Source: Candidatus Velesiimonas alkalicola (GTDB taxonomy: Bacteria; Omnitrophota; Gorgyraeia; Velesiimonadales; Velesiimonadaceae). Taken from it: a DNA stretch of 64,000 bases. The notes below the pieces were generated by a model. The model did no database searches, had not been told where the DNA came from, and worked only from the letters and a program-made list of their open reading frames with translations. The stretch is from the NCBI GenBank assembly GCA_013626165.1, contig NDHX01000001.1, positions 36,817 to 100,816 of the forward strand, in the 5' to 3' direction. This document shows positions 1 through 64,000 of this stretch, one piece after another (the first letter of the stretch is position 1; the number at the start of each line of letters is the position of its first letter). The position numbers and the translations under genes were made by a program.

Positions 1-335
1 AACAGGTAGAAGAACAAATGATAGATGCTGTAACTTCTATATCAGGTAGCGGTCCCGCATATTTTTTCTATGTATGTGAGGCAATGATAGAATGTGCAAA
101 GGAATTTGGATTTTCTGATGGCGTTGCAAGAGCAATTGTCATTCAAACCATCAAAGGCTCAAGTATTCTTCTTGAAAAAACAGGTGAAAATCCTGAAGTG
201 TTGAGGCAAAAAGTAGCATCAAAAGGCGGAACTACTGAATCGGCAATAGATATTTTTGAAAAAAATAAACTTAAAAATATAATAAAAAAGGCAGTATCAG
301 CCGCATACAACAGAAGTAAACAATTAGCAAGATAG
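1..335 (+). CDS. proC: Pyrroline-5-carboxylate reductase, C-terminal part (gene starts before the window)
   Basis: Translation GSGPAYFFYVCEAMIECA...VASKGGTTESAIDIF matches the ProC C-terminal dimerisation domain. The ORF is open to the left edge. Confidence 0.8.
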   Translation, partial: QVEEQMIDAVTSISGSGPAYFFYVCEAMIECAKEFGFSDGVARAIVIQTIKGSSILLEKTGENPEVLRQKVASKGGTTESAIDIFEKNKLKNIIKKAVSAAYNRSKQLAR

Positions 336-345
336 AAGTTGAGAA

Positions 346-3156
346 ATGGAAACCAATTATCGCAATACATTGAACCTACCAAAGACAGATTTTCCGATGA
401 AAGCAGAACTTCCCAAGAAAGAACCTGAAATATTAAAAAGATGGGAGTCTATCGGATTATATTCAAAGATAAGAACAGCCCGGGGCGGTTGTGAAAAATA
501 TGTTTTGCATGACGGTCCTCCATATGCTAATGGTGATGTTCATTTAGGAACAGGTCTAAATAAAGTATTGAAAGATATTGTTGTAAGGTTTAAGACAATG
601 GAGGGCAAGGATTCACCATTTATCCCGGGATGGGACTGTCACGGTATGCCCATAGAATATAATGTTATAAAAAACTCAGAAAGTTCAGAAAAAATAAAGG
701 ATAAGGTTCTTTTAAGAAAACTTTGCAGGGAGTATGCGGCAAAATATGTAGATATACAGAGAGAACAATTTAAGAGGCTCGGTGTATCAGCAGACTGGGA
801 AAATCCATATCTTACGATGAGTTCTGATTATGAGGCAACAATCCTTGAGGCATTCGGAAGGCTTGTCCAAGAAGGATATATATATAACGGGTTAAAGCCC
901 GTATTCTGGTGCGGGCATTGTCAGACTGCACTTGCTAATGCAGAGGTTGAGTATGAGGATATAGAATCGCCCTCTGTTTGTATGAAATTTCCTGTTCTCA
1001 GTGATATTGAGGGCGAAAAGAAGGCAGAGACTTTTATTCTTGTATGGACAACGATGCCCTGGACACTTCTTGGGAATGTTGCGGTTGCCGTGCATCCTGA
1101 TTTTGAATATGTCTTGGTTGAAAAAGACATAGAGGTTTGGATTCTTGCAGAGGCTCTGCTTGAAGATGTACTGACAAAAAGTGGGTCTCAAAAAGGAAAT
1201 GTTGTAAAAAAAATTAAAGGCAAAAAACTTGAAGGCTTAATATGCAAGCCTCCTTTTCTTGAAAGAGAATCAAAGATTGTTTGTGCAGATTTTGTCACAT
1301 TGAAACAGGGAACAGGTTGTGTTCACATCGCACCCGGACATGGTTTTGAAGATTTTTCTGTCGCATCAAAATATGGCCTGCCTGTTTTTACTCCTGTTGA
1401 TGAAAGGGGAAGGTTCACCATAGATACGGGGGAATTTTTATCCCTGTATGTATTTGATGCAGATGAAAAGATAATATTAAAAATAAAAGAGCAAGAAAAT
1501 CTTGTTTATTCCCAAAAAATAGTTCACTCATATCCTCATTGCTGGAGATGTAAAAAACCAGTTATATTCCGTGCAACACAGCAGTGGTTTCTAAGTCTTG
1601 AGGTGAATAGTTTAAAAAGCAGAATGCAGAAACAGATCCCCGGTATCAGATGGATACCCCAATGGGCAGAAGATAAGTTTAAAGATACAATAGGTTCAAG
1701 TCCGGACTGGTGCATATCAAGGCAGAGGGCATGGGGCGTGCCCATCCCTGCACTTTCTTGTTCTTCTTGCAGGTTTGTGCTTCTTTCGGGGGAGGTGGTG
1801 AAGAATCTTTCAGAACTTGTAAGACAGGAGAAACTTGAGGTATGGTTTAAAGAAGGAATTGAAGAAAAGGTCGCAAAGGGAATAAAATGCCCTCGGTGTG
1901 GTTGTGATAAATTTCAAAAACAGACTGATATACTTGATGTGTGGGTTGATTCTGGGATGAGCAGTGTTGCGGTTCTTGATAAAAATCCGGCGCTTCCAAA
2001 TCCTTCTGATTTGTATCTTGAAGCAGTGGACCAGCATAGAGGGTGGTTCCAGATATCTCTTATCATAAGTATGGCACTAAAAGACAGGGCACCATATAAA
2101 TCTGTTCTTACACATGGGCTTATACTTGATGAGGCCGGCAGAAAAATGTCAAAACTATTGGGGAATGTTATAGCCCCGCAGGAGATAGTTGCAAAATACG
2201 GTTCTGATGTTTTAAGACTTTGGTTTGTATCTGTTGATTATACATCGGATATGAGAATGTCACAGAAAAACCTTCTGACACAGGTTGATACATATAGAAA
2301 AATAAGGAATACCTGCAGGTTTCTTCTGGGAAATATTTATGATTTTGACCCGGAAAAAGATTTTATTCAGAAAGAACAGATGGTTTTAATGGACAGATGG
2401 ATACTTGCCTGTTTGAATAAAATTCTAAAGTCTGTTCTATCTTCTTATGGGGAATTTTCGTTTTATAAGGTTATATACCTGTTGCACAATTTTTGCACAA
2501 TAGAGTTGAGTTCTTTCTATCTTGATGTTTTAAAAGACAGAATGTATGCATCAGAAAAGAATAGCATTGAAAGAAGGTCGGGGCAGACTGCGATGTATCT
2601 TGTACTTAAAGCATTGACAAAAGCGGTTGCACCGATAATTCCGTTTACAGCCGATGAGGTGTGGATGTACATCTCTGGGAGGAAAGAAGAAAGTGTTCAC
2701 CTGTGCAGGTTTGATGAACTAAAAGAATACGAGGATGAAAAGATTATCAAGTACTGGGAAGGCATCTTAAAACTTAAAAAGGAGGTATTAAAACATATTG
2801 AAATTGCAAGAACAGATGGTATCGTACACGAATCATTAGAATTAGAGATTTTATTTTCCTGCGATGATAAAAACCCTTTAAAGATTTTGATTGAAGAGTG
2901 GCTGCCGTTGTTACCTACTGTTTTTATCACATCATCCGTAAGGTTAGTCCAAGAAGAAGGACATCAGAAGATACCTGTCTGTGGAATATCCGGTTTAGAT
3001 GGAAAGCAGATAGACGGAAGCGTAGGAATATCTATAAAAAAGGCTGAAGGCAAAAAGTGTCAAAGATGCTGGATGTTTGATATAAGTGTCAGTAAAAATG
3101 AAAAACACCCATCTCTTTGTAAAAGATGCGCAAGAGTGGTATCTTGCACATTTTAG
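346..3156 (+). CDS. ileS: Isoleucyl-tRNA synthetase
   Basis: 936 aa. It carries a class I HIGH-type motif (PYANGDVHLGTG), the KMSKS motif (KMSKLLGNV) and C-terminal Cys-rich zinc-binding clusters typical of IleS. Confidence 0.95.
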   Translation: METNYRNTLNLPKTDFPMKAELPKKEPEILKRWESIGLYSKIRTARGGCEKYVLHDGPPYANGDVHLGTGLNKVLKDIVVRFKTMEGKDSPFIPGWDCHGMPIEYNVIKNSESSEKIKDKVLLRKLCREYAAKYVDIQREQFKRLGVSADWENPYLTMSSDYEATILEAFGRLVQEGYIYNGLKPVFWCGHCQTALANAEVEYEDIESPSVCMKFPVLSDIEGEKKAETFILVWTTMPWTLLGNVAVAVHPDFEYVLVEKDIEVWILAEALLEDVLTKSGSQKGNVVKKIKGKKLEGLICKPPFLERESKIVCADFVTLKQGTGCVHIAPGHGFEDFSVASKYGLPVFTPVDERGRFTIDTGEFLSLYVFDADEKIILKIKEQENLVYSQKIVHSYPHCWRCKKPVIFRATQQWFLSLEVNSLKSRMQKQIPGIRWIPQWAEDKFKDTIGSSPDWCISRQRAWGVPIPALSCSSCRFVLLSGEVVKNLSELVRQEKLEVWFKEGIEEKVAKGIKCPRCGCDKFQKQTDILDVWVDSGMSSVAVLDKNPALPNPSDLYLEAVDQHRGWFQISLIISMALKDRAPYKSVLTHGLILDEAGRKMSKLLGNVIAPQEIVAKYGSDVLRLWFVSVDYTSDMRMSQKNLLTQVDTYRKIRNTCRFLLGNIYDFDPEKDFIQKEQMVLMDRWILACLNKILKSVLSSYGEFSFYKVIYLLHNFCTIELSSFYLDVLKDRMYASEKNSIERRSGQTAMYLVLKALTKAVAPIIPFTADEVWMYISGRKEESVHLCRFDELKEYEDEKIIKYWEGILKLKKEVLKHIEIARTDGIVHESLELEILFSCDDKNPLKILIEEWLPLLPTVFITSSVRLVQEEGHQKIPVCGISGLDGKQIDGSVGISIKKAEGKKCQRCWMFDISVSKNEKHPSLCKRCARVVSCTF

Positions 3157-3169
3157 GAGGAATAAAACA

Positions 3170-3550
3170 ATGACAAAAAAGCAGATGGAAAAGTATAAGA
3201 AAATACTTCTTAAGATTAAAGAGCAACACACAGCAAAAATGAATGACTTTGAAAATACAACAAGACAAGAAACTCCACGGGAGTCATCTGGTGAAGTATC
3301 AGGGTATCCTACGCATATGGCAGATATGGCATCAGATACATATGATAGGGACTTTGCACTAAACAGAGTAAGTATGGACCAGGATATTCTTTATGCCATC
3401 AATGAGGCGCTTAACAGTATAGAAAATGGCACATATGGTACCTGTGAAAGTTGCAGTAGTAAAATTTCACAAGAAAGACTTCTTGCAGTTCCGTTCACAT
3501 CTCTGTGTATTAAATGTCAGGGTAAAAAAGAAAAAAGACAAAAAGTTTAA
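3170..3550 (+). CDS. DksA/TraR-family C4 zinc-finger protein
   Basis: GGAGG ribosome-binding site 6 nt upstream of the ATG at 3170. The C-terminus has a CxxC-17-CxxC motif (CESCSSKI...CIKCQ). The longer ORF from 3086 would overlap the end of ileS. Confidence 0.7.
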   Translation: MTKKQMEKYKKILLKIKEQHTAKMNDFENTTRQETPRESSGEVSGYPTHMADMASDTYDRDFALNRVSMDQDILYAINEALNSIENGTYGTCESCSSKISQERLLAVPFTSLCIKCQGKKEKRQKV

Positions 3551-3553
3551 AAT

Positions 3554-4024
3554 ATGAATAAAATTTATAACAAACAAAACAATGCCCTTCTTATAAGCAT
3601 GGGTGTCTCATTTTTTGTAGACAGGATAACAAAATATATAGTTTTAAAAACTCTTGGGGAAAAAGTTTTTTATTTTGGTTTTATAGAGTTGATGATTGTA
3701 AAAAATACCGGGGCCGCATTTGGAATTCTTGAAGAAAATACCATTGCTCTTGGTGTTCTTGGAATACTTGTATTGGTTTTTTTCTTTTACCTTGTTTGTG
3801 TGGGAAGTTTTAAAAATCTTTTCTCAAAAATTTCCACAGGCGTACTGTTGGGTGGCATTATGGGAAATACCTGGGACAGAATATTTTTTAGGTTTGTTAT
3901 AGATTTTATGCACTTTCCATTTTTTCCTTTGTCCGTGTTTCAGGTATTTAATATTGCCGATATCTGTATTACCTTCGGCGCCGTGGGTCTTGTAATAGAT
4001 AGTTTAAGAGGAAAAAAGTTATGA
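3554..4024 (+). CDS. lspA: Lipoprotein signal peptidase (signal peptidase II)
   Basis: Four predicted transmembrane segments plus the conserved NTGAAFG and FNIADxxI motifs. Confidence 0.85.
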   Translation: MNKIYNKQNNALLISMGVSFFVDRITKYIVLKTLGEKVFYFGFIELMIVKNTGAAFGILEENTIALGVLGILVLVFFFYLVCVGSFKNLFSKISTGVLLGGIMGNTWDRIFFRFVIDFMHFPFFPLSVFQVFNIADICITFGAVGLVIDSLRGKKL

Positions 4025-4752
4025 GACAGATACTTTTTCATATAGGACCTTTTGCAGTATATAGTTATGGTCTTTTTTTGGCTATAGGTATCTTCCTCGC
4101 TATGGCTGTCATAAAAAAATTCTCAAGAGTAAGTCCCTCAATAGTAAATTCCCTTTCAATATGGACTGTAATAGGAGGAATAATTGGAGCAAGACTTTTT
4201 TATGTGTTTCTTAATATTGCATATTATATTCAAAGTCCGCTTGAAGTTTTTGCAATACATAAAGGAGGGCTTGTCCTTTACGGAGGTATTGCGGGTGGCC
4301 TTATCTTGGGTTTTATATTTTGTAAAATAAGAAAATTAAACTTCTGGCAAATTTTAGATGATGTTGCAATGGGTCTTCCTCTTGGCATGGCATCTGGAAG
4401 ACTCGGCTGTTTTTTAAATGGGTGTTGTTATGGGAAAGAAACACAGGTTCTCTGGGCGGTAAAATATCCGGACATCCTGTATAAAGTACACCCTGTTCAG
4501 ATTTATGAGGCGTTGCTTCTTGTCTTTCTTTTCTTTGTTATTTATGGATTTAGAAAAGCATTTAAGGCAAAAATCAGAGGAGATGTATTTCTTTTATGTA
4601 TTATTTTTTATGCAATCATAAGATTTTTTATGGAATTTTTAAGAGGCGACCACCCTGAAGGAGTTTCAGGTCTGTTCCAGATTATAAGTATTTTTATCAT
4701 AGTATCATTTACAGGTATAATGCTCTACAGGCATGGAACACAACGAGGATAA
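4021..4752 (+). CDS. lgt: Prolipoprotein diacylglyceryl transferase
   Basis: Polytopic membrane protein with the Lgt signature GRLGCFLNGCCYGK. Its start overlaps the lspA stop by 4 nt. Confidence 0.9.
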   Translation: MRQILFHIGPFAVYSYGLFLAIGIFLAMAVIKKFSRVSPSIVNSLSIWTVIGGIIGARLFYVFLNIAYYIQSPLEVFAIHKGGLVLYGGIAGGLILGFIFCKIRKLNFWQILDDVAMGLPLGMASGRLGCFLNGCCYGKETQVLWAVKYPDILYKVHPVQIYEALLLVFLFFVIYGFRKAFKAKIRGDVFLLCIIFYAIIRFFMEFLRGDHPEGVSGLFQIISIFIIVSFTGIMLYRHGTQRG

Positions 4753-5653
4753 AAAACATTTGTTTTTTGTAAAAATTGGTATAAAAGAAGACAGAATCAG
4801 GCTGGATAGATTTATTTGCTTGATGCTTCCTGACGTTTCTCGTTCCTGTGTTCAGAGGTGGATAAAAGACGGTTTAGTGCTTGTTAATGAAAAGAAAGAA
4901 CCCTGCAACTACAGGGTAAAAGAAAACGATAAGGTAGAGGTATCTCCTCAAAAAACAAAAGTAACGGAATTTGTCAAATCCCAGGATATCCCCCTAGACA
5001 TTGTTTATGAAGATGAGCATCTCCTTGTAGTCAACAAACCAGCAGGTATGGTTATACATCCTGCACCCGGGCATTATGAGGGGACACTTGTCCATGCACT
5101 TCTCGGCAGGGTAAAAAAACTCTCAAAACTCGGGGGGGAGTTTAGGCCCGGTATTGTACACAGACTTGATAAAGATACATCAGGACTTATAATTGTTGCA
5201 AAGGATGAAAATGTACATTATAAGATTTCTGAACAATTTAAAAAAAGAGAGGTTTTTAAGTCTTATGTTGCAATTGTAAGCGGAAGGGTTAAACAGCAAC
5301 AGGGAACCATTGCCGCATCACTTGCAAGACATCCAAAAGATAGAAAAAAGTTTTGCATTCAGCATGATAAAGGAAGAGATGCAATAACAAACTACAAGGT
5401 TATAGAAAGAAAAAAGGATGCCACACTTCTTGATGTTTTTCCGATAACTGGAAGGACGCATCAGATAAGGATTCATCTTGCATATGCAAGACATCCAATA
5501 GTCGGCGATCCGGTATATGGAAAAAAACAAGGATTTGACAGACAGGCGCTACATGCCAGGATAATAGGTTTTCATCATCCGGTAACAAATAAATACTTAA
5601 AAATAGAATCACACCTGCCTGATGATATGAAAAAAATGTGGGAGTCTCTATAA
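4733..5653 (+). CDS. rluD: RluA-family 23S rRNA pseudouridine synthase (RluD-like) with N-terminal S4 domain
   Basis: Catalytic motif HRLDKDTSGLIIVAKD and an S4-like N-terminus. It overlaps the 3' end of lgt. Confidence 0.85.
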   Translation: MEHNEDKKHLFFVKIGIKEDRIRLDRFICLMLPDVSRSCVQRWIKDGLVLVNEKKEPCNYRVKENDKVEVSPQKTKVTEFVKSQDIPLDIVYEDEHLLVVNKPAGMVIHPAPGHYEGTLVHALLGRVKKLSKLGGEFRPGIVHRLDKDTSGLIIVAKDENVHYKISEQFKKREVFKSYVAIVSGRVKQQQGTIAASLARHPKDRKKFCIQHDKGRDAITNYKVIERKKDATLLDVFPITGRTHQIRIHLAYARHPIVGDPVYGKKQGFDRQALHARIIGFHHPVTNKYLKIESHLPDDMKKMWESL

Positions 5654-5740
5654 TAATTAGATGTCAGGGATACTGTGTAGAAAATTTAAAAATTAAGATT
5701 TTTTAATTTTTGATGTTTGACATTTCTTCGTGTTGTGGGT

Positions 5741-5831
5741 GGAGAGGTGCCGGAGCGGCTGAACGGGCACGCCTGGAGAGCGTGTAGCCGATAAAATCGG
5801 CTCCAGGGTTCAAATCCCTGCCTCTCCGCCA
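5741..5831 (+). tRNA. tRNA-Ser (anticodon GGA), type II tRNA with long variable arm, CCA encoded
   Basis: GGAGAGG...CCTCTCC acceptor stem. Anticodon stem CACGC/GCGTG with loop CTGGAGA. Long variable arm, T-arm GGGTTCAAATCCC, 3' GCCA. The pattern closely matches bacterial tRNA-Ser(GGA). Confidence 0.9.
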
Positions 5832-5862
5832 GTTTTTGGCAATGCCAAAAATTGGCGGTGTT
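5822..5862 (+). terminator. Near-palindromic hairpin (TTTTGGCAaTGCCAAAA) followed by a T-run immediately after the tRNA
   Basis: Perfect 8+8 palindrome, then GGCGGTGTTTTTTT. Confidence 0.45.
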
Positions 5863-5904
5863 TTTTTGAATAAAATCCAACAAAATGAAAGGATAGGCGA
5901 AGAT

Positions 5905-7521
5905 ATGAAAGCATTAATTATGTTAGGCGGGGAATTTCATCCCTTTGATTCCTGCGGGAAAATCTTAGAAGATTTTCTAAAAAAAACAAAGATATGTGAG
6001 CCTGTTTTGACAGATGATAGAAATAGGTTTAAGGATTTAAAAGATTATGATCTAGTTATCGTCTATACCCAGGGTGGAGAACTCACCTCAGCGCAAGAAG
6101 AGAGTCTCTGCGGTTTTGTCAGGAAGGGAGGCGGACTTATTGGCATCCACTGCGCTTCGGACTCCTGGGTAAAAAATAAAGCATATCTGGAGATGCTCGG
6201 CAGTCATTTTATTGGGCATGGCCCAGTAACTGAATTTTTAGTAAGAATCTCTCATTCCGAGCATGATATCACCCGTAGAATTTCCAATTTTAAAGTCATC
6301 GATGAGTTCTATATCCTGGAGGAAAAAACATCAGACTTTGAGGTGTTAGCGGAAGGTATCTGGCAGTTTAAAACTCATCCTTTAGCCTATATTCGCAACT
6401 ATGGAAAAGGGAAAGTTTTCTATACTGCTTTGGGTCATGATGAAAGAGCTTTTAAAAATCCCTTTTTTCAGAAGTTCATCTTTCGCGCTGGTCGCTGGAC
6501 AACCAATCAAAAGGAAAGAAGAAAGGTGCGTTGTGGAGTTGTTGGTTACGGGGGCGCCTGTGATATGGGCAAGTACCATGCCGATTCAATCTCTAAAACT
6601 CCTGGGCTCAGTCTTACCGCTATCTGTGAAATAGATAAGAAAAGGTTGGAGATTGCCAGTAAAAATCACCCCGAGGTTAAAACATATGCCGAAATAAAAA
6701 AGATGCTTTCGGCTGAGATTATTGATTTGGGGGTAGTGGTAACGCCGCATAATACGCATAGTAAGATAGCTTTATCTCTGATCGATGCCGGAAAAAATGT
6801 AATCTGCGAGAAGCCATTTGCTATTACTGTAAAAGAATGCACTACTATGATTGAAGCAGCAAAAGAGAAAGGGATAATGCTTTCCGTCTTTCATAACCGA
6901 CGCTGGGATGGAGATTTCTTATCCATTAAAAGGGTTATTGATGATGGTCTTATTGGCGAAATCTTCCATATAGAGGCCTATATTGGAAATTATGCTCATC
7001 CTGGATACTGGTGGCGATCGGAAAAGCCTATCTCTGGAGGGATAATCTATGACTGGGGAGCGCATTTTGTTGACTGGATTCTCAATTTAATGCCCGGAAA
7101 GATGGAGACTGTCTATGGTATCTTCCATAAAAGGCTCTGGTATGATGTTACCAGTGAGGATCAGGGGGGAGCGATTATCCGTTTTGAAGCAGGTCGTTAT
7201 GCTGAATTCCAGATATCTACTATTGCCGCTATTGGCAAGCCAAAGTGGCGCATCTTAGGGACAAAAGGAGCCTTAACTATTAATCAAAACGAGGACGAGG
7301 TTAATGTGGTTACATTTGTCAATGGTTACCGGGAAGAATTAAAGACTTCTTTTATGGAAAGTTGCTATGACAATTACTATATTAACATTGCCGACCATCT
7401 TTTAACAGGGGAAGCGTTGAGCGTAACGGCTGAATCTGCCCGCAGAGTAATTGCTGTATTAGAATTGGCTGAGAAGTCAGCAAGGACTGGCAAGATTCAG
7501 CCTGTTCCATATGAAAATTGA
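5905..7521 (+). CDS. Fusion protein: N-terminal ThuA-like (class I glutamine-amidotransferase-like) domain plus C-terminal Gfo/Idh/MocA NAD(P)-dependent oxidoreductase
   Basis: Residues 1-210 resemble ThuA (GGGLIGIHCASDSW, GHFIGHGP). Residues ~215-561 carry a Rossmann GxGxxG-like VVGYGGACDMGKYH, the EKP motif (ICEKPFA) and a Gfo/Idh/MocA C-terminal domain. The ATG at 5905 has an upstream AGGA. Confidence 0.75.
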   Translation: MKALIMLGGEFHPFDSCGKILEDFLKKTKICEPVLTDDRNRFKDLKDYDLVIVYTQGGELTSAQEESLCGFVRKGGGLIGIHCASDSWVKNKAYLEMLGSHFIGHGPVTEFLVRISHSEHDITRRISNFKVIDEFYILEEKTSDFEVLAEGIWQFKTHPLAYIRNYGKGKVFYTALGHDERAFKNPFFQKFIFRAGRWTTNQKERRKVRCGVVGYGGACDMGKYHADSISKTPGLSLTAICEIDKKRLEIASKNHPEVKTYAEIKKMLSAEIIDLGVVVTPHNTHSKIALSLIDAGKNVICEKPFAITVKECTTMIEAAKEKGIMLSVFHNRRWDGDFLSIKRVIDDGLIGEIFHIEAYIGNYAHPGYWWRSEKPISGGIIYDWGAHFVDWILNLMPGKMETVYGIFHKRLWYDVTSEDQGGAIIRFEAGRYAEFQISTIAAIGKPKWRILGTKGALTINQNEDEVNVVTFVNGYREELKTSFMESCYDNYYINIADHLLTGEALSVTAESARRVIAVLELAEKSARTGKIQPVPYEN

Positions 7522-7749
7522 CCTTTTAGAACTCTGTATAAAGACATCCTATAAAGAGTAAAGATGAATTTTAGTAAATATGTCAAGGAAAATTGTTTGA
7601 CGGTTTAAAAAAGAAGAGTTAAAATAAAATGGTCTTTTGAAAAAGTAATATGGGGTTTACTGAGTTTACACCATCTTTTTATCTATATTATGAACGGAAA
7701 GAGGACATCTGTTCATACAATTTTCTATCTTTATGTGAATAATGCGTGG

Positions 7750-8598
7750 TTATACAGGTTCTGAGGCAGAGGTAACTAATTTTTTGTACCCATCTTTTAT
7801 ACCTCTTATGTATTTGGTCTCCGCTTTACAGCCGATTGTTTGATTGTCTAATGATAAAACCTGTGTAATTTCTCTTACAGAGTTTGTTATAAATGCAGAA
7901 GATGAATTTAGCAGAGCCTTTTTCTTAAACCTTCCAGTTTTTATCTTTAACCCCATATTTTTTCCGATATTGATTACAATCAGTCTTGTTATGCCGCTTA
8001 ATATGCCACATTCTTCTGAGGGGGTAAAAAGGGTTTTGTTTTTTATCCAGAATATATTTGCAAAACTTGTTTCTGATACATACCCTTCTGTATCAAGTAG
8101 AAGCCCTTCGTCTTTTTTGTTTTCAATCGCCTCTATTTTTGAAAGTATAGAAGGAAGGTAATTTAATGATTTTATACCGCTTAGCGGGTCTGATGGATTT
8201 CTTTTAAATGAAGATGTAAAAAGGGAAACAGGACCTGTAGGACCAAGTCCAGAGCAGGATAAAACAGTTCTTCCTTCAAAAGGACCTTTTGAATGAGGTG
8301 AAGGATACTTATTTCCGGCGGTAATTGTTATTCTAATTCTCATACTGCTGATGTTATAATACTGAATAAGTTTTTTTATTCCATATTTTATTTTTCTAAT
8401 AGACGGAATCTTTATTTTTAAAAAAGAGCATCCTTGTTTTAAACGTTTGATATGTCTATCTAACATAAAAGGGTAATTGTTATATACACGGATTGTTGTA
8501 AATACGCCCTGCCCATACAAAAGTCCTCTGTCAGATACAGGAATATGCGCTTCTTCAACTATTCTGTTGTTAATCCAGTAAATTGTTTTATTTTTCAT
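7750..8598 (-). CDS. pabC: Class IV aminotransferase fold protein, likely aminodeoxychorismate lyase (PabC)
   Basis: 282 aa with a fold-type IV PLP enzyme N-terminus (RGLLYGQGVFTT). Its start overlaps the stop of the upstream chorismate-utilising enzyme (pabB). Confidence 0.65.
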   Translation of the reverse strand: MKNKTIYWINNRIVEEAHIPVSDRGLLYGQGVFTTIRVYNNYPFMLDRHIKRLKQGCSFLKIKIPSIRKIKYGIKKLIQYYNISSMRIRITITAGNKYPSPHSKGPFEGRTVLSCSGLGPTGPVSLFTSSFKRNPSDPLSGIKSLNYLPSILSKIEAIENKKDEGLLLDTEGYVSETSFANIFWIKNKTLFTPSEECGILSGITRLIVINIGKNMGLKIKTGRFKKKALLNSSSAFITNSVREITQVLSLDNQTIGCKAETKYIRGIKDGYKKLVTSASEPV

Positions 8599-10007
8599 AT
8601 TGCCTTTATCATCGCCTCTGCTTTATAAAATGTCTCTTTATATTCCAAATATGGTTTTGAGTCTGCAACAATTCCCCCACCTACAGAAAAGTATATTTTG
8701 TTATTCTTTGTAATCATTGTTCTTATTGCAATGGAAAGTTCCATATCCCCTGAAAAACCCAAATAGCCTATGGAACCGGTATATATACCCCTTTTAAAAG
8801 GTTCCATCTCTTCAATAATCTGCATGGATCTTATCTTTGGTGCACCTGTTATAGAGCCTCCGGGAAATGTTGCTTTTAATATATCTATCCTGTCACAGTT
8901 TTTTTTCACCTTTCCCTGGACTGTGGATACAAGATGCCATACCTTTGCATACTTTTCAACTTCCATATTTTTTTTAACCCTTACACTTTTGTTTTCACAA
9001 ACCCTTCCAAGGTCGTTTCTTTCAAGATCAACTATCATTATATGCTCCGCCCTGTCTTTGGCGCTCCGGGTAAGTTTTTTTGCAAGCATTTTGTCTTGTT
9101 TTTCGTTTTTCCCCCTTGGCAGGGTCCCTTTTATAGGTCTTGTTTGCAGAATCCTTGTTTCAGGATTATATATAAGAAAACACTCTGGGGACGAACTTAA
9201 CACTTGAAAATCAAGGTGTTCAATATATGCGCTGTAAGGGGCTGAGTTTACATTTCTCAATATACTATAAATCTCAAATGGTTCTTTATCCGTTTTGCAA
9301 TGCAGCCTTTGCGAGAGATTCACCTGATACACATCTCCTGCATATATGTATTCTTTTAATTTTTCTATACTTTTTATATAGTCCGTTTTTGTAAAACAGG
9401 ATATTAAATTTTTTGTTTTTTTACCAGTTGCCATTGTTTTTTTAAAAAATGGTTTTTCTTGTTTTATAACTACATCTATTATTCGTTTAAATTGTTCTTC
9501 ACTGTGTTGTGAAAATCCGGCATTTACAATCCAGAACTTTTTTTTAAGATTATCCCATCCAAGAACAATATCATAAAAACCAAGATAGATGTCAGGTATT
9601 TCCATATCATCTTTTGAAATATCGGGCAGGTTTTCAATCTGATGGCACAGATCATAAGACAAGAAACCTGCTGCTCCTCCATAAAATGGGATACCCTTAT
9701 ACTTTGCCTTATATTTTTTTAATAAATTTCTTAAAGTTTCAAGTGGCTCTCCATCAAATACTTTAAAATGTTTTTTTTCTCTTATTTCTACCCTTGTTTT
9801 TTTGCAGGTAAATTTCAAGAACGGCTCAACTGCAATAAATGAAAGTCTGCCGTATGAACAAGAAAGGCTGCTATCAAGCCATAAAAATCCATCCATTGTC
9901 TTTAGTTTTTGTGCAACATATTCAGGTGGAATATACTTGAGGTACTTTATCATTCGGGTATATTTTATTAAATAACATCCTGCAAGGCAATACAAAATAC
10001 TTGTCAA
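8595..10007 (-). CDS. pabB: Aminodeoxychorismate synthase component I (anthranilate synthase component I family)
   Basis: Chorismate-binding domain motifs (PGGSITGAPKIRSMQIIEEMEP, RGIYTGSIGY). It is coupled to the downstream class IV aminotransferase. The real start may be the internal Met (MIKYLKY). Confidence 0.75.
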   Translation of the reverse strand: MTSILYCLAGCYLIKYTRMIKYLKYIPPEYVAQKLKTMDGFLWLDSSLSCSYGRLSFIAVEPFLKFTCKKTRVEIREKKHFKVFDGEPLETLRNLLKKYKAKYKGIPFYGGAAGFLSYDLCHQIENLPDISKDDMEIPDIYLGFYDIVLGWDNLKKKFWIVNAGFSQHSEEQFKRIIDVVIKQEKPFFKKTMATGKKTKNLISCFTKTDYIKSIEKLKEYIYAGDVYQVNLSQRLHCKTDKEPFEIYSILRNVNSAPYSAYIEHLDFQVLSSSPECFLIYNPETRILQTRPIKGTLPRGKNEKQDKMLAKKLTRSAKDRAEHIMIVDLERNDLGRVCENKSVRVKKNMEVEKYAKVWHLVSTVQGKVKKNCDRIDILKATFPGGSITGAPKIRSMQIIEEMEPFKRGIYTGSIGYLGFSGDMELSIAIRTMITKNNKIYFSVGGGIVADSKPYLEYKETFYKAEAMIKAI

Positions 10008-10074
10008 AATTAAAAGTTTAAGGTAAGATAATAATACGGGTTTTGGTTTTTACACCTCATAGAAGGAATAAGAT

Positions 10075-12093
10075 ATGGCAGAAAATAGCGTGATATCCAT
10101 CGTTGGTCACTTCGGGGTTGGAAAGACAAGTCTTTCGGAACAGATTCTTTTTGCCTCAGGAGCAATACAAAAATGCGGTTCTGTGGGTCAAGGCAATACT
10201 GTTAGTGATACAGACCCTGAGGAAATATCAAGAAAAATATCAATAAATGCAAGTGTTCTTCATTGCCAGTATAATAACAGAAGGCTTTATTTTATAGATA
10301 CACCAGGTTTTACTGATTTTATAGGTGAAACCATATCAGGTTTATCTGTAAGCACCGGTTCTATTATTGTGGTATGCGGCGTGAACGGTCCCGAGGCAGG
10401 AACAGAAAAGGTGTGGGGTCTATGCGACCAGAAGAACATCCCGAGGATTATATGTATAAATAAGTTTGATAAAGAAAATTCGGATTTTGTAAAAACAGTC
10501 AGCGCTATTCAGGAGATGTTGGGCAAAAAATGTGTTCCAATTCAAGTGCCGGAGGGCAAGGAGGCAAATTTTAAATCAGTGTTAGACCTTGTTTCTGATG
10601 TAACTGATAAGAAAAATGTCCAAAAATTGAAAGACCAACTTGTTGAAGCAGTTGCTGAAAGTGATGATACACTTGTTGAAAAATATCTTTCCGAAGGAGC
10701 GCTAACAGAAGATGAGTTAAAAAAAGGGCTCCGGGATGCTGTAAAAAAGGCAATTTTATTTCCTATACTCTGCGTTTCTTCTGAGAAACAGGTAGGAGTC
10801 CAAGAATTGTTGAACGCGGTTTCAGACCTTTTGCCTGTTACAGGTCAGACGCAAGAAGTGTTGGGTAAAAATCCGATAAATCAAAACGATGAAAAACGTT
10901 CTCCTTCGGAAGACCAACCCTTCTGTGCCCAGGTTTTTAAAACAATCTCGGACCCATATATCGGTCAGTTAAGTATAATGAGGGTGTATTCGGGGAAAAT
11001 TGAAGCAAACAGCAGTTTTTTTAATTCAACAAAAAGTATGAAAGAAAAGTTTGGTGCGCTATACCTGCTTCAAGGCAGACAACAGATTGACACAGTCAAT
11101 GCTGTATCAGGTGATATTATTGCAGTTGCTAAACTAAAAGATACAGCAACGGGCGATACACTTTGTGATGAAAAATCGCCTATAGTACTTCCGCAAGTTC
11201 TATATCCTGAGCCTATAGTATCTTTATCCATTCAGCCCAAGACAAGGGCGGATGAAGAAAAAATATCTATTTCTCTGGCAAAAGTTGCGTTAGAAAATCC
11301 GACAGTTCGCGTTGTAAGAGATTCTCAAACAAAAGAACTTCTTTTAAGCGGTCTCGGGGATTTGCAGATTGAAATAATTATAAATAAATTGAAAAGACAA
11401 CATGGTGTTGAGGTTATTGCAGGCATACCCAAGGTGGGATATAAAGAAACAATAACCGCAAAAGCAGATGCGCATTATAAACATAAAAAACAAAGCGGAG
11501 GCGCCGGTCAGTTTGGAGAAATTTGGTTAAGAGTAGAACCACTATCCAGAGGAAGTGGTTTTGAATTTGCAGAAGAGATATTTGGAGGTGCAATCTCGGC
11601 ACAATTTATTGCAAGTTGTGAGAAAGGGATAAGGAGCGTACTTGATAAGGGAGTAATTGCAGGATACCCGGTGGTTGATGTAAAAGCGGCTGTATACGAT
11701 GGTAAGATGCACCCTGTTGATTCAAAAGATATTGCATTTCAGATTGCGGCCCGTCAAGCGTTTAAGGAGGCATTCAGAAGCGCCAAACCGGTACTTCTTG
11801 AACCTATTATGGAAATGGAGATATCTGTTCCGGGTGATTGTATGGGTGCGGTTACGGGTGATATAAGTGGAAGAAGAGGCAGAATCCTTGGCGTTGATGT
11901 AAAAGGCAATCTCCAGATAGTTAAGGTAGCAGTGCCTCTTGCAGAGGTTTTAAGATATGCAAGTGAACTTCGTTCAATGACACAGGGCAGAGGTTCATAT
12001 GCAATGAAGGTCAGTCACTATGAAGAAGTTCCGCAAAGAATTACACAGTCTATTATTGAAAAATTGTCCAGGGTCAAGGAAAAGGAGGAGTAG
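10075..12093 (+). CDS. Elongation factor G-like translational GTPase (EF-G paralog with divergent G1 motif)
   Basis: 672 aa with the five-domain EF-G architecture. G2 DTPG and G4 NKFD are present. G1 reads GHFGVGKTS instead of the canonical AHIDAGKTT. Confidence 0.8.
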   Translation: MAENSVISIVGHFGVGKTSLSEQILFASGAIQKCGSVGQGNTVSDTDPEEISRKISINASVLHCQYNNRRLYFIDTPGFTDFIGETISGLSVSTGSIIVVCGVNGPEAGTEKVWGLCDQKNIPRIICINKFDKENSDFVKTVSAIQEMLGKKCVPIQVPEGKEANFKSVLDLVSDVTDKKNVQKLKDQLVEAVAESDDTLVEKYLSEGALTEDELKKGLRDAVKKAILFPILCVSSEKQVGVQELLNAVSDLLPVTGQTQEVLGKNPINQNDEKRSPSEDQPFCAQVFKTISDPYIGQLSIMRVYSGKIEANSSFFNSTKSMKEKFGALYLLQGRQQIDTVNAVSGDIIAVAKLKDTATGDTLCDEKSPIVLPQVLYPEPIVSLSIQPKTRADEEKISISLAKVALENPTVRVVRDSQTKELLLSGLGDLQIEIIINKLKRQHGVEVIAGIPKVGYKETITAKADAHYKHKKQSGGAGQFGEIWLRVEPLSRGSGFEFAEEIFGGAISAQFIASCEKGIRSVLDKGVIAGYPVVDVKAAVYDGKMHPVDSKDIAFQIAARQAFKEAFRSAKPVLLEPIMEMEISVPGDCMGAVTGDISGRRGRILGVDVKGNLQIVKVAVPLAEVLRYASELRSMTQGRGSYAMKVSHYEEVPQRITQSIIEKLSRVKEKEE

Positions 12094-12095
12094 AT

Positions 12096-12857
12096 ATGTC
12101 CGGTCATTCAAAATGGGCTACAACAAAACATAAGAAGGCAGCAGTAGATGCAAAGAGGGGACAGATTTTTACAAAAGTTATAAAAGAGATAACAACAGCG
12201 GCCCATCAGGGAGGCGGGAACCCTGATGCAAATTCCAGATTAAGAACTGCTATTGATAGGGCACGTGCTGCAAATATGCCAAAAGATAACATTGAGAATG
12301 CAATTAAAAAAGGGACGGGTGAACTGCCCGGTGTTACATATGAAGAAATAATATATGAATGTTTTGGTCCTCAGGGTATAGCAATTATGATAGAAGCACT
12401 TACAGACAATAAAAACCGTTCAACAGCAGAGATAAGAACTATTCTTTCAAGAAGGGGCGGCCATATTGGTTCTCAGGGTTCCGTAAGCAGATTATTTCAT
12501 AAAAAAGGATTTTTTCTTATAGACTCAAGGGTTGCAACCGAAGAACAGATAATGTCCGTTGTTCTTGAAGCAGGAGCAGAGGATTTGACAAAAGAAGATG
12601 GAGATATCTTTCAGGTAACCTGCGCCATTTTAGATTTTGAAAATGTGAAAAAGGCATTACAATCTGCAAACATCCCTGTGCTTTCTGCTGAAATAACAAT
12701 GCTTCCTGTCGCAACCGTAAGGATAGAGGATAAGAATACAGCCTCTTGTGTTCTTGGACTTATGGATGCACTTGAAGCCCATGAAGATGTTCAAGAAACA
12801 TATGCAAATTTTGATATCCCTGACAGTCTTATAAAAGAAATAACAGGAGAAAGATAA
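12096..12857 (+). CDS. yebC: YebC/PmpR-family transcriptional regulator
   Basis: N-terminus MSGHSKWATTKHKKAAVDAKRG is the YebC signature. Classic position upstream of ruvC. Confidence 0.9.
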   Translation: MSGHSKWATTKHKKAAVDAKRGQIFTKVIKEITTAAHQGGGNPDANSRLRTAIDRARAANMPKDNIENAIKKGTGELPGVTYEEIIYECFGPQGIAIMIEALTDNKNRSTAEIRTILSRRGGHIGSQGSVSRLFHKKGFFLIDSRVATEEQIMSVVLEAGAEDLTKEDGDIFQVTCAILDFENVKKALQSANIPVLSAEITMLPVATVRIEDKNTASCVLGLMDALEAHEDVQETYANFDIPDSLIKEITGER

Positions 12858-12860
12858 CAG

Positions 12861-13334
12861 ATGCGTATTGCAGGTATTGACCCGGGCCTCTGTATAACAG
12901 GATATGGTATAGTTGAAAAAAAAGCCCATCAGCTACATCTTATTGATGCGGGGACTATACGAAATCCTGTTAGTTTCCCTCTTGAAAAAAGATTAAAAAG
13001 ATTGTTTGAGAATGTAGATATCTTATTTAAAGACCATAAGCCTGATGTTGTAGTAGTAGAAGAAATTTATTCTAACTATAAATATCCCTATACAGCGGTT
13101 CTTATGGGACATGCAAGAGGAATTATATATCTTGCATCAGCAGTCAATAGCATACCTGTGCACAGTTTTAAACCCACACATGTAAAAAAAGCAGCCACAG
13201 GCAACGGTCACGCATCAAAAGAACAGATAGCAGGTGCTATATGTTCAATATTCGGTATAAAGAGGTTTAAAGGATTTTTTGATGTTACAGATGCACTGGC
13301 ACTTACGGTTGCATATGAGCATCGGGTTCGGTAA
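12861..13334 (+). CDS. ruvC: Holliday junction resolvase RuvC
   Basis: MRIAGIDPGLCITGYGIV N-terminus with the catalytic Asp, 157 aa. Confidence 0.9.
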   Translation: MRIAGIDPGLCITGYGIVEKKAHQLHLIDAGTIRNPVSFPLEKRLKRLFENVDILFKDHKPDVVVVEEIYSNYKYPYTAVLMGHARGIIYLASAVNSIPVHSFKPTHVKKAATGNGHASKEQIAGAICSIFGIKRFKGFFDVTDALALTVAYEHRVR

Positions 13335-13336
13335 AT

Positions 13337-13432
13337 AGTAGGTAGAAGGTGGTAAGTAGTAGGTAGGAGGTAGGAGGTAGGAGGTAGTAGGAAATAAAAT
13401 CCCTATCTACAGTCTACTATCTACTACCTAAT
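13337..13432. repeat. Hairpin-forming GTAGG/TAGG-rich inverted-repeat element (copy 1)
   Basis: AATAGTAGGTAG(AAGGTGGTAAGTAGTAGGTAGGAGGTAGGAGGTAGGAGGTAGTAGG)...CCTATCTACAGTCTACTATCTACTACCT. The arms are reverse complements. A related copy lies at 29866-29990. Confidence 0.7.
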
Positions 13433-13469
13433 ACGATATACGGACAATGGAATTTAGGAGGATAATGGA

Positions 13470-14186
13470 ATGTATATATTTTTAATCTTTCTATTCTTGG
13501 TATTTGTGATATTCCCGTTTTTTTTCTTTTTTTATATTGCTATATTTTTAAAAGATGATATACAGGCTTGTTTTGAAAGAGACCCTGCCGCAATAAGTTT
13601 TTATGAGGTTTTGCTTACATATTCAGGGCTTCATGCGGTTGCATTCCACAGGATTGCTCACAGTTTATATATAAAGAAAATTCCGTTTTTACCAAGACTG
13701 ATTTCACAGATTGCAAGACATGTTACCGGTATAGAAATACATCCACTTGCAAGTATCGGAAAGGGATTGTTTATAGACCATGGGATGGGAGTTGTAATAG
13801 GTGAAACCTCTGTTGTGGGGGATAATGTTACACTATATCAGGGAGTTACGCTTGGAGGAACAGGGAAAGAAAAGGGGAAAAGACATCCTAATATTGGCAA
13901 TAATGTTGTAATAGGAGCGGGTGCAAAAATATTAGGAAACATAACCATAGGCGATAATGCGTTGATAGGTGCAAACAGCGTGGTAATAAAAGATATAGAT
14001 GAAAATTGCACGGTTGTAGGAGTTCCTGGCAGGATAGTAAGAAAAGGTGATGAAAGAATTTCTTCGCTTTTCCTTGACCATACTGCTTTACCTGATCCTA
14101 TCGTTGAAAGACTTGAGGAATTACAGAAAGAGATTATTAAGGTAGAGAGCATGTTAAAGGAAAAAAAAGAACATACAGACCGATAA
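13470..14186 (+). CDS. cysE: Serine O-acetyltransferase
   Basis: SAT N-terminal ERDPAA motif and left-handed beta-helix hexapeptide repeats ([20 protein letters not shown]...). The first ~25 residues are hydrophobic and T-homopolymer-rich, so the true start is uncertain (possibly GTG downstream). Confidence 0.8.
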
Positions 14187-14590
14187 GGTTAAAAAACTCT
14201 TAGATTGTAGATGTTATTAGCAAAATGAATTTGAGCAGTCTAATTTTACTATAATCCCCGATGTCAAATAACAAATGTCAAATCAATCCTGTTAGAGAAC
14301 TTAATATCTATAAACACTTTTGGCATTAAGTAGATCTCTGACAGGGTTCAGGGTCAAATGCTTAAATGTCAAGGGTTTTAGTCATTTGAGATTTGTCATT
14401 TGTCATTTGAGCTTTGGAATTTGGATTTATGTAAAAACTCAAAAAGAAAACCAAGTACTCATTTTCATCTTGCATACGACCTGCTGCATAGTAGAGGATA
14501 CAATGTTCTTTTTCAAGATAACTATGTAGAAAATGGTGTGCTTAATTATTGCAGGTAATCGGAAAAGAAATTCCACAGGAGGGGGGTAAG

Positions 14591-14728
14591 ATGAGTAAGT
14601 GCCCAAATCAGGAAAGAAATAAAAAGAACTGTCCGTGCACATATGAACCCTGTGACAGGAAAGGGATTTGCTGTGAGTGTCTCGCATATCATAGAAAATT
14701 AGGACAGAAACCTGCGTGTATGAAGTAA
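14591..14728 (+). CDS. Small cysteine-rich protein (45 aa, 8 Cys), possible metal-binding protein
   Basis: [45 protein letters not shown], with a strong RBS (GGAGGGGGG) 5 nt upstream. It is below the 60-aa cutoff of the ORF track. Confidence 0.5.
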
Positions 14729-14865
14729 AAAATAAGGAGGTTCTGGAGTGTCAGTTTGTAACCACATCTTGAGTCCAGAACATATAATTTATACACTATA
14801 TTGACAAAATGTTTATGGCTTGATAGGGTAATAGCTAATATCTGTGCATAAAAAAGGAGGAGAAG

Positions 14866-15498
14866 ATGGCAGATCTAAATGCGATTAAGGAAAGCCTTAT
14901 CGCGGGAAAGGCAATGGAAGTAAGGACCCTTGTCCAGAAAGCACTGGATGAGAAGGTGCATCCTCAGAATATCCTTAACGAAGGACTTATTGCTGGGATG
15001 GATGTGGTAGGGGTAAAGTTCAAGAATAATGAGTTTTATATCCCTGAGGTTCTTATTGCTGCACGCGCTATGAATGCAGGGTTAGTTCCATTAGAACCGG
15101 CGTTAAAAAAGGCTGGTGTCCAACCACTGGGAGAAGTTGCAATAGGAACTGTAAAAGGAGACCTGCATGACATTGGAAAAAATCTTGTTGTTATGATGTG
15201 GAAGGGTGCCGGTTTTCAGGTTAATGACCTTGGTATAGATTGTCCACCTGAAAAGTTTATAGAAGCGGCAAAAAAGGGTTCACAGTTAATTGGAATGTCA
15301 GCTCTTCTTACAACAACAATGCCGGCAATGAAGACAGTAGTGGATGCACTAAACAGTGCCGGTTTAAAGGGTAAGGTAAAGACATTAATCGGTGGCGCAC
15401 CTATAACACAAAATTATGCAGATGAAATAGGTGCAGACGGATATGCACCAGATGCAGCCTCAGCAGCCGATAAAGCAAAAGAGTTACTTGGAATATAG
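14866..15498 (+). CDS. Corrinoid (cobalamin-binding) protein of methyltransferase systems (MtbC/MttC/MtgC-like)
   Basis: B12-binding helical cap domain plus Rossmann B12-binding domain with a DxHxxG motif (GDLHDIGKN), 210 aa. RBS AAGGAGGAG upstream. Confidence 0.85.
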   Translation: MADLNAIKESLIAGKAMEVRTLVQKALDEKVHPQNILNEGLIAGMDVVGVKFKNNEFYIPEVLIAARAMNAGLVPLEPALKKAGVQPLGEVAIGTVKGDLHDIGKNLVVMMWKGAGFQVNDLGIDCPPEKFIEAAKKGSQLIGMSALLTTTMPAMKTVVDALNSAGLKGKVKTLIGGAPITQNYADEIGADGYAPDAASAADKAKELLGI

Positions 15499-15829
15499 GG
15501 TAAAAGATTTAAAAAATTAAACGACCCGCTATTGTGGGTACCCCGAAGTCAAATTCCAAGCGCCACACCCAGAGGGTGTCCAAAATCCCAAAACCCTCAA
15601 TTCCGAAGTTTGTAATTTAAGATTTGAAAATTGAGTATTGTTTGGTTATTGTAATTTAGTTATTGTTTGGTGTTTCAGGCACCTTCTGGGTGTGGGATTT
15701 GTTCTAATTTTATGACACCTGATACATTATTTGTAATGATATTTGATTTTTGATATTTTAAAAAGGGGCTGGGCTTTTATAGAATAGACTCTTTCAGACT
15801 CGGTCCCTTTTTCATTTGATGGTAAATAT

Positions 15830-16675
15830 ATGGCTTTATTTGGAAAACCTAAATACACAATAGTAAGGCTAAGAAAAAAAGAAATTCCAAAAGGACTTTG
15901 GACAAAATGTCAGAACTGTCAGGGTATGATTTACAATAAAGACCTTGAGGATAATCTTATGGTATGTCCGAAGTGTAATTATCACTACACAATTGGGGCA
16001 AGAGAAAGAATAAGATACACTGCAGATGATGGGACATTTCTTGAGCAGGATACAGACATGGAGTCAAAGGACCCCCTTGATTTTAAGGGTCCAAAAACAT
16101 ATCAGGAAAAATTAAAAGCAGATCAGACTCTTACAGGTCTTAAAGAGGCTGCAATATGGGGATTATGCAAAATAGAAAATACCGAAACTGTTCTTGCTGT
16201 TACAGACTCCCGTTTTATTATGGGCTCTATGGGTTCTGTTGTTGGGGAGAAGATTACAAGGGCAGTTGAAAAAGGTATAGATAAAAGGCTTTCTGTTGTT
16301 ATAATCTCTGGCTCAGGAGGAGGTGCCCGCATGCATGAGGGAATGTTTTCCTTAATGCAAATGGCAAAAACAAGCACTGCAATTGCGAAACATAGCGAGG
16401 CAGGGCTTTTTTTTATTTCTGTTCTTACAAACCCGACAATGGCAGGGGTTCTTGCAAGTTTCGCATCACTCGGTGATATAATAATTGCAGAGCCAAAAGC
16501 ACTTATAGGTTTTACAGGACCAAGGGTTATTGAACAAACCATACACCAGATTCTTCCTGAGGGTTTTCAAAGGTCAGAATTTCTTCTTGAGCACGGACTT
16601 ATTGATATGATAGCAGAAAGAAAAGACTTAAAGCACACAATAGGAAGAATACTTAAATATCAAACACTAACATAG
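15830..16675 (+). CDS. accD: Acetyl-CoA carboxylase carboxyltransferase beta subunit
   Basis: N-terminal C4 zinc finger (CQNCQG...CPKCNYH) followed by the carboxyltransferase domain. Confidence 0.9.
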   Translation: MALFGKPKYTIVRLRKKEIPKGLWTKCQNCQGMIYNKDLEDNLMVCPKCNYHYTIGARERIRYTADDGTFLEQDTDMESKDPLDFKGPKTYQEKLKADQTLTGLKEAAIWGLCKIENTETVLAVTDSRFIMGSMGSVVGEKITRAVEKGIDKRLSVVIISGSGGGARMHEGMFSLMQMAKTSTAIAKHSEAGLFFISVLTNPTMAGVLASFASLGDIIIAEPKALIGFTGPRVIEQTIHQILPEGFQRSEFLLEHGLIDMIAERKDLKHTIGRILKYQTLT

Positions 16676-16760
16676 TGCTGTGTCAACTAATTGAGCCCTC
16701 GGAAGAAAATAGAGGAAAAAACTCCCAGAGTGCTCAGTTAGTTAAAAATTAAGGAGAAAT

Positions 16761-17783
16761 ATGCGCATTGGTATAATGGGTATAAAAGGTTATGCAGGGG
16801 AAAAACTGTTGAGGATTTTAATAAGACATCCTGATGTCCAGGTTAGTGCGCTTTCTTCAAGGGTAGGAGAAAAAACACCCATATCAGATATATTCCCCTG
16901 GGCAAAAGGCATTTTAGATGATCTGTCCTGTGAAGATTACACCGCTGAAAGGATTTCAGAGGTTGCAGATATTGTTTTTCTTGCTCTGCCGCACAGAGCA
17001 TCTATGGATATTGCATATAAGATTCTTAAACTGGAAAAAAAGGTTATAGACCTAAGTGCGGATTTCAGGTTAAAGAATATTTCAAAATATGAAAAATATT
17101 ATGAAAAACATAAATACCCCGAACTTCTTAAAAAAGCGGTATACGGTCTTCCTGAAATTTATAGAAAGCAAATTTCAAAAGCAGATCTTGTTGCAAATCC
17201 AGGATGTTATCCTACAAGTATAATACTTGCGTTGGCTCCTATTGCGGGGGGCGAATTTTTAGACAAAAACAAATGTATAATTATTGATTCCAAAAGCGGC
17301 GTAACAGGTGCTGGAAAAAATCTGAAAGAAGAACTTCTTTTTGCACAAGCCAATGAAAACATCAAGGCATACAGTGTTAATTCTCACCAACACACACCGG
17401 AAATAGAGCAGGAACTATCTTACCTGGCAGGTTCTGATATTTCAATTGTGTTTGTCCCGCATCTTGTTCCTATGAATAGAGGAATACTTTCTACCGTTTA
17501 TGTTCCGTTAAAAAAAGATGTTGATGAATTTACACTTAAATCTTCATACAGGGATTTTTATAGAGGCGAACCCTTTGTTCGTATCAGGTCTGCCCCTGAT
17601 TATCCGGAGACATCAGATGTTTTTGATACAAACTTCTGTGATATATGTGTGGCTTTTGATAAGAGTAAAAATCTTGCAATAGTTATAAGTGTAATAGACA
17701 ATCTTTTAAAGGGAGCATCCGGGCAGGCTGTTCAGAATATGAATATTATGCTTGGGTGTAATGAAAAAGAAGGATTGCTATGA
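16761..17783 (+). CDS. argC: N-acetyl-gamma-glutamyl-phosphate reductase
   Basis: Active-site region LVANPGCYPTS and a semialdehyde dehydrogenase fold, 340 aa. Confidence 0.9.
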   Translation: MRIGIMGIKGYAGEKLLRILIRHPDVQVSALSSRVGEKTPISDIFPWAKGILDDLSCEDYTAERISEVADIVFLALPHRASMDIAYKILKLEKKVIDLSADFRLKNISKYEKYYEKHKYPELLKKAVYGLPEIYRKQISKADLVANPGCYPTSIILALAPIAGGEFLDKNKCIIIDSKSGVTGAGKNLKEELLFAQANENIKAYSVNSHQHTPEIEQELSYLAGSDISIVFVPHLVPMNRGILSTVYVPLKKDVDEFTLKSSYRDFYRGEPFVRIRSAPDYPETSDVFDTNFCDICVAFDKSKNLAIVISVIDNLLKGASGQAVQNMNIMLGCNEKEGLL

Positions 17784-18973
17784 AAGGGATTACAAAGCCT
17801 AAAGGTTTTTTTTCATCTGGAATATCTTCTGGCATAAAAAAGAAAGAAAAACTGGATCTTGCACTTATATATTCTGAGGTTCCCTTTTTTGTTTCGGGTG
17901 TGTTCACTAAAAATTCATTTAAAGCCGCACCGGTATTATATTGTATGGGTATTGTAAAAAAAGGGACAGCACAGGCTGTCATTATAAACAGTGGCAATGC
18001 AAACTGTGCAACTGTGGATGGCGATAAAGATGTTGTAAGAATGGCTGAATATGTTGCAGGTAGCCTTTTAATATCAAAAAAAGATGTTCTTGTATGTTCA
18101 ACAGGGGTTATAGGAAGAAAGATTCATCTGAAAAAAATTGAAAGAGCAGTTCCTGAACTTGTATCAAGTATAAGCAAAAAAGGCTCCAACGCTGCACTTG
18201 CCATCATTACAACAGATAAGGTCCCAAAAGAGGTTGAAAGGAGTTTTAAGATAGGTTCAAGGGTTATAAATATAGGTGGTATGGCAAAGGGTTCGGGTAT
18301 GATTGCTCCGGATATGGCTATGCCTTCTGCTACACTGCTTGCATTTATCACAACAGATGTAAATATAGGTTTAAGTGCCTTAAGAAAAGCAACCCAGTAT
18401 GCTGTGGATTGTTCTTTTAACAGGATAAGTGTAGATGGCAGTATGAGCACCAATGATACTGTTCTTGTTATGGCGAATGGTCTGGCTGGCAACAAAAGGA
18501 TGGACGAAGGTAAAGATTTTGAAACTTTCAAAAGGGAACTTACCCTTGCTATGCAAGAACTTTCTAAAAAGATTGTTAAAGACGGGGAAGGTGCCACAAA
18601 GATTATTAAGATATGGGTAAAGGGTGCCTATTCAGAAAAAGATGCTTATCTTGTTGCAAAAAATGTTGCAAACTCAAACCTTGTAAAAACCGCAGTATAT
18701 GGTTCTGACCCAAACTGGGGAAGAATTATATCTGCTGTTGGCTCAAGCACATCAAAGGTTGACCCTAAAAGGTTAAGTCTATGGATAGACAAAATACAGG
18801 TGTTTAAAGACGGTGCGCCTGCAAATTTTAAGATAACAGATGTAAGAAAAGAGTTTAAGAAAAAAAATATAAGTGTGTATATAGACTTGGGGATTGGGAA
18901 TTATTCGGACTTTTTCTGGACCTGTGACCTTACAGAAGAATATATAAGAATAAACTCATCCTATACAACCTGA
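17780..18973 (+). CDS. argJ: Bifunctional ornithine acetyltransferase/N-acetylglutamate synthase
   Basis: ArgJ family with ATLLAFITTD around the self-cleavage Thr. Overlaps the argC stop. Confidence 0.9.
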   Translation: MKGITKPKGFFSSGISSGIKKKEKLDLALIYSEVPFFVSGVFTKNSFKAAPVLYCMGIVKKGTAQAVIINSGNANCATVDGDKDVVRMAEYVAGSLLISKKDVLVCSTGVIGRKIHLKKIERAVPELVSSISKKGSNAALAIITTDKVPKEVERSFKIGSRVINIGGMAKGSGMIAPDMAMPSATLLAFITTDVNIGLSALRKATQYAVDCSFNRISVDGSMSTNDTVLVMANGLAGNKRMDEGKDFETFKRELTLAMQELSKKIVKDGEGATKIIKIWVKGAYSEKDAYLVAKNVANSNLVKTAVYGSDPNWGRIISAVGSSTSKVDPKRLSLWIDKIQVFKDGAPANFKITDVRKEFKKKNISVYIDLGIGNYSDFFWTCDLTEEYIRINSSYTT

Positions 18974-18975
18974 AT

Positions 18976-21027
18976 TTACACAACCCCAGTTTTTTCATCA
19001 AAGGTTTTACTATGAGCAGGGGTTGTATAAACATCAAATTCCGGAAGACGCAGGATTTCTTTCCCCTGCTTTTTGCAGGATACAGCCCAGTGCAGGTTTT
19101 CATCCATTGTTTGTATGTATTCCAATTTTATTGAAACCTCAAGGATTTTATCAAAATATGCCTCTATTATTCTCTCATCAGAAACATTTATCTTTCCTTT
19201 TTTGTCAAGTATTATGCTAATCTGAGTTTTTGTATCAGGGAATAAAAACATCAGTTCATCGCACTGTTGCACATCTTCAAAATCAACCCTGAAATATAAA
19301 AATACATCATTGAATCCGTACCATACCTTTTTTATAATTTTTTCCGTCCTTTGCATGGCCCCGAAATCAGGGTAAATGTAGCCTGCATCTGCCCATTCAA
19401 AATAATCTGTGTCAAGTCCGTCTAACTTAGGGTGTATTTTACACACTGGAAATTTGCCGGGCAGTGTCTTCGGTCTTTTTATAGGTATATGTAATTGGGG
19501 CGGAACATTCAGTCCTGCTTTTTCATATGCAGAAATAAGATATGCCCTGAACAGTCTATCAAACTCAAGTTTATTAAGTGTCTGATTGTCGTCTCCATAC
19601 CACCAGTTCCAGTCGCTTCCTTCTGCAGTGTATATGTGCTTTAGTATTTCACTATCATTGGTCTTTGAAAAAACATCTTCTCTTGCCTTATATAATAATT
19701 CCCAGGATTTGTTTTTTTCCGAATGTCCTATCCATATTTTAAATGTTCCGTCAACCCATGAGCCCGGAACAATATGAGAAAGGGACCTTGCATTTTCTTC
19801 AAAATTTTGTAGATACATAGAAGGGGTTACAGGTTTTATTTTGCTGTCGGATGATATTGTTTTATAAAGCGTTCTTAAAAAGTCTTCACCATCATTTTTG
19901 TAATATTCCCATGCATTTTCACCGTCAAGAACTATTGTTGCAATACAGGGTTTGGACTGTTTTAGCACATGTGTAAAGTCCAAAACAGCGTCCTTGGCCT
20001 CCCATTTTGAATATACAAACCCTATCCTGTCTGAAAGTATATGGTCTCTGAAAAACATATTGAGATTTGAAAATTTATATATACAGTTTCTCTCTTCACT
20101 TTTTAATCTGTTTCCTGTAGACCTTTCAAGTATGATTTCATCTGTTGCAACCCATTTTATGCCTGATGAACTTATTATATTTAAGGCCTCTTCACTTACA
20201 GAACCTTCTGATGGCCAGAGTCCCTGTGGCTGACTATTGAAGTATTTCTGATGAGAACATAAAGCCTCTCTTATATGCCACTCTGCATCTTCAGGGTGTT
20301 TAAACCTTATGTTTGGGAGTTTTGTATCGGGGTCGCTTATCTTTGCAATATCCGTATCGCAAAGAAGAGGCAGTATAGGATGAAAATAAGGGCTTGTGGA
20401 AATCTCAATTCTTTTTTCTTCCAATGCCTTTTTATAAGAAGGTATAATCCTTTTTATTATATCTATATGTTTTTGAAGAAGAACTGTTTGCTCTTGATAT
20501 GTAAAATCTCTTTGTTTTTGTATAAGACCTGTTAAAAAAGCATCATTTTTTATATGGAGAGGGTCTATCCATACAAGGTTAAACCATACGATAATATCTG
20601 TTATATCTTGCTCTGTAAAACTGTCACTTACACTTTTCAATGAACAGGGATCTGTTCTTGCGCCTCTTTTATAAAAAAGTTGCGCGTATCTTTTATGGGG
20701 AAGTATCATTGTGGGCGGATTACAGAGAAAGAAGTTTGAAATGACAAACAGTTTTTCCTCTTCCGTCATGCCTTGCGCTTTTAATTGTGAGATATGATAA
20801 AACCTATCTGTTTTGCCTTTTGTGTAACCATCTATCTGTTCCAAAAGTGATGGAACAAAATTAAATGTTATGAAAAGACCGGGGAATTCTTCTGTTATAA
20901 GAAGCATATCAAGATAGTCTTTTATACAGTGAAGCCTAACCCAGGGAAGTATAAACTCACCTGTTTTGGGATCCTCATAACAGGGTTGGTGCATATGCCA
21001 GATTATAGAAAGATAGATTTCAGACAT
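18976..21027 (-). CDS. Glycoside hydrolase family 57 enzyme (alpha-glucan branching enzyme / amylopullulanase-like)
   Basis: N-terminus IWHMHQPCY...WVRLHCIKDYLDM is characteristic of the GH57 catalytic domain. 683 aa with a C-terminal helical domain. Confidence 0.8.
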   Translation of the reverse strand: MSEIYLSIIWHMHQPCYEDPKTGEFILPWVRLHCIKDYLDMLLITEEFPGLFITFNFVPSLLEQIDGYTKGKTDRFYHISQLKAQGMTEEEKLFVISNFFLCNPPTMILPHKRYAQLFYKRGARTDPCSLKSVSDSFTEQDITDIIVWFNLVWIDPLHIKNDAFLTGLIQKQRDFTYQEQTVLLQKHIDIIKRIIPSYKKALEEKRIEISTSPYFHPILPLLCDTDIAKISDPDTKLPNIRFKHPEDAEWHIREALCSHQKYFNSQPQGLWPSEGSVSEEALNIISSSGIKWVATDEIILERSTGNRLKSEERNCIYKFSNLNMFFRDHILSDRIGFVYSKWEAKDAVLDFTHVLKQSKPCIATIVLDGENAWEYYKNDGEDFLRTLYKTISSDSKIKPVTPSMYLQNFEENARSLSHIVPGSWVDGTFKIWIGHSEKNKSWELLYKAREDVFSKTNDSEILKHIYTAEGSDWNWWYGDDNQTLNKLEFDRLFRAYLISAYEKAGLNVPPQLHIPIKRPKTLPGKFPVCKIHPKLDGLDTDYFEWADAGYIYPDFGAMQRTEKIIKKVWYGFNDVFLYFRVDFEDVQQCDELMFLFPDTKTQISIILDKKGKINVSDERIIEAYFDKILEVSIKLEYIQTMDENLHWAVSCKKQGKEILRLPEFDVYTTPAHSKTFDEKTGVV

Positions 21028-21099
21028 AATATGTAGGGTCTTCTGAAAAACTCCTATCAGACCCTGATTCCACAGATTAAAAAACAGATTACACAGATA

Positions 21100-21132
21100 A
21101 ACCCCGTTAGAGATCTACTTCTAAACGGGACA
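21100..21132. repeat. Palindromic mini-element CCCCGTTAGA-n-TTCTAAACGGG (intergenic copy)
   Basis: AAACCCCGTTAGAGATCTACTTCTAAACGGGAC. The same arms occur twice in tandem inside glgA (27844-27915). Confidence 0.7.
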
Positions 21133-21189
21133 AAACAAATTTTTAATCTGTGTAATCTTTTCAAAATCTGTGTAATCAATAGTATTTAA

Positions 21190-21266
21190 TGGCGTGCCCG
21201 GGGAGACTTGAACTCCCAACCATTGGGTTCGAAGCCCACTACTCTATCCTGTTGAGCTACGGGCAC
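21190..21266 (-). tRNA. tRNA-Arg (putative anticodon TCG)
   Basis: On the minus strand, a 7-bp acceptor stem GTGCCCG/CGGGCAC, T-arm GGGAG-TTCAAGT-CTCCC, anticodon loop CTTCGAA and 3' GCCA, 77 nt in all. The anticodon stem has one G-A mismatch, so the anticodon assignment is moderately confident. Confidence 0.75.
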
Positions 21267-21270
21267 ACAT

Positions 21271-22218
21271 TTAAGAATTTAAAAGAAATATACAGGCATT
21301 GATTATATCTTCAGGGGAAATTGATTCCATACATTGCCTTTTTCCCAAAGGACACTGTGCTTTTTCACAGGGAGAGCAATTGAGCATACTTCTTACAACC
21401 ACTGCCTTACCTCCTCTTGGTCCATATTTTGCCGCATCTGTTGGCCCAAATATACCAAGAACAGGGACATTCAGTGCATTTGCAAGGTGCATAAGGGCGG
21501 TATCATTTGATATAACAAGTCTGGATTTTTTAAGTACAGCTCCTGAGGTTTTTAAGTCTGCCTGTCCACTAAGATCAAAAGCCTTGTTTTTCATTTTTGA
21601 AAGTATATTTTCACAAATATGTTTTTCACTTTTTTCTCCAAGAAGAACTATATCAAAACCCATCTGTGTAAGATTATCTGCAACAGATGAGAAACTATCT
21701 TCCGGATATCTTTTTAAGGAACTTTTTGCTCCCGGGCAGATACAGATAAACCTCTTACTAAAAAGAGAATATTCATTAAGAATCTCCAAGGCTCTTTTTT
21801 CATTCTGTTTTGATATAACAACTCTGAGGTTAGCATTTTTTGTATCAAGTTTTAATTTTTTTAAAACCTCCAGTGACCTATCTACCGAATGAATATTTTT
21901 TTTACCCCCGCCATAATTGACGGCAAACCTTTTTGGAAATACAAGATAGGGAATTAGTGAATTTCTTAAATCAACCACAAGGTCAAACCTTTGCTTAAAA
22001 AGATTAAAAACAAGACAGGCTTTTCGTTTAAGTCCTATTTTTTTATTATAAGGAATTATTTTATATACATAAGGGTCATTTTCAAAGATTTCCCCTGCTC
22101 TTTCACCACATAAAACAAAAATCTTTGCTGAAGGAAATCTTGTATGTAAAATATCTATTATCGGTGTTGTAAGTATTGCATCCCCAATGTTTGTAAGAGT
22201 GATAAAAAGTATTTTCAT
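21271..22218 (-). CDS. Glycosyltransferase family 9 (LPS heptosyltransferase-like)
   Basis: MKILFITLTNIGDAILTTPII... GT9 N-terminus and a C-terminal GT-B domain. Start taken at the internal Met at 22218 rather than the upstream ORF extension. Confidence 0.8.
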   Translation of the reverse strand: MKILFITLTNIGDAILTTPIIDILHTRFPSAKIFVLCGERAGEIFENDPYVYKIIPYNKKIGLKRKACLVFNLFKQRFDLVVDLRNSLIPYLVFPKRFAVNYGGGKKNIHSVDRSLEVLKKLKLDTKNANLRVVISKQNEKRALEILNEYSLFSKRFICICPGAKSSLKRYPEDSFSSVADNLTQMGFDIVLLGEKSEKHICENILSKMKNKAFDLSGQADLKTSGAVLKKSRLVISNDTALMHLANALNVPVLGIFGPTDAAKYGPRGGKAVVVRSMLNCSPCEKAQCPLGKRQCMESISPEDIINACIFLLNS

Positions 22219-22398
22219 ATTTATATTATACCACTTTTGCCCCTGTCCACAAGAGCGGAATGTCGTTCCCCGATCTAATCTGAGCAAAGATACCATAAGA
22301 CCTTATCGGTAGGTAGAATTTTGTATCTATCAAAGAAGTTTAACATTTCTTTTAATATGCTATAATAAACGATAGAGTCTAAAAGACGAGGAGGAATA

Positions 22399-24810
22399 AT
22401 GGCAGAAAAAACCTTAAGTCTAACAAAAGAACTTTTACCGGAAAACCTAAGAAAGGTTTGCAATCCGAATATATTTAATTTTAATACAACACAGGAGGTT
22501 CAGCCTTTACATGGAACTATCGGACAGGAAAGAGGTGTTCATTCAATAGAATTTGGGCTTAATGTGCTGTCAAGGGGTTTTAATATATATGTGGCAGGAC
22601 CTCTGGGTACAGGCAAAAGGTCCACAATAAAAGCCATTCTTAAAGAAAAAACAGAATCGCTTCCTGTTCCCGGTGACTGGATATATCTGAATAATTTTGA
22701 AGATCCTGATAAGCCGTTTGCTGTCCAATTATCAGCAGGTATGGGTAAGGTGTTTGTTTCTGATATGGACAACCTGATAGGACACTGCAAGGTGGAAATT
22801 CCAAAGGCGTTTGAAAGCGAAGAGTATGAAAAGCAAAAAACAGCAGTACTTCAGGAATATCAGAAAAAAAGAGAAGAATTTTTAAACCAGTTACAGCAGA
22901 AGGCAAAAGGCATTAATCTTTCTATCCAGATTACACCATCAGGTATTGTAACGGTTCCTATTGTTGACGGCAAACAGTTAAAACAAGAGGAGTTTGAGAA
23001 CTTAAATGAAGAGCAAAAACAGCAGATAAGAACATCGGGTGAATCAATACAACAGGATATAAATATATTTATAAACAGGGTAAGAAAGATTGAACAAGAG
23101 ACAAAGAATAAGATCACAGAGATGGATAAAAAGGTTGCACTTTTTGCGGTTGGACACCTTTTTGAGAGTTTAAAACAAAAATATTGTAATGAAAAAAAGA
23201 TATGTGATTATCTTGAGAAGGTTCAAGATGATATTGTATCACACATAGATGAGTTTAAGCCATCTGATAAGGAACAGCATCAATTTTTGGGACTTGAAAT
23301 GATGAAAGAAGAGGCATTTATATCAAGATATAAGGTAAATGTGTTTGTTGACAACAGTCAGTTAAAGGGTGCTCCTGTGGTGTTTGAACATAATCCTACA
23401 TATTATAATCTTTTTGGAAGGATTGAGTATAAGGCGCATTTAGGTATGATGACAACAGATTTTAGTATGATAAAATCAGGCGCTATACACAGGGCAAACG
23501 GGGGTTTTCTTGTTGTTGAAGCATTGGAACTTCTTTTAAATTATTTCTCCTGGGATGCGTTAAAAAGAACACTAAGAAGCGAGCAATCTGAGATAGAAAA
23601 TATCGGAGAACAGTTTAGAACATTTCCCGCTGCAAGTTTAAAACCCGAACCTATGCCTATAAATATAAAGGTTATATTGGTTGGCAACTACTATATTTAT
23701 CAGTTGCTGTATCATCTTGATGAGGATTTTAGAAAACTTTTTAAGGTAAGGGCTGATTTTGATATAAATATGCCAAGATCAGAGGAAAATGAGAAAAACT
23801 ATGTATCATTTATAAGCGCAAGGTGCAAAGAATCTAAACTTCTGCCATTTACTCCCTCTGCCTGTGCAGGTATTGTAGAATATGGTTCCTGGCTTGCAGA
23901 GTCCCAAGAAAAACTTTCAACAAGGTTTCTTGAACTATCAAACATTATAAACGAATCATCACACTGGGCTGTGACAGAGGGATGTAGTATTGTTGAGGCA
24001 AGGCATGTCAACAGGGCAATTGGTGAAAAAACATACAGAAGCAATATGGTAGAGGAAAAACTTTCTGAACACATAAAGTCCGGAGTTATATTAATAGATG
24101 TAACCGGAAGTATAGTAGGACAGGTAAATGGTATATCACTTATTGATATGGGGGATTATACATTTGGGAGACCATCAAGAATTACTGCAAGAACATATTC
24201 AGGACAGGCAGGGATAGTTAATATTGAAAGAGAAGTAAAACTAAGTGGACCAATACACAACAAAGGGGTGATGATACTTTCATCATACATTGCGGGTAAG
24301 TTTGCACAGGATAAAGTCTTGAATCTTTCTGCATCTATTGCATTTGAACAGATGTATGAAGAGATAGAAGGAGACAGCGCCTCAAGTGCTGAACTTTACG
24401 CACTTATATCAAGTCTTTCCGGCTTTGCAATAAGACAGGATATTGCTGTTACAGGTTCTGTAAATCAAAGAGGACAGATACAACCAGTTGGTGGTATAAA
24501 CAGAAAAATAGAGGGATTTTTTGATACCTGTAAAATGAATGGCTTAACAGAAACACAGGGTGTTATTATGCCAAAACAGAATGTAAGGCACCTTATGTTA
24601 AGAACAGATGTTATAGAAGCAGTAAAACAGGGAAAGTTTCATATATATGCAATTGAAAATATTGAAGAAGGAATTGAATTGCTTACGGGCAAATTTGCTG
24701 GAAAGCCGGGCAAAAACAACCGTTATACCAATGGAACAGTATTCTATTCTGTGGATGAAAGATTAAGAGAGTTTTCAAGACAGGCTGAAAAGAAAAAGTC
24801 CAAGAAATAG
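22399..24810 (+). CDS. Lon-like protease (LonC-type): AAA+-like module with large helical insertion plus C-terminal S16 peptidase domain
   Basis: Walker-A-like GPLGTGKRS and a long coiled-coil insertion. The C-terminal Lon proteolytic domain has the Ser (GDSASSA) and Lys (GGINRKIEG) dyad. 803 aa. Confidence 0.75.
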   Translation: MAEKTLSLTKELLPENLRKVCNPNIFNFNTTQEVQPLHGTIGQERGVHSIEFGLNVLSRGFNIYVAGPLGTGKRSTIKAILKEKTESLPVPGDWIYLNNFEDPDKPFAVQLSAGMGKVFVSDMDNLIGHCKVEIPKAFESEEYEKQKTAVLQEYQKKREEFLNQLQQKAKGINLSIQITPSGIVTVPIVDGKQLKQEEFENLNEEQKQQIRTSGESIQQDINIFINRVRKIEQETKNKITEMDKKVALFAVGHLFESLKQKYCNEKKICDYLEKVQDDIVSHIDEFKPSDKEQHQFLGLEMMKEEAFISRYKVNVFVDNSQLKGAPVVFEHNPTYYNLFGRIEYKAHLGMMTTDFSMIKSGAIHRANGGFLVVEALELLLNYFSWDALKRTLRSEQSEIENIGEQFRTFPAASLKPEPMPINIKVILVGNYYIYQLLYHLDEDFRKLFKVRADFDINMPRSEENEKNYVSFISARCKESKLLPFTPSACAGIVEYGSWLAESQEKLSTRFLELSNIINESSHWAVTEGCSIVEARHVNRAIGEKTYRSNMVEEKLSEHIKSGVILIDVTGSIVGQVNGISLIDMGDYTFGRPSRITARTYSGQAGIVNIEREVKLSGPIHNKGVMILSSYIAGKFAQDKVLNLSASIAFEQMYEEIEGDSASSAELYALISSLSGFAIRQDIAVTGSVNQRGQIQPVGGINRKIEGFFDTCKMNGLTETQGVIMPKQNVRHLMLRTDVIEAVKQGKFHIYAIENIEEGIELLTGKFAGKPGKNNRYTNGTVFYSVDERLREFSRQAEKKKSKK

Positions 24811-25192
24811 ATTTTTTAGTTTTATAAAATATTGCATTATTTAAAAATAAAGATTATAATATGGCACAGGAGTTTGTTACCCAACTGCCAAACCCAAATA
24901 GTCCATAGACATAGATTATGGACTGTAAGTTTAAATTTTTCCCTGTTGTTGTTCAGCCGATTTTAATTTCTATCTATAAATTTTAAATTAAGATGGAATG
25001 GGGTTGTGGTGTTCACGGGCCCCTTAATACTGCATATGAATTAGAACTGAATATTACATATTTTCTCACCCTGACAAAAGCCATTCTTTTAAGAATATAA
25101 CCTTCAACAATGTGATTACAAATTATTCCCCTTTATAGAAAGGGAATTATAGCAAAATATTTAACCTTTGAAACTTAAGGAGAGCATCTTAA

Positions 25193-27718
25193 ATGAAAAT
25201 TGTCTTAATAGATGGCAACAACCTTTGTTATAAAGCATATTATGCGATACATAATCTTTCTACCTCATCGGGAATGCCTACAAATGCAATATATGGAATG
25301 TTCATAACACTGAGGAAACTAATTTCCGAAGGAAAACCCGATGCGATTGCAGTATGTATGGATTCAAAAGGTCCTACCTTAAGACAGGAACAGTTTGTTT
25401 TTTATAAGAAAAGCAGAAAGCCTATCCCGGCTGACCTTTTAAAACAGATGCCTTATATTAAAAAAATGATGGAATTGTTAGGTATAAAAACCATAGAAAT
25501 GAAAGGATATGAGGCGGATGATATAATAGGTTCTTTGACAAAAAAAGCAGTCTGTTATGGATTAGATGTTGAGATTATATCTTCGGATAAGGATCTGCTA
25601 CAACTTGTAGGGGAAAATGTTTTGGTAAGAAAAGAGCAGGAAAAGCCCCCGATGGATGAACAGGCCGTCAGAGAGGTCTATGGTATTTCTCCTTCACTTA
25701 TCCCTGATTATCTTGCACTTGTCGGGGATAGGATAGATGATATACCGGGTGTTCCAGGAATAGGACCAAAGGCTGCAAAAGAACTTATTTTAGGATACGG
25801 AACAATTGAAAATATACTTTCAAATGTAGAAAACATCCCCAACCCGAGGGTAAAGCAGGCACTGAATAATTTTAAGGAGCAGGCAATAATTTCAAAACAA
25901 CTTACCCATCTTATTGATATAGATATAGATTTTAATATCCATGAATTTCTGTTAAAAGAGCAGAAAAAAGGTGAATTGCTTGAATTTTTAAGGCAGATGG
26001 AGTTTAGAACATTTCTTACAGAATATTCCAATAAAAACAACAAAGAGATTTTTTTCCAGAAAGTGAAAACACAAGATATAGCAAAAGATGTTGAAGAAAT
26101 TCTTTCCTGTGCAGGGGTATCTGTTATGTTCAGTGAGAAAATAGGTTGTGCATTTTCAATTCCATCTTCAAAAACTTTTTTCTTTGAAATAACAGATATA
26201 GATTTATGCTTGAAAATATTTAATTCTCACCTTCCCAAGTATGGATATAATTTTAAAGACATAATTAAGTTTTTGATGGATAAGAATGCAAATATCCAAA
26301 ATATTGCAGGAGACTTATTGATAGAAACACACCTTTTAAGAGGAAACAGAGGTGCGCCGGGTGTAAATGAAATTGCTGCTGAATATCTTTTAGAAAACCC
26401 TGTATCCTGTTCCGAGCAATGGGAAAAGATTTGTTATTGTGCAGATGCCATATCAAGGGTTCATAAAAAAATAAGGAAACTGATTAAAGAAGAGGGAATG
26501 GAAAGACTTCTTCTTGATATTGAGATTCCTCTTACGCTTACGCTTGCAAGAGCAGAAAAAGCAGGAGTATGTCTTGATACAGAATTGTTAACTGGATTAG
26601 GAAAAAATATTGAGGATAGAATCAATAAAATAAAAATTCAGATGTGTGAAGAAGCAGGTATTGATTTTAATCCTAATTCACCCAAACAGGTATCTGATGT
26701 GCTGTTTAATAGATTAAAATTGCCGGCAAAAAAGAAGACCAAAACCGGTTATTCAACAGATGCACAGGTGCTATTGGAGCTTTCTGAAAATACTCCATTT
26801 GTCCGAACACTTCTTGAGTACAGGCAGACAAAAATTTATTCTACATACATTGAACAGTTATCTTCTTCAAGAAACACATCAACAGGATGTATCCACACAC
26901 TTTTAAGCCAGACAGATACCGCAACAGGAAGGCTTTCAAGTTCTGAGCCAAACCTTCAAAATATCCCGATTAAGACAGAGGTAGGGCGTCAGATAAGAAG
27001 GTGTTTTATTCCAAAATCGCAGAACAGATGTTTTATTTCTGCCGATTATTCGCAAGTGGAATTAAGGGTGCTGGCACATTTCAGTAAAGATGAAAACCTT
27101 ATCAGCGCATTTAGCCAGGGTTTAGATATACACTGTGCAACTGCCAAACTTATATACGGGACCAATAAGATTAATGATTCTATGAGAAGTTTTGCAAAAA
27201 CTATAAACTTCGGCATTATATATGGAATAAGCCCGTATGGGCTTTCAAAAGAGTTGAAGATATCTGTAGAAGAAGCAGAGGGATTTATCAGTGCATATTT
27301 TGAAAAATACTCAGGTGTTAGGAATTATATAAACAATTTTATCAAGTGTGCATATACCGACGGTTTTGTGAGAACACTTTTTGGAAGAAAAAGATTTATA
27401 CCTGAATTAAAAAATTCTGAACAACAGATAAGGCAGTTAGGAGAAAGAATAGCAATAAACACACCCCTGCAGGGAAGTGCCGCTGAAATTATAAAAATTG
27501 CAATGATAAAATTAGATTCACATTTACAAAAAGAAAGACTTGGTGCATCTATTGTTCTTCAGGTTCATGATGAACTGTTATTAGACGCCCCGCAGGATAT
27601 AGCAAAAGATGTTTGTAGGGCTGTAAAAAATATTATGGAAAATGCTGTTAATATAAGTGTCCCGCTAAGGGCGGATGTGAAGGTTGGGAAAAACTGGTTG
27701 GAGATGCAAACAGTATAA
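25193..27718 (+). CDS. polA: DNA polymerase I
   Basis: 5'-3' exonuclease/FEN domain at the N-terminus, Pol A palm motifs (DYSQVELRVLAH, QVHDELLLD), 841 aa. Confidence 0.95.
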   Translation: MKIVLIDGNNLCYKAYYAIHNLSTSSGMPTNAIYGMFITLRKLISEGKPDAIAVCMDSKGPTLRQEQFVFYKKSRKPIPADLLKQMPYIKKMMELLGIKTIEMKGYEADDIIGSLTKKAVCYGLDVEIISSDKDLLQLVGENVLVRKEQEKPPMDEQAVREVYGISPSLIPDYLALVGDRIDDIPGVPGIGPKAAKELILGYGTIENILSNVENIPNPRVKQALNNFKEQAIISKQLTHLIDIDIDFNIHEFLLKEQKKGELLEFLRQMEFRTFLTEYSNKNNKEIFFQKVKTQDIAKDVEEILSCAGVSVMFSEKIGCAFSIPSSKTFFFEITDIDLCLKIFNSHLPKYGYNFKDIIKFLMDKNANIQNIAGDLLIETHLLRGNRGAPGVNEIAAEYLLENPVSCSEQWEKICYCADAISRVHKKIRKLIKEEGMERLLLDIEIPLTLTLARAEKAGVCLDTELLTGLGKNIEDRINKIKIQMCEEAGIDFNPNSPKQVSDVLFNRLKLPAKKKTKTGYSTDAQVLLELSENTPFVRTLLEYRQTKIYSTYIEQLSSSRNTSTGCIHTLLSQTDTATGRLSSSEPNLQNIPIKTEVGRQIRRCFIPKSQNRCFISADYSQVELRVLAHFSKDENLISAFSQGLDIHCATAKLIYGTNKINDSMRSFAKTINFGIIYGISPYGLSKELKISVEEAEGFISAYFEKYSGVRNYINNFIKCAYTDGFVRTLFGRKRFIPELKNSEQQIRQLGERIAINTPLQGSAAEIIKIAMIKLDSHLQKERLGASIVLQVHDELLLDAPQDIAKDVCRAVKNIMENAVNISVPLRADVKVGKNWLEMQTV

Positions 27719-27738
27719 CTAATAACACAGACGGAAAA

Positions 27739-29232
27739 ATGATAAAGGTTTTATATTGTGCATCAGAGGCAGTTCCTTTTGTCAAAACAGGCGGGCTTGG
27801 GGATGTTGCAGGTTCACTGCCAAGATTTATAAAAGCACAAGGTGTTGACCCTGTTAGAAATAAAAAATTTCTAAACGGGGTTGACCCCGTTAGAAATAAA
27901 AAATTTCTAAACGGGGTTGATATAAGAATGGCAATCCCTTATCACAAAAAATTCATCAGTAAGAATTATTTAACAAAAGAGGTTTCACCTGGTATTTATC
28001 AGGGTTGGGAAAAAAATGTGCCTGTATATTTTATAGACCAGCCCCAATATTTTGACCGTGGCGGTATGTATGGAGATGAGAAGGGTGATTATACTGATAA
28101 TTTGGAAAGATTTGTTGCATTTTGTGAAGAAATTCTTAAAATAGTCAATAACACTGGTTTTATTCCTGATATAATACACTGCAATGATTGGCAGACTGCG
28201 CTGATACCTGTTTTTATTGCCGACCGTTCAAAGTCCGATAAAATCCTTTCTTCAATAAAAACAATCTTGACGATACACAATATGAGTTATCAGGGTATTT
28301 TCCCGTTAAAAGATGCCGACAGGATTAAGGTGAGCAGGGAATTTTTTACATCCCATGCGCTTGAATATGATGGCAGACTCAATCTTTTAAAAGCGGGGAT
28401 ATTATATTCTGATTTTATTACAGCAGTAAGTCCGACCTACGCAAAAGAGATACAAACACAGGAACTAGGGTTTGGATTAGATGGAGTGCTTAAAAAAAGA
28501 AGCAACAAAATTTTTGGGATTCTCAACGGCATTTATAATATTAAATGGGACCCTCAGAAAGATAAAGCAATAAAACAAAATTATAGTAGCGAGGATATTC
28601 TGTTAAGAAAAATCAATAAAGAATTTTTACAAAAAATCTGCGGTCTTGAGGTTTCTGACAGACCATTGGCTGGAATGGTTGCCCGCCTGGTAGAACAAAA
28701 GGGATTGGATATCTTAATACCTGCTATTCCAAAACTTATTGAACAGGGCTGGCAGGTTGTCGTATTAGGCACAGGCATGGAAAATTATCATCACCTTCTT
28801 CGTAATCTTACAGAGCAGTACTGTAAAAATTTTTTTGTTGCATTAAGATTTGATGATATTTTCGCAAGACAGATATATGCAGGAAGCGATGTTTTTATTG
28901 TTCCTTCAAGGTATGAGCCTTGCGGAATAAGTCATATGATTGCAGCAAGGTATGGGGCCGTTCCTGTGGTAAGAAAAACAGGAGGACTTGCCGATACTGT
29001 CCAAGATATTTCACTGCGGGATTTAAGTTCCACACATATGCGGGGTTTGGGTTTTGTTTTTAATGATTATAGTGCAGATGTATTCTCTAACTGCATGCAG
29101 AGGGCAAAAAATGCTTTTCAGGACAAGCCAGCGTGGAATGAGATTATAAAAAAGAATATGCAAGAGGATTTTTCATGGGAGTATTCCGCAAAAGAATACG
29201 TAGGGATATATAATAGATCAGTAAGCCCTTAA
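27739..29232 (+). CDS. glgA: Glycogen synthase (GT5), carrying an in-frame 24-aa tandem-repeat insertion
   Basis: N-terminal KTGGLGDV motif and GT-B fold. The insertion GVD[PVRNKKFLNGVD]x2 interrupts the loop that normally reads ...GVDIR. Confidence 0.9.
   Translation: MIKVLYCASEAVPFVKTGGLGDVAGSLPRFIKAQGVDPVRNKKFLNGVDPVRNKKFLNGVDIRMAIPYHKKFISKNYLTKEVSPGIYQGWEKNVPVYFIDQPQYFDRGGMYGDEKGDYTDNLERFVAFCEEILKIVNNTGFIPDIIHCNDWQTALIPVFIADRSKSDKILSSIKTILTIHNMSYQGIFPLKDADRIKVSREFFTSHALEYDGRLNLLKAGILYSDFITAVSPTYAKEIQTQELGFGLDGVLKKRSNKIFGILNGIYNIKWDPQKDKAIKQNYSSEDILLRKINKEFLQKICGLEVSDRPLAGMVARLVEQKGLDILIPAIPKLIEQGWQVVVLGTGMENYHHLLRNLTEQYCKNFFVALRFDDIFARQIYAGSDVFIVPSRYEPCGISHMIAARYGAVPVVRKTGGLADTVQDISLRDLSSTHMRGLGFVFNDYSADVFSNCMQRAKNAFQDKPAWNEIIKKNMQEDFSWEYSAKEYVGIYNRSVSP
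27844..27915. repeat. 2 x 36 bp perfect-but-one tandem repeat of a palindromic unit (GTTGACCC(Y)GTTAGAAATAAAAAATTTCTAAACGGG) inside glgA
   Basis: Direct reading of the sequence. The units differ at a single base. Each unit is an imperfect palindrome sharing the CCCCGTTAGA...TTCTAAACGGG arms with 21100-21132. Confidence 0.85.
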
Positions 29233-29280
29233 GTAGCAATTCAAGTTGTTCTCCACAAATATGGTATCAAGATTTTATTT

Positions 29281-29895
29281 ATGAAAATAATAGGGTTAAC
29301 AGGTTGTATAGGTTCAGGGAAAACAACGGTTGCAAAAATTTTAAAAAGGCTTGGAGCGCAGATTATAGAAGCAGATGCTGTCTCGCATCAGCTCATCCAG
29401 CCAACGCACACAGGGCCCTTAAATGCATGGAAAAAGGTAGTAAAGATTTTTGGCACAGATATACTTTCTGCCGATAATAGAATTGACAGGAAAAAACTTT
29501 CTGAGATTGTATTTTCTAACCCTTCTTGTTTAAGGAAATTAGAATCTATCCTTCATCCTATGATTATAAATAATATAAAAAAACAGATTTTATATTTTAA
29601 AAAACAATCGGCAAGTTTTATTGTTATTGAAGCTCCTCTTTTAATAGAAACCGGCCTTGATAAAATTGTTGATAAAATAATAGTTGTAAAAACCCCGCAA
29701 GATATAAGATTAAGAAGAGTGTCCAAAAAACTTAAAATCACCATCAAAGATGTAAAAGAAAGAGAAAAACATCAATTAACACAGAAACAAAAACTGAAAT
29801 ATGCAGATTTTGTTATAGATAATTCAGGAAGCATTAAAGAAACAAGAAAACAAGTGGAAAAAATAGTAGGTAGTATTGTAGGAGGTAGTAGGTAG
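29281..29895 (+). CDS. coaE: Dephospho-CoA kinase
   Basis: P-loop GLTGCIGSGKTT at the N-terminus, 204 aa. The last ~10 codons are encoded by a repeat element. Confidence 0.85.
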   Translation: MKIIGLTGCIGSGKTTVAKILKRLGAQIIEADAVSHQLIQPTHTGPLNAWKKVVKIFGTDILSADNRIDRKKLSEIVFSNPSCLRKLESILHPMIINNIKKQILYFKKQSASFIVIEAPLLIETGLDKIVDKIIVVKTPQDIRLRRVSKKLKITIKDVKEREKHQLTQKQKLKYADFVIDNSGSIKETRKQVEKIVGSIVGGSR

Positions 29896-29990
29896 GAGGA
29901 TGATTGGCACTCCATAGGACATAGTCCATCGACTATGGACTAAGTTCATTCCCTATCTACTACCTACTATTCCCTGCCTACTATGTTTAA
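29866..29990. repeat. Hairpin-forming GTAGG/TAGG-rich inverted-repeat element (copy 2) with an internal TAGTCCAT/ATGGACTA palindrome
   Basis: AATAGTAGGTAGTATTGTAGGAGGTAGTAGGTAGGAGG ... CCCTATCTACTACCTACTATTCCCTGCCTACTAT. The left arm overlaps the coaE 3' end. Confidence 0.7.
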
Positions 29991-29998
29991 GGAGAAAT

Positions 29999-31258
29999 AT
30001 GGAAATAGATATAACCAAACTTCAGGGGATGAAGATTTCGGGGCTTACAAAGATAGCAAAGGAATTGCATATCAGTGGTACAACAAGCATTAAAAAACAG
30101 GACCTTGTTTTTAAAATTCTTCAAACACAGGCTGAAAAAGAAGGATTTATGTTTGGACAGGGCGTTCTTGAGATATTGCCCGATGGTTTTGGATTTTTAA
30201 GAAGCCCTAAATATAATTATCTTCCCAGTCCGGATGATATTTATATATCACCTTCGCAGATAAGAAGGTTTAATCTCTTAACAGGAGACACAGTAAGCGG
30301 ACAGATGAGGCCCCCCAAAGAGGGAGAAAAATATTTTGCATTACTTAAAGTTAAAGCAGTGAATGATTCTGATCCTGAATTGTCAAAAGATATTCCGCTT
30401 TTTGATAATCTTATTCCACTGTATCCGCATGAAAGATTAGTCTTAGAAGTACAATCAGAAGAAGTGTCAACAAGAATAATAAATCTTCTTACCCCCATTG
30501 GTAAAGGGCAGAGGGGTCTGATAGTTGCTCCTCCGTATAGTGGTAAGACTGTTCTTCTTCAAAAAATAGCAAATGCAATAACAACAAATCATGAAGAGGT
30601 CTATCTGATAGTTCTTCTTATAGACGAAAGGCCTGAGGAAGTTACGGATATGCAAAGGTCTGTAAAAGGAGAGGTGATAAGCTCTACATTTGATGAGCCT
30701 GCTGAACGACATGTCCAGATTGCAGAGATAGTTCTTGAAAAGGCAAAAAGGCTTGTTGAACATAAAAAGGATGTGGTAATTCTTCTTGATAGTATTACCC
30801 GTCTTGCACGCGCATATAACACAGTTGTTCCACCTTCCGGGAAACTGCTTTCAGGCGGTGTTGATGCAAACGCACTTCACAAACCGAAAAGGTTTTTTGG
30901 TGCCGCAAGGTCTATTGAAGAAGGGGGAAGCCTTACAATCCTTGCAACTGCTCTGATAGATACAGGTTCTCGTATGGATGAGGTAATATTTGAAGAGTTT
31001 AAAGGCACAGGAAATATGGAACTAACACTGGACAGGTCCCTTTTCCAGAGAAGGATTTATCCAGCAATTGATATAAAAAAGTCAAACACAAGAAAAGAGG
31101 AGCTTTTACTTACCCCAGAGGAATTAAGGCTGATGTGGGTATTAAGAAAGGTATTAAATGAGATGAACGGTATTGAGGCGATGGAGGCTCTTGCAAATAG
31201 ATTAAAAAAGACTAAAACCAATGCAGAGTTTTTAAAGAATATTACACAGGGGTTGTGA
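29999..31258 (+). CDS. rho: Transcription termination factor Rho
   Basis: N-terminal RNA-binding domain, RecA-like ATPase with Walker A (PPYSGKT) and Q/R loops, 419 aa. Confidence 0.95.
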
Positions 31259-31314
31259 ATGTGATACAATATTTTGGGGTCTGATGAGGTTTCTAAATAA
31301 TAAAAAGGAGCGAT

Positions 31315-31518
31315 ATGAAAGAAAAAATACATCCCATGTTAAAAGAAACAACAATAACCTGTGTGTGCGGGAATGTTATAAGGACACGCTCTACAAAAGA
31401 AAATATAAGAGTAGAAATATGTAGCAGTTGTCATCCTTTTTATACGGGCAAACAAAAATTTATTGATACCGCAGGACGCATAGATAGATTCAAAAAAAAG
31501 TATGGAAAAAAGCCTTGA
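31315..31518 (+). CDS. rpmE: 50S ribosomal protein L31 (zinc-binding form)
   Basis: 67 aa with CxC...CxxCH, FYTGKQ signature. Confidence 0.9.
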
Positions 31519-32593
31519 AGAAACTACAAAAAAGTATTTTGAAGGTCTTTTAAACAGAATAAAAGAAATTGACGCTCTGTTCTCCGGCGGAACCTCTGAT
31601 ACATCTTCTTATATAAATCTTGCGAAGGAAAAAAATAAAATCCTTCCCTTGGTTGAAACATACAACAGGTTCTGCTCTATTTGTAGACAGTATGAAGATA
31701 CAGAGCAATTACTTTCAACTGTTCAAGAAGACCAACAGATTATCGAACTTGCCAGAGAAGAATTAACAAGCCTTCAAAATGAAAAGGCAGAGATTCTTAC
31801 AAAACTTGAAGATTTTCTCATCGGTGAAAAAAAGGAAGAGAATCAGAATATTATACTTGAGATAAGGGCCGGAACAGGAGGGGCAGAAGCAGCACTTTTT
31901 GTTGCCGACCTTTGCCGTATGTATAACAGATATGCACAATCAAAAGGCTGGAAGTGGGAATCTATGGATACACACCCTTCGGAGTTTGGCGGATTAAAAG
32001 AGGTGGTTATTAGTATAGAGGGTGAAAGTGTCTATAACCTGATGAAGCATGAAAGCGGTGTGCACAGAGTCCAGAGGGTTCCGGTTACAGAGGCAGGCGG
32101 CAGGATACATACTTCTACTGCAAGCGTGGCTGTTATGCAGGAGGCAGAAGATATAGATATAAAAATAGATCCTAAAGATATAAAAATAGATGTTTATCGT
32201 TCAGGTGGTAAGGGTGGACAGGGTGTAAATACAACAGATTCTGCTGTTCGTCTTACACATGTCCCCAGTAAGATGGTTGTAACCTGCCAGGATGAAAGGT
32301 CGCAATTGAAAAATAAAAACAGGGCAATGAAAGTATTAAGGGCAAGGCTATATGATTTATATAAAAAAGAACAGGAAAAAGAACTTGCAAAAACAAGAAA
32401 ATTGCAGATTGGAAGTGCAGAAAGAAGTGAAAAAATAAGGACATATAATTTTTCCGAACACAGAATAACAGACCATAGAATTGGGCTAACAGCTTATAGG
32501 CTACAGGAAGTAATGGACGGGAATCTTGATATAATATTAGAACCCCTTCTTACTTTTGCAAGAGAAGAGCAGTTGAAAAAAATTTTAGTATGA
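31502..32593 (+). CDS. prfA: Peptide chain release factor 1
   Basis: GGQ motif ([20 protein letters not shown]) and an RF1-type PxT-region domain. Overlaps the rpmE stop. Confidence 0.9.
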
Positions 32594-33420
32594 TTCAAAC
32601 TCCAATTAATGTTGTCCAAGAGGGAACGGGGCTTCTTTCTGATGTAGATGGAATAAAAAATCCTGAACAGGAGGCCGCTTTTTTATTCAGAGAATTGTTT
32701 GGAGAAGAATATTGTTTTTTTGAGGGAGAAATTTTAAAATCCCGTTATTCTAAATATATTGAATATATAAATAAAAGAAGAGCTCTTTACCCTATCCAAT
32801 ATATAACCGGAAAGGCATATTTTGATGATATAATTTATGAGGTTGGCGAGGGAGTTTTTATACCGAGGCAGGATACAGAATTACTTATAGAAGAAGCAGT
32901 AAGGGTTTATAAAGGCGGTAACATACTTGATATATGCACAGGCTGTGGCAATATAGCCATTAGTCTTGCAAAAAGATTTAAGGAAAGCAGAATATTTGCA
33001 ACTGATATATCACAGAAGGCAATCTCTTGTGCAAAAAAAAATGCACACAGGATCCTTCCCTGTTATGATATAAGATGGATGTGTACAAATTTGTGGAATG
33101 GAATAAGCAATACAAAATTTTCTCTTATTGTCTCAAATCCGCCTTACCTTTCATCAAAGGATTTGTTAAATATTCCGGATAATGTCAAAAAAGAACCCAT
33201 AACAGCATTATATGGCGGGAAAAACGGGTGTGTAATCATTAAAAGAATAATAAAAAAGGCATGGCAGATGTTAGAAGACGGCGGTTATATTCTGATTGAG
33301 ATAGGAGATAATCACAAAATAGATGTTTTAAGTATGGCAGAAGGAACAAAACGGTACAAAAGATTTTATACAATAAAAAATTTATTCGGTATTGACAGGA
33401 TATTGTGCTTACGGGGCTGA
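32590..33420 (+). CDS. prmC: Release factor glutamine N5-methyltransferase
   Basis: NPPY motif (VSNPPYL) and SAM-binding DICTGCG. Overlaps the prfA stop. Confidence 0.85.
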   Translation: MIQTPINVVQEGTGLLSDVDGIKNPEQEAAFLFRELFGEEYCFFEGEILKSRYSKYIEYINKRRALYPIQYITGKAYFDDIIYEVGEGVFIPRQDTELLIEEAVRVYKGGNILDICTGCGNIAISLAKRFKESRIFATDISQKAISCAKKNAHRILPCYDIRWMCTNLWNGISNTKFSLIVSNPPYLSSKDLLNIPDNVKKEPITALYGGKNGCVIIKRIIKKAWQMLEDGGYILIEIGDNHKIDVLSMAEGTKRYKRFYTIKNLFGIDRILCLRG

Positions 33421-33424
33421 ATTT

Positions 33425-34687
33425 ATGGATAAATTTGTCATAGAAGGTGGGTATGAACTAAAGGGAAGTATTCAGGTAAGCGGCTCAAAAAATTCTGCTC
33501 TTCCAATACTTGCTGCAACACTTCTTACAAATGAACCGTGTGTTATAGAAAATGTTCCTAATCTGAAAGACACCCGCTCTATGATAAAACTTTTAAAGGG
33601 GCTTGGTGCAGATATTCAATGGACAGGAACAACCATAATGGTTCATTCAGGTGAAGATATAGGAACAGAGGCTCCTTATGAGATTGTCCGAGAGATGAGA
33701 GCATCGTTCTGTGTTCTTGGACCTATTCTTGCAAGAAAAAAAACAGCCAGAGTATCTTTTCCTGGTGGGTGTATTATAGGAGCAAGACCTGTTGACCTGC
33801 ATCTTAAGGGAATGTCTTTACTTGGTGCAGATATAAAAATAGAAGACGGTTATGTTGTTGCAAATACAAAAGGATTAAGGGGTTCACGGATATATCTTGC
33901 AGGAGCCTACGGCTCGTCTGTTCTTGCAACAGCAAATGTTATGATGGCGGCAAGTCTTGCAAAAGGCACCACACTTATAGAAAACGCGGCTTCTGAACCG
34001 GAGGTTGCCGACCTTGCAAGGTTTCTTATAAAAATGGGTGCAAAGATAAAAGGCACAGGCAACTCTATTTTAGAAATAACAGGTGTCCAACACTTAAAAG
34101 GTATCAGGCACAGGATAATACCGGACAGGATTGAGGCAGGGACATTTGCAATTGCAGGCGCAATGATTGGTGAGGATGTAAAAATAAAAAATTGTATAAA
34201 TGAGCATATGGGCGCGGTAATTAATTTTTTAAAAGAGGCAGATATTCCCTTACAAGCAAAAGAGGACTACTTATGGGTAAGGAAACCCAAATCAAGAAAA
34301 AGTGTAAGCATTACAACACTTCCTTACCCCGGTTTTCCGACAGATCTTCAGGCACAGGCAATGGCTTTAATGTCTATTACACCCGGGATATCTGTTATAT
34401 GTGAAAAAATTTTTCCGAATAGGTTTACACATGTTGCAGAACTGGGCAGGATGGGGGCAAATATAGGAATAGAGGGGCAGTCTGCTATTGTTCAGGGCGT
34501 TAAATATTTAAGCGGTGCGCCGCTTACGGTATCTGATTTAAGGGCGGGCGCAGCACTTGTCCTTGCAGGACTTGTTGCGAAAGGAAAAACAGAGGTTTTG
34601 CGTGCGTATCATCTTGATAGAGGATATGAACAGATGGAACAAAAACTCTCTAAACTCGGTGCTTGTATAAAAAGAGAAAAGGAGTGA
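33425..34687 (+). CDS. murA: UDP-N-acetylglucosamine 1-carboxyvinyltransferase
   Basis: EPSP-synthase-fold enzyme with the catalytic Cys loop (RPVDLHLKG region). Start chosen at the ATG 33425 (MDKFVIEGG). Confidence 0.9.
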   Translation: MDKFVIEGGYELKGSIQVSGSKNSALPILAATLLTNEPCVIENVPNLKDTRSMIKLLKGLGADIQWTGTTIMVHSGEDIGTEAPYEIVREMRASFCVLGPILARKKTARVSFPGGCIIGARPVDLHLKGMSLLGADIKIEDGYVVANTKGLRGSRIYLAGAYGSSVLATANVMMAASLAKGTTLIENAASEPEVADLARFLIKMGAKIKGTGNSILEITGVQHLKGIRHRIIPDRIEAGTFAIAGAMIGEDVKIKNCINEHMGAVINFLKEADIPLQAKEDYLWVRKPKSRKSVSITTLPYPGFPTDLQAQAMALMSITPGISVICEKIFPNRFTHVAELGRMGANIGIEGQSAIVQGVKYLSGAPLTVSDLRAGAALVLAGLVAKGKTEVLRAYHLDRGYEQMEQKLSKLGACIKREKE

Positions 34688-34691
34688 TCAT

Positions 34692-34943
34692 ATGGTAGTA
34701 ATAAGACTAAAAAGATTTGGAACACATAAAAGGCCGTTTTATCGTGTTATTGCTTGTGATAAACGGGTTCCAAGAGAAGGCAGGGCCCTTGAAGAACTTG
34801 GGTATTATGACCCAATTCCAAATCCTGCTGTTATAAAATTAAAACGGGATAGAATAGAATACTGGATAAGCAAAGGTGCAAAACTTTCTGAAACAGTGGA
34901 AAGTTTGTTAAAATCAAAAAATAAAACACCCATCAGTAGTTAG
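34692..34943 (+). CDS. rpsP: 30S ribosomal protein S16
   Basis: MVVIRLKRFGTHKRPFYRV N-terminus. Confidence 0.9.
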   Translation: MVVIRLKRFGTHKRPFYRVIACDKRVPREGRALEELGYYDPIPNPAVIKLKRDRIEYWISKGAKLSETVESLLKSKNKTPISS

Positions 34944-34958
34944 ATATAAGATTTCGAT

Positions 34959-35654
34959 ATGAAAATAGATATACTTACACTATTTCCGGAAATGTTTGAT
35001 TGTATTGTTAAGACATCTATGTGGAAGATTGCCATAAAAAGAAGTGCCGTAGATATACAGGTGCATAACATAAGGGATTGGACATATAATAAGCATAAAA
35101 AAGCAGACGACAGACCATATGGTGGAGGGGCTGGTATGGTTTTAAGTCCTGAACCCATATTTGAGGCAGTAGAGCAATTGCGTTCTAAAAGTCCATATCC
35201 AAAAGATGTTCATATAATTCTTACCATCCCCAGAGGGGTTCTTTTTACACAGGCACAGGCACAACATATTTCAACATATAAACATATAATTGTTTTGTGT
35301 GGACATTATGAAGGTATAGACGAAAGAGTTTCAGAGGTGCTTGTTACAGATGAAATTTCAATAGGAGATTATATTCTTACATCAGGCGAAATTGCAGGAA
35401 TGGTTATAATAGATGCAGTATTAAGGCTTGTTCCCGGTGTTTTAGGTGACCCAAATTCAAAGTACGAAGAATCATTCCTAACAGGGACATTAGAATATCC
35501 TCATTACACAAGACCTTCACAGTACAGGGGATTGAATGTGCCAGATGTTCTTCTTTCAGGTAACCATAAGGCCATAAAAAAATGGAGAAAAGAGCAGGCA
35601 GAAAAAATAACAAGAGAAAAAAGACCAGATTTGTTAAAAAAAGATAGGCCTTAA
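34959..35654 (+). CDS. trmD: tRNA (guanine37-N1)-methyltransferase
   Basis: SPOUT-fold protein with the MKIDILTLFPEMF N-terminus, 231 aa. Confidence 0.9.
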   Translation: MKIDILTLFPEMFDCIVKTSMWKIAIKRSAVDIQVHNIRDWTYNKHKKADDRPYGGGAGMVLSPEPIFEAVEQLRSKSPYPKDVHIILTIPRGVLFTQAQAQHISTYKHIIVLCGHYEGIDERVSEVLVTDEISIGDYILTSGEIAGMVIIDAVLRLVPGVLGDPNSKYEESFLTGTLEYPHYTRPSQYRGLNVPDVLLSGNHKAIKKWRKEQAEKITREKRPDLLKKDRP

Positions 35655-35695
35655 GCTCCTTGCACTTACAGGAGTTAAGGTAAGTAGGAGGCAGA

Positions 35696-36181
35696 ATGGC
35701 AGCACTTAATAGCTTAAAAAAAATTGGTTTAATAGAAAGCGGTTTTTTAAAAAAGGATATTCCATCTTTTAGTGTAGGAGATACTGTTCGTATATACACA
35801 AAGATAACAGAAGAAGAGAAGACAAGGACACAGATGTTTGAAGGCACTGTTATAAGAAAGTCAGGGAAGTCTATATCCTCAACGGTTATATTAAGAAAAG
35901 TAATAGGTTCTGATGCAGTGGAAAAGATGTTCCCCTTACATTCTCCGAATGTTGATAAAATAATAAAGGTAAAAAGTGGCAAAGTAAGACGGGCCCGTCT
36001 TTATTACCTGAGGCACAGACTTGGAAAGGGACTAAAAATTGAAAGCTACCAGCCCACCCATGGCGTTGAAAACCTTACCCATTCCACTGGGCGGGAAGTC
36101 TTGGCCGAAAAAGGCAGAAAGAAGCAGGAATCAAAAACGGCTCCAGAGACTGCTCCAGCTGGACAGGGAACTTCGCAGTAA
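35696..36181 (+). CDS. rplS: 50S ribosomal protein L19 with an unusual ~40-aa C-terminal extension
   Basis: The L19 core ends around KGLKIES. The ORF continues 44 residues (K/E/P/A-rich) to a stop at 36181, overlapping the start of rnhB. Confidence 0.8.
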   Translation: MAALNSLKKIGLIESGFLKKDIPSFSVGDTVRIYTKITEEEKTRTQMFEGTVIRKSGKSISSTVILRKVIGSDAVEKMFPLHSPNVDKIIKVKSGKVRRARLYYLRHRLGKGLKIESYQPTHGVENLTHSTGREVLAEKGRKKQESKTAPETAPAGQGTSQ

Positions 36182-36779
36182 GGGTTATAAAACAATCGCA
36201 GGTGTAGACGAAGCAGGCAGAGGTCCTTTAGCAGGGCCTGTTGTATCTGCTGCTGTGTGTCTTCTACAAACAGATTTCACATCTGTTATTGCAGACTCAA
36301 AGCTCCTTTCAAACAAGCAGAGGCAGGAAGCATATATTGAAATACTAAGAAAAGCATATATTGGTATAGGAATAGCCGCAGAAGGCAGGATTGATGCCGA
36401 TAATATTCACAGGGCTACGCTTTATTCAATGAAAAAGGCTGTGAACAATTTAATTGTCAAGCCTGATTGTATTATTGTAGACGGTCCTTATACTCCAAAG
36501 TTTGATTTTGAAATTCCAGCCTTTCCGATAGTGTCTGGTGATAACAGGTCCTGCAGTATTGCCTGCGCCTCAATTATTGCAAAGGTTACAAGAGACTGGA
36601 TTATGGACCACTATGATAAGGTTTTCCCTTCCTACGGATTTTCAAAAAACAAAGGCTATGGAACCCCCTTCCATCTTTCTTCAATAAAAAATTTAGGGCT
36701 CTCCTCTATTCATAGAAAAACATTTATAATCAAGTCGCTTGCCGCTTCTTATGTTGTTCCTGTAAAACTTGTCCCCTGA
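36039..36779 (+). CDS. rnhB: Ribonuclease HII
   Basis: IAGVDEAGRGPLAGPVV catalytic motif, preceded by the typical LQRLLQLDRELRSKGY helix. The start codon is uncertain (ATG 36039 or 36060). Either start overlaps the rplS extension in a different frame. Confidence 0.85.
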   Translation: MKATSPPMALKTLPIPLGGKSWPKKAERSRNQKRLQRLLQLDRELRSKGYKTIAGVDEAGRGPLAGPVVSAAVCLLQTDFTSVIADSKLLSNKQRQEAYIEILRKAYIGIGIAAEGRIDADNIHRATLYSMKKAVNNLIVKPDCIIVDGPYTPKFDFEIPAFPIVSGDNRSCSIACASIIAKVTRDWIMDHYDKVFPSYGFSKNKGYGTPFHLSSIKNLGLSSIHRKTFIIKSLAASYVVPVKLVP

Positions 36780-36855
36780 CTTTTATGTGGGGCAGGTTTA
36801 GAATAAATTTAAAATTAGTGAGGAAAATCTCAATGTATATCTCAGAGTTAAAATT

Positions 36856-37212
36856 ATGGATAACTTAGGAAAAACAGGTGAAAAACATGCGGTCAACTTC
36901 TTAAAACAAAACGGATACAGGATACAACAATGCAACTGGAAGTGTCCGTTGGGCGAGATTGATATAATTGCATCTGACAGGGATATATTGTGTATCATAG
37001 AGGTTAAGACAAGACAAGACCAAGAGTTTGGAGGGCCCTGGGATGCAATAAATGATAGGAAAAAACACAAAATATCAAAACTTGCCCAGTGGTATTGTAG
37101 CCAAAAAGGTATAAAAAACAGATCTCTCAGATTTGATGTGGTTCTGTTATGGGCAGATTCCGATGGTAAGATAACAAATACTGAACTTTTAAGAGATGCA
37201 ATCAGGTTGTAG
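36856..37212 (+). CDS. yraN: YraN-family (UPF0102) endonuclease-fold protein
   Basis: GExxAxxFLxxxGYxI ... DIIAxxxxxLxIIEVKTR signature, and the conserved rnhB-yraN linkage. Confidence 0.85.
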   Translation: MDNLGKTGEKHAVNFLKQNGYRIQQCNWKCPLGEIDIIASDRDILCIIEVKTRQDQEFGGPWDAINDRKKHKISKLAQWYCSQKGIKNRSLRFDVVLLWADSDGKITNTELLRDAIRL

Positions 37213-37369
37213 TGTGGTGTTTTGCTTGTTCCACTTGTCCTGTTATTGTGAATGAAATGAAACAAACCCTGTTTTCATAATACTTAAAACTGCCACCCTG
37301 ATCTTAAGAGCATTCGGGACAAGTGAGTTTCTGTACTACAGGAATAAAATAATTAGAAAAGAAAAATAT

Positions 37370-37855
37370 ATGAAAAAACTCGTTGTCTATTATTCCTTTG
37401 AAGGCAATACAAAACTAATTGCTGAACATATTGCAAAGATGATAAATGCGGATATTCTTGAACTGAAACCAAAAATAGAAATTAAAACGAAAGGATTTAT
37501 GAAATATTTCTGGGGAGGAAAACAAGCTGTGTTGAAAACCAAACCAGAATTATTGCCTTTTGATAAAAGTGTTCAGGATTATGATGTATTATTTATAGGT
37601 ACTCCTGTATGGGCCTGGACATATACACCTCCGCTTAACACATTGTTTACTTCTTGTCATATATCAGATAAAAAAATAGCTCTGTTCTGTTGCCATGGTG
37701 GAAGTAGAGGAAAAATTTTTGATAAAATGAAAAAGGCATTGGGAAACAATCAAATTTTAGGAGAAATTGATTTTCAAGACCCATTAAAAAACAATACTGA
37801 TGCAAATATCCAAAGAGCAAAAAAATGGGCAGAAAATATAATAAAAAACTTATAA
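37370..37855 (+). CDS. Flavodoxin-like protein
   Basis: MKKLVVYYSFEGNTKLIAEHIA flavodoxin N-terminal FMN-binding loop, 161 aa. Confidence 0.75.
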   Translation: MKKLVVYYSFEGNTKLIAEHIAKMINADILELKPKIEIKTKGFMKYFWGGKQAVLKTKPELLPFDKSVQDYDVLFIGTPVWAWTYTPPLNTLFTSCHISDKKIALFCCHGGSRGKIFDKMKKALGNNQILGEIDFQDPLKNNTDANIQRAKKWAENIIKNL

Positions 37856-37937
37856 CGATTAACACAGTATGATGGTGACAAAACTTCACCTAACACGGCA
37901 TAAAGGGTTCGTGTTTAACGGTCTTTGTCTAAATTTT

Positions 37938-37996
37938 TGCTTCGCAAAAACTTCTTTTATGCTGGGAATGTTAGGCGAAATTTTGCGGTCATTTCT
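37938..37996. repeat. Left copy of an imperfect direct repeat flanking the R-M cassette
   Basis: TTGCTTCGCAAAAACTTCTTTTATGCTGGGAATGTTAGGCGAAATTTTGCGGTCATTTC. It aligns with 39704-39757 (TTGCTCCGCAACTTCGTTTGTGCTGGAAACGTTAAGCGAAACGGCGGTTTC). Weaker similarity extends ~50 nt further left. Confidence 0.75.
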
Positions 37997-38026
37997 ATAA
38001 GGTATTGTTTATAATACGATTACGAT

Positions 38027-38860
38027 ATGGACAAAAAAGAACTCGGGTCTAAAACTGCTAAAGGCGGTTTTGCCAATGAAAAAAGTATATGTAAGAAGTT
38101 TAATTCTTGGCAAAACGATAACGAAGCTCAGGAATGGCTTAAAATCATGGGCTACCATATTGATAAGCTGTCTTCAGTTAAAGCAATTCAAATTCCAACC
38201 AGAATAAAGAAAACCGATTTAGATAAATTTGAAATAGACGAGGAAGAATATGAAGCGTTAATGAAATTCAAAAAGGCTGATGCTCAAATAAGAATAATCA
38301 TAAAAATCGGTAATCTCCTGAAAATTGAAAATCTATCTCTAAAAAAGGCTAATTCCGATGCAGATTATAACCAAATTGATAAAAGAACCGTCGAGGCATA
38401 CCAAGAGATGTGGGGCTTTGATAATGAGATCGCTTTATGGCTAAAACTTTTCACGGGTGAATTAAATCCAAAATCATATTCAAAACTGGTAGGTAAAACC
38501 TCATTGAGAGACAAAAGGAGATTATTTATTAATGAAATGCCTGAAAGGATACAGGATAAAATTATCACCTTCTTCAAAAAGAATCGCATTATTGTAGTAA
38601 GCGACATATTAAAAGGGAGAGGCGGTCTATCTGCTAATTGGATGCTGGTAACCCGTTATAATAGAAGTGAGGATACAACTATATGGGCACTAAAAGATAT
38701 CAACACCGCAATGAATTTATTCGGCGGCGGTGATATTAAAATTTCACCCAAAGGTAGCCTTTACATTGGTAGAATCACAGCACAAAGAAAGGGTGGAACT
38801 CCTGACCCTACGAAGTTACAGTTCAAGATAAAACCTTGTGAATTATTTGAATTAGGGTAA
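38027..38860 (+). CDS. Candidate Type II restriction endonuclease (cognate of the downstream methyltransferase); no confidently recognised family
   Basis: 277 aa with no recognisable housekeeping domain, sitting 2 nt upstream of a DNA amino-methyltransferase. The C-terminal segment KGGTPDPTKLQFK is reminiscent of the C-termini of MspI/HinP1I-type enzymes (weak, from memory). Confidence 0.5.
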   Translation: MDKKELGSKTAKGGFANEKSICKKFNSWQNDNEAQEWLKIMGYHIDKLSSVKAIQIPTRIKKTDLDKFEIDEEEYEALMKFKKADAQIRIIIKIGNLLKIENLSLKKANSDADYNQIDKRTVEAYQEMWGFDNEIALWLKLFTGELNPKSYSKLVGKTSLRDKRRLFINEMPERIQDKIITFFKKNRIIVVSDILKGRGGLSANWMLVTRYNRSEDTTIWALKDINTAMNLFGGGDIKISPKGSLYIGRITAQRKGGTPDPTKLQFKIKPCELFELG

Positions 38861-38862
38861 AT

Positions 38863-39702
38863 ATGGAAGTCAATAAGGTTTATTTAGGTGATTGCATCAA
38901 AACAATGAGGGATTTCCCTCAAAATTCTGTAGATTTAGTATTTGCAGACCCACCATTTAATATTGGGATTAAGTACGATAAATACAATGATAACCTTTCT
39001 TATGTTGAATATTATAAATGGTCTGAAGACTGGATTAAAGAAACCTCCAGAGTTCTAAAGAAAGATGGCTCAATTTATATCGCAATAGGGGATGAATTTG
39101 CAGCAGAAATAAACATTATTCTAAAACGCACAGGATTTTATTTCAGGAATTGGATTATCTGGTATTACACCTTTGGACAAAACCAAAGAAAAAAGTTTAA
39201 TAGAGCACACGCCCATATTCTTTATTTCACAAAAGATAAAGAAAAGTTCAAATTTAATGGAGATACCATCAGAATACCATCTGCACGCCAATTAGTTTAC
39301 AATGACAGAAGGGCAAATCCACAAGGAAAAATTCCTGATGATGTCTGGGAATTCTCAAGGGTTTGTGGCACATTTAAAGAACGGCTGGGAGAACATCCTT
39401 GCCAAATGCCAGAAGCCTTATTAGAGAGAATAATTAAAGCAAGTTCAAGTTCTAATGATATTGTCTTAGACCCATTTGGTGGAACAGGCACAACCGCAGC
39501 AGTAGCAAAAAGATTGAAAAGACAATATATAACAATAGAAGCCTCTGAAAACTATTATGATGTAATAGTCAAAAGACTAAATGGACAAATTGAAGAAATA
39601 AAAAGAAATGTGAAACCAGACTTACAAAGACAAAGCACATTATTTAATTTTGATTATGACCGCAAAACTTCCGCTAACACAGCACAAACGACAAAGAAAT
39701 AA
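38863..39702 (+). CDS. Beta-class DNA amino-methyltransferase (N6-adenine or N4-cytosine; CcrM/HinfI-like architecture)
   Basis: Motif IV DPPFN precedes motif I (VLDPFGGTGTT), which is the beta-class order. Overall co-linearity with CcrM-like enzymes. Confidence 0.85.
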   Translation: MEVNKVYLGDCIKTMRDFPQNSVDLVFADPPFNIGIKYDKYNDNLSYVEYYKWSEDWIKETSRVLKKDGSIYIAIGDEFAAEINIILKRTGFYFRNWIIWYYTFGQNQRKKFNRAHAHILYFTKDKEKFKFNGDTIRIPSARQLVYNDRRANPQGKIPDDVWEFSRVCGTFKERLGEHPCQMPEALLERIIKASSSSNDIVLDPFGGTGTTAAVAKRLKRQYITIEASENYYDVIVKRLNGQIEEIKRNVKPDLQRQSTLFNFDYDRKTSANTAQTTKK

Positions 39703-39703
39703 A

Positions 39704-39757
39704 TTGCTCCGCAACTTCGTTTGTGCTGGAAACGTTAAGCGAAACGGCGGTTTCAAA
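39704..39757. repeat. Right copy of the imperfect direct repeat flanking the R-M cassette
   Basis: See 37938-37996. It begins 2 nt after the methyltransferase stop and abuts the truncated transposase remnant. Confidence 0.75.
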
Positions 39758-39941
39758 ATGAATTGTGAATAGTGCTGGGATTCTGTCCGAACATATCTGC
39801 TACTTGGTAACAGTTAAACCCTTGGCTAACCAGAAGAATTCCATGCAGCCGGTGGTCATATCGGGACTTATCCGAACGGTGTATCTCTTGCTGAACTGCA
39901 ATTTTCATAACTGGTGCATCGGCAATTTCCAGTCTTTTCAT
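39753..39941 (-). pseudogene. IS630-family transposase, N-terminal HTH fragment only (truncated)
   Basis: MKRLEIADAPVMKIAVQQEIHRSDKSRYDHRLHGILLVSQG... matches the conserved N-terminus of IS630/Tc1-like transposases. The ORF stops after 62 aa at the repeat boundary. Confidence 0.6.
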
Positions 39942-40371
39942 ACGCCTCCTTCTTTAAGGAGGCATTTTATCACAGTTCGGTTTATAACGCAAAATTTATG
40001 ATGCTATGTATAGTATGCCTTTGCTTGGTCAAAAAGAAGTTTTGAATCTGAAATTAAGTTGTATCCCTTTGCCTCAATTAAAAATCTTTGCCTTAAACTC
40101 AGGAATGGCTGGAGTTGGTTCAGTAACAGAGATTATCAAAAAACTTTTGGAAAATGAAGTAGACGAAAAGACAGTTAATGAATTTATCAAACAAAGATAT
40201 GAAGAGAAAATCCGAGAACGAAAAGCGGTTATTTCTGATGAAGATTTGAAAAAAGAATTGTTAAAATGAAACAAAAAAAGAGATTAAGGAAAAGAAGAAG
40301 ATAAAGATAGAAAAGACAGAAGAATATGCGACCTTAATTATCCACTCCTTAGAGACTGATAATTTAAGAAA

Positions 40372-40723
40372 GTGCAATATAAACCTTAAAAATAATGGAT
40401 TAATCACCAATCTACTTGATGGTTGTTGTGTGGAGGTTCCTGGCCTGGTAAGTAGGGAAGGGATAAGGCCTATCTATATTGGAGATCTACATTTGGGTCC
40501 GGCATCCTACTGTAGCAGAATAGTCTTTGCCCAGGCTTTAACCGTAGAAGCTCACTTTTCAAAAAATAAGGACCTGGTCTATCAGGCGCTTTTAGCCGAC
40601 CCTTTAACCAGTAGCACCTTAAAGATCAATAAGATAGTAGATATGGCAGATGAGTTTTTTAAAAAAGAAGAGAAATATTTTTCACAATTTAAAAAAGAAG
40701 ATGATATAATAACAGTCAAATAA
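40372..40723 (+). pseudogene. Glycoside hydrolase family 4 C-terminal fragment
   Basis: ...NGLITNLLDGCCVEVPGLVSREGIRP...KDLVYQALLADPLTSS... resembles the C-terminal region of GH4 enzymes. There is no N-terminal NAD-binding domain upstream. Confidence 0.5.
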
Positions 40724-40959
40724 TGTTGGTGAAAACACTGGATCAGGGATAAGATAACCATGGTCTGGGGAGTAGCTCGGTTATATTATAGGTTGTATTT
40801 TTTTCTGGGGCTTAATTGACCCTGTGAAGAAGATCAATCAAGCCTATAACCGAATAGTCACCATAGGATTTGGCCCAGAATAGGAGGATGGTGTTTACCG
40901 ACAAATAGCACTGCTTCAGAAAACTACAACCAAAGAAAAGAGTGTAGCGATGAAGAAAT

Positions 40960-41445
40960 AAATAGGAGTAGATGGACACAAGACAAGGGTGTAGAAGCAT
41001 TCAAGAAGACACTGAATAAGAGCAATGAGGCAGCGGTAGAATCAACAGGCAACACTTATGTATTTGCCAGAAAGATAAAGGGCAAAGTTAAGGCAGTCAG
41101 GATAATCAATCCTACGCAATTTAAGATTATCTCTGCTTTAAGTGAAGAAAACAGATGAGCACGATACGGTAACAATAAGCAAGGTATTTTAAGCAAAGGG
41201 TTAATCCTAAGAGATAAGGATGCTCAACAAAAGAAGAATTGCAGATAGCCAGTCTCATATGCACACGGGATAAATTTGTAAAGCTAAGAAATTGTTTAAA
41301 AAATAAAATCTACAATATCTTTAATGCTAATGATATAATTATCAAGCGTGAAGTTTTTGGTTCCAAGAAAAAATTAGATAAAGTTTTGGCCCTTGATATT
41401 AAATTAAGCTATCAATTTGAGCAGAAGATAATTGTTAAGTAGATA
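40960..41445 (+). mobile_element. Degraded IS110-family transposase (multiple frameshifted fragments)
   Basis: The fragments IGVDGHKTRV*, ...AAVESTGNTYVFARKIKGKVKAVRIINPTQFKIISALSEENR* and ...TRDKFVKLRNCLKNKIYNIF... match the IS110 N-terminal and middle motifs (VGIDxxK, EATGxY...NP...K.FA, R.L...R..L...NRI) in three frames. Confidence 0.6.
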
Positions 41446-41758
41446 CACAGCCTTAACAATTCAATTGACAAGATAAACGAAGAACTTAACAAAGAAGTGT
41501 AAGAAATTACAGCATTAGTGCAATCAATGTTCATTGCGATAAGGTATAATCTGTATTTAAAAAAATTTTATTTCAGACCTAAAGCCAAAAAAGGGCAGTG
41601 GCAAGGCAATTTATAGATACCACTAGAAAGTTTTTAACTATAATTTACCGTATCTTAAAGAATAAATGAGTGTTTGAAGATTTTAATAAATTCAAACTAG
41701 CGATAAATATTTAATAATACGGTTTTTAAAGTAGAAAATTATTGACTGTTAACATAGG

Positions 41759-42247
41759 ATGAAAATGAAAGTTAGAAGATTTAAGCCGGAGGATAGTAAG
41801 TCCGCCTCCAAGATTATGATTGAGGCCTTTAGATCTTTCATTGGGGAAAGGCTCAGCCAGTTAGATTTGAAGTCTTTTTCTTCACAAGTTCTCAGAAAGA
41901 CCAGCAATACCAAAAGAGATAATTCAGAAACAGTCTCTTATGTTGTCGAAGAGGATGGAAGAATATTAGGGTATATACAGGGTTCTGCAACTACCCGCGG
42001 TTTGGGTTCTTTGAATGTTGTGGGGGTTGATCCCAAATTTTTCCACAAGGGCATAGGAACAGCCCTGATGAGGAAAATGGAAGAGTTCTGGAAAAGGAAG
42101 AAACAGCGAAAGGTTTCTACTTGTGTTTCCGCTCATAATACCAGAGCTCTTGTCTATTATTTGAAGAATCGGTTTATTCCGGTGGGTTATCAAAAAGAAC
42201 ATTTTATGGTGGGGGTGGATGAAATAGTTTTGGATCGATTCTTATAA
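41759..42247 (+). CDS. GNAT-family N-acetyltransferase
   Basis: Acetyl-CoA binding motif (HKGIGTALMRKMEEF), 162 aa. Confidence 0.75.
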   Translation: MKMKVRRFKPEDSKSASKIMIEAFRSFIGERLSQLDLKSFSSQVLRKTSNTKRDNSETVSYVVEEDGRILGYIQGSATTRGLGSLNVVGVDPKFFHKGIGTALMRKMEEFWKRKKQRKVSTCVSAHNTRALVYYLKNRFIPVGYQKEHFMVGVDEIVLDRFL

Positions 42248-42249
42248 AA

Positions 42250-42538
42250 AGTTGTAATATTTTGTTGCCAGGGCCGGCTCACTTATGACCAATTAGTCAA
42301 ATATGTTTCCGAAAAGTTAAATTTTCCCGTGGTGGAATTTGAGTACGATGGCTTCTACAACTTTGAGCATAACATCGCCAAGGCAAGGTTTATTTTAGGG
42401 TATAATTCCCGAGGCGATATCTTCAAAATAGTAGATTCTGCAATCGCTTTCTGTAAAGCAGGCAGGAAGCCGGATCAAAACCAAATATATCGGCTAAAAA
42501 GTATATTCGCATACAAAAGAGGAGGGATATATGCGTAA
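42250..42538 (+). pseudogene. Possible C-terminal fragment of an NAD-dependent epimerase/dehydratase
   Basis: ...NIAKARFILGYNSRGDIFKIVDSAIAF resembles the C-terminal D.xKAxxxLGYxP...L motif of SDR epimerases. No Rossmann domain upstream. Confidence 0.35.
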
Positions 42539-43127
42539 GGATGTTATTTTTATTTGTTCGTTAGTTCTTTGTTTGTTCATTGTTTCGGGTTGTAAAAGAC
42601 CACTAAAGGCAACAAGACAGGAGATTGCACAAGAGGAGTTGGTAATTGGCTATGCGGTTGGATACAATCCCCGTATTGCAGAAGTACAGCTTCTGTTAAA
42701 GCAGGCTGGTTTTGATCCGGGTGTAATTGATGGAACCATGAATTCCTCTACAAGAAAGGCCGTTTTTCACTTTCAGGAATCAAAAGAACTTCGTGCAACA
42801 GGAGTTGTAGATGATAAAACATGGGTACGTCTTCAGTCTTTTGCAATAGTTCCAGTAGAAGAATTTGTGCAGACACAAGAGCGTGCTCAAGTAGTACAAC
42901 CACCCGTAATACCTGTCCAACCCGAGGTAAAAATTCCAGAGAGACCCACAGTTAGAGACATACAAAGAGCATTAAAAAACGCAGGATATGATCCGGGGCC
43001 GATAGATGGTATAATAGGAAGAAGGACAAAGAGAGCAATTATTGATTTTCAAAAAGCAAACAGACTTTCGCCAGATGGTATAGTTGGGAGGAAGACATGG
43101 GGAAAATTAGGTCCTCATCTTAGATAA
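42531..43127 (+). CDS. Lipoprotein with two peptidoglycan-binding (PG_binding_1-like) domains
   Basis: Lipobox LVLCLFIVSGC, then two repeats of the xQxxLxxxGYDPGxIDGxxGxxTxxAIxxFQ motif. Confidence 0.75.
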   Translation: MRKDVIFICSLVLCLFIVSGCKRPLKATRQEIAQEELVIGYAVGYNPRIAEVQLLLKQAGFDPGVIDGTMNSSTRKAVFHFQESKELRATGVVDDKTWVRLQSFAIVPVEEFVQTQERAQVVQPPVIPVQPEVKIPERPTVRDIQRALKNAGYDPGPIDGIIGRRTKRAIIDFQKANRLSPDGIVGRKTWGKLGPHLR

Positions 43128-43137
43128 AGAGACTTTC

Positions 43138-44682
43138 TTGGATAATATCTATTTTAAATTATTTGCTAAAAAGTGCATCCTTGTTGTAATCTTGGTTGCA
43201 CTTTTTGTTTCTTGCTCTGTTTTTTTGAAAGAAATTAACAAAACAAGGCAGAGGTATGACCTTTCAAGCAACTTGCTTGCGAAAAACATGCCCCCAACCC
43301 TTGCCCTTGCATCATCTGTTTTAGGAGGGTTCAGGAGTATACTGGTGAACGCGCTATGGATAAGGGCGCAGAACCTTCAACAAGAGGGTAAATTTTTTGA
43401 ACTTGTCCAGCTTTACGATTGGATTGCCAGTCTTCAACCCCGCCTTCTCCATGTGTGGGCGTTTAGCGCATGGAATATGGCATATAATATCTCTGCTCAA
43501 CTTTCCACTCCGCAGGACAGATGGTTATGGGTTCAGAATGGTATTGGTGTGATAAGAGATAAAGGATTGCTGCATAATCCCCAAAGCTACTTTCTTTTAA
43601 GAGAGCTTGCATGGATTTTTAATCACAAGATAGGAGGGTATTCAGATGATTTTAATTGGTATTATAAACAAAGACTTGCAGAATCTATACAAAGGGCCTT
43701 AGGGGGCGGAGATATAAAAACAATCATCGGTATTCCTGAAAGTGAAACAAATATTGACAAGGATATACTTGAATTTTCTGAAAAAATGAGGATGAAAGAT
43801 TGGAGAGGTTGGGACGACTTTTCACCCATTGAATCACTTGAAAGGATTGAAAACTCACAACAAGAGGAAGCATTTTTAAGATTTCTTGGGGCAAGATATA
43901 TAACAAAATCTCTTAAGATGGATATAGATTATATGTATTTGCTCCAAAAAAAATATCCCGGTCTTGACTGGAGAGAATCTAATGCACATAGCCTTTACTG
44001 GGCATCAAGAGCAGAACCTCTTACCCATGAAGATGATTTTGAGTTTCTTTCCACACAGAGGTTGATATATTCTTCTCTTCTCGGTATTTTCAGACAGGGC
44101 AATATTACATTTAGTGAAAAAGACGGTGAAAGATACTTCATATCCGGTCCACAGTTAAAAATTGCAAATAGTATAAACCGGTATTTTGAAGAACTTATAA
44201 ACAGGGCATGGCAGGATGAAAATATTATATCAGGCGTAAGATCTGCTCATAATACATTTTTAAGAGAGGCTATTATATCGTTTTATCTGTCAAAGAAGAT
44301 AAAAGATGCAGTCCATTTTTACTCTGTTATAAAAAAATATTATCCCGGTGAAGATACAGGTCTTCCTCTTGAACATTTTGTTTTAAGACAGATTCTTGAC
44401 ATAAGGGATGCAGGCAGAAGCAGAACACTGATGGTTATATATGGACTGATAAATGAAAGTTTTCTTTCACTTGCCACAGGAGATAGAGAAAGGTTTGAGG
44501 GTTCATATCAGGTTGCATCTTTTATATGGAAAAAATATCAGGAACAATTTGGTCAGGATGAAAGGACAAGCCTTCCTGCATTAGAGGATATTAAAAAAAG
44601 AGTTATTGAAGAATTATCCGGAGTGTTTCCAGAAATATTCAAAAACTTGAAAAACCAGAACCAAAAGGCACTGGAACGATAA
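43138..44682 (+). CDS. Conserved hypothetical protein with N-terminal membrane anchor (function unknown)
   Basis: 514-aa ORF with good coding statistics and an N-terminal transmembrane helix. Trp/Leu-rich. It sits downstream of the PG-binding lipoprotein. Confidence 0.55.
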   Translation: MDNIYFKLFAKKCILVVILVALFVSCSVFLKEINKTRQRYDLSSNLLAKNMPPTLALASSVLGGFRSILVNALWIRAQNLQQEGKFFELVQLYDWIASLQPRLLHVWAFSAWNMAYNISAQLSTPQDRWLWVQNGIGVIRDKGLLHNPQSYFLLRELAWIFNHKIGGYSDDFNWYYKQRLAESIQRALGGGDIKTIIGIPESETNIDKDILEFSEKMRMKDWRGWDDFSPIESLERIENSQQEEAFLRFLGARYITKSLKMDIDYMYLLQKKYPGLDWRESNAHSLYWASRAEPLTHEDDFEFLSTQRLIYSSLLGIFRQGNITFSEKDGERYFISGPQLKIANSINRYFEELINRAWQDENIISGVRSAHNTFLREAIISFYLSKKIKDAVHFYSVIKKYYPGEDTGLPLEHFVLRQILDIRDAGRSRTLMVIYGLINESFLSLATGDRERFEGSYQVASFIWKKYQEQFGQDERTSLPALEDIKKRVIEELSGVFPEIFKNLKNQNQKALER

Positions 44683-44811
44683 AGAGCCTGTGAACTCTAA
44701 TTCCCCTTACCAAGCACCAGAGCACCAGCCACCTCGTCACCTGTTCTATGGGAGTTGTACTCACAGGCTTTATAATACTGTCTGTGTGGAGAGAGTGTCT
44801 TTTTAAAATAT

Positions 44812-45444
44812 ATGGATGGAATACTTCTTGTTGATAAGCCTCAGGGCTGGACATCTCATGATGTTGTTGCATATATAAGAAAGAAATTTAAGATAAAAAA
44901 GGTTGGACACTGTGGAACACTTGATCCTCTTGCAACGGGGCTTCTTATTGTTCTGTTGGGCAAGTCTACAAAAACTTCAAAAGAATTTTTGCCATATGAA
45001 AAAACATACTCAACGGTTATGAAGATTGGTGCCACAACCAACACAGGCGATAGACAGGGGAATATAACACAGGTATTTGAAGATAAGAAATTAGAGAAGA
45101 AACAGATTGTCCAGGCACTTCAGACATTTCTGGGCGAGAGTTTTCAAGTGCCACCTATGGTAAGTGCAATCAAAATAAGGGGTAGAAAACTATATGAGAT
45201 GGCAAGAAAAGGAATAAAGGTGCAAAGAAAACCTAAACTTATAAAAATATCAAAAATAGAATTTATAGAATACAATCACCCTTATATAAGTTTTAATGTT
45301 AGATGTTCAGGCGGAACATATATAAGAAGCCTTATAGAGGATATCGCAAAAAAGATTAATACAGGTGCACACATGACATATTTAAGAAGAATCCGTATAG
45401 GTGAATTTGATGTCCAGGATGCTCTGCCACCTACACACATATGA
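44812..45444 (+). CDS. truB: tRNA pseudouridine(55) synthase
   Basis: GILLVDKPQGWTSHDVV and GHCGTLDPLATGLL catalytic Asp motif. Confidence 0.9.
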   Translation: MDGILLVDKPQGWTSHDVVAYIRKKFKIKKVGHCGTLDPLATGLLIVLLGKSTKTSKEFLPYEKTYSTVMKIGATTNTGDRQGNITQVFEDKKLEKKQIVQALQTFLGESFQVPPMVSAIKIRGRKLYEMARKGIKVQRKPKLIKISKIEFIEYNHPYISFNVRCSGGTYIRSLIEDIAKKINTGAHMTYLRRIRIGEFDVQDALPPTHI

Positions 45445-45475
45445 GGCTTGTTCAGTGGTTGAAAAATAAAAAGTT

Positions 45476-47263
45476 ATGGAACAAAATCTTATAAGAAATT
45501 TTTGTATTATTGCCCATATTGACCATGGGAAATCCACACTTGCAGACAGGTTGTTGCAAGCAACAGGTGCGGTTGGTGAAAGGGAGTTTAAGAACCAAAT
45601 TCTTGATGATATGGAACTTGAAAGGGAAAGGGGTATAACCATAAAAGCATCGGCTGTTCGTATAAATTATAGAGCAGATGATGGAAATGTTTATACACTG
45701 AACCTTATTGATACGCCCGGACATGTTGATTTTTCTTACGAAGTATCAAAGGCACTTGCATCCTGTGAAGGGGCAATACTTGTTGTGGACGCATCTCAGG
45801 GGATTGAGGCTCAAACTGTTGCCAATTTTAATCTTGCCCGCGGTCAGGGGCTTAAGATAATACCTGTTATAAATAAGATTGACCTTCCGAATGTGGATAC
45901 TGAAAATGTCCGACAAGAACTGTTTAATGTCCTTCACATAGAAGATGAACCAATCTATGCAAGTGCTAAAACTGGTGCAGGTATAAAAGAAATATTGGAA
46001 AGAATTATAAAGGATATACCACCTTCTTCCGGGAATCCAGATGAATTATTGCAGGCACTTATATTTGATTCAAAATATGATGTTCACAGGGGTGTTATTA
46101 TATATGTAAGGGTATTTAACGGAAGACTTAAATCAAGACAGAAGATAAGACTTGTAGCAACAGGAAATAGTTATGAGACCATTGAGGTAGGAGTATTTGT
46201 TCCAAAGCCGCAAAAGGTGGAAACCTTAAGCACAGGTGAGGTGGGATACATCATTGCCAATATAAAGGATGCAACGCTTGTAAGAACAGGCGATACCGTA
46301 ACAGATGACAAAAACCCCTGTATTACGCCTTTACCAGGTTACGAGCCGTTAAAACCATTAGTATTCTGCGGCATATATCCGGTGAATAATAAGGATTTTG
46401 AGATGTTAAAAGAGGCAATGTTCAAACTCCATCTTACGGATGCATCCTTCACATTTGAGCCTGAAAAATCCTCTTCAATAGGTGTTGGTTTCAGGTGTGG
46501 ATTTATGGGGCTTTTACATATGGATATAATACAGGAAAGACTTGAAAGAGAGTTTGGCTTAAATATTGTTGCAACAACCCCCAGTGTGGCATACAGGGTA
46601 TTAACAACAGATGGGAATATTATTGAGGTAGATAGTCCTTCTAAATTTCCTTCTGCACAAAAAATTAAAAAAATACAAGAGCCCATGATATTGGCGCTTT
46701 TGATAGTTCCTTCAGAAAGCATAGGACCTTTAATGCAGGAGGCTATAGAAAGAAGAGGGGTTTTACATTTAAGTGAATACATAAAGTCAGACACTGTTAT
46801 GTTAAGGTTTGAATTTCCTCTTTCAGAGGTTATAGTGGATTTTTATAACAGACTAAAATCTATTACCCGTGGATATGGTTCTATGGATTATGAACGGACA
46901 GGCTACAGGGATGCCAATCTTGTAAAACTTGACATTCTTGTGCAGGGGGAGATTTTAGAGCCGCTTTCTACAATAATTGTCTGTGAGAGGGCTTATCAGA
47001 GAGGGAAAAAATTAATTGAGAAATTAAAAGAACAGATACCAAGGCATCTTTTTGAGATTCCGTTACAGGCAGCAATAGGCGGGAAAATTATTGCAAGAGA
47101 AACTATCAGGCCACTGGGGAAGAATGTAACTGCAAAGTGCTATGGAGGGGATATTACAAGGAAAAGGAAATTGTGGGAAAAACAAAAAGAGGGCAAAAAG
47201 AGGATGAAACAGTTTGGAAGAATTCAAATCCCGCAAGGTGCATTTTTTGCAGTAATGAAATAA
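45476..47263 (+). CDS. lepA: Elongation factor 4
   Basis: NFCIIAHIDHGKSTLADRLL G1, DTPGHVDF and NKID motifs, LepA-specific C-terminal domain, 595 aa. Confidence 0.95.
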   Translation: MEQNLIRNFCIIAHIDHGKSTLADRLLQATGAVGEREFKNQILDDMELERERGITIKASAVRINYRADDGNVYTLNLIDTPGHVDFSYEVSKALASCEGAILVVDASQGIEAQTVANFNLARGQGLKIIPVINKIDLPNVDTENVRQELFNVLHIEDEPIYASAKTGAGIKEILERIIKDIPPSSGNPDELLQALIFDSKYDVHRGVIIYVRVFNGRLKSRQKIRLVATGNSYETIEVGVFVPKPQKVETLSTGEVGYIIANIKDATLVRTGDTVTDDKNPCITPLPGYEPLKPLVFCGIYPVNNKDFEMLKEAMFKLHLTDASFTFEPEKSSSIGVGFRCGFMGLLHMDIIQERLEREFGLNIVATTPSVAYRVLTTDGNIIEVDSPSKFPSAQKIKKIQEPMILALLIVPSESIGPLMQEAIERRGVLHLSEYIKSDTVMLRFEFPLSEVIVDFYNRLKSITRGYGSMDYERTGYRDANLVKLDILVQGEILEPLSTIIVCERAYQRGKKLIEKLKEQIPRHLFEIPLQAAIGGKIIARETIRPLGKNVTAKCYGGDITRKRKLWEKQKEGKKRMKQFGRIQIPQGAFFAVMK

Positions 47264-47269
47264 AAAAAC

Positions 47270-48640
47270 ATGGAACAAACAAATCTTACACCCAAAGAGA
47301 CTGATTATGCGGTATTGATGGTCGAAAGACAGGCAGGACTTATGGGTGTTTGGGCCGCATTTTTTATCCCTACCTCTGTGTTCATTATAGGTTTTTTACA
47401 AAAAATGGGCGCTTCTGCATGGCATATAGGTATCCTTTCTTCTCTTGGAATTTTCTTCCAGACTGCAACACTTCTCGGTTCATATATTTTTGAAAAATAT
47501 GGAAAGCCCAGGGACATTATGGTTGGGTTTATATCATCAGCAATGATTGTGAGATTTTTTATAGCCCTTATCCCATTTCTTTTTTTAAGTCTCTCATCAG
47601 ATGTTAAAATTTCAATAGTTCTTTTTATACTTTTTACTTCTGTTGGTATAAATGTTATTGGTAGCGCACCCTGGATACCGTGGTTGTCATCAATAGTTTC
47701 TACTGAAAACTGGGGAAAATTCTGGGCAAAACAGAATATGATAGTTATCTGCGGTGGTGTGCTCACAACACTTATTGCAACTAAAATTCTTGATATATTC
47801 TATTCAAATATAACATTTCTTTTGCTTTTTGCAATAGGAACAGTATTCGGGCTTGCCGCTGTAAAAGTTATTGCCAAAATTCCTCAGATTAATATTCAAC
47901 CTGAAAAAATTGATTTTTTAAAACTTATTACACTGCCCTTCAAATCGCGTCTTTTTAAAAATTTTGCTATATATGCCAGTTTTTTCTCTTTTGCAAGGTC
48001 AATAACACTTGGTTTTGGAATTCTCTATATGTTGGATATTCTTAAATTAAGTTATTTTCAGATAGGTATATATTCTACCATTGGAGCGATTGTTTCTGTA
48101 TTTGCATTTGGGTTCTGGGGACATTGGGTGGATGTATTCGGAAGTAAGCCTGTTTTGTCCATAGCAACTGTTTTACTTGGGATCTCATCTTTTCTTTGGC
48201 TTTTCAGCACAGAAAATTTTACATTTATTGTTCCTTTTATATTTCTATTAGATGCAATCTCAGCACCTGCACATACTATTGCATTTTTCAAATTCCAGAT
48301 AAGTTCTTCTCCGGTAAAAAAAAGATCCGTTTATCTTTCTGCTATGACAATTATAGTCAGTATCTGCGGAGGATTTGCCCCACTTTTGGGGGGCGCTATA
48401 GCACAAAGTTTGAAGGACTGGTCTTTTAGTATAAAGTTCTGGACAGTATATAATCTTCATATACTTTTTGCAGTATCTTCAGTTTTAACATTTCTTACAA
48501 TGTTCGGGTTAAAACTTGTAGAAGAAGCCAACAAATACAGAGCAAAAGATGTTATAAAAACAATATTTACAGAAGAGGGCCGACATGTTGTAAAGGCCCA
48601 AATACATTTGGTGATAAGAGGATTTGGAATTATTGGATAG
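47270..48640 (+). CDS. MFS-family transporter
   Basis: ~12 predicted transmembrane helices, 456 aa. Confidence 0.7.
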   Translation: MEQTNLTPKETDYAVLMVERQAGLMGVWAAFFIPTSVFIIGFLQKMGASAWHIGILSSLGIFFQTATLLGSYIFEKYGKPRDIMVGFISSAMIVRFFIALIPFLFLSLSSDVKISIVLFILFTSVGINVIGSAPWIPWLSSIVSTENWGKFWAKQNMIVICGGVLTTLIATKILDIFYSNITFLLLFAIGTVFGLAAVKVIAKIPQINIQPEKIDFLKLITLPFKSRLFKNFAIYASFFSFARSITLGFGILYMLDILKLSYFQIGIYSTIGAIVSVFAFGFWGHWVDVFGSKPVLSIATVLLGISSFLWLFSTENFTFIVPFIFLLDAISAPAHTIAFFKFQISSSPVKKRSVYLSAMTIIVSICGGFAPLLGGAIAQSLKDWSFSIKFWTVYNLHILFAVSSVLTFLTMFGLKLVEEANKYRAKDVIKTIFTEEGRHVVKAQIHLVIRGFGIIG

Positions 48641-48658
48641 ATAAAGGAGATAAAAAAT

Positions 48659-49246
48659 ATGGTGTTATTAAGGCACAGCAGGATTATCTGTGGATGGATA
48701 AAAGACCTTTTCTGGGCCGGGATATATGCAAGTATTATCATTGTATTTATTGTGCAGGCATTTAAAATCCCTTCAGGTTCAATGCGTGATGCACTTTTAG
48801 AAGGAGACAGGATATTGGTAAATAAATTTATATTCGGGGTCAAAATTCCTTGGACAAACATCAAACTACCTGCAATAAGAAAACCAAAACAAGGGGATAT
48901 TGTGGTTTTTTTATACGATAAAGAAGGCGTTAAAAATAGGAAAGATTATGTGAAAAGACTTATTGCAACAGGCAACCAAAAAGTTGAGATAAAAAAGGGC
49001 AGTGTTCTTATAGATGGACAGCCTGCAACACATCAAAAAGTATTAAGCCTCTGGTATAGGAATGCTGCCCCTTATGGCTTGGAGGCTCAGCCTGTTATTG
49101 TCCCGGAAGATAGTTATTATGTTTTAGGAGATAACTCATTCAGCAGTAAAGATTCCAGACACTGGGGATTTGTCCCAAATCATAATATTATAGGTCTTGC
49201 CTTTTTCAGATATTGGCCCTTACATAGAATAGGATTTTTAAAGTAG
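48659..49246 (+). CDS. lepB: Signal peptidase I
   Basis: S26 catalytic Ser region (IPSGSMRDAL) and GDNSFSSKDSRHWGFVP box E, with an N-terminal transmembrane anchor. Confidence 0.9.
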   Translation: MVLLRHSRIICGWIKDLFWAGIYASIIIVFIVQAFKIPSGSMRDALLEGDRILVNKFIFGVKIPWTNIKLPAIRKPKQGDIVVFLYDKEGVKNRKDYVKRLIATGNQKVEIKKGSVLIDGQPATHQKVLSLWYRNAAPYGLEAQPVIVPEDSYYVLGDNSFSSKDSRHWGFVPNHNIIGLAFFRYWPLHRIGFLK

Positions 49247-49343
49247 AACGAACTGTTATGGGTGGATGACTATTAGATTGTAGTTGCCTATATCCCAAAT
49301 AACCTAAAAGAAGACAGTCTGAACAACCTGAATAGTAGCCTAT

Positions 49344-50783
49344 ATGGAAAGTAAATTTCAAACAGTTATAGGACTTGAGGTGCACCTTCAACTTTTAACA
49401 CTTAGCAAAATGTTCTGCGGGTGCAGCACACAGTTTGGGAATGCTCCTAACACACAAACCTGTCCTGTTTGTATAGGGCTTCCGGGGAGTCTTCCGGTAT
49501 TAAATAAGAAGACACTTGAATATGCAATAAAGGTGGGGATTGCCTTAAACTGTAAGATACACAACAGGCTCAAGTTTGACAGAAAGAATTATTTTTATCC
49601 CGACCTTTCTAAGAATTATCAAATCTCCCAGTATCAGATGCCTGTTGCCACAGACGGTTTTATTTACATTAAAGACAAAAAGATAGGCATAAAAAGAGTC
49701 CATTTAGAGGAAGATACAGGAAAACTTTTTCATGAAGGAATAACAGATGGAAGTCTTATAGATTTTAACAGATCCGGGATACCTCTTCTTGAGATTGTTT
49801 CTTTTCCTTCAATAAATTCCGCCTCTGAGGCATATCAATATCTTACAGAATTAAAGATGCTTTTAAAATATCTTGATGTCTCAGACTGTGATATGGAAAA
49901 GGGTTCTTTAAGATGCGATGCCAACATATCCATAATGCCAACAGGGGCAACGCAACTTGGGACAAAGGTTGAAATAAAGAATATGAATTCATTTAAAAAT
50001 GTAGAAAGGGCTATGGAATTTGAAACCAAAAGACAGATAAAGTGTATTCTTGAAGGACAAAAAATAATTCAGGAAACGCGTCTTTATGACCCTGATAAAA
50101 ATATTACACTTCCGATGAGGACAAAGGAAGAATCCCATGATTATAGATATTTCCCTGACCCTGACCTTGTTCCGTTTACAATATCTATTCAACACATACA
50201 AGAGATTAAAAATATTATTCCGGAACTCCCCCATGCAAAAAAGAAAAGATTTGTTCAACAATATAATATAACTGAGTACGACGCAGGTGTTTTAACTTCC
50301 GATAATATGTTAGCAGAATATTTTGAAAAGTGTGCCTCTTTTGGTGTAAATTCTAAGTATATTGCAAACTGGATGATGGGGGATTTACTGTCTATTGCAA
50401 ACCAGAAAGGGAAACATATTACAGACTTAAAATTAGAGCCTGAAAAACTTTCACAGATGATACAGATGATAGAAGACGGCAGAATAACAGGTAAGGTTGC
50501 AAAAGATGTCCTTATTCATATGATAGAAAAAGGAAAGTTCGCTATTGAAATTGTCCAGGAACACAACCTGGAACAGGTTCAGGACAGGACCGAGATTGAA
50601 AAATGGGTGAAAGAGGCAATACAGGAAAATAAGAAGTCTGTTTCAGACTATTTATCCGGTAAAAACAACGCCTTTATGTTTCTTGTAGGACAGGTTATAA
50701 AGAAAAGCAAAGGCAAGGCAAACCCAAATATTGTTCACAAGATATTAACAGATCTTATAAAGACTGGTGAATCGCCTTGTTAG
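49344..50783 (+). CDS. gatB: Asp-tRNA(Asn)/Glu-tRNA(Gln) amidotransferase subunit B
   Basis: GatB N-terminus MESKFQTVIGLEVHLQL and a YqeY-like C-terminal domain, 479 aa. Confidence 0.95.
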   Translation: MESKFQTVIGLEVHLQLLTLSKMFCGCSTQFGNAPNTQTCPVCIGLPGSLPVLNKKTLEYAIKVGIALNCKIHNRLKFDRKNYFYPDLSKNYQISQYQMPVATDGFIYIKDKKIGIKRVHLEEDTGKLFHEGITDGSLIDFNRSGIPLLEIVSFPSINSASEAYQYLTELKMLLKYLDVSDCDMEKGSLRCDANISIMPTGATQLGTKVEIKNMNSFKNVERAMEFETKRQIKCILEGQKIIQETRLYDPDKNITLPMRTKEESHDYRYFPDPDLVPFTISIQHIQEIKNIIPELPHAKKKRFVQQYNITEYDAGVLTSDNMLAEYFEKCASFGVNSKYIANWMMGDLLSIANQKGKHITDLKLEPEKLSQMIQMIEDGRITGKVAKDVLIHMIEKGKFAIEIVQEHNLEQVQDRTEIEKWVKEAIQENKKSVSDYLSGKNNAFMFLVGQVIKKSKGKANPNIVHKILTDLIKTGESPC

Positions 50784-50794
50784 ATAGCAACGGG

Positions 50795-50818
50795 TCGGGG
50801 AGTTTCCCGACCCGTCAT
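50795..50818. terminator. Perfect GC-rich hairpin CGGGTCGGG-GAGTTTC-CCGACCCG between the convergent genes gatB and the RND permease
   Basis: 9-bp perfect stem read from the sequence. There is no clean T-run, so its role as a bidirectional terminator is inferred. Confidence 0.4.
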
Positions 50819-50967
50819 CCTGAGGACTTTGACCCTAAACGAAGTGAAGAAGAAGGGGACGAAGAATCTCGTGAAACCCTTCAGCCCTTTAGGCTTCAGG
50901 ATGAACTTTCGGAAGAAAATAGAGTAAAAAAACTCCCCGAGGGTTCAAATAACTCTGTTATCTTTCG

Positions 50968-53900
50968 TTATCTAACAGAGCGAGAACCTCTATGTGCCAA
51001 GTCATCAAGAAGGCTATAAATAGTAGGAATAACAATAAGAGTAAGAAGAGTGGAGGCGAATAGGCCGCCGATGATAGCCACAGCCATAGCAGAGCGCACC
51101 TCTACGCCCATAGCCCGGCCCAGGGTAAGGGGAAGCATGGCTAACATAGTGGTGGAGGCGGTCATTAATATGGCACGTAGTCTTGTGCCCCCGGCCTGGA
51201 TAATAGCCTTATCGCGGCTTAAGCCTTTAGCCCGCAACTGGTTGATATAATCAATGAATACAATGGCATTATTGACCACAATGCCGGTAACCATAATCAT
51301 TCCAATAAAGGAGACCAGCGAGATGGTCTTACCGGTAACAAGAAGAGCCAGCACTACACCAATCAAAGCCAGAGGAACACTGAATATAATGGCAAAGGGA
51401 TGGATGAGAGATTCAAATTGGGCTGCCATAACCATATAGACCAAAAGAACAGCAAGGAGCAAAACAAAAAGAAGGCTGTAGAAAGTTTCTACCATGTCCT
51501 CATACTCACCGCCATACTCAATAAAGTAACCCGAGGGAATGGTTATTCCGGCTACCGCCCCTCGGACTTCATCCATAATCTCTCCTAAGTTGCGGCCGCT
51601 AAATTGGGCATTGACCTCAGCCACCCGCACCCTTTCCTCACGAAATATCGCTGCCGGGCCTCTTTCGGGATGAATCTTGGCCAATTCACCAAGATGAACG
51701 AGCGTCCCTCTGGGAGAAGGAACGGTAATCAGGCCAATATCGGTTAAGGTCTCTCTATCTTCTTCGCGCAGACGCAGGCGGATGTCTATCTCTTTCCCCG
51801 CCTCTCGGAAGCGGGTATCTACCCTACCCCTCATTGCCGTCTGCACGGCCTGAGCCACCTCAGCCACTCCTAATCCCTTTCGGGAAGCCCGTTCACGGTC
51901 AATTTTAATGGCAAGCTCAGGCTTTCCCGGTTTCAGGGTGGTATCTATACTATGAATTCCCTCAATACCTTTAATTCTCTCCATCACGGTCCGGGAGAGT
52001 TCTTCTAATACAACTAAATCCTTACCAAAGAGTTTTATATTTATGGGGGCCGCCCCGGCTCCACCCATTATTGCCGCCGGACCAAACTCGATAAAGGAGG
52101 TGCTTAAGCCCTCTATATCCTGGGGGAGGCGAGAGCGAATCTCAGTCAGAATCTCCTCTGTTGAACGCTTTCTCTCTTCTTTTTTTAATAGTTCTCCCAT
52201 AAGCTGGGCCTCATTCACCCCTGTAATCCCAAAACCAAAAGCTAAGTCTAACTCGCCCCCGGGATGAAGACCAACAAAGACACCTGAGGCTTCTATCTCA
52301 GGAATATCAGCAATGATTGCCTCTACTGTCTGAACTACTCTGTTTGTCTCAGGCAAAGAGGTATCTACCGGCATCCGCAGAGTCCCTATGTAAATTCCAC
52401 TGTCCATCCGGGGTATGAATTCAGTGCCGACAAGCAGGAGAAGTCCTAAACTGAGGACGAAGATAGCCGCCGCAGTAAGGATTACCTTTGCCCGATGCTT
52501 AAGTGCCAGGGCGAGAACCCTCATATATCTTTCTTTAAAACCAGCAAACCATCCGCCGGTTTCTTTTTCCTTTACAACTTTTTTTTCATTGTTTTTTAAG
52601 AGTTTGGAGGCTACCATAGGCACCAGAGTTAGGGCAACAAATAAAGAAACAATCAGGGCTGAGCCTACGGTTACTCCCAACGCTTGTGCCATTTTTCCTG
52701 CTATTCCCGTAGCATATGCCATAGGAAGAAAGACAACTACGGTAGTTAGTGTAGAGGCAGAAATAGCCATTGCTACTTCACTTGTCCCTATCTGTGCCGC
52801 TTCTTTTGGTTCCTTGCCCTCTTTAAGGTGCCGAAAGATATTTTCAATAACCACAATGGCATTATCAAGCAGCATCCCAACGGCTAATGCCAGGCCTCCT
52901 AAGGTCATCATATTTAGTGTATAACCGAGGGAGTAGATGGGGATAAAAGTAGCCAGTCCCGCCAAGGGGATAGCAAGAGCAATAGTAATTGTAGGACGAA
53001 GTTTTCGCAAGAAGAGAAAAAGGACAAATATTGCGGCCAGGCCTCCCCAGAGACCACTGCTTACCACCCCGGATATGGAAGCCCGGATAAACTTTGCCTG
53101 GTTAAAGAGTTCATGTAGTCTGATATCTGCAGGCAGGTCTTTTTTTAGCCGGATGAGCTCTTCTTCTACCCGCTGGGCAATGCGAACTGTATTGGCCCCG
53201 GATTCTCTATTTATGGCAATCAAGAGACCATCCCGCCTGTCTACCCGCGAGTGCCCACGCAACTCCTTATGGGTATCGGAAATAACGGCAATGTCCTCAA
53301 GATAGATGGGTTTTCCTTCCCTTAAGGAAACTACCGTCCTTCTTATCTCATACAGACCCTCAAATTCACCTACGGTGCGCACTAAAAATTCCCGGGGCCC
53401 TTCAATTAAGTGTCCTGCGGGAAGATTGAGATTCTCTCTTTCTAACGCTTGTGCTATCTCAAAGAGAGACAGGTTATGCGCTTCCAATCTACTTCCATCA
53501 ACCTCTACTAAAAACTCCCGCTCCAGACCTCCGAAGAGCATTACCGAGGCTACCCCCTCTATCCGCTCCAAACGAGGCTTTATAACATCATCTATTAAGT
53601 CCCTTAAGTCAAAGAGGTCGCGCTCCCCGGTAATTCCAAACATCATAATCGGCCACATCGCTAAATCAAACTTAATCACCAGAGGTCTTTTCATATCTTC
53701 GGGCAGAAAGACTTCAATAAGACTTATCGCCTCTCTCATATCCTGGGCGGCAAAGTCCAGGTTGGTCCCCCAGACAAATTCCGCCATTACTACGGAAATC
53801 CCTTCATAAGAGACGCTACGTATCTTCTTAACCCCGCTTACTGTGGCTACCACCTCTTCAATAGGCTTGGTAACCAACTCCTCCATATCCTCCGGGACCA

Positions 53901-54060
53901 CCCCGGGATAGGTACTTACCACCGAGACCATGGGGTATTCAATATCAGGGAACATATCAATGCCCAAACGACTCAGAGAAATTGCCCCCAAAAGAACAAC
54001 CACCATAATAAGCATGGTAATGGCTACGGGACGGCGGACGGAAAAATTAGGAAGAAACAT
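50968..54060 (-). CDS. RND-family efflux permease (HAE1/AcrB-like)
   Basis: 1030 aa with 12 transmembrane segments and two large periplasmic loops. Conserved AcrB N-terminus FSVRRPV... Notably higher GC than the backbone. Confidence 0.9.
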   Translation of the reverse strand: MFLPNFSVRRPVAITMLIMVVVLLGAISLSRLGIDMFPDIEYPMVSVVSTYPGVVPEDMEELVTKPIEEVVATVSGVKKIRSVSYEGISVVMAEFVWGTNLDFAAQDMREAISLIEVFLPEDMKRPLVIKFDLAMWPIMMFGITGERDLFDLRDLIDDVIKPRLERIEGVASVMLFGGLEREFLVEVDGSRLEAHNLSLFEIAQALERENLNLPAGHLIEGPREFLVRTVGEFEGLYEIRRTVVSLREGKPIYLEDIAVISDTHKELRGHSRVDRRDGLLIAINRESGANTVRIAQRVEEELIRLKKDLPADIRLHELFNQAKFIRASISGVVSSGLWGGLAAIFVLFLFLRKLRPTITIALAIPLAGLATFIPIYSLGYTLNMMTLGGLALAVGMLLDNAIVVIENIFRHLKEGKEPKEAAQIGTSEVAMAISASTLTTVVVFLPMAYATGIAGKMAQALGVTVGSALIVSLFVALTLVPMVASKLLKNNEKKVVKEKETGGWFAGFKERYMRVLALALKHRAKVILTAAAIFVLSLGLLLLVGTEFIPRMDSGIYIGTLRMPVDTSLPETNRVVQTVEAIIADIPEIEASGVFVGLHPGGELDLAFGFGITGVNEAQLMGELLKKEERKRSTEEILTEIRSRLPQDIEGLSTSFIEFGPAAIMGGAGAAPINIKLFGKDLVVLEELSRTVMERIKGIEGIHSIDTTLKPGKPELAIKIDRERASRKGLGVAEVAQAVQTAMRGRVDTRFREAGKEIDIRLRLREEDRETLTDIGLITVPSPRGTLVHLGELAKIHPERGPAAIFREERVRVAEVNAQFSGRNLGEIMDEVRGAVAGITIPSGYFIEYGGEYEDMVETFYSLLFVLLLAVLLVYMVMAAQFESLIHPFAIIFSVPLALIGVVLALLVTGKTISLVSFIGMIMVTGIVVNNAIVFIDYINQLRAKGLSRDKAIIQAGGTRLRAILMTASTTMLAMLPLTLGRAMGVEVRSAMAVAIIGGLFASTLLTLIVIPTIYSLLDDLAHRGSRSVR

Positions 54061-54128
54061 TTTTAAACCTCCGGTTTAAACCAAAAATCCAAACGGCGAA
54101 TCTCAAATGACAAAATCCAAATCATTTG

Positions 54129-55037
54129 TCATTTGACATTTACCCTTGCTCCATCTTTAAGACCGAAATGGCCTCCAATGATTACCCTATCTTGAGGCTC
54201 AACCCCTGAGACAATCTCCATACTATCTTTGGTAACTATTCCGGTCTGTACTTTTCTTATTTTAGCCACGGAGTCCTCTACTACATAGACTATTTCCTGG
54301 CTATCTTTTACTAAAACGGCATCCCGGGGAACAATGAGCACATCTTGACGCTTATTAGTAATAAGTTTTACCCGGGCAAACATCCCTGGTTTTAGTTTAT
54401 GTTCCGGATTATCAATAGTTATTTCTACCGGCGCCCGGCGCAAGACAATATCAACCACTGGACTTACGATGAAAACCTCCCCCTTAAAGACCTCCTCGGG
54501 ATAGGCATCCAGGCGCACCTCGGCATTTTGACCTCTAACTATTTTTGGCAAATCCCTCTCCGGCACATCTACCCGAATTTTAACCCTATCCATATTTATT
54601 ATAAGAGCTAGCGGGTTCTGGGAAGTGACACTCATTCCTCTATCTATATAGACTCTGCCTACCACTCCATCAATGGGCGACTCTACAGGAGCCTTCTCAA
54701 ATTCAAAACCTACTACATCGCGGTCAATAAGAAAAAGGGTATCTCCTTTCTTTGCTAAATCACCCTCTCTGACGAGTTTTTCTACAATCTTACCAGGGAC
54801 TTTAGGAAAAATAGTTACCTCATCCTCAGCCTTTATGTCACCCACAAAAGAGAGTGTCTCTCTCATAGTGCCTTTTTCTACCTCAGCCACCTTCACATAA
54901 ACAGGCATTCTTTCCTTCTCAATAACCTCTTCTCCTTCCCTGCCACAACCGGTTAAGAACAGAGAACAGAGGGCAGAGAAGAGAAAACAGAAAAACCTAA
55001 CTTTTGATTTCTGACTTCTAATGTGTAGAGTAGACAT
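54129..55037 (-). CDS. RND efflux periplasmic adaptor (membrane fusion protein, HlyD/AcrA family)
   Basis: Lipobox LTGC, with biotinyl-lipoyl and beta-barrel MFP domains. Confidence 0.85.
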   Translation of the reverse strand: MSTLHIRSQKSKVRFFCFLFSALCSLFLTGCGREGEEVIEKERMPVYVKVAEVEKGTMRETLSFVGDIKAEDEVTIFPKVPGKIVEKLVREGDLAKKGDTLFLIDRDVVGFEFEKAPVESPIDGVVGRVYIDRGMSVTSQNPLALIINMDRVKIRVDVPERDLPKIVRGQNAEVRLDAYPEEVFKGEVFIVSPVVDIVLRRAPVEITIDNPEHKLKPGMFARVKLITNKRQDVLIVPRDAVLVKDSQEIVYVVEDSVAKIRKVQTGIVTKDSMEIVSGVEPQDRVIIGGHFGLKDGARVNVK

Positions 55038-55129
55038 TTTAACAACCTCCTTATCCCCCTCCGAAAGAACCTTCCCCCTCTCCTTAATCCTCTCCCCATA
55101 GAGGGAGAGGGAAGGGTGAGGGGATCCAT

Positions 55130-56473
55130 TTACTCTCCTCCTGTAACATAATCCAATTTAGCCCTGGCTACTATAAAATCATAAAGACTCTGGGCATAAT
55201 TTAGCTGAGCCGTTGATAAGGCAACCCGGGCATCCAACAAGTCTAATTGCATCGCTTCACCCCGAATATGCCTGTGTCTTATAATCTCATATGCCTTTTC
55301 AGCTCGGATTATATTCACTTTTTGAGCCTCTACAATTCTCCGGGCAGATTCTAAATCCAAAATAGTATTTTTTACTTCAATTTTTATATTATCAGTTAGT
55401 TTATTCCTTAAGATGCGGACCCTTTCCTTTCTAACTCCTGCCTCCTTTACTTTTGCGCGGGTTAAAAAACCATCAAATATAGGCATGCTTACGGAAACAG
55501 TGGCTACCCAGTAATCATCATATTCTCCTCTACCCACAGTGAATGCCTCTTTCTGATTGGCAAAATTGGTAAAATTAAGCCCCACCTGAGGCAGATACCC
55601 TGAAAAAGCCACTCGAACTTGCGCCTCGGCTGCTTCTTCCTGCAAAATCATCTCTTTTAATGCTGGCCTTATCTGTAGGGCCCGGGCAAGTTTTTCTTCT
55701 AAGTTAATTTCCTCCTCTAAGATATAATCAAACTCTCCTTTTATTTTGATTTCCCGGGCCGGCGAAATTCCCACTAAAATTTTCAAGAAATTATAAGAGG
55801 TCTTGAGAAAGTTTTCTGCCTTTATGAGCTGAGGTCTAATATTGGCTACCTCAACCTCACTTCTTAAAACCTCATAATGCGATGCCTCTCCTTTTCGGAA
55901 ACGTTTTTCCGTTACCACCAGACTCTCTTCGGCCAATCCCAGGGTCTTTTTTCTAATCTGCACAAACTCTTCAGCCAGCAGGATACCGTAGAAGGCCTGT
56001 TTTGTTTGGAAGACAATTTTGTTCTCCATCTCTTTTTGGCTTTCCTTTGTTGCCCTTAAATCCTTGCGGGCTGAATCTATAGTATTAGCCACTCTTCCTC
56101 CTGCAAAGAGCAATTGGTCTACGGAAAAACTATAACCACGATTATCTTCAAAAGGAATAAAAGGGTGGTTCTCATAACGGGCATAATAGGCACTGCCCCT
56201 TATAGACGGGAAAATAGCCGAATGAGCCTGAGTAAGCCGGGCAGAAGCCTCTTTTATCTCTTCTTTTTTAGCCAAAATATCGTGATTATTCTTCAGGGCA
56301 AGCTCTATAGCCTTTTCTTTAGATAAAATTATAACTTCTTTGTCAGCGCTCATATCTCTGCTATCAACTTTGTCGGTGGCTTTCTCTGATAAAGCAAAAC
56401 AAGTTTGCGGCAAAAACAAAAGAGGAAGAATCAGGATAAGATAACTGGCCTTTTTTTTATTATGTAGATTCAT
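55130..56473 (-). CDS. TolC-family outer-membrane efflux protein
   Basis: Signal peptide, and two internal repeats of the OEP alpha-helical/beta-barrel repeat, 447 aa. Confidence 0.85.
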   Translation of the reverse strand: MNLHNKKKASYLILILPLLFLPQTCFALSEKATDKVDSRDMSADKEVIILSKEKAIELALKNNHDILAKKEEIKEASARLTQAHSAIFPSIRGSAYYARYENHPFIPFEDNRGYSFSVDQLLFAGGRVANTIDSARKDLRATKESQKEMENKIVFQTKQAFYGILLAEEFVQIRKKTLGLAEESLVVTEKRFRKGEASHYEVLRSEVEVANIRPQLIKAENFLKTSYNFLKILVGISPAREIKIKGEFDYILEEEINLEEKLARALQIRPALKEMILQEEAAEAQVRVAFSGYLPQVGLNFTNFANQKEAFTVGRGEYDDYWVATVSVSMPIFDGFLTRAKVKEAGVRKERVRILRNKLTDNIKIEVKNTILDLESARRIVEAQKVNIIRAEKAYEIIRHRHIRGEAMQLDLLDARVALSTAQLNYAQSLYDFIVARAKLDYVTGGE

Positions 56474-57090
56474 TTCTTTACCTCACACTTTATCCCTTCA
56501 GAAATTATTGTCAAGACAACATTTCTTATTCCCTTTAAGGGAAATTCTTTGCTGTCGGTAACCCAGCGAATCATCAAGCCATCAAGAGTGGCTAAAATTA
56601 CCGAAGCGGCACGATCTGGTTTTAGGTCTTTCCTGAATACGCCGGCCGTTATCCCTTCTTTGATATAAGAGGAAAGCGTCTTTTTGTAATCCTTATAAAT
56701 CTGTCGCATCTTTAAAATAAGCGGGCTTTCCTTCTTTCTTTTTCTTATCCGGGGCCATATTTCCAAAAAGACAAGACAGAAGTCTTTAAACTCTTCAAAA
56801 CTTGAAATGCTGAGATTGATAAATTCTTTAATCCTTTGCCCGGGTTCACTTATTAAAGAAACTTTCTTAATACAGGTGTTCTTAAATTCATCCATAAAAT
56901 ATGAGCATAACTCCAAAAACAGTTTTTCCTTACCCGAGAAATATTCATAGATAGTGCCCTTGCCCATATCGGCTGCTCTGGCAATCTCATCCATTCGGCT
57001 TGGGTAAAATCCTTTTTTAGAGAACACTCTTAAAGCAGCATTAAAAATTCTTTCCCTCTTCTTTTTCTTATCAACAACAATTGGCGACAT
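56470..57090 (-). CDS. TetR/AcrR-family transcriptional regulator
   Basis: N-terminal HTH (IARAADMGKGTIYEYF). Overlaps the tolC start, so it is the first gene of the operon. Confidence 0.85.
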   Translation of the reverse strand: MSPIVVDKKKKRERIFNAALRVFSKKGFYPSRMDEIARAADMGKGTIYEYFSGKEKLFLELCSYFMDEFKNTCIKKVSLISEPGQRIKEFINLSISSFEEFKDFCLVFLEIWPRIRKRKKESPLILKMRQIYKDYKKTLSSYIKEGITAGVFRKDLKPDRAASVILATLDGLMIRWVTDSKEFPLKGIRNVVLTIISEGIKCEVKK

Positions 57091-57550
57091 AAAAAGACTC
57101 TCCTTTTTCGTAGTCTACAATGACCGTCTGGTCAGTCACTATAACTATACACAAAATCCGCTTCCCTGTCAAGTATTATTTTTTTTCTCTCATAATTTTT
57201 TTCTCCCCCCCCCTGCATTATTACTCTTTCTGCTATTTCTCATTATACACAGTAGCAAAACTTATAGCTATATCGTCGGTAAACCTTGTTAGAAAGTCCG
57301 GAAATATCCTTATATCCGAAACTTCACAAAACTTTTAAAAAAGCTTCGTAACCACAGATTACAAAAACCCGAGGACACAGATTTTCTTTTGAAGTAATCT
57401 GGGTAATCTGCCTGTTAATCTGTGTGATCAAGTATAGAAAGTGGTTTATACTTTCCTATACTTCAAGAAATCACTTGACACCAAAGATATTAATCGGTAT
57501 ACTAATAAATAGTTAGGCACACGAAGTTTTAATTAATTATAGGGGTTCTC

Positions 57551-58015
57551 ATGAAAAAAGAGGAAGTAAGCAGATTTATTTCACAATTGGATGATTTGCT
57601 CCCCACTTTAATCAAACATTTTCAGATTTCCAATCCTTATAAATTATTTAGAGTTAAGATTACATTGCAGCAGTACTTAACACTGAATGCACTGGCTAAG
57701 AGTGGTAAGTGCATGGTAAGCGAATTAAGTAAAACTATGAATGTGGCTTTAAGCACAATGACCGAATTAATCAACCGCTTAGCAAAAAGAGGCTTTATCT
57801 GCAAGAATAGAGATATAAAAGATAATCGTATAGTCTGGGTTAATTTAACCAATAAAGGGCAGGAGATCTTTCACAGTATGACAAAAAAGAAACAGAAGCA
57901 TATCTCTGACATCTTAGGGAAATTAGTCCATATTGAGCGTCAGACTCTAATTGATATATTAAAAACAGTCTCTCGGGCTGCTAATGAAATAGGAATGCAG
58001 AAGATTAATGGCTAA
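57551..58015 (+). CDS. MarR-family transcriptional regulator
   Basis: Winged-helix MarR core (LTLQQYLTLNALAKSGKCMVSELSKTMNVALSTMTELINRL). Confidence 0.8.
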   Translation: MKKEEVSRFISQLDDLLPTLIKHFQISNPYKLFRVKITLQQYLTLNALAKSGKCMVSELSKTMNVALSTMTELINRLAKRGFICKNRDIKDNRIVWVNLTNKGQEIFHSMTKKKQKHISDILGKLVHIERQTLIDILKTVSRAANEIGMQKING

Positions 58016-58038
58016 AATTTTTTAACACGATAGTTCGT

Positions 58039-58940
58039 ATGACGAACCATCTGAATATGGATTTATTAATGAGACAAAAACGCGTGCTTTTTCTTACAAC
58101 ATCTACAGGCTCCGGACATATGAGAGCCGGTGAGGCTATAAGAGAAACTCTTTGCGGAATAAGTTCTGAGCTCAAATCAAAGGGAGAGATTTCTGCCTCG
58201 TTAATAGCCGTAATAACCGATTTTGATGCTCATCCTTATTGGTTCAGCAAATATGTTGATGAATTTATTATACCTACAGAAGAGATGAAAGAGGAATTTA
58301 TCAGCTATGGAATAGAAGCGAATAGAATACATGCCTTTGGGATTCCAATTCATCCAGGTTTTTCCAAAACGCAAAATAAACTGGCTTTAAAAACAAAACT
58401 TGGAATGAGAAAAGATTTACCTACTATTCTTGTAATGGGTGGAGGCTGGGGATTAGGTCCTATTGAGAAAATAGTTCAGCATCTGAATGGTTCAAAAATG
58501 GCGCTTCAACTCATTATTGTGGCAGGGAAGAATGAAGCCTTATATGATAAACTCAAGAAAATTTCACCCGAGCCAAATATCTCCATTAAAAATTTCGGTT
58601 ATGTTAATAACATTGATGAACTTATGGAAATATCCGATATAGCTATAACTAAGCCGGGAGGACTTGTTGCTTCTGAATTGCTGACTAAGGGTCTGCCGGC
58701 TGTTCTGATAGATGTTATAGATGGTCAGGAGAGGGCAAACGGCAATTATTTGATAAGTAAGGGAGTAGCATGCAGAATAAAAAAATAAACCGGCTTGAAG
58801 ACACAGTCCGGAGATTATTAAACAATCCTTTGGAACTAAACCGGATGAGAGCAAAGGCAAAAGCAGTGGCCAAACCATTTGCTGCTGCGCATACAGCAAA
58901 ATTAATTATAGATATTATTAATGAAAACAAAGGAGGGTAA
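58039..58940 (+). pseudogene. GT28-family lipid glycosyltransferase (MGDG-synthase/UgtP-like), disrupted by an N-domain deletion and a frameshift at a poly-A tract
   Basis: The N-terminus (RVLFLTTSTGSGHMRAGEAI) and the FIIPTEEMKEEFISYGI motif are GT28-like, but about 80 residues of the N-domain are missing. The frame ends at AAAAAAA (58781-58787) and the conserved C-terminus (LEDTVRRLLNNPLELNRMRAKAKAVAKP...) continues in the +1 frame to 58940. Confidence 0.6.
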
Positions 58941-58945
58941 TAAAA

Positions 58946-60394
58946 ATGATTAAGTCAAATAGCAGAGAACTGTGGAATAAAGTTTTTGCAAAGGCGGGGC
59001 ATGTTTTTCTACCAGTAGGCAAAAAAGTTTTGCGTAATTCCAGGTTGAGAAAAATTGCTTTTACTAAGGCAAAAGAGCGATTGCGCAAAATGGCGCTAAA
59101 TCGGGAAAGTAAACGAGCTGAAGATGGATACTATATGTTCATAGCTCTTTTACACTCTATTGAGCAAATGCTGGATAGCAACGTTTCTCCTAAATGTTTT
59201 GACGCTCTAACAGATATTTTTATGGGGAAATTATTAGGTGGAGGGGAAGCTAAACCAAAAAAGATATTTCTGGAGGAAACGGGGAGGGAAACGCCTTTTT
59301 TTGTGCTTGTATGTCCGACACAACTCTGCAATTTAAAATGTCCGGGTTGCTATACAGCTTCAGGGAAAAACGGAGATACGCTTAAGTATGAGGTATTTGA
59401 TAGAATTGTGAGAGAAATAAAAGAATTGTGGGGCGCTCATTTTATTGTCCTCTCGGGTGGGGAACCGCTTCTCTATCCACGCCTGTTTGATATTGCAAAA
59501 AAGCACCAGGATGTTCTCTTTTTGATGTACAGTAATGGTACCCTTATAAACGAGAAAATGGCCCAAAGATTAGCTGAAGCCGGCAACATTACCCCGGCTA
59601 TATCCGTGGAAGGATTTGAAAAAGAGACAGACGCAAGAAGGGGGGAAGGTGTTTATCAAAAGATACTTACAGCTTTTGCTAATATGAGGAATGCCGGAGT
59701 TCCTTTCGGGATTTCGGTAACTGCTACGAGTAAGAATATAGATGTGATAACCAGTGATGAGTTCTATGACTTCTACTTTGAGCAACAAGGAGTGAAATAT
59801 CAGTGGCAGTTCCACTATATGCCTGTGGGAAGATCGTATACGCTTGAGCTTATGCCTACTCCCCAGCAGAGGCTTTTTACAAGAGAAAGAAAACGAAAAA
59901 TGGAACGAGAAAAGGAGTATTTCATAGGTGATTTCTGGAACGATGGGCCATCATGTAGAGGATGTCTGGCAGCAGGTAGAGGTGGAGGCTATTTTAATAT
60001 AACCGGATCGGGCGATTGTACGCCCTGTGGATTTCAGCCATATACAGCAGATAATATAAATGATATTTATGAAAAAGGCGGGAATTTGAATACTGTTCTC
60101 AAGTCTGATTTCTTCCGCGCAGTAAGAAAATGGCAAGACAACTATGCATACGGAAAATCTGATTTAGAGCAGGATAATCTTCTAATGACCTGTCCGATTA
60201 GAGATCATTATAAGGAATTTTATGAGCATATATTACAGAAACATCATCCCAGACCTATTTATCCCGAGGCAGGAGCAGCGTTAGAGGATGAAGAATACAG
60301 GAAGGGCATGATAGATTATGGTAAAAGCCTGAAGAGGTTGTCGGCCCCTATTTGGAACAAGGAATATCTTAACAAAAATGACAGCAGTAGATGA
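58946..60394 (+). CDS. Radical SAM enzyme with a C-terminal Cys-rich (SPASM/twitch-like) auxiliary-cluster region and a ~110-aa N-terminal extension
   Basis: CNLKCPGC (CxxxCxxC) followed by SGGEPLL. The C-terminal CRGC...C..C cysteine cluster. 482 aa. Strong RBS. Confidence 0.75.
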   Translation: MIKSNSRELWNKVFAKAGHVFLPVGKKVLRNSRLRKIAFTKAKERLRKMALNRESKRAEDGYYMFIALLHSIEQMLDSNVSPKCFDALTDIFMGKLLGGGEAKPKKIFLEETGRETPFFVLVCPTQLCNLKCPGCYTASGKNGDTLKYEVFDRIVREIKELWGAHFIVLSGGEPLLYPRLFDIAKKHQDVLFLMYSNGTLINEKMAQRLAEAGNITPAISVEGFEKETDARRGEGVYQKILTAFANMRNAGVPFGISVTATSKNIDVITSDEFYDFYFEQQGVKYQWQFHYMPVGRSYTLELMPTPQQRLFTRERKRKMEREKEYFIGDFWNDGPSCRGCLAAGRGGGYFNITGSGDCTPCGFQPYTADNINDIYEKGGNLNTVLKSDFFRAVRKWQDNYAYGKSDLEQDNLLMTCPIRDHYKEFYEHILQKHHPRPIYPEAGAALEDEEYRKGMIDYGKSLKRLSAPIWNKEYLNKNDSSR

Positions 60395-60670
60395 TTCTGA
60401 TTTAGCAGAGGGCATGGATAAAAAAATGGATAAGAAATTTTTGTTTGACAAGATGGTTGCCGCTGCGTATAATTAAATAGTAAATACTCTAGTAAACATC
60501 GTTCCCTCTCTCTGTCATTCCTGCATGTTTTAAGCAGGAATCTGGATTCCTGCTCACTGCCCCTGATTAAATCAGGGGGACACGGGGTTGACTGAATATT
60601 TGGCATTAAATATGAGGGCGAGTTGATGGGTTCAGGAAGAAGCAGGAAGAAACATGAGGAGGTGATAATC

Positions 60671-60973
60671 ATGCAAGATGTTTTAAAGAAAGTATTTAAT
60701 TTGGGCCTTGGGGCGATAGTCATCACCAAAGAAAAAGCAGAGGAAGTTGTGAAGGAGTTGGTTAAAAAAGGCGAGGTTGGCGAGGAAGAAAGTAGAAAAT
60801 TAGTCAATAAATTGATTGAAAAGGGACAAGAGAGTAGGAAGGAGATGCAAACACAGATAGAGAAGACAGTTAAGGGTGTAATAGAAAAGCTGGATATATC
60901 AACCCGCAGTGAACTAGAGGGGCTTAAATCTGAGATTGAACGGCTAAAAGAAAACTTGGGTAAGAAAAAATAG
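60671..60973 (+). CDS. Phasin-family (PHA-granule-associated-like) small coiled-coil protein
   Basis: MQDVLKKVFNLGLGAIVITKEKAEEVVKELVKKGEV matches the phasin (PF05597-like) N-terminus. Strong RBS GAGGAGG. The upstream ORF extension from 60623 is unlikely. Confidence 0.65.
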   Translation: MQDVLKKVFNLGLGAIVITKEKAEEVVKELVKKGEVGEEESRKLVNKLIEKGQESRKEMQTQIEKTVKGVIEKLDISTRSELEGLKSEIERLKENLGKKK

Positions 60974-61150
60974 CAGAAGAAAGCCTGCTCTTGCAAATGC
61001 TCTACTAGAACCCCGGGCCATGGTGTGTCCTATCAACTGAATTGTAGTTACTTGATTTATCAAGCTAAACGCTCTATACTTTCCTGGTATCAAGAAAATA
61101 AATCTCTCCTCTCTGTGGATAGTTGGCGGTATTCATGTTCGCCAGTTCTC

Positions 61151-61405
61151 CTATTCTTGGTATAGTGGGAAATGTTTATCAGAGTATTGTCTGAAATGGC
61201 GAAGTAGCTTCTGGTCGGTCTGATGGATTTCTTGATAAAGCTGAGCTAACTTCTTATTTTCCTTCCGGGGGAATTCTTCCAGATAGGCCTTTAGCGCCAG
61301 TCTATAAAACATGCTCCGGTTAAGACCTGTGCGATCTCGCATTTCTTCTACCTGTCGAACCAATGTCTTCGGTAGGCTAACAGCTACCCTCTCTACTTGA
61401 GTCAT
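61151..61405 (-). CDS. Ribbon-helix-helix (CopG/MetJ-like) DNA-binding protein
   Basis: VAVSLPKTLVRQVEEMRDRTGLNRSMFYRLALKAYLEE is a typical RHH beta-alpha-alpha N-terminus, 84 aa. Confidence 0.65.
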   Translation of the reverse strand: MTQVERVAVSLPKTLVRQVEEMRDRTGLNRSMFYRLALKAYLEEFPRKENKKLAQLYQEIHQTDQKLLRHFRQYSDKHFPLYQE

Positions 61406-61504
61406 TTCCTGTTCCTCCTTCTCCTGAACAAGCGCTTAATCCATTACTACTTTCTGATTAAAGTATGACACATGTGTGAAAACTTGTCAAAAAAATCCGC
61501 GATT

Positions 61505-62152
61505 TTACTTTATCAGGCAAAACAGGAGGAGGGTAACTATTTCCATTAATTCCGCCGTTGCCCTCAGGACATCGCCGGTTATTCCTTCCAGCTTCCTTAA
61601 GCTAAACCAGCGAAGAGTCAGGGTGGCTAAACAAACAATTGCCATAAGGGGAATGACAAAAAACCTAAAGAGCAACAAAGAGACGATAAAAGTGATAAGG
61701 CTGGCTCTGACGAGGCTTCGATAATCATCTTGGCCGGAAGAGGAAAATCTTTCCCGGCTTATCCCCCGGGCATAAGGGGCAAGAGTTCCTATGACCACCA
61801 TAGCCCAGCGGCCCATAAGGGGCATAAGAAGAAGCGCCCCCAACTCTACCCTCTCAACCAAGCTATAGAGAAGAGCAAATTTAATTAATAGCAGGAGGAT
61901 TAGAGCCACAACTCCCCGGAAACCAGGACGGCTCTCTCGCATGATAGTTAGGGCTTCATCCCCATGTTTTCCGCTGAAGAACCCCTCGCAGGCAGCAACA
62001 AATCCCCCCAGGGGTAAAGCTCCGGTGAGGATAACCAAAACAATCAAAACTATAGCTTTAGCCACTAAAGGCGGAAACAAGGAGGAACTAACCAGGTTAA
62101 CCAGAATTAGGATTGCCCCCAGAAGCAGTCCCACCAGGGGAAAATAGGTCAT
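61505..62152 (-). CDS. cobS: Adenosylcobinamide-GDP ribazoletransferase (cobalamin 5'-phosphate synthase)
   Basis: CobS motifs FPLVGLLLGAI and C-terminal LEGITGDVLRATAELMEIV. The conserved LQFLTIIP N-terminal segment lies upstream of the annotated ATG in the same frame without an ATG, so the true start is further upstream (to ~62200) with a non-ATG start or an indel. Confidence 0.75.
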   Translation of the reverse strand: MTYFPLVGLLLGAILILVNLVSSSLFPPLVAKAIVLIVLVILTGALPLGGFVAACEGFFSGKHGDEALTIMRESRPGFRGVVALILLLLIKFALLYSLVERVELGALLLMPLMGRWAMVVIGTLAPYARGISRERFSSSGQDDYRSLVRASLITFIVSLLLFRFFVIPLMAIVCLATLTLRWFSLRKLEGITGDVLRATAELMEIVTLLLFCLIK

Positions 62153-62515
62153 TGATTTGGTCAGGTCATTTCCGCTGACTGTCTCTTTCAGCTTTGTGGG
62201 GATAATGGTCAGAAACTGCAGAGGTTCGTTGCATAGTTCTCATTTGTGTAGTATAATTATAAAGGAAAGTCAACTGTTCAGGTGGATAGACTGTTAGACT
62301 GTAGGTGCCCACAGCCTAAATAACTTGAATACTAAGGTTACATTGATTTGGTGTTAAGCAACAGGCGACAGGGACAGGTGACTGGAAAACAGAAAAAAAC
62401 GAAAACACTAAGATTCTTAGTCACACACACCTTTTGTCCGCCTACTTATAATTTATGGAAAGTCCATTAGGCAGATACAATCTCAAGATTTCCCTAAAAA
62501 GAGAGGATAACTAAG

Positions 62516-63652
62516 ATGGAAGGACCAAGAAGGGTCAGGAAAAAAGAATTTAATGAATTGATGTGGTTCTTGGAAAGAGTCTACGGACATCCAAAAGGCT
62601 TTTTTCCGCTTCATTACCCTGCCGTCTGGAGGGAAGAGACGGTTGATTTAGAGAATATATTTATTATCAAAGAGAAAGGTAAAATTGTAAGCCATGTTGG
62701 TCTATTTCCTCTAAATGTTAGGGTAGGAAAAAAGCTCGCCAAAGTTGGAGGAATTGGTGGTGTAGCTACTCTTCCAGAATGGCGTGGAAAAGGATTAATG
62801 ACTAAACTTCTCAATTACGCGGTTAAAAAAATGGAGGAAGAAAAGTACTCTTTTTCTGTGCTCTGGGGAGATAGACAACGGTATGGGAATTTTGGCTATG
62901 AATTAGCCGGAAGGCAGATAAACTTAACCTTAAATAAAAGGTCATTGGAAAAAATGCCCAATCTTTCCAATCTAAAATTAAAAAGATATGAGGGGAAAGA
63001 AATAGAGTTAAAGAAGATTATCTCTATGCATAAAAAAGAACCTTTTTCTGTCCAAAGAAAAGATAAAGATTATAAAATTTTACTGGAAAGACCGGACATA
63101 GTCACATACCTTGGTTATAAAAATAGAGAGGATGCTTACCTTATCTTGAAAGAAAATTCTGTTATAGAATTTGGTGGAAACTTGGAAGTTATATTATCTT
63201 CCATCTTTTCTCTCATCCAAACTTTCAATCTGGGAAATATCAATATATCTGTTCCATTTAAGTATCCTTTGCTTGCTCTTTTCTTAAAAGCCACCTGTGT
63301 TTTTTCTGTCTCCTCTTTTTGTATGTTAAAAATTATAGATTTAAGAAGGATTCTGGAAACTTTTATTTATCAAATAGAAGAAAGGTACTTAAAAAGTGGA
63401 ATGACTCTAAAAAAAGCAATTACCCTTTATCTTTCTGGCACAGAGCAAAAAGCAACTCTTCTTTTTGATAAAGGAATAAAAATTAGTCAAAAAGAGGTAA
63501 AAGACATGGTAATACTTCCAGAGCAAGAAATGGTAAAACTTCTTTTTGGAACCCTTCCCCCTGATTCTTTTTTAAAATTAGAAAAAGAGAAACTCTTTTT
63601 AAACTTTTTCTTTCCCCTTGATTTCTACATCTGGTCACTTGATTCTGTTTAA
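62516..63652 (+). CDS. Eis-like GNAT N-acetyltransferase (GNAT domains plus SCP2-like C-terminal domain)
   Basis: HVGLFPLNV..GGIGGVATLPEWRGKGLMTKLLNYAVKKM acetyl-CoA binding region. ~380 aa, as expected for the Eis family. Confidence 0.65.
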   Translation: MEGPRRVRKKEFNELMWFLERVYGHPKGFFPLHYPAVWREETVDLENIFIIKEKGKIVSHVGLFPLNVRVGKKLAKVGGIGGVATLPEWRGKGLMTKLLNYAVKKMEEEKYSFSVLWGDRQRYGNFGYELAGRQINLTLNKRSLEKMPNLSNLKLKRYEGKEIELKKIISMHKKEPFSVQRKDKDYKILLERPDIVTYLGYKNREDAYLILKENSVIEFGGNLEVILSSIFSLIQTFNLGNINISVPFKYPLLALFLKATCVFSVSSFCMLKIIDLRRILETFIYQIEERYLKSGMTLKKAITLYLSGTEQKATLLFDKGIKISQKEVKDMVILPEQEMVKLLFGTLPPDSFLKLEKEKLFLNFFFPLDFYIWSLDSV

Positions 63653-63710
63653 CCTCTTTTAAAGACAATTTTACAACGCTCACAGATACAGCAGGCAGGA
63701 AGGCAGAAGG

Positions 63711-64000
63711 TATGAACATAGTTGTTGCACTATCAGGTGGGGTCGACAGTAGCGTTGCTGCTGCACAGTTGTGTAAGAAGCAGAACAGGGTTATTGGTAT
63801 TACAATGAGGCTGTGGCCTGATTGGCTTTGTGGAACTCAGCATCAGAGATCCTGCTGCGGTCTTCAATCCATACAGGATGCCCGTCTTGTTGCAGAAAAG
63901 TTAAACATCCCGTTCTATGTTCTTAATATGGGAAAGGAGTTTGAGAAAGAGGTTATTGTTCCATTCTGTGAAGAGTACTTAAAGGGGAGAACGCCAAACC
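63711..64000 (+). CDS. mnmA: tRNA-specific 2-thiouridylase MnmA, N-terminal part (continues beyond the window)
   Basis: PP-loop VVALSGGVDSSVAA at the N-terminus. Open to the window end. Confidence 0.85.

Follow-up and report, generated by a model that had tools for sequence, protein, structure and literature searches.

What kind of element fills the spacer directly behind ruvC in the stretch of 64,000 nt that was analysed (the window)? The initial annotation had treated it as the first of two loci of a GTAGG/TAGG-rich hairpin repeat, the second lying between coaE and rho, and had called both REP/MITE-like. That the two loci represent one family of structured, hairpin-forming repeats is borne out by further copies on other contigs of the same organism, which are discussed below. 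Both loci have the same architecture, with a 5' arm of (GTAGKAG)n, a loop and a 3' arm of CTAC-type units, and both are wedged between a stop codon and the following ribosome-binding site (Table 1). The term 'REP/MITE-like' stands as a loose description but not as membership of either class, as the arms are arrays with a variable number of 7 nt units and there is no fixed terminal inverted repeat. We class the loci as heptanucleotide SSRs related to STRR/LSSR repeats, arranged as dispersed polar hairpins. On balance we favour, if only modestly, the view that they are hairpin-forming inverted heptanucleotide simple-sequence arrays, a dispersed and fast-evolving family that is driven by slippage and is mainly spacer filler.

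Copy 1 was said to lie directly after the ruvC stop codon, and its array does begin 1 nt past the TAA. The units of the 5' arm are, in order, TAGTAGG, TAGAAGG, TGGTAAG, TAGGAGG three times and TAGTAGG, and TRF finds both arms to be periodic at 7, with 8.0 copies at 13336-13391 and 4.0 copies at 13403-13430. The 3' array, in which the G-free arm CCCTATCTACAGTCTACTATCTACTACCT covers 13401-13429, complements the 5' array imperfectly. The predicted fold (-34.5 kcal/mol, z -2.6) is weaker than that of copy 2 and ambiguous in register, because the 5' arm has about twice the length of the 3' arm and several 7 nt registers can pair; three surplus AGGAGG units are left unpaired in it. The 3' tail is AATACGAT, with no T-tract.

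For copy 2 the locus had been placed correctly but the edges, given as 29866-29990, had not: the element begins 3-4 nt earlier and finishes about 6 nt earlier. The stop codon of coaE is a TAG of the copy 2 array (29893-29895), and the final 11 CoaE codons overlap the left arm, a use of the arm in the coaE frame that had been overlooked, as had the heptamer unit itself and the presence of heptamer hairpins built of other units. TRF reports 3.1 copies of a period-7 array at 29878-29899. The ends of copy 2 are inverted, ATAGTAGGTAG ... CTGCCTACTAT, but these are the outermost units of the arrays and differ between copies. The predicted fold is very stable (-62.3 kcal/mol, z -7.5), so that hairpins are predicted at both loci as had been proposed, and the 3' tail, GTTTAAGG, again has no T-tract. 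The nested palindrome in the centre is of the TAGTCCA/TGGACTA type, which recurs at 24897-24927 in the window and is present as a full array hairpin in a sister species (L133:1643-1724).

Table 1. Coordinates of the two hairpins, of the genes and other hairpins around them, and of related loci on other contigs of the same organism. Positions are those of the window unless a contig is named.
Feature	Position	Strand	Remarks
ruvC ORF	12861-13334	+	Pfam RuvC; TAA stop at 13332-13334
AATAGTAGGTAG in copy 1	13334-13345		
Copy 1, whole hairpin	13335-13433	+	Element length 98 nt
Copy 1, 5' arm	13335..13391	+	C-free, G-rich tandem heptamer array, 57 nt
Copy 1, loop AAATAAAAT	13392-13400	+	
Copy 1, 3' arm	13401..13433	+	Array CCCTATCTAC AGTCTAC TATCTAC TACCT(AATA)
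SD TAGGAGG	13455-13461	+	3' of copy 1
Serine-acetyltransferase-like gene, ATG	13470	+	Downstream of copy 1; start 37 nt after stem
Long hairpin, GTCAAAT/ATTTGAC	14255-14432		
Long hairpin, other heptamer unit	15555-15700		
Long hairpin, CAGATTA/TAATCTG	21060-21182		
coaE ORF	29281-29895	+	C-terminus …KIVGSIVGGSR encoded by copy 2 array
AATAGTAGGTAG in copy 2	29862-29873		
Copy 2, whole hairpin	29863-29984	+	122 nt
Copy 2, 5' G-arm ATAGTAGGTAGTATTGTAGGAGGTAGTAGGTAGGAGG	29863..29899	+	
Copy 2, central region	29900..29950	+	Holds nested palindrome
Nested palindrome CCATAGGACATAGTCCATCGACTATGGACTAAG	29912-29944	+	Other heptamer type, TAGTCCA/TGGACTA
Copy 2, 3' C-arm CCCTATCTACTACCTACTATTCCCTGCCTACTAT	29951..29984	+	
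SD AAGGAG	29989-29994	+	After copy 2
rho ATG	29999	+	13 nt after copy 2 stem
Long hairpin, other heptamer unit	54061-54150		
Long hairpin, CAGATTA/TAATCTG	57340-57440		
Full hairpin in panB 5' leader	L145:1555-1632		z -5.8
Partnerless G-arm	L145:5210-5258		Ends one ORF and provides aspartate kinase Shine-Dalgarno
Hairpin between tRNA-Glu and cysS 3' end	L143:9078-9190		z -5.8

The shared start, the tandem units and the complementary closing arm that had been noted for the two copies are confirmed by their positions, by TRF and by shuffle controls. In the window GTAGGAGGTAG has 7 matches with at most one mismatch where 0.55 are expected, and none of 100 shuffles reaches 7; AATAGTAGGTAG has 5 matches where 0.32 are expected, and again no shuffle attains the observed value. 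As perfect-repeat detection misses degenerate arrays, a lag analysis was used instead. It gives 84 intergenic scan windows periodic at lag 7 and no more than 3 at each of the other lags from 4 to 11 (shuffle mean 0.07), and at a threshold of 15 of 21 the periodic scan windows number 87 in intergenic and 10 in coding DNA. Seven is the sole periodicity of intergenic DNA in this window. TRF finds further period-7 arrays of different units at 14261-14283, 14381-14409, 15737-15758 and 54122-54141, and there are also several long hairpins built of other heptamers (Table 1). For all six strong hairpins of the window the sense RNA folds better than the antisense, yet the z-scores are similar. With Rfam 15 at the gathering score only a tRNA was matched in the window, the hairpins being without a match, and below it, as at an E-value threshold, the hairpins gave generic look-alikes of miRNA precursors only. 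Small palindromes are present within genes too, at 27841-27912.

With regard to the organism, RuvC is identical to 'hypothetical protein B9J78_00265 [bacterium Unc6]', the best named relatives of Rho are in Candidatus Omnitrophota, and identical genes are present in metagenome assemblies from The Cedars serpentinising springs. A metagenome scan with the pattern TAGTAGGTAGN{26,56}CCCTATCTAC returned 44 loci, two of which, L143 and L145, are from The Cedars, have a GC content of 0.36-0.37 and encode proteins identical to, or clustering with, 'bacterium Unc6' proteins on other contigs. The search for further copies that the initial annotation proposed has thus found them, and 'bacterium Unc6' carries at least five GTAG-type loci. 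In the L145 hairpin an AAATAAG at 1593-1599 resembles the loop of copy 1. All four full Unc6 hairpins open the 3' arm with CCCTATCTAC, even where pairing is imperfect, and this common unit is weak evidence for common descent of the Unc6 copies, as the search pattern itself demanded CCCTATCTAC for L143 and L145 and the independent sharing is that of copies 1 and 2 only.

There are also differences between strains, which the initial annotation had suggested looking for, and they are found at both loci. Among contigs with identical RuvC, copy 1 differs by exactly one 7 nt unit and in the order of the units. Contigs in which Rho is 100% identical are of two kinds, with the window and L127 having copy 2, and L128, L129 and L131 having GGTGACCGGTTACCTGTCGCCTTTAT, an unrelated 26 nt between the same flanks. 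The GGTGACCGGTTACCTGTCGCCTTTAT allele changes the C-terminus of CoaE but not its length (…KMVTGYLSPLF), and its predicted fold is a hairpin of 6 bp with UUUAUUUU behind it. Strains that have the copy 2 hairpin and strains that lack it share one spring. The background is about 99.7% identical, and the SNPs nearest to the replacement are about 390 nt upstream and about 450 nt downstream. Import by recombination was considered for this polymorphism and rejected, as the surrounding 390-450 nt or so are free of SNPs. The change at copy 2 is a local replacement, and neither an imported tract nor a clean insertion or excision. In place of the hairpin at 21033-21188, L127 and L128 have about 22 nt, and in that case recombination import is possible as the flank is only 97% identical. 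Thus 7 nt units are gained, lost and reordered between near-identical strains, and entire hairpins are acquired, lost or exchanged where the background is otherwise identical. One uncultured population thereby offers a tractable natural system, with alleles that have or lack a hairpin and alleles that differ by a single 7 nt unit.

The family is not confined to this organism. In a scan of genome contigs three or more perfect GTAGKAG units were found at 120 loci at least, in very diverse genomes, and among the matches listed the hosts include Bacteroidales, Pleurocapsales, Sulfurovum, Elusimicrobia, Saccharimonadales and Planctomycetes. A complementary arm is present for about 20 of the 107 arrays, about one in five, among the matches listed. 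About 30 of the 44 metagenome loci have the full architecture, …AAAGTAGATAGTAGGTAGTAGATAGGG – variable loop – CCCTATCTACTACCTACTATCTACTTT…, on contigs with a GC content of 0.46-0.71. Nine contigs from one sample represent an Elusimicrobia genome of about 55% GC (TrmD 90% identical to 'Elusimicrobia bacterium'), and its hairpins form subfamilies with conserved loops at different loci, which argues for copying between loci. Family hairpins typically occupy the entire spacer, mostly at -13 to +20 nt from the flanking ORFs, and of the GTAGKAG arrays 32 are in tandem, 17 in convergent and 6 in divergent spacers. The pairing of each 5' arm with its own and with foreign 3' arms is much the same (-37.6 and -37.2 kcal/mol respectively, p 0.74), a comparison that has no power for copy-specific covariation because the arms are too similar.

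Heptameric repeats have been recognised for decades. The heptanucleotide STRR repeats of cyanobacteria were reportedly described by Mazel et al. in 1990, and Elhai et al. are said to have described in 2008, for Nostoc, heptamer repeats that have small dispersed repeats nested within them. The loci discussed here have the properties of heptanucleotide SSRs, with a tandem 7 nt unit, variation in unit number among close relatives and a non-coding location. They are also like STRR/LSSR repeats in that the arrays are intergenic and variable in copy number with several units per genome, and in that repeat-rich genomes are phylogenetically scattered, as some of the Omnitrophota sampled here have arrays and others do not. 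They differ in that the arrays are inverted pairs that form long hairpins of fixed polarity, with the G-rich, stop-bearing arm on the 5' side, and in that one hairpin type recurs at many loci in several phyla. From what is reported of the work of Mrazek (2007, via PMC4692102 and PMC4679880), scattered bacterial genomes have an excess of heptameric SSRs, and in many bacteria heptamers are more common than any other long SSR, with slippage of the polymerase, at the polymerase footprint, proposed as the cause. Within the incomplete coverage of our literature search we found no description of a GTAG-heptamer hairpin family, of its recurrence across phyla or of its polarity rule, and no bacterial paper containing the motif strings in full text.

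On the reading that we favour, arrays would arise and be remodelled by replication slippage in 7 nt steps, a bias that is on record for heptameric SSRs of bacteria, and the complementary arm would arise or be maintained by intra-strand template switching or inter-locus copying, and not by cut-and-paste transposition. Most of the hairpins would then be tolerated as 'spacer filler' and are probably ordinary 'junk-like' repeats, with the tolerance in spacers best accounted for by the immediate termination of translation. If the loci are transcribed, translation would be halted at the foot of the stem, and a stem-loop of -35 to -62 kcal/mol would follow between the cistrons; by analogy with REP/BIME sequences it could give 3'-end protection or partial termination, or be a target of RNase III. 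Such a generic role is favoured by the position behind stop codons, by the hairpin kept at coaE-rho in a sister species, by the small hairpin with a U-rich tail that the alternative allele has there, and by the A- and T-tracts that flank a subset of the family. The 13-37 nt between the stem and the next gene are too few for a promoter, and transcription must therefore read through. Some findings go against slippage as the whole account. The shared loops in Elusimicrobia and the common CCCTATCTAC in Unc6 point to inter-locus copying, which looks real, the sharp-edged replacement of copy 2 is explained neither by slippage nor by simple deletion, and a neutral slippage model does not predict so strict a G-first rule.

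That rule concerns the order of the two arms. An inverted repeat may be G-arm-first or C-arm-first, and each topology is identical on both strands. In the unbiased set given by the genome scan the partner arm is downstream for 20 arrays and upstream for none, among the matches listed; the stricter motif test over all loci gave 44 G-first and 0 C-first, and the GTAG-type hairpins among those found by periodicity alone are G-first in 47 of 47 cases. The bias extends to the 36 heptamer-array hairpins of other units (31 unit types), in which the 5' arm has more G than C in 31 and fewer in 5 (p 1e-5), and is purine-rich in 28 as against 7; more of the stop trinucleotides face outward in 22 as against 5 (p 0.0015). 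In contrast the non-periodic hairpins of the same sequences have no G-first bias (52 vs 38 intergenic, p 0.17). In viral contigs the G-first and C-first patterns have one match each, which is too few to be informative. For both window copies translation that arrives from either side, in any frame, reaches a stop within 2-32 nt, whereas in arm-swapped versions it could run for 52-93 nt. The polarity may be explained by selection for outward-facing stops, by selection to keep an RNA arm rich in C and poor in G from being exposed to Rho, or by an origin that is itself directional, for instance through fold-back of G-rich 3' ends. It is doubtful, but worth stating, that heptamer-array hairpins are a distinct cross-phylum repeat class with a built-in direction, either made by a directional process or selected as caps. 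The process might be snap-back synthesis from G-rich 3' ends, or involve a single-strand nuclease or transposase that recognises GTAG; as caps, the hairpins would be 'translation-insulated' mRNA ends working in both directions, with ribosomes halted before the stem and the C-rich arm hidden from Rho. The G-first, stop-out polarity, being absent from ordinary hairpins, is a constraint on any model of origin or function, and together with the natural allele series it merits the attention of specialists.

The alternative with most in its favour is that the hairpins are non-autonomous mobile elements, MITE- or REPIN-like and mobilised in trans, for instance by a RAYT-type Y1 enzyme that recognises GTAG. 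We consider this unlikely, although it would account for a good deal: copies are scattered over unrelated loci of one genome, presence and absence vary in a near-identical background, loop subfamilies are conserved across Elusimicrobia loci, and the same arm sequences are found in genomes with GC contents from 0.36 to 0.71. The likeness to REP, BIME and REPIN sequences is also considerable, as all are dispersed, extragenic and hairpin-forming, have a GTAG motif and occur as inverted dimers with GTAG outside, chiefly behind genes, in spacers that are tandem or convergent and less often divergent. In REPs GTAG forms the conserved head, and the favoured dimers are head-out, with GTAG outside (PMC3733652), which matches the topology seen here. 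However a REP is a 20-40 nt imperfect GC-rich palindrome with a single conserved GTAG, unpaired, at one end (PMC3733652), whereas the elements here are 98 and 122 nt with stems of 30-57 nt made of AT-rich heptamer arrays, in which GTAG comes every 7 nt and is base-paired in the predicted stem. REP membership is therefore not supported, given the size, the stem type and the unpaired single GTAG. The resemblance to MITEs lies in the small size (about 100-125 nt), the inverted-repeat ends, the intergenic location and the presence or absence among strains, but the arms are low-complexity arrays of variable length, with units that vary in number and order and no fixed ends, and the alternative allele is a replacement. 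The flanks of copy 2, AAAAAAT / element / GTTTAAGGAG, have no target-site duplication, a feature that the initial annotation had suggested looking for, and there is no empty site among the alternative alleles; MITE membership is not supported on these two grounds. The window ORFs that were scanned (25 of 105 families listed) gave no transposase or RAYT, no candidate for a related autonomous IS with matching ends was seen in the window, and other hairpins in the window use heptamers without GTAG.

It is also possible, but quite unlikely, that each hairpin is a selected, locus-specific cis-regulatory RNA, either a terminator or attenuator before rho, or a stabilising or processing stem-loop that uncouples the cistrons. 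The position right behind stop codons and just ahead of ribosome-binding sites is what one might expect of such an RNA, and the coaE-rho hairpin is retained in a sister species whose DNA is about 77% identical (L133; Rho 87% identical), where the orthologous GTAG hairpin has no nested palindrome and ends in UAUUUUU. The alternative allele at the same spot in the Unc6 strains also has a small hairpin followed by UUUAUUUU, although a weak one (z -1.6). In a subset of the family there is an A-tract upstream and a T-tract downstream, and the two tracts pair with each other in the folds; over motif-defined ends the T-tract downstream is modest, with 3.6 T in 8 nt where 1.9 are expected and four or more T in 15 of 33. 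As compared with an intrinsic terminator, taken as a GC-rich stem of 5-20 bp, a loop of 3-8 nt and a T-tract, the window hairpins share the location of the stem-loop directly behind a gene, with U-rich tails in the alternative allele and the sister version, but their stems are far longer, AT-rich and without a T-tract, and a terminator scan gave no terminator-like site at either window locus. For copy 1 there is no such conservation: in the sister species ruvC is followed by hairpins of a quite different kind and by a CTGGTGC heptamer array. Most of the Omnitrophota examined have a coaE-rho spacer free of hairpins: the more distant ones have the same gene order with a spacer of 10-14 nt in which the stop codon overlaps the SD, and two of the three have no period-7 arrays in 21 kb, the third having heptamer hairpins of other units. 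These short spacers and the differences in the sister species indicate that the hairpins are lineage-specific additions with rapid turnover. Regulation in cis also fits poorly with the coexistence of strains with and without the hairpin in one spring, and with the orientation of defined-loop elements to the flanking genes, which is either way (3 vs 4). The advantage in stability that the sense strand has in this window is not consistent outside it, the metagenome set being split about evenly, and the sense-strand preference of GTAGKAG arrays (21 vs 11) is not significant.

A very unlikely reading is that the G-rich arm alone is what matters, as a multivalent binding array of SD-like AGGAGG, of CsrA-like GGA, of a two-tetrad G-quadruplex or of sites for a regulator that binds dsDNA. 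The TAGGAGG unit does include the canonical SD core, the surplus AGGAGG units of copy 1 are predicted to be unpaired, the partnerless G-arm on L145 supplies the SD of the next gene, and most GTAGKAG arrays among the matches listed have no partner arm. There are related proposals for two other heptamers. The TAACTGA repeats of marine Beggiatoaceae, Cyanobacteria and Bacteroidetes (MacGregor 2015, PMC4679880) are likewise heptamers with stop codons found a few nt from start codons, and in that case also one unit is present in distant phyla with no transfer mechanism known, but they are direct repeats, with 1 indirect case in 170 (PMC4679880), whereas those discussed here are inverted hairpin pairs. 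The GGGAATC/GGGGAYT repeats of Xanthomonas and Nostoc (Rehm et al. 2015, PMC4692102) are G-rich intergenic heptamers that differ in length among close relatives, and some are convergent inverted pairs, but they have G3-4 tracts and were studied as G-quadruplexes (PMC4692102), whereas here there are GG runs only, which are too short for stable quadruplexes, and a paired partner arm. As modelled, the complementary arm would sequester most of the G-arm at both window loci. In addition many members of the family are built of GTAGATA or GTAGTAG and have no GGAGG, and no binding protein was identified.

That the two loci resemble each other through chance likeness of low-complexity sequence, or as an artefact of short-read assemblies, several of which break or leave N gaps within the copy 1 array, is practically negligible, as the shuffle controls contradict chance, an ortholog is found in another species, and recovery of the same sequences independently in several metagenome assemblies and sequencing runs effectively refutes artefact. 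Hairpin arrays of this type do break short-read assemblies, and they extend or truncate the 3' ends of genes, as for coaE, and can create ribosome-binding sites, and for these reasons they affect genome annotation in candidate phyla.

Outside this lineage, genomes with GTAG-type hairpins (G-rich GTAGKAG heptamer arrays with a CTAC-type 3' arm) or period-7 arrays also contain hairpins built from very different heptamers. In L164 and L182, contigs of such genomes, the units are GAGGCTT/AAGCCTC, CCAATTA/TAATTGG and AAGGCAAAAG-type, and the formation of heptamer hairpins therefore looks like a trait of the genome and not of a single sequence.

Coordinates of hairpins, repeats and related features (z, fold-stability score)
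Feature	Location	Setting	Predicted fold
Heptamer hairpins, units unlike GTAG type	L164:289-372; L182:20309-20422 and 20739-20852	other lineages	
TAGTCCA/TGGACTA hairpin	window 24897-24927	stands alone	
TAGTCCA/TGGACTA hairpin	window 29912-29944	nested in loop of GTAG-type copy 2 (coaE-rho)	
TAGTCCA/TGGACTA full array hairpin	L133:1643-1724	after rho, sister species	
CAGATTA/TAATCTG heptamer hairpin, 156 nt	window 21033-21188	between ORF start and tRNA-Arg	
Composite of GTCAAAT and ATTTGAC heptamers	window 14255-14432		-55 kcal/mol, z -4.9
Long hairpin	window 15555-15700		-50.7 kcal/mol, z -5.5
G-rich GTAG-type array without complementary arm	L145:5210-5258	same organism as window	
36-nt tandem repeat, 2 copies (GGTGTTGACCCTGTTAGAAATAAAAAATTTCTAAAC / GGGGTTGACCCCGTTAGAAATAAAAAATTTCTAAAC)	window 27841-27912	in frame within starch/glycogen-synthase-like ORF 27739-29232	
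30-nt element TGARCYYTCGGAAGAAAATAGAGKAAAAAA, two copies, 87% identical	window 16692-16721 and 50902-50931		
~35-nt motif ACTGTTnnGGnGGATnGACTnTTAGAnTGTAGnTG, 3 copies	window 14179-14213, 49252-49286 and 62273-62307		
Homopolymer tract T7CTC9	window 57197-57214	spacer of divergent genes	

TAGTCCA/TGGACTA is a second type of heptamer hairpin, found in three settings in the window and the sister species. Hairpins are found nested within hairpins, which suggests that the loops are favoured sites for landing or growth. The CAGATTA/TAATCTG hairpin has a nested palindrome, CCCGTTAGAGATCTACTTCTAAACGGG, at 21103-21129, and the composite structure contains a long one, CCTGTTAGAGA…TCTCTGACAGG (14288-14345), and has a relative in the ATTTGAC hairpin at 54061-54150. 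Both palindromes are of a CCYGTTAGA type that recurs at 27850. The hairpin at 15555-15700 has GC-rich outer arms, CCACACCCAGAGGGTG / CACCTTCTGGGTGTGG, and inner arms that are A/C-rich and then T/G-rich, with approximate periodicity.

The near-identical strain contigs L127 and L128, both from metagenomes, have about 22 nt (AAATTCCTTTTCAAGATAGATA) in place of the entire CAGATTA/TAATCTG segment, and identity to them over the adjoining 940 nt is only 97%, compared with 99.7% elsewhere. The 36-nt repeats insert GVDPVRNKKFLN twice close to the N-terminal active-site region of the synthase-like protein, and each copy includes the palindrome CCYGTTAGAAA…TTTCTAAACGGG. Copy number may be variable here, as the same two independent assemblies have N gaps at exactly this position.

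The unpaired array in L145, another contig of this organism, overlaps the 3' end of an ORF, and its final unit, GATAGGAGGTAAC, is the Shine-Dalgarno sequence of an aspartate kinase gene (ATG at 5270).

The 30-nt element is a further small dispersed repeat, with its copies in unrelated spacers and each within a small hairpin. All three copies of the ~35-nt motif lie immediately past a gene end; predicted structure is weak, with z about 0 for the second and third copies. The window is densely packed except for about 1 kb (40724-41758) with no ORF of at least 70 codons, possibly a degenerate gene or insertion sequence. The T7CTC9 tract lies between genes at 56470-57090 (minus strand) and 57551-58015 (MarR-like), and such tracts can change in length.

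Follow-up and report, generated by a model that had tools for sequence, protein, structure and literature searches.

The window analysed here, a stretch of 64,000 nt from Candidatus Velesiimonas alkalicola, contains the glycogen/starch synthase gene glgA (27739..29232, + strand), which was assigned from the list of open reading frames and the domains of its homologs. The encoded protein of 497 aa is identical to MBA2123383.1 ('bacterium Unc6') and has its nearest relatives among Omnitrophota sequences. The Pfam domains Glyco_transf_5 (PF08323) and Glycos_transf_1 (PF00534) are recorded for a 99% identical protein (P0001) and for every GlgA match, and glycogen synthases in the PDB were matched with E = 3.5e-12. 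With its KTGGLGDV motif at residues 16-23, the protein thus combines the N-terminal KTGGL motif and both domains that define GlgA enzymes of family GT5.

An insertion begins 106 nt downstream of the glgA start codon, inside the open reading frame. It spans 27845-27920 on the + strand and alternates three copies of the tetranucleotide TTGA (27845..27848, 27881..27884 and 27917..27920) with two 32-nt hairpins in frame, E1 (27849..27880) and E2 (27885..27916). E1 reads CCCT GTTAGAAAT AAAAA ATTTCTAAAC GGGG and was delimited from the sequence, the repeat finder and folding; E2 reads CCCC GTTAGAAAT AAAAA ATTTCTAAAC GGGG and was delimited from the sequence, an arm search and folding. The first TTGA lies within the codons GTT GAC (V D), the second was read directly from the sequence, and the third is followed by T ATA AGA, restoring GVD-IR. 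Tandem Repeats Finder returned this region (27844-27920, period 36, 2.1 copies, 97% matches) with a score of 147, the highest in the window. The only difference between the units, T at 27852 versus C at 27888, is synonymous (CCT/CCC, Pro) and produces a G-T mismatch at the stem base of E1; read in the glgA frame, both units encode PVRNKKFLNGVD. The tandem 36-bp repeat encoding the same peptide twice, as described by the first-pass annotation, is therefore real, whereas its unit limits of 27844-27915 are better replaced by the TTGA/E1/TTGA/E2/TTGA register. Folded as single-stranded DNA, each unit forms a hairpin of 14 pairs whose 3' arm has a single bulged A (-12.3 kcal/mol; z = -6.0), a stability that none of 200 shuffled sequences matched, and both units folded together reach z = -7.7. 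One 32-nt element plus a 4-nt duplication adds 36 nt, or 12 codons, per copy, and removal of both copies in silico yields GGT GTT GAT ATA AGA, i.e. GVDIR.

Comparison with orthologs supports an insertion at this site. The insert is absent from all 17 aligned GlgA orthologs (44-49% identity), several of which read GVD[IV]R at the corresponding position (GVDIR in P0038 and P0066, GVDVR in P0042), and from 72 further metagenomic GlgA sequences, so that none of the ~90 orthologs inspected carries the 24 residues; the ortholog check named in the first-pass annotation therefore did not refute its reading. Placement between GVD and IR thus held up, although the insert does not directly follow KTGGLGDV, as had been proposed, but starts 15 residues after the motif, following helix 1. 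The insert peptide motif did not occur among the 120 best GlgA hits outside the window's own lineage, a protein-level census with a synthetic 62-aa insert-motif query gave no scorable candidates, and an exhaustive phmmer search with a 32-aa segment of the window returned only two unrelated low-complexity proteins. A metagenome scan for a close GlgA relative with an empty site or other copy numbers had a best match of 48% identity; likewise, a close relative with an empty glgA site at the DNA level was not found, and the next GlgA sequence is 48% identical.

An AlphaFold model of GlgA including the insert (pTM 0.84) is confident in the fold outside the insert loop. Residues 39-56 have a pLDDT below 50 and no secondary structure, and they lie between a helix (residues 20-34) and a strand (residues 60-67). 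The insert is thus predicted to form a disordered loop joining helix 1 to strand 2 of the N-terminal Rossmann domain. In the model this loop faces away from the inter-domain catalytic cleft, which suggests that the decorated enzyme most likely still works and tolerates the extra residues. In a few GlgA orthologs, the same loop is longer by 5-6 residues.

Could the insert itself be functional, whether as a phase-variable (contingency) locus, as a hairpin in the mRNA that controls translation of glgA, or as an adaptive loop affecting GlgA regulation or partner binding? The reading frame stays open, two stable hairpins would lie 110-180 nt into the mRNA, and near-identical strains appear to vary in copy number (see below). 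We nevertheless regard such a role as quite improbable. A contingency locus, as the first-pass annotation had suggested, switches by frame-shift or promoter spacing, but the 36-nt unit lies inside the open reading frame and, as a multiple of three, never shifts the frame to provide an on/off switch; furthermore, predictions for the sense strand gave neither a terminator-like nor a promoter-like site at the hairpins. Disorder is predicted for the segment, and the presence of the same element in PurL, MurB, DegT, YfiH, pilin leaders and intergenic DNA speaks against a GlgA-specific role. An intrinsic terminator was rejected as well, because the hairpins lack a downstream T-run on the sense strand.

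Copy number differs among related assemblies. The element is present at the glgA site in all three independent assemblies, with two units in the window, one unit in L001 (99.8% identical) and at least two units in L002, where a 137-N scaffold gap lies inside the array and suggests ~5 units; the counts of one and at least two could partly reflect collapse or breakage by the assembler. The T variant (CCCT) is the only unit in L001 and the first unit in L002. Look-ups with Rho and IleRS gave more contigs of the lineage, none of which spans the glgA repeat, and neither the window's GlgA nor its PolA was on record in an exact-sequence look-up for further assemblies. That the two units are an assembly artefact, the true locus having one or another number, would be in line with the known difficulty of short-read assemblers with tandem repeats, with the gap in L002 and the single unit in L001, and with a Logan contig of the same lineage that breaks off 9 nt short of rho, at a further palindromic block. 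This explanation appears unlikely to us, because ordinary reads of 100-150 nt span the 72 nt, an artefactual duplication would not create the one-base difference between the window's units, and the element itself recurs in all three assemblies.

A second member of the same family, 29 nt in length, lies between genes at 21102..21130 (+ strand; CCCC GTTAGAG ATCTAC TTCTAAAC GGGA, flanked by TAAA and CAAA) and folds less strongly (z = -2.8). The arm pattern CCGTTAGA-N(4-30)-TCTAAACGG matched the window only at 21104-21128 and 27887-27914, with 0 matches expected from 100 shuffles; unit 1 escapes this search solely through its C>T change. These matches bear out the earlier observation of a palindromic unit whose arms are shared with an intergenic element at ~21100. 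The intergenic copy is embedded in a larger palindromic block (21065..21178, no strand assigned; z = -8.6) with 2 + 2 inverted GATT(A/C)CACAGAT repeats, located between tRNA-Arg(tcg) (21190-21266, - strand) and the start of a GH57 gene (21027). Strain L002 has ~20 nt in place of the whole segment from about 21033 to 21188. A sibling element with a loop shorter by 3 nt was found in the same lineage, ~3.5 kb upstream of the window. Overall, the element is rare in this genome, with 3 loci in ~74 kb, and the loops of the two window loci differ, giving no sign of a recent burst. In gathering mode, Rfam 15 passed only tRNA-Arg; in permissive mode, the best scores for both hairpin regions were 10-21 bits against thresholds of 50-197, thus assigning no family.

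A scan of a genome collection for the hairpin family identified at least 120 loci. Among the matches listed, ~70 copies share CCCC-GTTAGA..TCTAAAC-GGGG and the same bulged A, and their hosts comprise Nitrospirota, Planctomycetota, Omnitrophota, Latescibacterota, candidate-phyla-radiation (CPR) bacteria, Deltaproteobacteria and NPL-UPA2 Unc8. The family core is 29 nt long (CCCC-GTTAGAG..CTCTAAAC-GGGG, with the conserved bulged A), ends in CCCC/GGGG and has the arms CCCCGTTAGAG and CTCTAAACGGGG, which begin GTTAGA and GTTTAGA. More than one copy is present in several genomes, with loops specific to each genome. As a control, 429 kb of unrelated GlgA loci contained 0 family copies. Viral contigs gave five family matches, four of them from one phage group, which is no evidence for a phage vector.

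Transposon-like footprints surround these copies. The four bases on either side are identical in 22 of the 36 distinct loop-8 copies, compared to 4.0 expected (maximum of 11 in 10,000 shuffles), and the duplicated tetranucleotides are of ten different kinds. We conclude from this identity that insertion is accompanied by a 4-nt target duplication, while the identical flanks could in principle also stem from microhomology-dependent copying rather than from a staggered cut. Three loci (L055, L103 and L091) contain nested insertions, each with its own duplication, and presence/absence differences of the element exist between strains of 99.4-99.8% identity. Together with the multicopy genomes, these observations substantiate the mobile behavior proposed by the first-pass annotation. 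The stem also covaries: at the three pairs outside the search pattern, 17 cells were changed on both sides versus 3.7 expected, and 0 of 500 shuffles reached the observed value. These data also bear on the idea that a native, lineage-specific loop of 12 residues was duplicated, its hairpin likeness being coincidence or convergence. In some orthologs, the stretch linking helix 1 to strand 2 does vary in length. However, the arms agree over 9 + 9 nt and share the bulge, against a chance expectation of 0 matches, the core CCCCGTTAGAAATAAATTTCTAAACGGGG is identical in five other phyla and in the genome of the same lineage, and the 4-nt flank identity extends across the family. We thus consider a native loop effectively refuted.

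Across the family, the added lengths amount to 33 or 36 nt in total, only one frame per element strand is free of stops (PVRDKSLNG / PFRDLSLTG), and 13 of the 15 intragenic copies add a multiple of three. Further in-frame copies reside in PurL (AIRS_C), a DegT aminotransferase, Cu-oxidase_4/YfiH, MurB and a prepilin leader.

Taken together, we interpret the 72 bases as a very small palindromic mobile element, non-autonomous and either REP-like or a very small MITE, that is present in two tandem copies and probably tolerated in glgA, and assign this reading a probability of roughly 0.78. The element would have entered glgA at the TTGA of GGT GTT GAT (G V D), duplicating these four bases, and the element copy that survived lies in the stop-free frame. 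Target duplication would re-create the GVD codons and thereby preserve the native GVD-IR entry into strand 2. The second copy may have arisen either through a new insertion at one of the two TTGA sites left by the first event or by slipped-strand or unequal recombination between the flanking GTTGA repeats; as judged from sequence, either route would yield exactly the observed array. Once two units are in place, slippage would add or remove units 12 codons at a time, in agreement with the unit differences among the three related assemblies. In a sub-variant of this explanation, only a single insertion took place, and unit 2 and all changes in copy number result from tandem-repeat slippage, i.e. 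a coding VNTR. Such slippage is the usual conduct of 36-nt tandem repeats, direct GTTGA repeats flank the units, the hairpin would stall replication, and the related assemblies display one, two and an unresolved array. On the other hand, CCCT is found in the L001 unit and in the first units of the window and L002, but unit 2 of the window has CCCC, the family consensus, so that a simple duplication would require a later back-mutation. Re-insertion at TTGA ends in the same structure, which the sequence does not discriminate from slippage. We judge the single-insertion variant to come close to an even chance.

How does the glgA element relate to known systems? RPEs, palindromic repeats of ~100-150 bp, are confined to Rickettsia and close relatives. 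PMC3733652 describes RPEs in frame within Rickettsia genes (Ogata et al. 2000, 2002; Claverie & Ogata 2003) and REPs of many species likewise within genes, so that an in-frame palindromic insertion, which the first-pass annotation had called unusual, is documented as a kind. Both RPEs and the glgA element lie in frame in functional open reading frames, at sites that become surface loops, and both also occur between genes, without coding capacity of their own or a known dedicated transposase. By description, the glgA element is set apart by its 29-32 nt, its unrelated sequence, its 4-nt duplication and its occurrence in many phyla.

REPs form GTAG- and CGTC-tagged super-families, including intragenic REPs, with the tags GTAG or CGTC (TGTC/CCTC) (Di Nocera et al. 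2013, PMC3733652). Similar to these, the glgA element is an imperfect palindrome of 20-40 nt with a short loop, is found near or inside open reading frames, adds few residues and is judged an insertion against shorter homologues; a dedicated transposase is missing from CGTC REPs as well. In contrast, the glgA family has neither a terminal GTAG/CGTC tag nor a CCA tail, is flanked by 4-nt direct repeats, and occurs at low copy as single elements or exact tandems, whereas REPs are mostly dimers or of high copy. No gene for a RAYT (REP-associated tyrosine transposase) was present near the copies (70 loci, up to 8 kb). With bacterial MITEs, e.g. Correia and Nezha (reviewed in PMC3184786, PMC10969869), the element shares terminal inverted repeats, target duplication, dispersed copies, the lack of an open reading frame and occasional in-frame insertion. 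MITEs, however, measure 70-300 bp with inverted repeats of 15-30 bp and have a recognisable parent insertion sequence (PMC3733652). The glgA element, at 29-32 nt, consists of little beyond two arms of 11-14 nt, and no longer element with the same ends was found in the family loci examined.

Very small dispersed and nested repeats of ~20-30 nt have reportedly been described in cyanobacteria by Elhai and colleagues in 2008. These also insert into genes and into their own copies, and differ from the glgA family in sequence and host range. IS200/IS605 ends, REP/RAYT and attC are single-strand hairpin substrates of HUH (tyrosine) transposases or integron integrases. As in these systems, the hairpins of the glgA family are imperfect, with a conserved extrahelical base marking the strand, a conserved stem and a variable loop. 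Unlike the glgA family, however, these systems produce no target-site duplication: IS200/IS605 or REP/RAYT elements would insert 3' of a fixed tetra- or pentanucleotide, whereas ten kinds of duplicated flank were observed. An assignment to integron attC sites was dismissed, as the GTT/AAC cores are arranged the other way round with respect to the stem.

In 70 family loci (up to 8 kb, all open reading frames clustered), the copies were accompanied neither by a transposase nor by any other recurrent neighbor gene, and no gene for an HUH-type enzyme or integron integrase was linked to them; mobility is hence deduced only from the footprints. The ORF families that do recur at the 70 loci are common ones, e.g. 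sigma-54 response regulators. Conservation of the bulge and of the stem across phyla suggests that a putative mobilising protein recognises the folded single strand. More tentatively, and with the odds somewhat against it, we propose that these 29-32 nt hairpins are cross-phylum transposables built for translation (length + 4 divisible by three, a single stop-free frame on either strand, a loop-friendly peptide), which colonise housekeeping genes and pilin leaders in Omnitrophota, Nitrospirota, Planctomycetota, CPR and other groups, are moved via the bulged A by a horizontally shared enzyme and are still active in The Cedars lineage. A literature search for the element's DNA and peptide strings retrieved nothing relevant, and neither the family nor its size or target duplication appears to have been described. 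To our knowledge, 29-32 nt lies below any element with a worked-out transposition mechanism including target duplication.

In practical terms, the element breaks short-read assemblies, as seen from the gap in L002 and a contig end in L213, and causes mis-called gene starts, GlgA of L002 being called as a truncated protein of 434 aa. For GlgA, the element marks the helix 1-strand 2 loop as a site that probably tolerates 24 extra residues. Until now, in-frame selfish DNA was a curiosity known from Rickettsia and some REP families; here, a much smaller element with a clean 4-nt duplication, its sequence conserved across very distant and mostly uncultured phyla, creates insertions of 11-12 residues and tandem arrays in conserved enzymes. 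If confirmed, it would rank among the smallest elements with transposon-like footprints and would raise the concrete question of which enzyme carries a 29-nt hairpin between such different genomes.

The glgA gene of the window (27739-29232, plus strand), which encodes a glycogen synthase of 497 aa, carries a 36-nt tandem repeat at 27844-27920 that is the strongest within the window as judged by Tandem Repeats Finder (2.1 copies, 97% matches, score 147). The two units differ at a single base (T at 27852, C at 27888), a synonymous CCT/CCC change, and the peptide of each is PVRNKKFLNGVD. Reading the DNA, we resolved the array into three copies of the target tetranucleotide TTGA (27845-27848, 27881-27884 and 27917-27920) that alternate with two copies, E1 (27849-27880) and E2 (27885-27916), of a 32-nt palindrome, CCCY GTTAGAAAT AAAAA ATTTCTAAAC GGGG. 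In-silico removal of both blocks (element plus TTGA) yields GGT GTT GAT ATA AGA, i.e. G V D I R as in orthologs; the insertion therefore comprises 32 nt and a 4-nt target duplication, 36 nt or 12 codons, twice. Folded as single-stranded DNA, either unit forms a hairpin of 14 pairs and a single bulged A (-12.3 kcal/mol, z = -6.0; matched by 0 of 200 shuffles), and the two-unit stretch folds with z = -7.7. The arm pattern CCGTTAGA-N(4-30)-TCTAAACGG has just two matches in the window, one being unit 2 and the other, at 21104-21128, part of a 29-nt intergenic hairpin, with 0 matches expected by chance; unit 1 is missed because of its C>T change alone. The first-pass annotation had thus correctly described a palindromic, two-unit repeat differing by one base, with arms matching an intergenic element near 21100. 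Neither hairpin region matches an Rfam family, and no terminator-like or promoter-like site was predicted on the sense strand at the hairpins.

Comparison with other glycogen synthases confirmed the proposed insertion point between GVD and IR. The nearest homologs of the window GlgA (MBA2123383.1, 'bacterium Unc6') outside its own lineage share 41-46% identity (BLASTP), and those with a named source are labelled Omnitrophota or Omnitrophica. None of the 17 aligned homologs has a 12- or 24-residue insert, and three of them read GVDIR or GVDVR exactly at the window's GVD-[12 aa]-[12 aa]-IR. The insert is also missing from 72 further GlgA genes from metagenomes, and a regular-expression search of 122 proteins returned the insert peptide from the window lineage only. 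The alternative that the same 24 residues are a conserved feature of orthologs thus found no example.

The 90% cluster of the window GlgA protein has three members, and according to the assemblies the unit number differs or is unsettled across these near-identical populations. The first, L001 (GCA_002581825.1; 99.8% DNA identity over 14 kb), has one unit of the CCCT type. In the second, L002 (GCA_002581605.1; 99.4-99.7% identity except for one stretch of 98.6%), 137 Ns separate a CCCT-type left part from a right part of the array, which implies two or more units; if the gap length can be taken at face value, it would fit about five. The suggested comparison of related strains thus separates L001 from the window, while L002 is only bounded. 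Because of the N-gap, glgA of L002 was called from an internal Met (P0122, 434 aa; L002 10001-11305), an annotation artefact for which the element is responsible. An assembly artefact could affect the unit numbers reported for L001 and L002; it cannot account for the element itself, since three assemblies contain it, nor readily for two non-identical units. The GlgA proteins, otherwise ~99% identical, also differ in their last 4-5 residues (window 29190-29232; ..YNRSVSP in the window, ..YNRLMGK in L001, ..YNRLMSE in L002), suggesting that the gene's 3' end holds a small indel or a variable segment.

The window and L002 differ in length at two further places, and both are palindromic blocks too. 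The alignment shows ~20 nt in L002 in place of ~21033-21188, the region of the intergenic family copy (21102-21130). Between coaE and rho, a ~120-nt block (29866-29985) whose arms contain many TAGTAGG / CCTACTA heptamers extends into the coaE stop region; L001 has it and L002 lacks it (24 nt instead, with a different CoaE C-terminus), and a Logan contig of the window lineage (L213) ends at it, 9 nt before rho. Its heptamer motif has 16 matches in the window against 3.8 expected, and ~8 TAGTAGG/TAGGAGG heptamers followed by inverted CCTACTA-like ones lie at 13330-13433. A second block type, with inverted GATTACACAGAT / ATCTGTGTAATC repeats (11 matches against 2.1 expected), occurs at 21065-21178, where the hairpin element sits at the centre, and at 57350-57430, where there is none.

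A scan of one genome per species with the arm pattern revealed matches far beyond the window, at no fewer than 120 loci. The fuller form CCCC-GTTAGA(G/A)..(C/T)TCTAAAC-GGGG is common to ~70 of the matches listed, and hosts among these include Nitrospirota, Planctomycetota (Pirellulales), Omnitrophota, Latescibacterota, CPR (Doudna-, Nealson-, Nomurabacteria), Deltaproteobacteria-like MAGs and the NPL-UPA2 bacterium Unc8. The latter originates from the serpentinising springs of The Cedars (PMC6305446), and Unc6 probably comes from the same site, judging from naming and the BBPD/BBPE/BBPG assemblies. Five copies lie on viral contigs, and a control of 429 kb of unrelated GlgA loci contained none. 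Several genomes carry copies on separate contigs with genome-specific loops, e.g. four copies with loop AGAAAATAAC.. in one Nitrospiraceae MAG. The core CCCCGTTAGAAATAAATTTCTAAACGGGG, identical to the glgA element except for a loop three A's shorter, recurs exactly in five other MAGs among the matches listed; two assemblies of the window lineage also carry it, reversed, ~3.5 kb upstream of the window. At L209 6115-6205 (= L210 6255-6345), ~3.5 kb upstream of the window start in this lineage, an intergenic composite has a half element (TTCA CCCC GTTAGAT..) and a reverse-oriented full arm pair, GTTTAGAAATTTATTTCTAAC GGGG TCAA, and resembles a loop-8 subfamily copy that has undergone rearrangement or nesting. 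Elsewhere (L012 ~4640-4700; L081/L049/L116; L025/L042) the hairpin is embedded in genome-specific short tandem repeats (GTGAACT heptamers in a Nitrospiraceae MAG, ACGCAGAT in Latescibacterota, CCTAAA-rich repeats in another MAG), suggesting that it prefers such repeats or generates them.

In the commonest form, of 29 nt, identical tetranucleotides flank 22 of the 36 distinct copies, compared with a mean of 4.0 and a maximum of 11 in 10,000 shuffled pairings. The left flank has the consensus (G)YNAA and the right flank YNAA(C), and ten tetranucleotides occur among the matched ones, including TAAA, TTAG, TGAA, CGAA, CTAA and TCAA. Such identity points to target-site duplication of 4 nt, with a loose target preference. 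Moreover, copies nest in other copies, each with its own duplication, as in L055 (TAAA CCCCG TTAG [element] TTAG AGAAC..) and, with CTAA, in L103 and L091. The three stem pairs left free by the search pattern covary (CG/UA/AU, GC/AU/UA and AU/GC), with 17 double changes against 3.7 expected and none of 500 shuffles reaching this value; the eight other, non-varying pairs were fixed by ascertainment and are uninformative either way. The 3'-arm bulged A, which the pattern demanded, is present in every copy.

On each strand, TAG or TAA within the arms stops two of the three frames, and the open-frame peptides are PVR(D/N)K(S/F)LNG and PFR(D/N)(L/K)(S/F)LTG. The commonest total lengths are 33 nt (29 + 4) and 36 nt (32 + 4). 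Of ~74 copies, 15 are located within ORFs whose length is 150 aa or more. For 13 of the 15, the added length is divisible by three; of the remaining two, the one in L029 resembles a chance match and the one in L118 seems to precede the true start. Outside such ORFs, 36 of 59 copies are multiples of three. Because the 33-nt form dominates there too, the in-ORF pattern is compatible with selection without proving it. Pfam assigns the host proteins to PurL (AIRS_C domain; L107), a DegT-family aminotransferase (L108), Cu-oxidase_4/YfiH (L102), MurB with the copy between its two domains (L009), and a prepilin-type protein of Unc8 (L031, ~7490), in which GFT codons are duplicated just before the N-methylation motif; the pilin-leader insertions at the CPR loci L094 and L103 resemble it. 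Copies recur in prepilin N-terminal leaders of CPR and NPL-UPA2 (L094 ~2700-2960; L103 ~5280, minus strand; L031; L091), duplicating the GFT codons (GGxTTTAC) that immediately precede the FTLIE methylation motif and leaving longer leaders with an intact cleavage motif.

At the sequence level, inverted ends, 4-nt duplication, nesting, genome-specific subfamilies and strain polymorphism indicate a non-autonomous mobile element. Clustering of all ORFs at 70 family loci gave no recurrent neighbour gene as a candidate enzyme. The second glgA unit could have arisen by re-insertion into a TTGA made by the first event or by slippage between GTTGA repeats; the CCCT/CCCC difference may slightly favour either two sources or an old duplication and a later deletion in L001. 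A frame-switching contingency locus, also considered in the first-pass annotation, is excluded by the 36-nt unit, which keeps the frame. The main reading of that annotation, a mobile palindromic element in frame, was right, as seen from the family, the flank duplications and the ortholog comparison.

For the enzyme, AlphaFold2 (18-sequence alignment; mean pLDDT 84, pTM 0.84) places residues 39-56, with pLDDT below 50 and no secondary structure, between a helix (20-34) that follows the KTGGL loop and a strand (60-67). By Rossmann-fold topology, the insert loop would face away from the inter-domain cleft. A few orthologs (L143, L147, L169) are longer by 5-6 residues in this loop, and entry into strand 2 is unaltered because the target duplication re-creates GVD. 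Given this loop position, the length-variable orthologs and the restored GVD, the enzyme is expected to be active, its surface carrying a floppy loop of 24 residues, and the glgA instance is most likely a tolerated in-frame insertion of variable copy number.

In-frame palindromic elements have precedents: Di Nocera et al. (PMC3733652), who describe REPs with GTAG or CGTC tags, report that in several species REPs occur inside the ORFs of known proteins, and they count Rickettsia RPE-4 and RPE-6 among the CGTC REPs. The hairpin family, however, lacks either tag, departs from MITEs in size and parent IS and from RPEs in size and host, and adds a clear 4-nt duplication. With a conserved extrahelical base, a variable loop and a stem that is conserved from phylum to phylum, it resembles the folded single-strand substrates of REP/RAYT, IS200/IS605 ends and integron attC; those systems, unlike the family, leave no target duplication. 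Classical DDE transposases do produce one, yet to act here such an enzyme would need to synapse ends that lie just a few bases from each other. Searches of full-text literature, with partial journal coverage, gave no match to the family's DNA or peptide strings, so that we call it undescribed provisionally. The hairpin family is of more interest than the single glgA locus.

Follow-up and report, generated by a model that had tools for sequence, protein, structure and literature searches.

The last ten residues of CoaE (195-204) and its TAG stop codon are read from the G-rich arm of a palindromic repeat that lies at the junction of coaE and rho. The finding comes from what we call the window, the whole 64,000-nt stretch of DNA that was analysed, and all features given below are on its forward strand. 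Taking the account as a whole, we consider it probable that a non-coding palindromic heptamer repeat of about 122 nt at the coaE-rho junction replaced the previous 3' end of coaE, and that this repeat is a relative, without an ORF, of the S23p cassettes. The window is about 37% GC and includes the genes yebC, ruvC, cysE, polA, glgA, coaE, rho, rpmE, prfA, trmD and rplS, with the best matches of the window genes in Candidatus Omnitrophota. A repeat supplying both a C-terminus and a stop codon is an already known kind of event; what is new here is the type of element.

The coaE ORF, encoding dephospho-CoA kinase (29281-29895 with the stop codon; 204 aa), was assigned from the ORF list, Pfam, homologues and an AlphaFold2 model. 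The Pfam CoaE family (PF01121) matches residues 3-187 with its 180-position model (E 7e-51), all of the invariant alignment columns are present (20/20), and 975 homologues were found in the protein search. The C-terminus reads ...KQVEKIVGSIVGGSR, ending in ...TRKQVEK-IVGSIVGGSR. In the protein alignment, the part homologous to orthologues consists of residues 1-194, up to ...TRKQVEK (29281-29862), and it is followed, by direct reading and translation, by the tail IVGSIVGGSR (29863-29892) and the stop codon (29893-29895), the last eleven codons from 29863 being ATA GTA GGT AGT ATT GTA GGA GGT AGT AGG TAG. The first-pass annotation had claimed that the left arm of a GTAGG hairpin encodes IVGSIVGGSR and now terminates CoaE; direct reading bears out both points, with the ORF ending inside the element at 29893-29895, while the stop codon given there as TGA has to be corrected to TAG. 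The lysine that it had placed before the tail has to be taken out of the element as well, IVGSIVGGSR itself staying inside. This residue, K194 (AAA, 29860-29862), lies within sequence common to an element-free allele described below, and because of this the element-encoded residues are 195-204 at most.

The AlphaFold2 model of CoaE has a pLDDT of 92, with the last helix at 185-200 and low confidence solely at 201-204; as modelled, the element-encoded IVGSIV would continue the terminal helix of the enzyme. The protein is 204 aa long in both the element-bearing and the element-free allele, and the number of residues after the ADFVIDN motif is 23 in the window CoaE versus an orthologue median of 21. 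The element swaps out the end of the last helix with no lengthening of the protein, and it leaves both the CoaE catalytic domain and the start of rho intact. The last helix probably tolerates the ten new residues as a nearly neutral extension.

The whole element (29863-29984, 122 nt), delimited by RNA folding and present in the window and in two near-identical contigs (L004 and L005), is a palindrome built of heptamer arrays. Its minimum free energy is -62.3 kcal/mol versus -35.4 +/- 3.6 kcal/mol in 200 dinucleotide shuffles, none of which folded as well (z -7.5). The G-rich left arm (29863-29899; ATAGTAGGTAG..GTAGGAG GTAGTAG GTAGGAG G), in which TRF detects period 7 at 29878-29899, is followed by a 48-nt core (29900-29947) that has an ATG directly after AGGAGG and, by its inverted repeats, a small hairpin of its own at 29915-29945. 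The C-rich right arm (29948-29984; ATTCCCTATCTACTACCTACT ATTCCCTGCCTACTAT), seen in direct and inverted repeats, has two 21-nt units. The heptamer units read GTAGGAG/GTAGTAG on the coding strand and CTACTAC/CTACCTA on the other side. Terminal inverted repeats are present, the termini AAAAATAGTAGG...CCTACTATGTTT being complementary at 11 of 12 positions, and yet the arms as a whole are repeat arrays, not unique terminal repeats. The search of the core (29900-29950) against the rest of the window and the fetched loci gave no other copy, and Rfam gave no family for the element, neither at the gathering threshold nor at E<=1, where sub-threshold matches to generic hairpins (miRNA precursor) alone were returned.

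Contigs that are 99.4-99.9% identical to the window in the flanks carry two alleles of the coaE-rho junction. The filled allele, which contains the element, is found in the window and in L004 and L005 (assemblies BBPF and BBPE), and the latter two encode exactly the window protein. The empty allele is found in L001, L002 and L003 (assemblies BBPG, SRR21423783 and SRR21439978), where a 99%-identical protein (P0001) ends in the tail MVTGYLSPLF*. In a DNA alignment of the six contigs, the filled and empty alleles have identical flanks, with identity up to 29864, and between ...GTGGAAAAAAT and TTTA/TAGGAGAAATATGG there are either the 122 nt of the hairpin or 26 nt (GGTGACCGGTTACCTGTCGCCTTTAT); the distance from the coaE stop to the rho start is 7 nt in the 26-nt allele versus 103 nt in the window. 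No target-site duplication was seen at the element in this allele alignment, and the 26 nt showed no significant similarity to the element, with a local alignment score below the shuffle mean. One stretch stands in place of the other (122 nt for 26 nt), which makes this a replacement and not a clean insertion. The filled or empty state is unlinked to the flanking SNPs: the filled L004 shares SNPs with the empty L001, and the empty L002 and L003 are identical to the window across coaE. Together with the 99.4-99.9% identity of the flanks, this lack of linkage argues for a recent discrete event.

The 26-nt segment has a period of 7 of its own (GGTGACC GGTTACC TGTCGCC), with 12 of 19 matches at lag 7 and P about 0.002 over lags 2-11, and its sequence suggests that both alleles hold heptamer-type sequences. 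Two other readings of the segment were tried and rejected. As a simple deletion remnant of the element, it has a 72% ungapped match at the right end, made by eye, that is not significant; as a terminator formed by GGTGAC..GTCGCC and TTTATTTT, it looks convincing by eye but folds no better than shuffles (z -0.2).

The tails of orthologues were compared over the best 120 of the 975 CoaE homologues. Homology with the orthologues runs to ...QVE-x-(I/M), which is QVEK(I/M) in the window, and then the alignment gives a consensus RRxLWKN; the common orthologue ending is ...IRRLLWKN, with LLWKN, LLWKS and QLWKN the commonest among the 120. A tail search for IVGS, GSIVG and VGGSR found them in 0/120 of these best homologues, and the MVTGYLSPLF tail is likewise missing from all 120. 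In two syntenic Omnitrophota loci (polA-glgA-coaE-rho-rpmE-prfA), coaE and rho overlap by 13 nt, and in relatives the AGGAGG of the conserved CoaE RR codons doubles as the rho Shine-Dalgarno sequence. The canonical CoaE tail is thus conserved because, in the overlapping genes, its RR codons are at the same time the ribosome-binding site of rho. This tail is missing from both alleles at the window locus, and it follows that the ancestral overlapping end of coaE had already been lost in the lineage. The database searched has no CoaE between 50% and 99% identity to the window protein by which the order of the two alleles could be polarised. In the window, a rho Shine-Dalgarno sequence AGGAG (29990-29994), the counterpart of the AGGAGG of the relatives, is kept 3' of the element and, like the start of rho, is unpaired in the predicted fold, and the rho ORF (29999-31258, 419 aa) has a start that is identical in both alleles.

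These comparisons are the ones that the first-pass annotation had proposed for its claim that the element inserted into, or replaced, the native end of coaE. The orthologue alignment agrees with it, homology stopping at ...QVEK(I/M) and the tail occurring in 0/120 homologues, so that no orthologue with the tail and without the repeat was found among them; so do the relatives without the element, as L001, L002 and L003 have no hairpin and end in MVTGYLSPLF*. The claim itself is supported, with a refinement: a replacement is what the alleles show, not a clean insertion, given the 26 unrelated bases, and the canonical tail had been lost already.

The element is not confined to the coaE locus. Allowing up to 2 mismatches, the window has 16 matches to the 12-mer GTAGGTAGTAGG versus 2.4 expected, 16 being reached in 0/100 shuffles, and 15 of the 16 matches are within two places, 13331-13431 and 29866-29967; these ruvC and coaE places are also the sole GTAGG clusters in the 64 kb. 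The copy after the ruvC stop (TAA, 13332-13334) extends over 13333-13431 by repeat scans, folding and TRF, and consists of a G-rich heptamer array (13333-13391; period 7 by TRF at 13336-13391), an 8-nt apex and a C-rich arm (13400-13431) that is the shorter of the two. Its fold surpasses that of shuffles by only a modest margin (z -2.3). The 13-nt left terminus AAATAGTAGGTAG is common to the coaE copy, the ruvC copy and a metagenome contig, L168, and the inner right motif TCCCTATCTAC is common to both copies and to the cassettes with a four-helix-bundle gene described below; the centres of the coaE and ruvC copies are unrelated. The ruvC copy is present in 8/8 near-identical contigs (L126-L133), and the number and order of its heptamers vary among them; such arrays may change by slippage. 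With two window copies that have unrelated cores, the consensus, the ends and the copy number of the family are poorly defined. Contigs assembled from short reads often break within the ruvC copy, and at other repeats there are N-gaps.

The G-rich arm has the property of ending whatever reading frame enters it. Frame by frame, a stop is first reached at 29864, 29871 and 29893 in the coaE copy and at 13336, 13343 and 13353 in the ruvC copy. With a TAG in each unit and a unit length of 7, which 3 does not divide, no frame stays open for more than 10 codons in the G-rich arm, and a perfect G-rich array has a TAG in every frame within 21 nt, so that any ORF invaded in this orientation would immediately be capped. 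No frame is closed on the complementary strand (CTACTAC...), which reads LLPTTYY. In L168, the stop codon of a pseudopilin gene is the TAG of AAATAGTAGG, and the C-rich arm is translated as an unusually long prepilin leader, MKHKNLPTIHH...LPTTSYLLPTKKAYTIIE; in L263/L265, the V-ATPase A subunit ends in ...RNRKQETGNREQG*, read from an AACAGGA array.

The contig L168 (BBPF01004639) was, among the matches listed in a scan of metagenome contigs with GTAGKAGGTAGKAGGTAGKAGG, the one contig from the source community. It belongs to the same metagenome assembly as L004, is likewise 37% GC, and has the same terminus and inner motifs as the window copies; a scan of genome contigs with the 15-mer GTAGGAGGTAGTAGG was unspecific, with at least 120 chance matches in unrelated taxa. 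In L168, a 124-aa gene of PF05635 / TIGR02436 (Pfam E 1e-38) is preceded by the G-rich array and followed by the C-rich one; its family is that of the 23S rRNA intervening-sequence protein, an Avd-like four-helix bundle that also has a Pfam bAvd match. PF05635 is homologous to Avd of the diversity-generating retroelements (PMC10053308). Loci taken by the heptamer pattern alone contained at least 11 PF05635 genes (tblastn), and most of these were flanked on either side by period-7 arrays, one flank matching the other in inverted orientation. The PF05635 gene is within the loop in L168/L259-L262, L156, L263, L266, L269, L272 and L273, and in the Okeania locus L026 it lies between inverted heptamer arrays. 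As an unbiased test, five four-helix-bundle proteins were chosen by protein similarity alone, from Omnitrophota 'Tripitaka', Zixibacteria, Brocadiia, a Thermoplasmatales archaeon and Thermodesulfovibrionales; inverted heptamer arrays bracket 5/5 of their genes, and the five cassettes sit between co-directional genes (V-ATPase A/B, purE/lemA, hsdS/hsdR and others).

Several details of these cassettes can be compared with the window copies. The GGAGG-type Shine-Dalgarno sequence of the cassette gene is supplied by the array, and the heptamer differs by lineage (GTAGGTA, AACAGGA, GTCAGGA, CAGTAGA, GGTGACA and also CAGGAGA). At the inner boundary, cassettes of the GTAG type carry ATAGGGAA-ATG to the left and (T)CCCTAT to the right, as do the window copies, and in the left-arm comparison the ATG of the coaE core occupies the position where the ORF of the four-helix-bundle cassettes starts. 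Among the metagenome matches listed, 141 GTAGKAG-array clusters were classed: 20 are hairpins without an ORF (array, short core, inverted array), 4 have a gene, another 4 have an inverted array 250-700 nt away and no four-helix-bundle match, 98 are arrays alone, and 15 are at contig ends. No four-helix-bundle gene was found in the window by tblastn with 9 such proteins, and no similarity of the core to this gene was detectable. There is support, of an indirect kind, for the element being an ORF-less derivative of a widespread cassette in which inverted heptamer arrays surround a PF05635 (S23p, Avd-like) gene; the link rests on arm and boundary motifs in low-complexity sequence. The 48-nt core may then be what is left over of the cassette ORF.

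The architecture of the cassettes is that of the S23p-type intervening sequences (IVSs) of 23S rRNA, and this would connect the element to the IVSs. The IVS in the 23S rRNA of Coxiella burnetii, described as a selfish element, carries the S23p ORF, has a 28-bp stem of terminal inverted repeats that is cut by RNase III, and has tandem heptamers upstream of the S23p ORF that vary between strains (PMC4990558). The S23p-type IVSs of Coxiella burnetii and Leptospira and the window element alike have inverted termini that form a long stem. The tandem heptamers on the 5' side, in strain-variable number, are met again in the ruvC copy, and the related cassettes carry the PF05635/S23p gene in the loop, with an AG-rich Shine-Dalgarno sequence inside the array. 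However, the S23p-type IVS sits in 23S rRNA (helix 25 or 45), whereas the window element sits at a junction of protein genes in an operon; no rRNA was found in the window, where Rfam finds one tRNA alone. The window copies also differ in having no ORF, in that one arm is partly translated as the end of CoaE, and in that cutting by RNase III is for the window element only predicted.

The most serious departure from a recent arrival of the element is that the hairpin allele is the older one in the species, and that the 26-nt allele with MVTGYLSPLF came later by loss or exchange of the element. In that case the element would still encode the tail in the window, with no recent insertion; whichever allele is older, the encoder of the tail in the window is unchanged. 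The canonical tail is in neither allele, the 26-nt segment has period 7 (P about 0.002) like another small heptamer element, and the ruvC copy is fixed in 8/8 contigs, all of which would agree with this order of events. Nevertheless, we regard it as rather unlikely, as the element does not contain the 26 nt, which a simple deletion can therefore not yield; an outgroup at 50%-99% identity, by which it could be polarised, is also missing. That the junction, filled or empty, is a mis-join of the assembly in a repeat could be argued from the breaks of short-read contigs in the ruvC copy and the N-gaps at other repeats, but each allele was recovered in three independent assemblies with identical junctions, and we give an artefact almost no credence.

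The replacement of coaE's end by a heptamer repeat has also to be weighed against more familiar kinds of palindrome. A classical MITE, i.e. a deletion derivative of an insertion sequence that is moved in trans by a transposase recognising its terminal inverted repeats and that landed in the last codons of coaE, would account for the inverted arms, for at least two copies in 64 kb and for a presence that varies among near-identical genomes, and there is precedent for MITE-like repeats fused to ORFs at their 3' ends (Delihas 2007, PMC2759123). It is nonetheless improbable, since there is neither a target-site duplication nor a clean empty site, 26 unrelated bases having been replaced, since the arms, instead of being fixed terminal repeats, are tandem arrays of heptamers that vary and differ in length, and since there is no linked transposase, the related arrays flanking a four-helix-bundle gene instead. 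REPs reportedly have a conserved GTAG at the 5' end, and the GTAG in every unit, together with a site at gene 3' ends that resembles that of REP/BIME, could point to a REP-like element mobilised by a RAYT (TnpA-REP) transposase. But REPs are GC-rich palindromes of 20-40 nt, as against AT-rich heptamer arrays of 100-122 nt, the heptamers of the related cassettes from other taxa lack GTAG (CAGGAGA, AACAGGA, GGTGACA), and no RAYT gene was seen beside any array, which makes this origin very improbable. Equally poor are the prospects of a hairpin that is not a repeat at all and evolved locally as a regulatory structure, a terminator or attenuator upstream of rho that overlaps the end of coaE. Its position directly upstream of the rho ribosome-binding site and its great stability would suit such a role, whereas it has no U-tract, the stem being followed by TGTTTAAGG, a scan of 29200-30100 gave 0 terminator-like sites, the same arms recur behind ruvC as well as in other contigs, Rfam gives no match, and the hairpin is missing from near-identical strains that retain rho.

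For the replacement by a heptamer element, it can be hypothesized that the element belongs to the IVS/S23p cassette family, as selfish or neutral DNA from which the ORF has been lost. It would be tolerated at the extreme 3' end of coaE for the reason that it closes the reading frame straight away, past the catalytic domain. Within the transcript of coaE and rho, the element could fold into a stem of about 40 bp, which may uncouple coaE from rho, genes that overlap and are probably translationally coupled in the relatives. The stem would be a likely substrate of RNase III, and a cut 5' of the stop codon would turn the coaE mRNA into a non-stop message. Neither a transposase nor another mobility function was identified next to any array in the fetched loci.

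The effect on coaE by itself is minor: the housekeeping enzyme retains its domain and ends in a different ten-residue tail. The locus is a clean natural example of a repeat that rewrites the end of a gene and breaks the ancestral coaE-rho overlap, with both alleles in near-identical genomes, and an arm with stops in all frames explains how the ends of genes can accommodate such a repeat. In the annotation of genomes of this kind, the starts and ends of genes beside heptamer arrays are not to be trusted as ancestral. A connection is moreover drawn between small hairpin repeats of an uncultured phylum and the S23p intervening sequences of 23S rRNA, which have long lacked an explanation; if the link to the cassettes is true, the IVSs would be one form of a commoner element living at operon junctions, and their origin, their mobility and the role of the Avd-like protein would become testable outside rRNA. 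A broader scheme could be envisioned, and we put it forward tentatively, as a possibility with less than even chances. The coaE hairpin would be the ORF-less form of widespread, apparently undescribed cassettes that hitchhike in operons between co-directional genes, such as V-ATPase A/B, hsdS/hsdR, purE/lemA and coaE/rho, with the 23S IVSs as the special case that was noticed first. Such cassettes would rewrite the ends of neighbouring genes, the G-rich arm capping the upstream gene and the C-rich arm at times donating an N-terminal leader, as to the prepilins of L168, and alleles would replace one another as whole units, as with the 122 nt and the 26 nt here, which both have heptamer periodicity. 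No paper on four-helix-bundle cassettes flanked by heptamer arrays outside rRNA was found in a literature search that left most subscription journals outside, and for PF05635 or four-helix bundles together with heptamer repeats, the Coxiella IVS paper alone connects both.

Other repeats known from bacterial genomes resemble the element in part. Neisseria Correia elements and REP/BIME are co-transcribed with their neighbours and form hairpins between operon genes, the Correia hairpins being RNase III substrates, and this behaviour at the RNA level is what is predicted for the window element. The terminal repeats of Correia elements are 26 bp long and come with a TA duplication, and REPs are short and GC-rich; neither is built of heptamer arrays or tied to a four-helix-bundle gene. 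The STRR sequences of cyanobacteria are said to be tandem heptanucleotides in intergenic regions. They resemble the element in their tandem 7-nt units, but the unit sequences differ and there is no description of them as paired inverted arrays around a gene; a relationship of STRR to the cassettes (cf. Okeania L026) is possible. The palindromic elements of Rickettsia (RPE), reportedly palindromes of about 100-150 nt that are tolerated within protein-coding genes, insert in frame and are read through, whereas the window element ends the ORF (29893-29895). The enterobacterial RU-1/ERIC repeats, which are MITE-like, fuse to the 3' ends of ORFs and remove the normal stop codon (Delihas 2007, PMC2759123). 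As in the window, a small palindromic repeat there is joined to a conserved enzyme gene at its 3' end, past the catalytic domain, and gives the C-terminal residues and a new stop. RU-1/ERIC has, however, a fixed sequence with terminal inverted repeats and usually makes the protein about 30 aa longer, whereas the window element has variable arrays, leaves the length unchanged and has stops in every frame. A more RPE-like case within the window is a 36-nt unit inside glgA (27844-27920).

The copy of the coaE-rho hairpin element that lies between ruvC and cysE (13333-13431 of the window) is fixed, being present in all eight of the near-identical contigs covering it (L126-L133). The number and order of its heptamers vary among these contigs, e.g. 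GTAGAAG GTGGTAA GTAGTAG... versus GTAGAAG GTAGTAG GTGGTAA..., with five short-read contigs terminating within the copy. Period-7 inverted arrays built from another unit (ATGTCAA / GTCATTT, CAAATGA) are found at 14240-14430, just 3' of cysE, where a CCTGTTAGAG..CTCTGACAGGG hairpin is enclosed, and at 54084-54141. Since these arrays use a different 7-nt unit, several heptamer-hairpin families coexist in the genome. The 26-nt segment that stands in place of the coaE-rho hairpin in the hairpin-free allele (GGTGACC GGTTACC TGTCGCC TTTAT; 10585-10610 of contig L001) has a heptamer periodicity of its own (P about 0.002), and could fold into a stem of 6 bp with TTTATTTT directly after it. The segment is similar to the GGTGACA arrays that flank a four-helix-bundle gene at another locus, L204.

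Repeats of a different kind are seen within and around other genes of the window. The N-terminal part of the glycogen synthase gene glgA (27739..29232) carries, at 27844-27920, two tandem copies of an in-frame 36-nt palindromic unit, CCCGTTAGAAAT..ATTTCTAAACGGGG, so that the peptide GVDPVRNKKFLN is encoded twice. The near-identical contig L005 has a single copy (a glycogen synthase of 485 vs 497 aa), while L001 and L004 have assembly gaps at that site. The unit is a read-through insertion resembling the Rickettsia palindromic element, and belongs to a repeat family different from that of the coaE-rho hairpin. A hairpin related to the glgA unit, CCCGTTAGA..TCTAAACGGG, is included in a 157-nt block of nested palindromes (21032-21189) adjoining a minus-strand tRNA (21193-21266), where L001 and L004 have about 20 unrelated bases instead. 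Strains also differ in the final codons of glgA and in its stop (29215-29235), with the protein ending ...YNRSVSP* in the window and ...YNRLMSE* in L001 in surroundings that are ~99.5% identical. Besides coaE, glgA is a second gene whose end has been rewritten between strains, here without an obvious hairpin.

In relatives, represented by the syntenic Omnitrophota loci L254 and L255 (3040-3160), the 3' end of coaE extends 13 nt into rho. The sequence for the conserved CoaE tail, RRLLWKN, is therefore dual-coding in these loci, with AGGAGG serving as the rho Shine-Dalgarno sequence and GTGGAAAAA as the rho start, and this accounts for the conservation of the tail.

Four-helix-bundle cassettes occupy other gene junctions. 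In a pseudopilin cluster (L168, BBPF01004639.1, 800-2345; also L259-L262), one PF05635 cassette and one truncated cassette lie between pilin genes, and two prepilins have long leader peptides that are encoded by the C-rich arrays. Array length differs between assemblies (L260 vs L259/L261), and such variation would alter the length or frame of the prepilin leader, a possible phase variation. In a 'Candidatus Tripitaka' genome (Omnitrophota; L263/L265, 900-1500), a cassette separates the genes for subunits A and B of a V-type ATPase; the ORF for subunit A continues through the AACAGGA array to a TGA stop that overlaps the ATG of the cassette.

Elsewhere in the window, the 50000-56000 block, with genes on the minus strand, has a GC content of 0.43-0.47 against about 0.37 and a reversed GC skew. 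It is not rRNA, and may be laterally acquired or differently oriented.

Follow-up and report, generated by a model that had tools for sequence, protein, structure and literature searches.

The rplS and rnhB genes of an Omnitrophota-type bacterium appear to share a long out-of-frame overlap that recurs in relatives

Introduction

Same-strand gene overlaps of 1 or 4 nt are routine, and overprinting is best known from viruses. For longer overlaps, Palleja et al. 2008 (PMC2478687) surveyed 338 genomes and judged no co-directional overlap >60 bp to be real; holD/rimI, the longest that they accepted, was <60 bp, and they proposed that all co-directional overlaps >60 bp be flagged as errors. Loss of the upstream stop codon, with consequent 3′ elongation, is a modelled route to co-directional overlaps (PMC3887535). 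Where a ribosomal-protein gene and a ribonuclease gene are concerned, the nearest documented analogue, on the account summarised in PMC9841429, is Thermus rpmH (L34) in rnpA (Feltens et al. 2003, per PMC9841429).

Here we describe the junction between rplS, encoding ribosomal protein L19, and rnhB, encoding RNase HII, in a 64,000-nt stretch of DNA from Candidatus Velesiimonas alkalicola (the whole stretch is called the window below). As in stop-loss overlaps (PMC3887535, PMC2478687), an upstream gene appears to be 3′-extended, on the same strand and in another frame, into the next gene of the operon, and the putative downstream ribosome-binding site is embedded in upstream codons. The co-directional overlaps accepted as real in the survey (PMC2478687) are <60 bp, whereas rplS–rnhB spans 116–143 nt here and up to 80 nt in relatives; it further differs in that diverged orthologues retain it and in that part of it encodes a structured helix of the downstream protein. 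With the Thermus genes, as summarised in PMC9841429, it has in common that one stretch of DNA serves a ribosomal-protein gene and a ribonuclease gene in two frames, that the arrangement is conserved within a clade and that both products are housekeeping proteins. By the same account, Thermus rpmH is fully nested and the two genes have one shared initiation region (AUGGAUG), whereas here the rplS 3′ end lies on the rnhB 5′ end, the two starts are about 340 nt apart, and the case is known from sequence alone. Overprinting offers a further likeness in the putatively newer L19 tail, which is phylogenetically restricted, predicted to be disordered and largely dictated in its composition by the older frame; unlike in typical overprinting, the tail is added to a universal protein and makes no new gene, and the setting is a cellular housekeeping operon. 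Finally, ATGA/TGATG termination-reinitiation coupling (PMC6728339, PMC10666635) likewise physically links the translation of adjacent operon genes, but at rplS–rnhB the start precedes the stop by 116–143 nt, which makes coupling by reinitiation unlikely and speaks more for ribosome occlusion or independent initiation. A literature search (rplS/rnhB overlap, bL19 extension, Omnitrophota overlapping genes, bacterium Unc6) found no description of the rplS–rnhB overlap; three public gene-call sets already contain it implicitly.

Results

Every candidate rnhB start before the catalytic residues lies within rplS

All genes considered here lie on the forward (+) strand of the window. Downstream of murA (33392–34687), rpsP (34692–34943) and trmD (34959–35654), the rplS open reading frame (35696..36181) encodes an L19 of 161 aa recognised by PF01245 and TIGR01024, with a TAA stop at 36179–36181; rnhB follows, with the UPF0102/YraN gene (36856–37212) 3′ of it. 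ORF analysis placed rnhB in frame +1 relative to rplS and showed that the two genes share 116–143 nt. In the rnhB frame, an ATG, GTG or TTG occurs before the codons of the catalytic Asp57-Glu58 (36207..36212, 25 nt past the end of the rplS stop) only at 36039, 36060 and 36066. The next start codon after 36066 is the GTG at 36255..36257 (codon 73), which confirms the statement of a first-pass annotation of this DNA that rnhB has no canonical start after the rplS stop, apart from one beyond the catalytic pair. Since GTG 36255 lies past the catalytic Asp-Glu, the rnhB start must be one of the three upstream codons, and since all three are inside rplS, the overlap is 116–143 nt. A database gene call (L003 table) nevertheless starts rnhB there (3560–4084, equivalent to 36255–36779 of the window). 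We judge this start to be wrong, because its 174-aa product is without the catalytic Asp-Glu. Palleja et al. 2008 asked of a real overlap that no downstream start should give a product of orthologue length, and there is no start between 36066 and 36255.

Among the three candidates, TTG 36039 is most likely the rnhB start, which would give a coding sequence of 36039..36779. Seven nucleotides upstream of it lies the SD-like GGAAAGGGA (36023..36031), a putative rnhB ribosome-binding site formed by the rplS codons for Gly-Lys-Gly. The pairing energy upstream of TTG 36039, calculated as duplex energy against a generic anti-SD, was –5.0 kcal/mol, compared to –0.1 and +1.2 kcal/mol for ATG 36060 and TTG 36066, respectively. 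The signal is modest, lying above the 5th percentile of the window background (–7.0 kcal/mol; mean –2.4 kcal/mol). TTG 36039 also shares its AAAAATTGAAAG context with the start in the closest relative (L001), being positionally homologous to the TTG of that locus. Another gene caller picked ATG 36060 on an independent contig. The overlap taken from TTG 36039 (36039–36181) has a GC fraction of 0.524 (window: 0.378). This ranks among the top 1.1% of 143-nt segments and bears out the earlier remark that it is GC-richer than its surroundings.

The L19 domain is followed by a tail predicted to be disordered, and the overlap covers the predicted RnhB N-terminal helix

The L19 domain itself is complete. 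PF01245 matched with E=9e-38 and 129.1 bits (cutoff 22) over profile positions 5–109 of 111, and TIGR01024 scored 122.6 bits vs a cutoff of 90.7, both covering aa 12–116; the protein thus has a full-length match to the bL19 family above the curated cutoff. Its size is outside the usual bL19 range of about 113–116 aa with ~14 residues after the LYYL motif, a typical but not a defining feature of the family. Ordinary L19 has 14 residues after LYYL, proteins of an Omnitrophota-type group have 27–36, and the protein in the window has 56. With the domain models stopping at aa 116 in a 161-aa frame, the frame does stay open for 44 codons past the usual L19 end, as had been noted. These codons (36047..36178; SYQPTHGV...APAGQGTSQ) form a C-terminal tail beyond the Pfam/TIGRFAM match and include the C-terminal peptide TAPETAPAGQGTSQ. 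In the AlphaFold2 model the L19 core was confident and the tail disordered (pLDDT <50 at aa 110–148 and 154–161). The record '50S ribosomal protein L19 [bacterium Unc6]' has the identical 161-aa sequence. Many L19 cluster representatives from other lineages extend far beyond the region matched by this L19, many of them on the C-terminal side; therefore, a long L19 is unsurprising in itself.

RnhB is likewise a regular member of its family. PF01351 matched aa 54–230 (profile 1–197 of 199), NF000595 scored 201 bits vs a cutoff of 167, and the match to NF000594 begins at aa 24. D57, E58, D148 and D168 are invariant in an alignment of 20 sequences, so that a full-length domain above cutoff is accompanied by all four catalytic acidic residues of RNase HII. 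AlphaFold2 predicted a standard RNase HII fold (mean pLDDT 84.5) in which aa 1–19 are disordered and aa 25–47 (KAERSRNQKRLQRLLQLDRELRS) form a confident helix packing onto the fold (block pLDDT 74–93). The 'LQRLLQLDRELRSKGY' segment of RnhB lines up with the helix at the N-terminus of RNase HII from other bacteria (Omnitrophota, Firmicutes). The codons of this helix (36111..36179) lie wholly within the overlap, and the earlier estimate of a ~120–140 nt overlap that includes a conserved rnhB helix agrees with the 116–143 nt found here. The same annotation had called the stretch an unusually long case of dual coding for essential genes. Dual coding and length stand, whereas essentiality probably does not extend to rnhB, a housekeeping gene that is usually not essential.

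With this frame relation, each tail codon is made up of an rnhB wobble base and the first two bases of the rnhB codon after it. Leu codons (CTN) of rnhB thereby yield Ala, Pro, Thr or Ser in the L19 tail (xCT codons), and rnhB His-Glu-Lys/Arg yields Arg-Glu-Glu. The make-up of the tail (Ala/Pro/Thr/Ser/Glu) is thus largely dictated by the rnhB codons. A matching tail was found only in the tailed L19 clusters described below, while the RnhB helix is found in Firmicutes as well. The features expected of overprinting, namely a newer frame that is phylogenetically restricted, disordered and set in its composition by the older frame, are all present, and they identify the rnhB frame as the putative older reading and the L19 tail as the putative overprinted one.

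The overlap and the tail recur in diverged relatives

Alignment with orthologous loci had been proposed as a check on the dual-coding claim, and comparison of such loci upheld it: the out-of-frame arrangement is kept in diverged relatives. Nine relatives (L001, L002, L007, L011, L013 and L090–L093) have rnhB in frame +1 of rplS, with L19 proteins down to 36–67% identical over the C-terminal region. In 10/10 long-overlap loci (the window plus these nine) the first base of the L19 stop lies 28 or 31 nt ahead of the catalytic Asp codon. The 3′ extension of rplS is hence common to orthologues and involves no private frameshift, which is the other property that Palleja et al. 2008 asked of a real overlap. 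Where a single rnhB start is possible the overlap is 56 nt (L007, L090) or 68 nt (L002, L091). In the remaining loci it depends on the start chosen: 44–56 nt in L092, 50–80 nt in L093, 32–80 nt in L001, 38–65 nt in L011 and 29–56 nt in L013. The shorter version of the overlap is present in six sequenced loci of Omnitrophota-type relatives. Gene callers themselves give L19/RNase HII overlaps of 50–56 nt in three Omnitrophota-type contigs (two from NCBI assemblies, one of Candidatus Omnitrophica and one of Candidatus Omnitrophota, and one JGI metagenome contig), and the gene order murA-rpsP-trmD-rplS-rnhB is common to these three independently called contigs and the window. On one related contig rnhB was not called at all.

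Extended tails homologous to that of the window were found by L19 homology search in P0002 (140 aa) and P0003 (141 aa), and are present also in L007, L011, L013 and L090–L093. A profile search with the L19 C-terminus plus tail returned 118 further tailed L19 clusters, mostly 127–136 aa long, and those with a source name are labelled Candidatus Omnitrophica/Omnitrophota. They end like ...KVEEKIEHAxxxxxxPPREEAK (96/118 end ...REExx), a uniformity that is partly ascertainment, the clusters having been ranked by a profile that contains the tail. The rnhB starts of the relatives are preceded by purine-rich L19 codons (KVEEK...), and in the main overlap clade the rnhB ATG is within the L19 codons for Glu-His-Ala (GAG CAT GCN), behind the purine-rich KVEEK codons. 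Neighbouring relatives without the overlap (L014, L016, L022, L033, L081 and others) have ordinary junctions of –33 to +8 nt and start rnhB 19 codons before the catalytic Asp, where the window has a CTG (36150). In a rough, weakly resolved NJ tree of RnhB, the overlap loci form two adjacent groups beside a non-overlap group. The GTDB species genomes gave one distant match only, in Wallbacteria, where the L19 tail is short and the ~900 nt downstream of L19 showed no rnhB motif. By these comparisons the overlap recurs in relatives, so the window appears to be its longest case and no one-off.

A 63-nt insertion accounts for the length of the overlap in the window

The window has the longest overlap because of a lineage-specific insertion of 63 nt (21 codons) relative to the closest relative, L001. 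The insertion occupies 36047..36109 (boundaries approximate), directly after the AAAAATTGAAAG start context common to the window and L001. The protein alignment has a 21-residue gap in L001 opposite it, and the overlap is 143 nt here vs 80 nt in L001. It is in frame for both genes, lengthening the L19 tail and the RnhB N-terminus alike, is predicted by AlphaFold2 to be disordered in both proteins, has a GC fraction of 0.571 and is private to the species of the window. MAFFT gap placement in the region of the insertion suggested a duplication. As for possible origins, a repeat or mobile element was rejected because the window contains no second copy, and tandem duplication of the 3′ end of rplS because self-comparison gave an identity below background.

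Codon usage and substitutions are consistent with constraint on both frames

Codon usage of rnhB changes within the overlap. GC at third positions in the rnhB frame is 0.60, vs 0.32 in the rest of rnhB and in the long ORFs of the window, and T at third positions is 0.13 vs a background of 0.34. The low T3 and raised GC are probably explained by avoidance of T-ending rnhB codons before codons starting with AA, AG or GA, which would create stops in the L19 frame. When synonymous codons were drawn for the RnhB sequence according to the codon usage of the genome, the L19 frame of the window remained open to the observed stop in 1.6–1.8% of resamplings, and that of L001 (with the TTG start) in 1.0%. 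For the other loci the probability of an open frame was 0.1–0.6 with the most conservative starts, and the Fisher combined p was 0.036 (10 loci). The case for selection to keep the frame open is therefore weak except in the two AT-rich lineages. About a quarter of unrelated rnhB genes have the L19-equivalent frame open by chance.

Individual codons show a similar tendency. The His codon before Glu is CAC in 6/6 overlap loci having it; in L010 this site reads CAT-GAC, which creates a TGA that terminates L19 five codons early. At the conserved Glu, GAG is used in 7/7 loci of the main overlap clade vs 9/27 non-overlap loci of comparable GC (Fisher p about 0.002). The choice of GAG keeps Glu, not Lys, in the L19 tail, and avoidance of stops does not require it. 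In five independent pairs, substitutions at the first, second and third rnhB codon positions numbered 29/34/36 in the overlap vs 59/39/138 downstream (chi-square p=1.8e-4), while a clade without the overlap had the normal third-position excess in the same helix region. Part of the flattened codon periodicity may reflect relaxed constraint on the RnhB N-terminus. On the small samples available to these tests, the codons chosen and the substitutions observed are compatible with constraint on both frames.

Sequencing error, frameshifting and a later rnhB start

Could the long L19 frame be an artefact of a single missing base? If one A had been lost from the A-run at 36034–36038, rplS would have been put out of frame, and with one more A, L19 would end ...GLKN-TGA at 36040–36042 in the usual 4-nt overlap with the TTG start. 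The –1 frame indeed has this TGA right after the A5 run, the resulting 116-aa L19 would match the ordinary length, and Palleja et al. 2008 (PMC2478687) class co-directional overlaps >60 bp, 3′ extensions included, as errors. However, three other assemblies of the same species (NCBI GCA_002581605.1, Logan SRR8194967 and Logan DRR093103), which come from at least two other sequencing runs, are 99.6–99.7% identical to the window with no gap in 1.6–4.8 kb, and the single-base correction restoring a usual L19 stop, which the first-pass annotation had named as its own refutation, is absent from all three. They differ from the window, and among themselves, by SNPs only. The sole SNP within the overlap (36073 C>T) leaves the L19 residue unaltered and replaces Thr by Ile in RnhB, and strain SNPs across rnhB are mostly synonymous. 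Furthermore, L001, whose RnhB is 67% identical, keeps AAAAATTGAAAG and the frame relation, and eight more relatives that are without the A-run also read through. Given zero gaps in three other assemblies and conservation of the arrangement in relatives, we reject an indel artefact, which we hold to be next to impossible. The same A-run could serve a programmed –1 frameshift, with tRNA-Lys slipping on A-AAA (36034–36037), most ribosomes ending at TGA 36040–36042 to give a 116-aa L19, and the 161-aa form being minor; the TGA overlapping the rnhB TTG would then couple the two genes by classic termination-reinitiation. Suggestive of this are the out-of-frame TGA behind the A5 run, which overlaps a candidate rnhB start, the SD-like GGAAAGGGA upstream and the presence in L001 and L002 of a Lys codon in an A-run shortly before NTGA. 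But the rplS frame contains no X-XXY-YYZ heptamer, the predicted fold of the 181 nt downstream is no better than that of shuffled sequences (z=+1.16), and a comparison of the junction to Rfam gave no match at E<=1 apart from noise. Nor is the pattern conserved, since L007, L090 and L092 start rnhB at ATG-CCC or ATG-CGC without a TGA; an NTG-A arises trivially from a second codon for Lys; and the signatures of constraint run through the entire tail. The heptamer, stimulator and conservation expected of dnaX-like programmed –1 frameshifting are all missing, and we regard such frameshifting as very improbable.

A shorter or absent overlap would follow if rnhB started at CTG 36150 (32-nt overlap) or GTG 36255, or were decaying. 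CTG starts are rare and weak in bacteria. This one lies exactly 19 codons before the Asp, where the non-overlapping relatives have ATG or GTG; in addition, an NCBI-derived gene call begins at the equivalent of 36255, RnhB aa 1–19 are predicted to be disordered, and neither ATG 36060 nor TTG 36066 has an SD-like sequence. Against this, a start at 36255 would drop the invariant Asp57-Glu58 although the rest of rnhB is intact with a full-length Pfam match, and CTG 36150 is itself without an SD-like sequence (–1.7 kcal/mol). L002 and L007 also have Leu at –19, together with a single canonical start 28–32 codons before the Asp, and ATG 36060, inside rplS, was the choice of a different gene caller on an independent contig. 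Even a CTG start would leave 32 nt of dual coding. We consider a later start or a decaying gene unlikely, and conclude that, as far as the sequences can tell, the rplS–rnhB junction is a genuine, unusually long dual-coding stretch with no sequencing error behind it.

The junction also held no sign of a regulatory element among those looked for. That the GC-rich stretch contains an RNA element, be it a frameshift stimulator, a leader or an attenuator, was rejected on the fold z-score of +1.16 and the want of an Rfam match or repeats, no inverted or tandem repeats having been found at the junction. An internal promoter or terminator was rejected because pattern counts at the junction were no higher than in shuffles.

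Discussion

We think it probable that the dual-coding stretch is an old co-directional, out-of-frame overlap of two housekeeping genes in the operon murA-rpsP-trmD-rplS-rnhB, in which loss of a stop overprinted a tail on L19 and rnhB initiates inside rplS. In an ancestor of the Omnitrophota-type group, the ordinary rplS stop, close to the rnhB start, would have been lost and the rnhB start shifted upstream into rplS codons. Ribosomes translating rplS would then read through the rnhB initiation region and the helix codons, one base ahead of the rnhB frame, and end at a TAA or TAG beginning 28–31 nt before the catalytic Asp codon. The outcome would be a polar, disordered, overprinted C-terminal tail on L19, with the raised GC presumably a by-product of dual coding. 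An insertion of 63 nt, acquired later just past the rnhB start, would have lengthened both products and brought the overlap to 143 nt (at least 116 nt).

Reinitiation after termination drops steeply within about 14–38 nt (PMC10666635). With the rnhB start 116–143 nt upstream of the rplS stop, independent initiation is therefore favoured over termination-reinitiation, in whose known pairs stop and start overlap or lie a few nt apart. Most likely rnhB initiates independently at TTG 36039 by way of the SD-like purine run in the rplS Gly-Lys-Gly codons. Heavy traffic of rplS ribosomes over this site would probably hold RNase HII output low and tie it to rplS translation.

The proposed mechanism is of a known type, combining stop loss, overprinting and an embedded ribosome-binding site; long, conserved dual coding is the notable part. 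Whether the tail matters to the cell is a separate question. It may be merely tolerated, long L19 extensions appearing to be common elsewhere and L010 having lost the last five tail codons. A more far-reaching proposal is that the tail is a selected lineage-specific extension, born by overprinting on rnhB, that purifying selection in two frames has maintained it along with the rnhB N-terminal helix across deeply diverged Omnitrophota-type bacteria, and that the overlap exceeds in length every other bona fide co-directional dual-coding segment shared by universal housekeeping genes in bacteria and sets the ratio of RNase HII to ribosome expression. We regard this combined proposal as tentative and somewhat doubtful.

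The rplS–rnhB junction is a clear exception to the 60-bp rule used by annotation pipelines and a widely cited survey. Misfiring of that rule leads to misannotation of rnhB, which is truncated past its catalytic residues in one database call and uncalled in one contig. The natural series from an ordinary junction through overlaps of about 30–80 nt to one of 143 nt provides a model for the origin of dual coding by stop loss. It also serves the study of codon bias imposed by a second frame, of a new disordered tail on a ribosomal protein, and of how a highly expressed gene is translated across the start of a low-abundance enzyme. For the Omnitrophota-type group itself, the L19 tail together with the rnhB overlap is a simple sequence marker.

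Public gene calls mishandle rnhB where it overlaps rplS

Because of its overlap with rplS, rnhB has been mishandled in public gene calls. In the same-species assembly GCA_002581605.1, rnhB was called at 3560-4084, equivalent to window positions 36255-36779, from a GTG start corresponding to 36255; the resulting product of 174 aa is without the catalytic Asp-Glu. On JGI contig Ga0209514_10000021, rnhB is absent from the gene calls, yet the ORF is intact (1896-2548 of the locus extracted from this Omnitrophota-type relative). Three neighbouring mismatches, GTC>AGA at 36533-36535, separate the window from another same-species assembly, Logan SRR8194967. The variant listing gives each base change separately; when the three were taken as one block, RnhB Val-Ser was changed to Val-Asp. 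Either a multinucleotide variant or a local error of assembly accounts for this difference in the Logan sequence.

Shortened and separated forms of the overlap in relatives

In the relative L010 (398-488), CAT-GAC (His-Asp) was found at the site where overlap-bearing loci read CAC-GAG. The synonymous T of the CAT codon creates TGA in the L19 frame, and the L19 tail of L010 is therefore five codons shorter; the locus is a partial reversion that arose naturally or else an intermediate state. In two further relatives, L008 (295-951) and L009 (218-874), rnhB groups with the overlap-bearing clade and rplS is no longer in front of it. The L19-like frame nevertheless remains open there for ~22 codons, with its stop at the usual position beginning 31 nt before the catalytic Asp codon. 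Persistence of this open frame without rplS suggests that rnhB of L008 and L009 was separated from rplS by a recent rearrangement.

Genomic setting and L19 length in other lineages

The order murA-rpsP-trmD-rplS-rnhB was found again in related Omnitrophota-type contigs (L001, the closest relative, and L090-L093). In the window (34692-35654), as in those contigs, trmD directly follows rpsP, and neither rimM nor a KH-domain gene intervenes. The trmD product is 271 aa in L001 (3264-4079) versus 231 aa in the window, the surplus being a charged C-terminal extension of 40 residues. Elsewhere, minus-strand genes at 50968-55037 encode an AcrB-family RND transporter of 1030 aa and the HlyD-type membrane-fusion protein that partners it. 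They lie in the window's longest GC-rich tract, where several 143-nt segments have a GC of at least 0.52 versus 0.378 for the whole window, and may have been horizontally acquired. An Rfam search of the 64,000 nt found no rRNA; its sole match was one tRNA (21193-21266).

Among L19 cluster representatives from unrelated lineages in the protein library, many are 140-210 aa, and many of these long representatives carry surplus length C-terminal to the matched L19 region. Since so many extend past that region, the bL19 C-terminus in general seems to tolerate the addition of disordered sequence.
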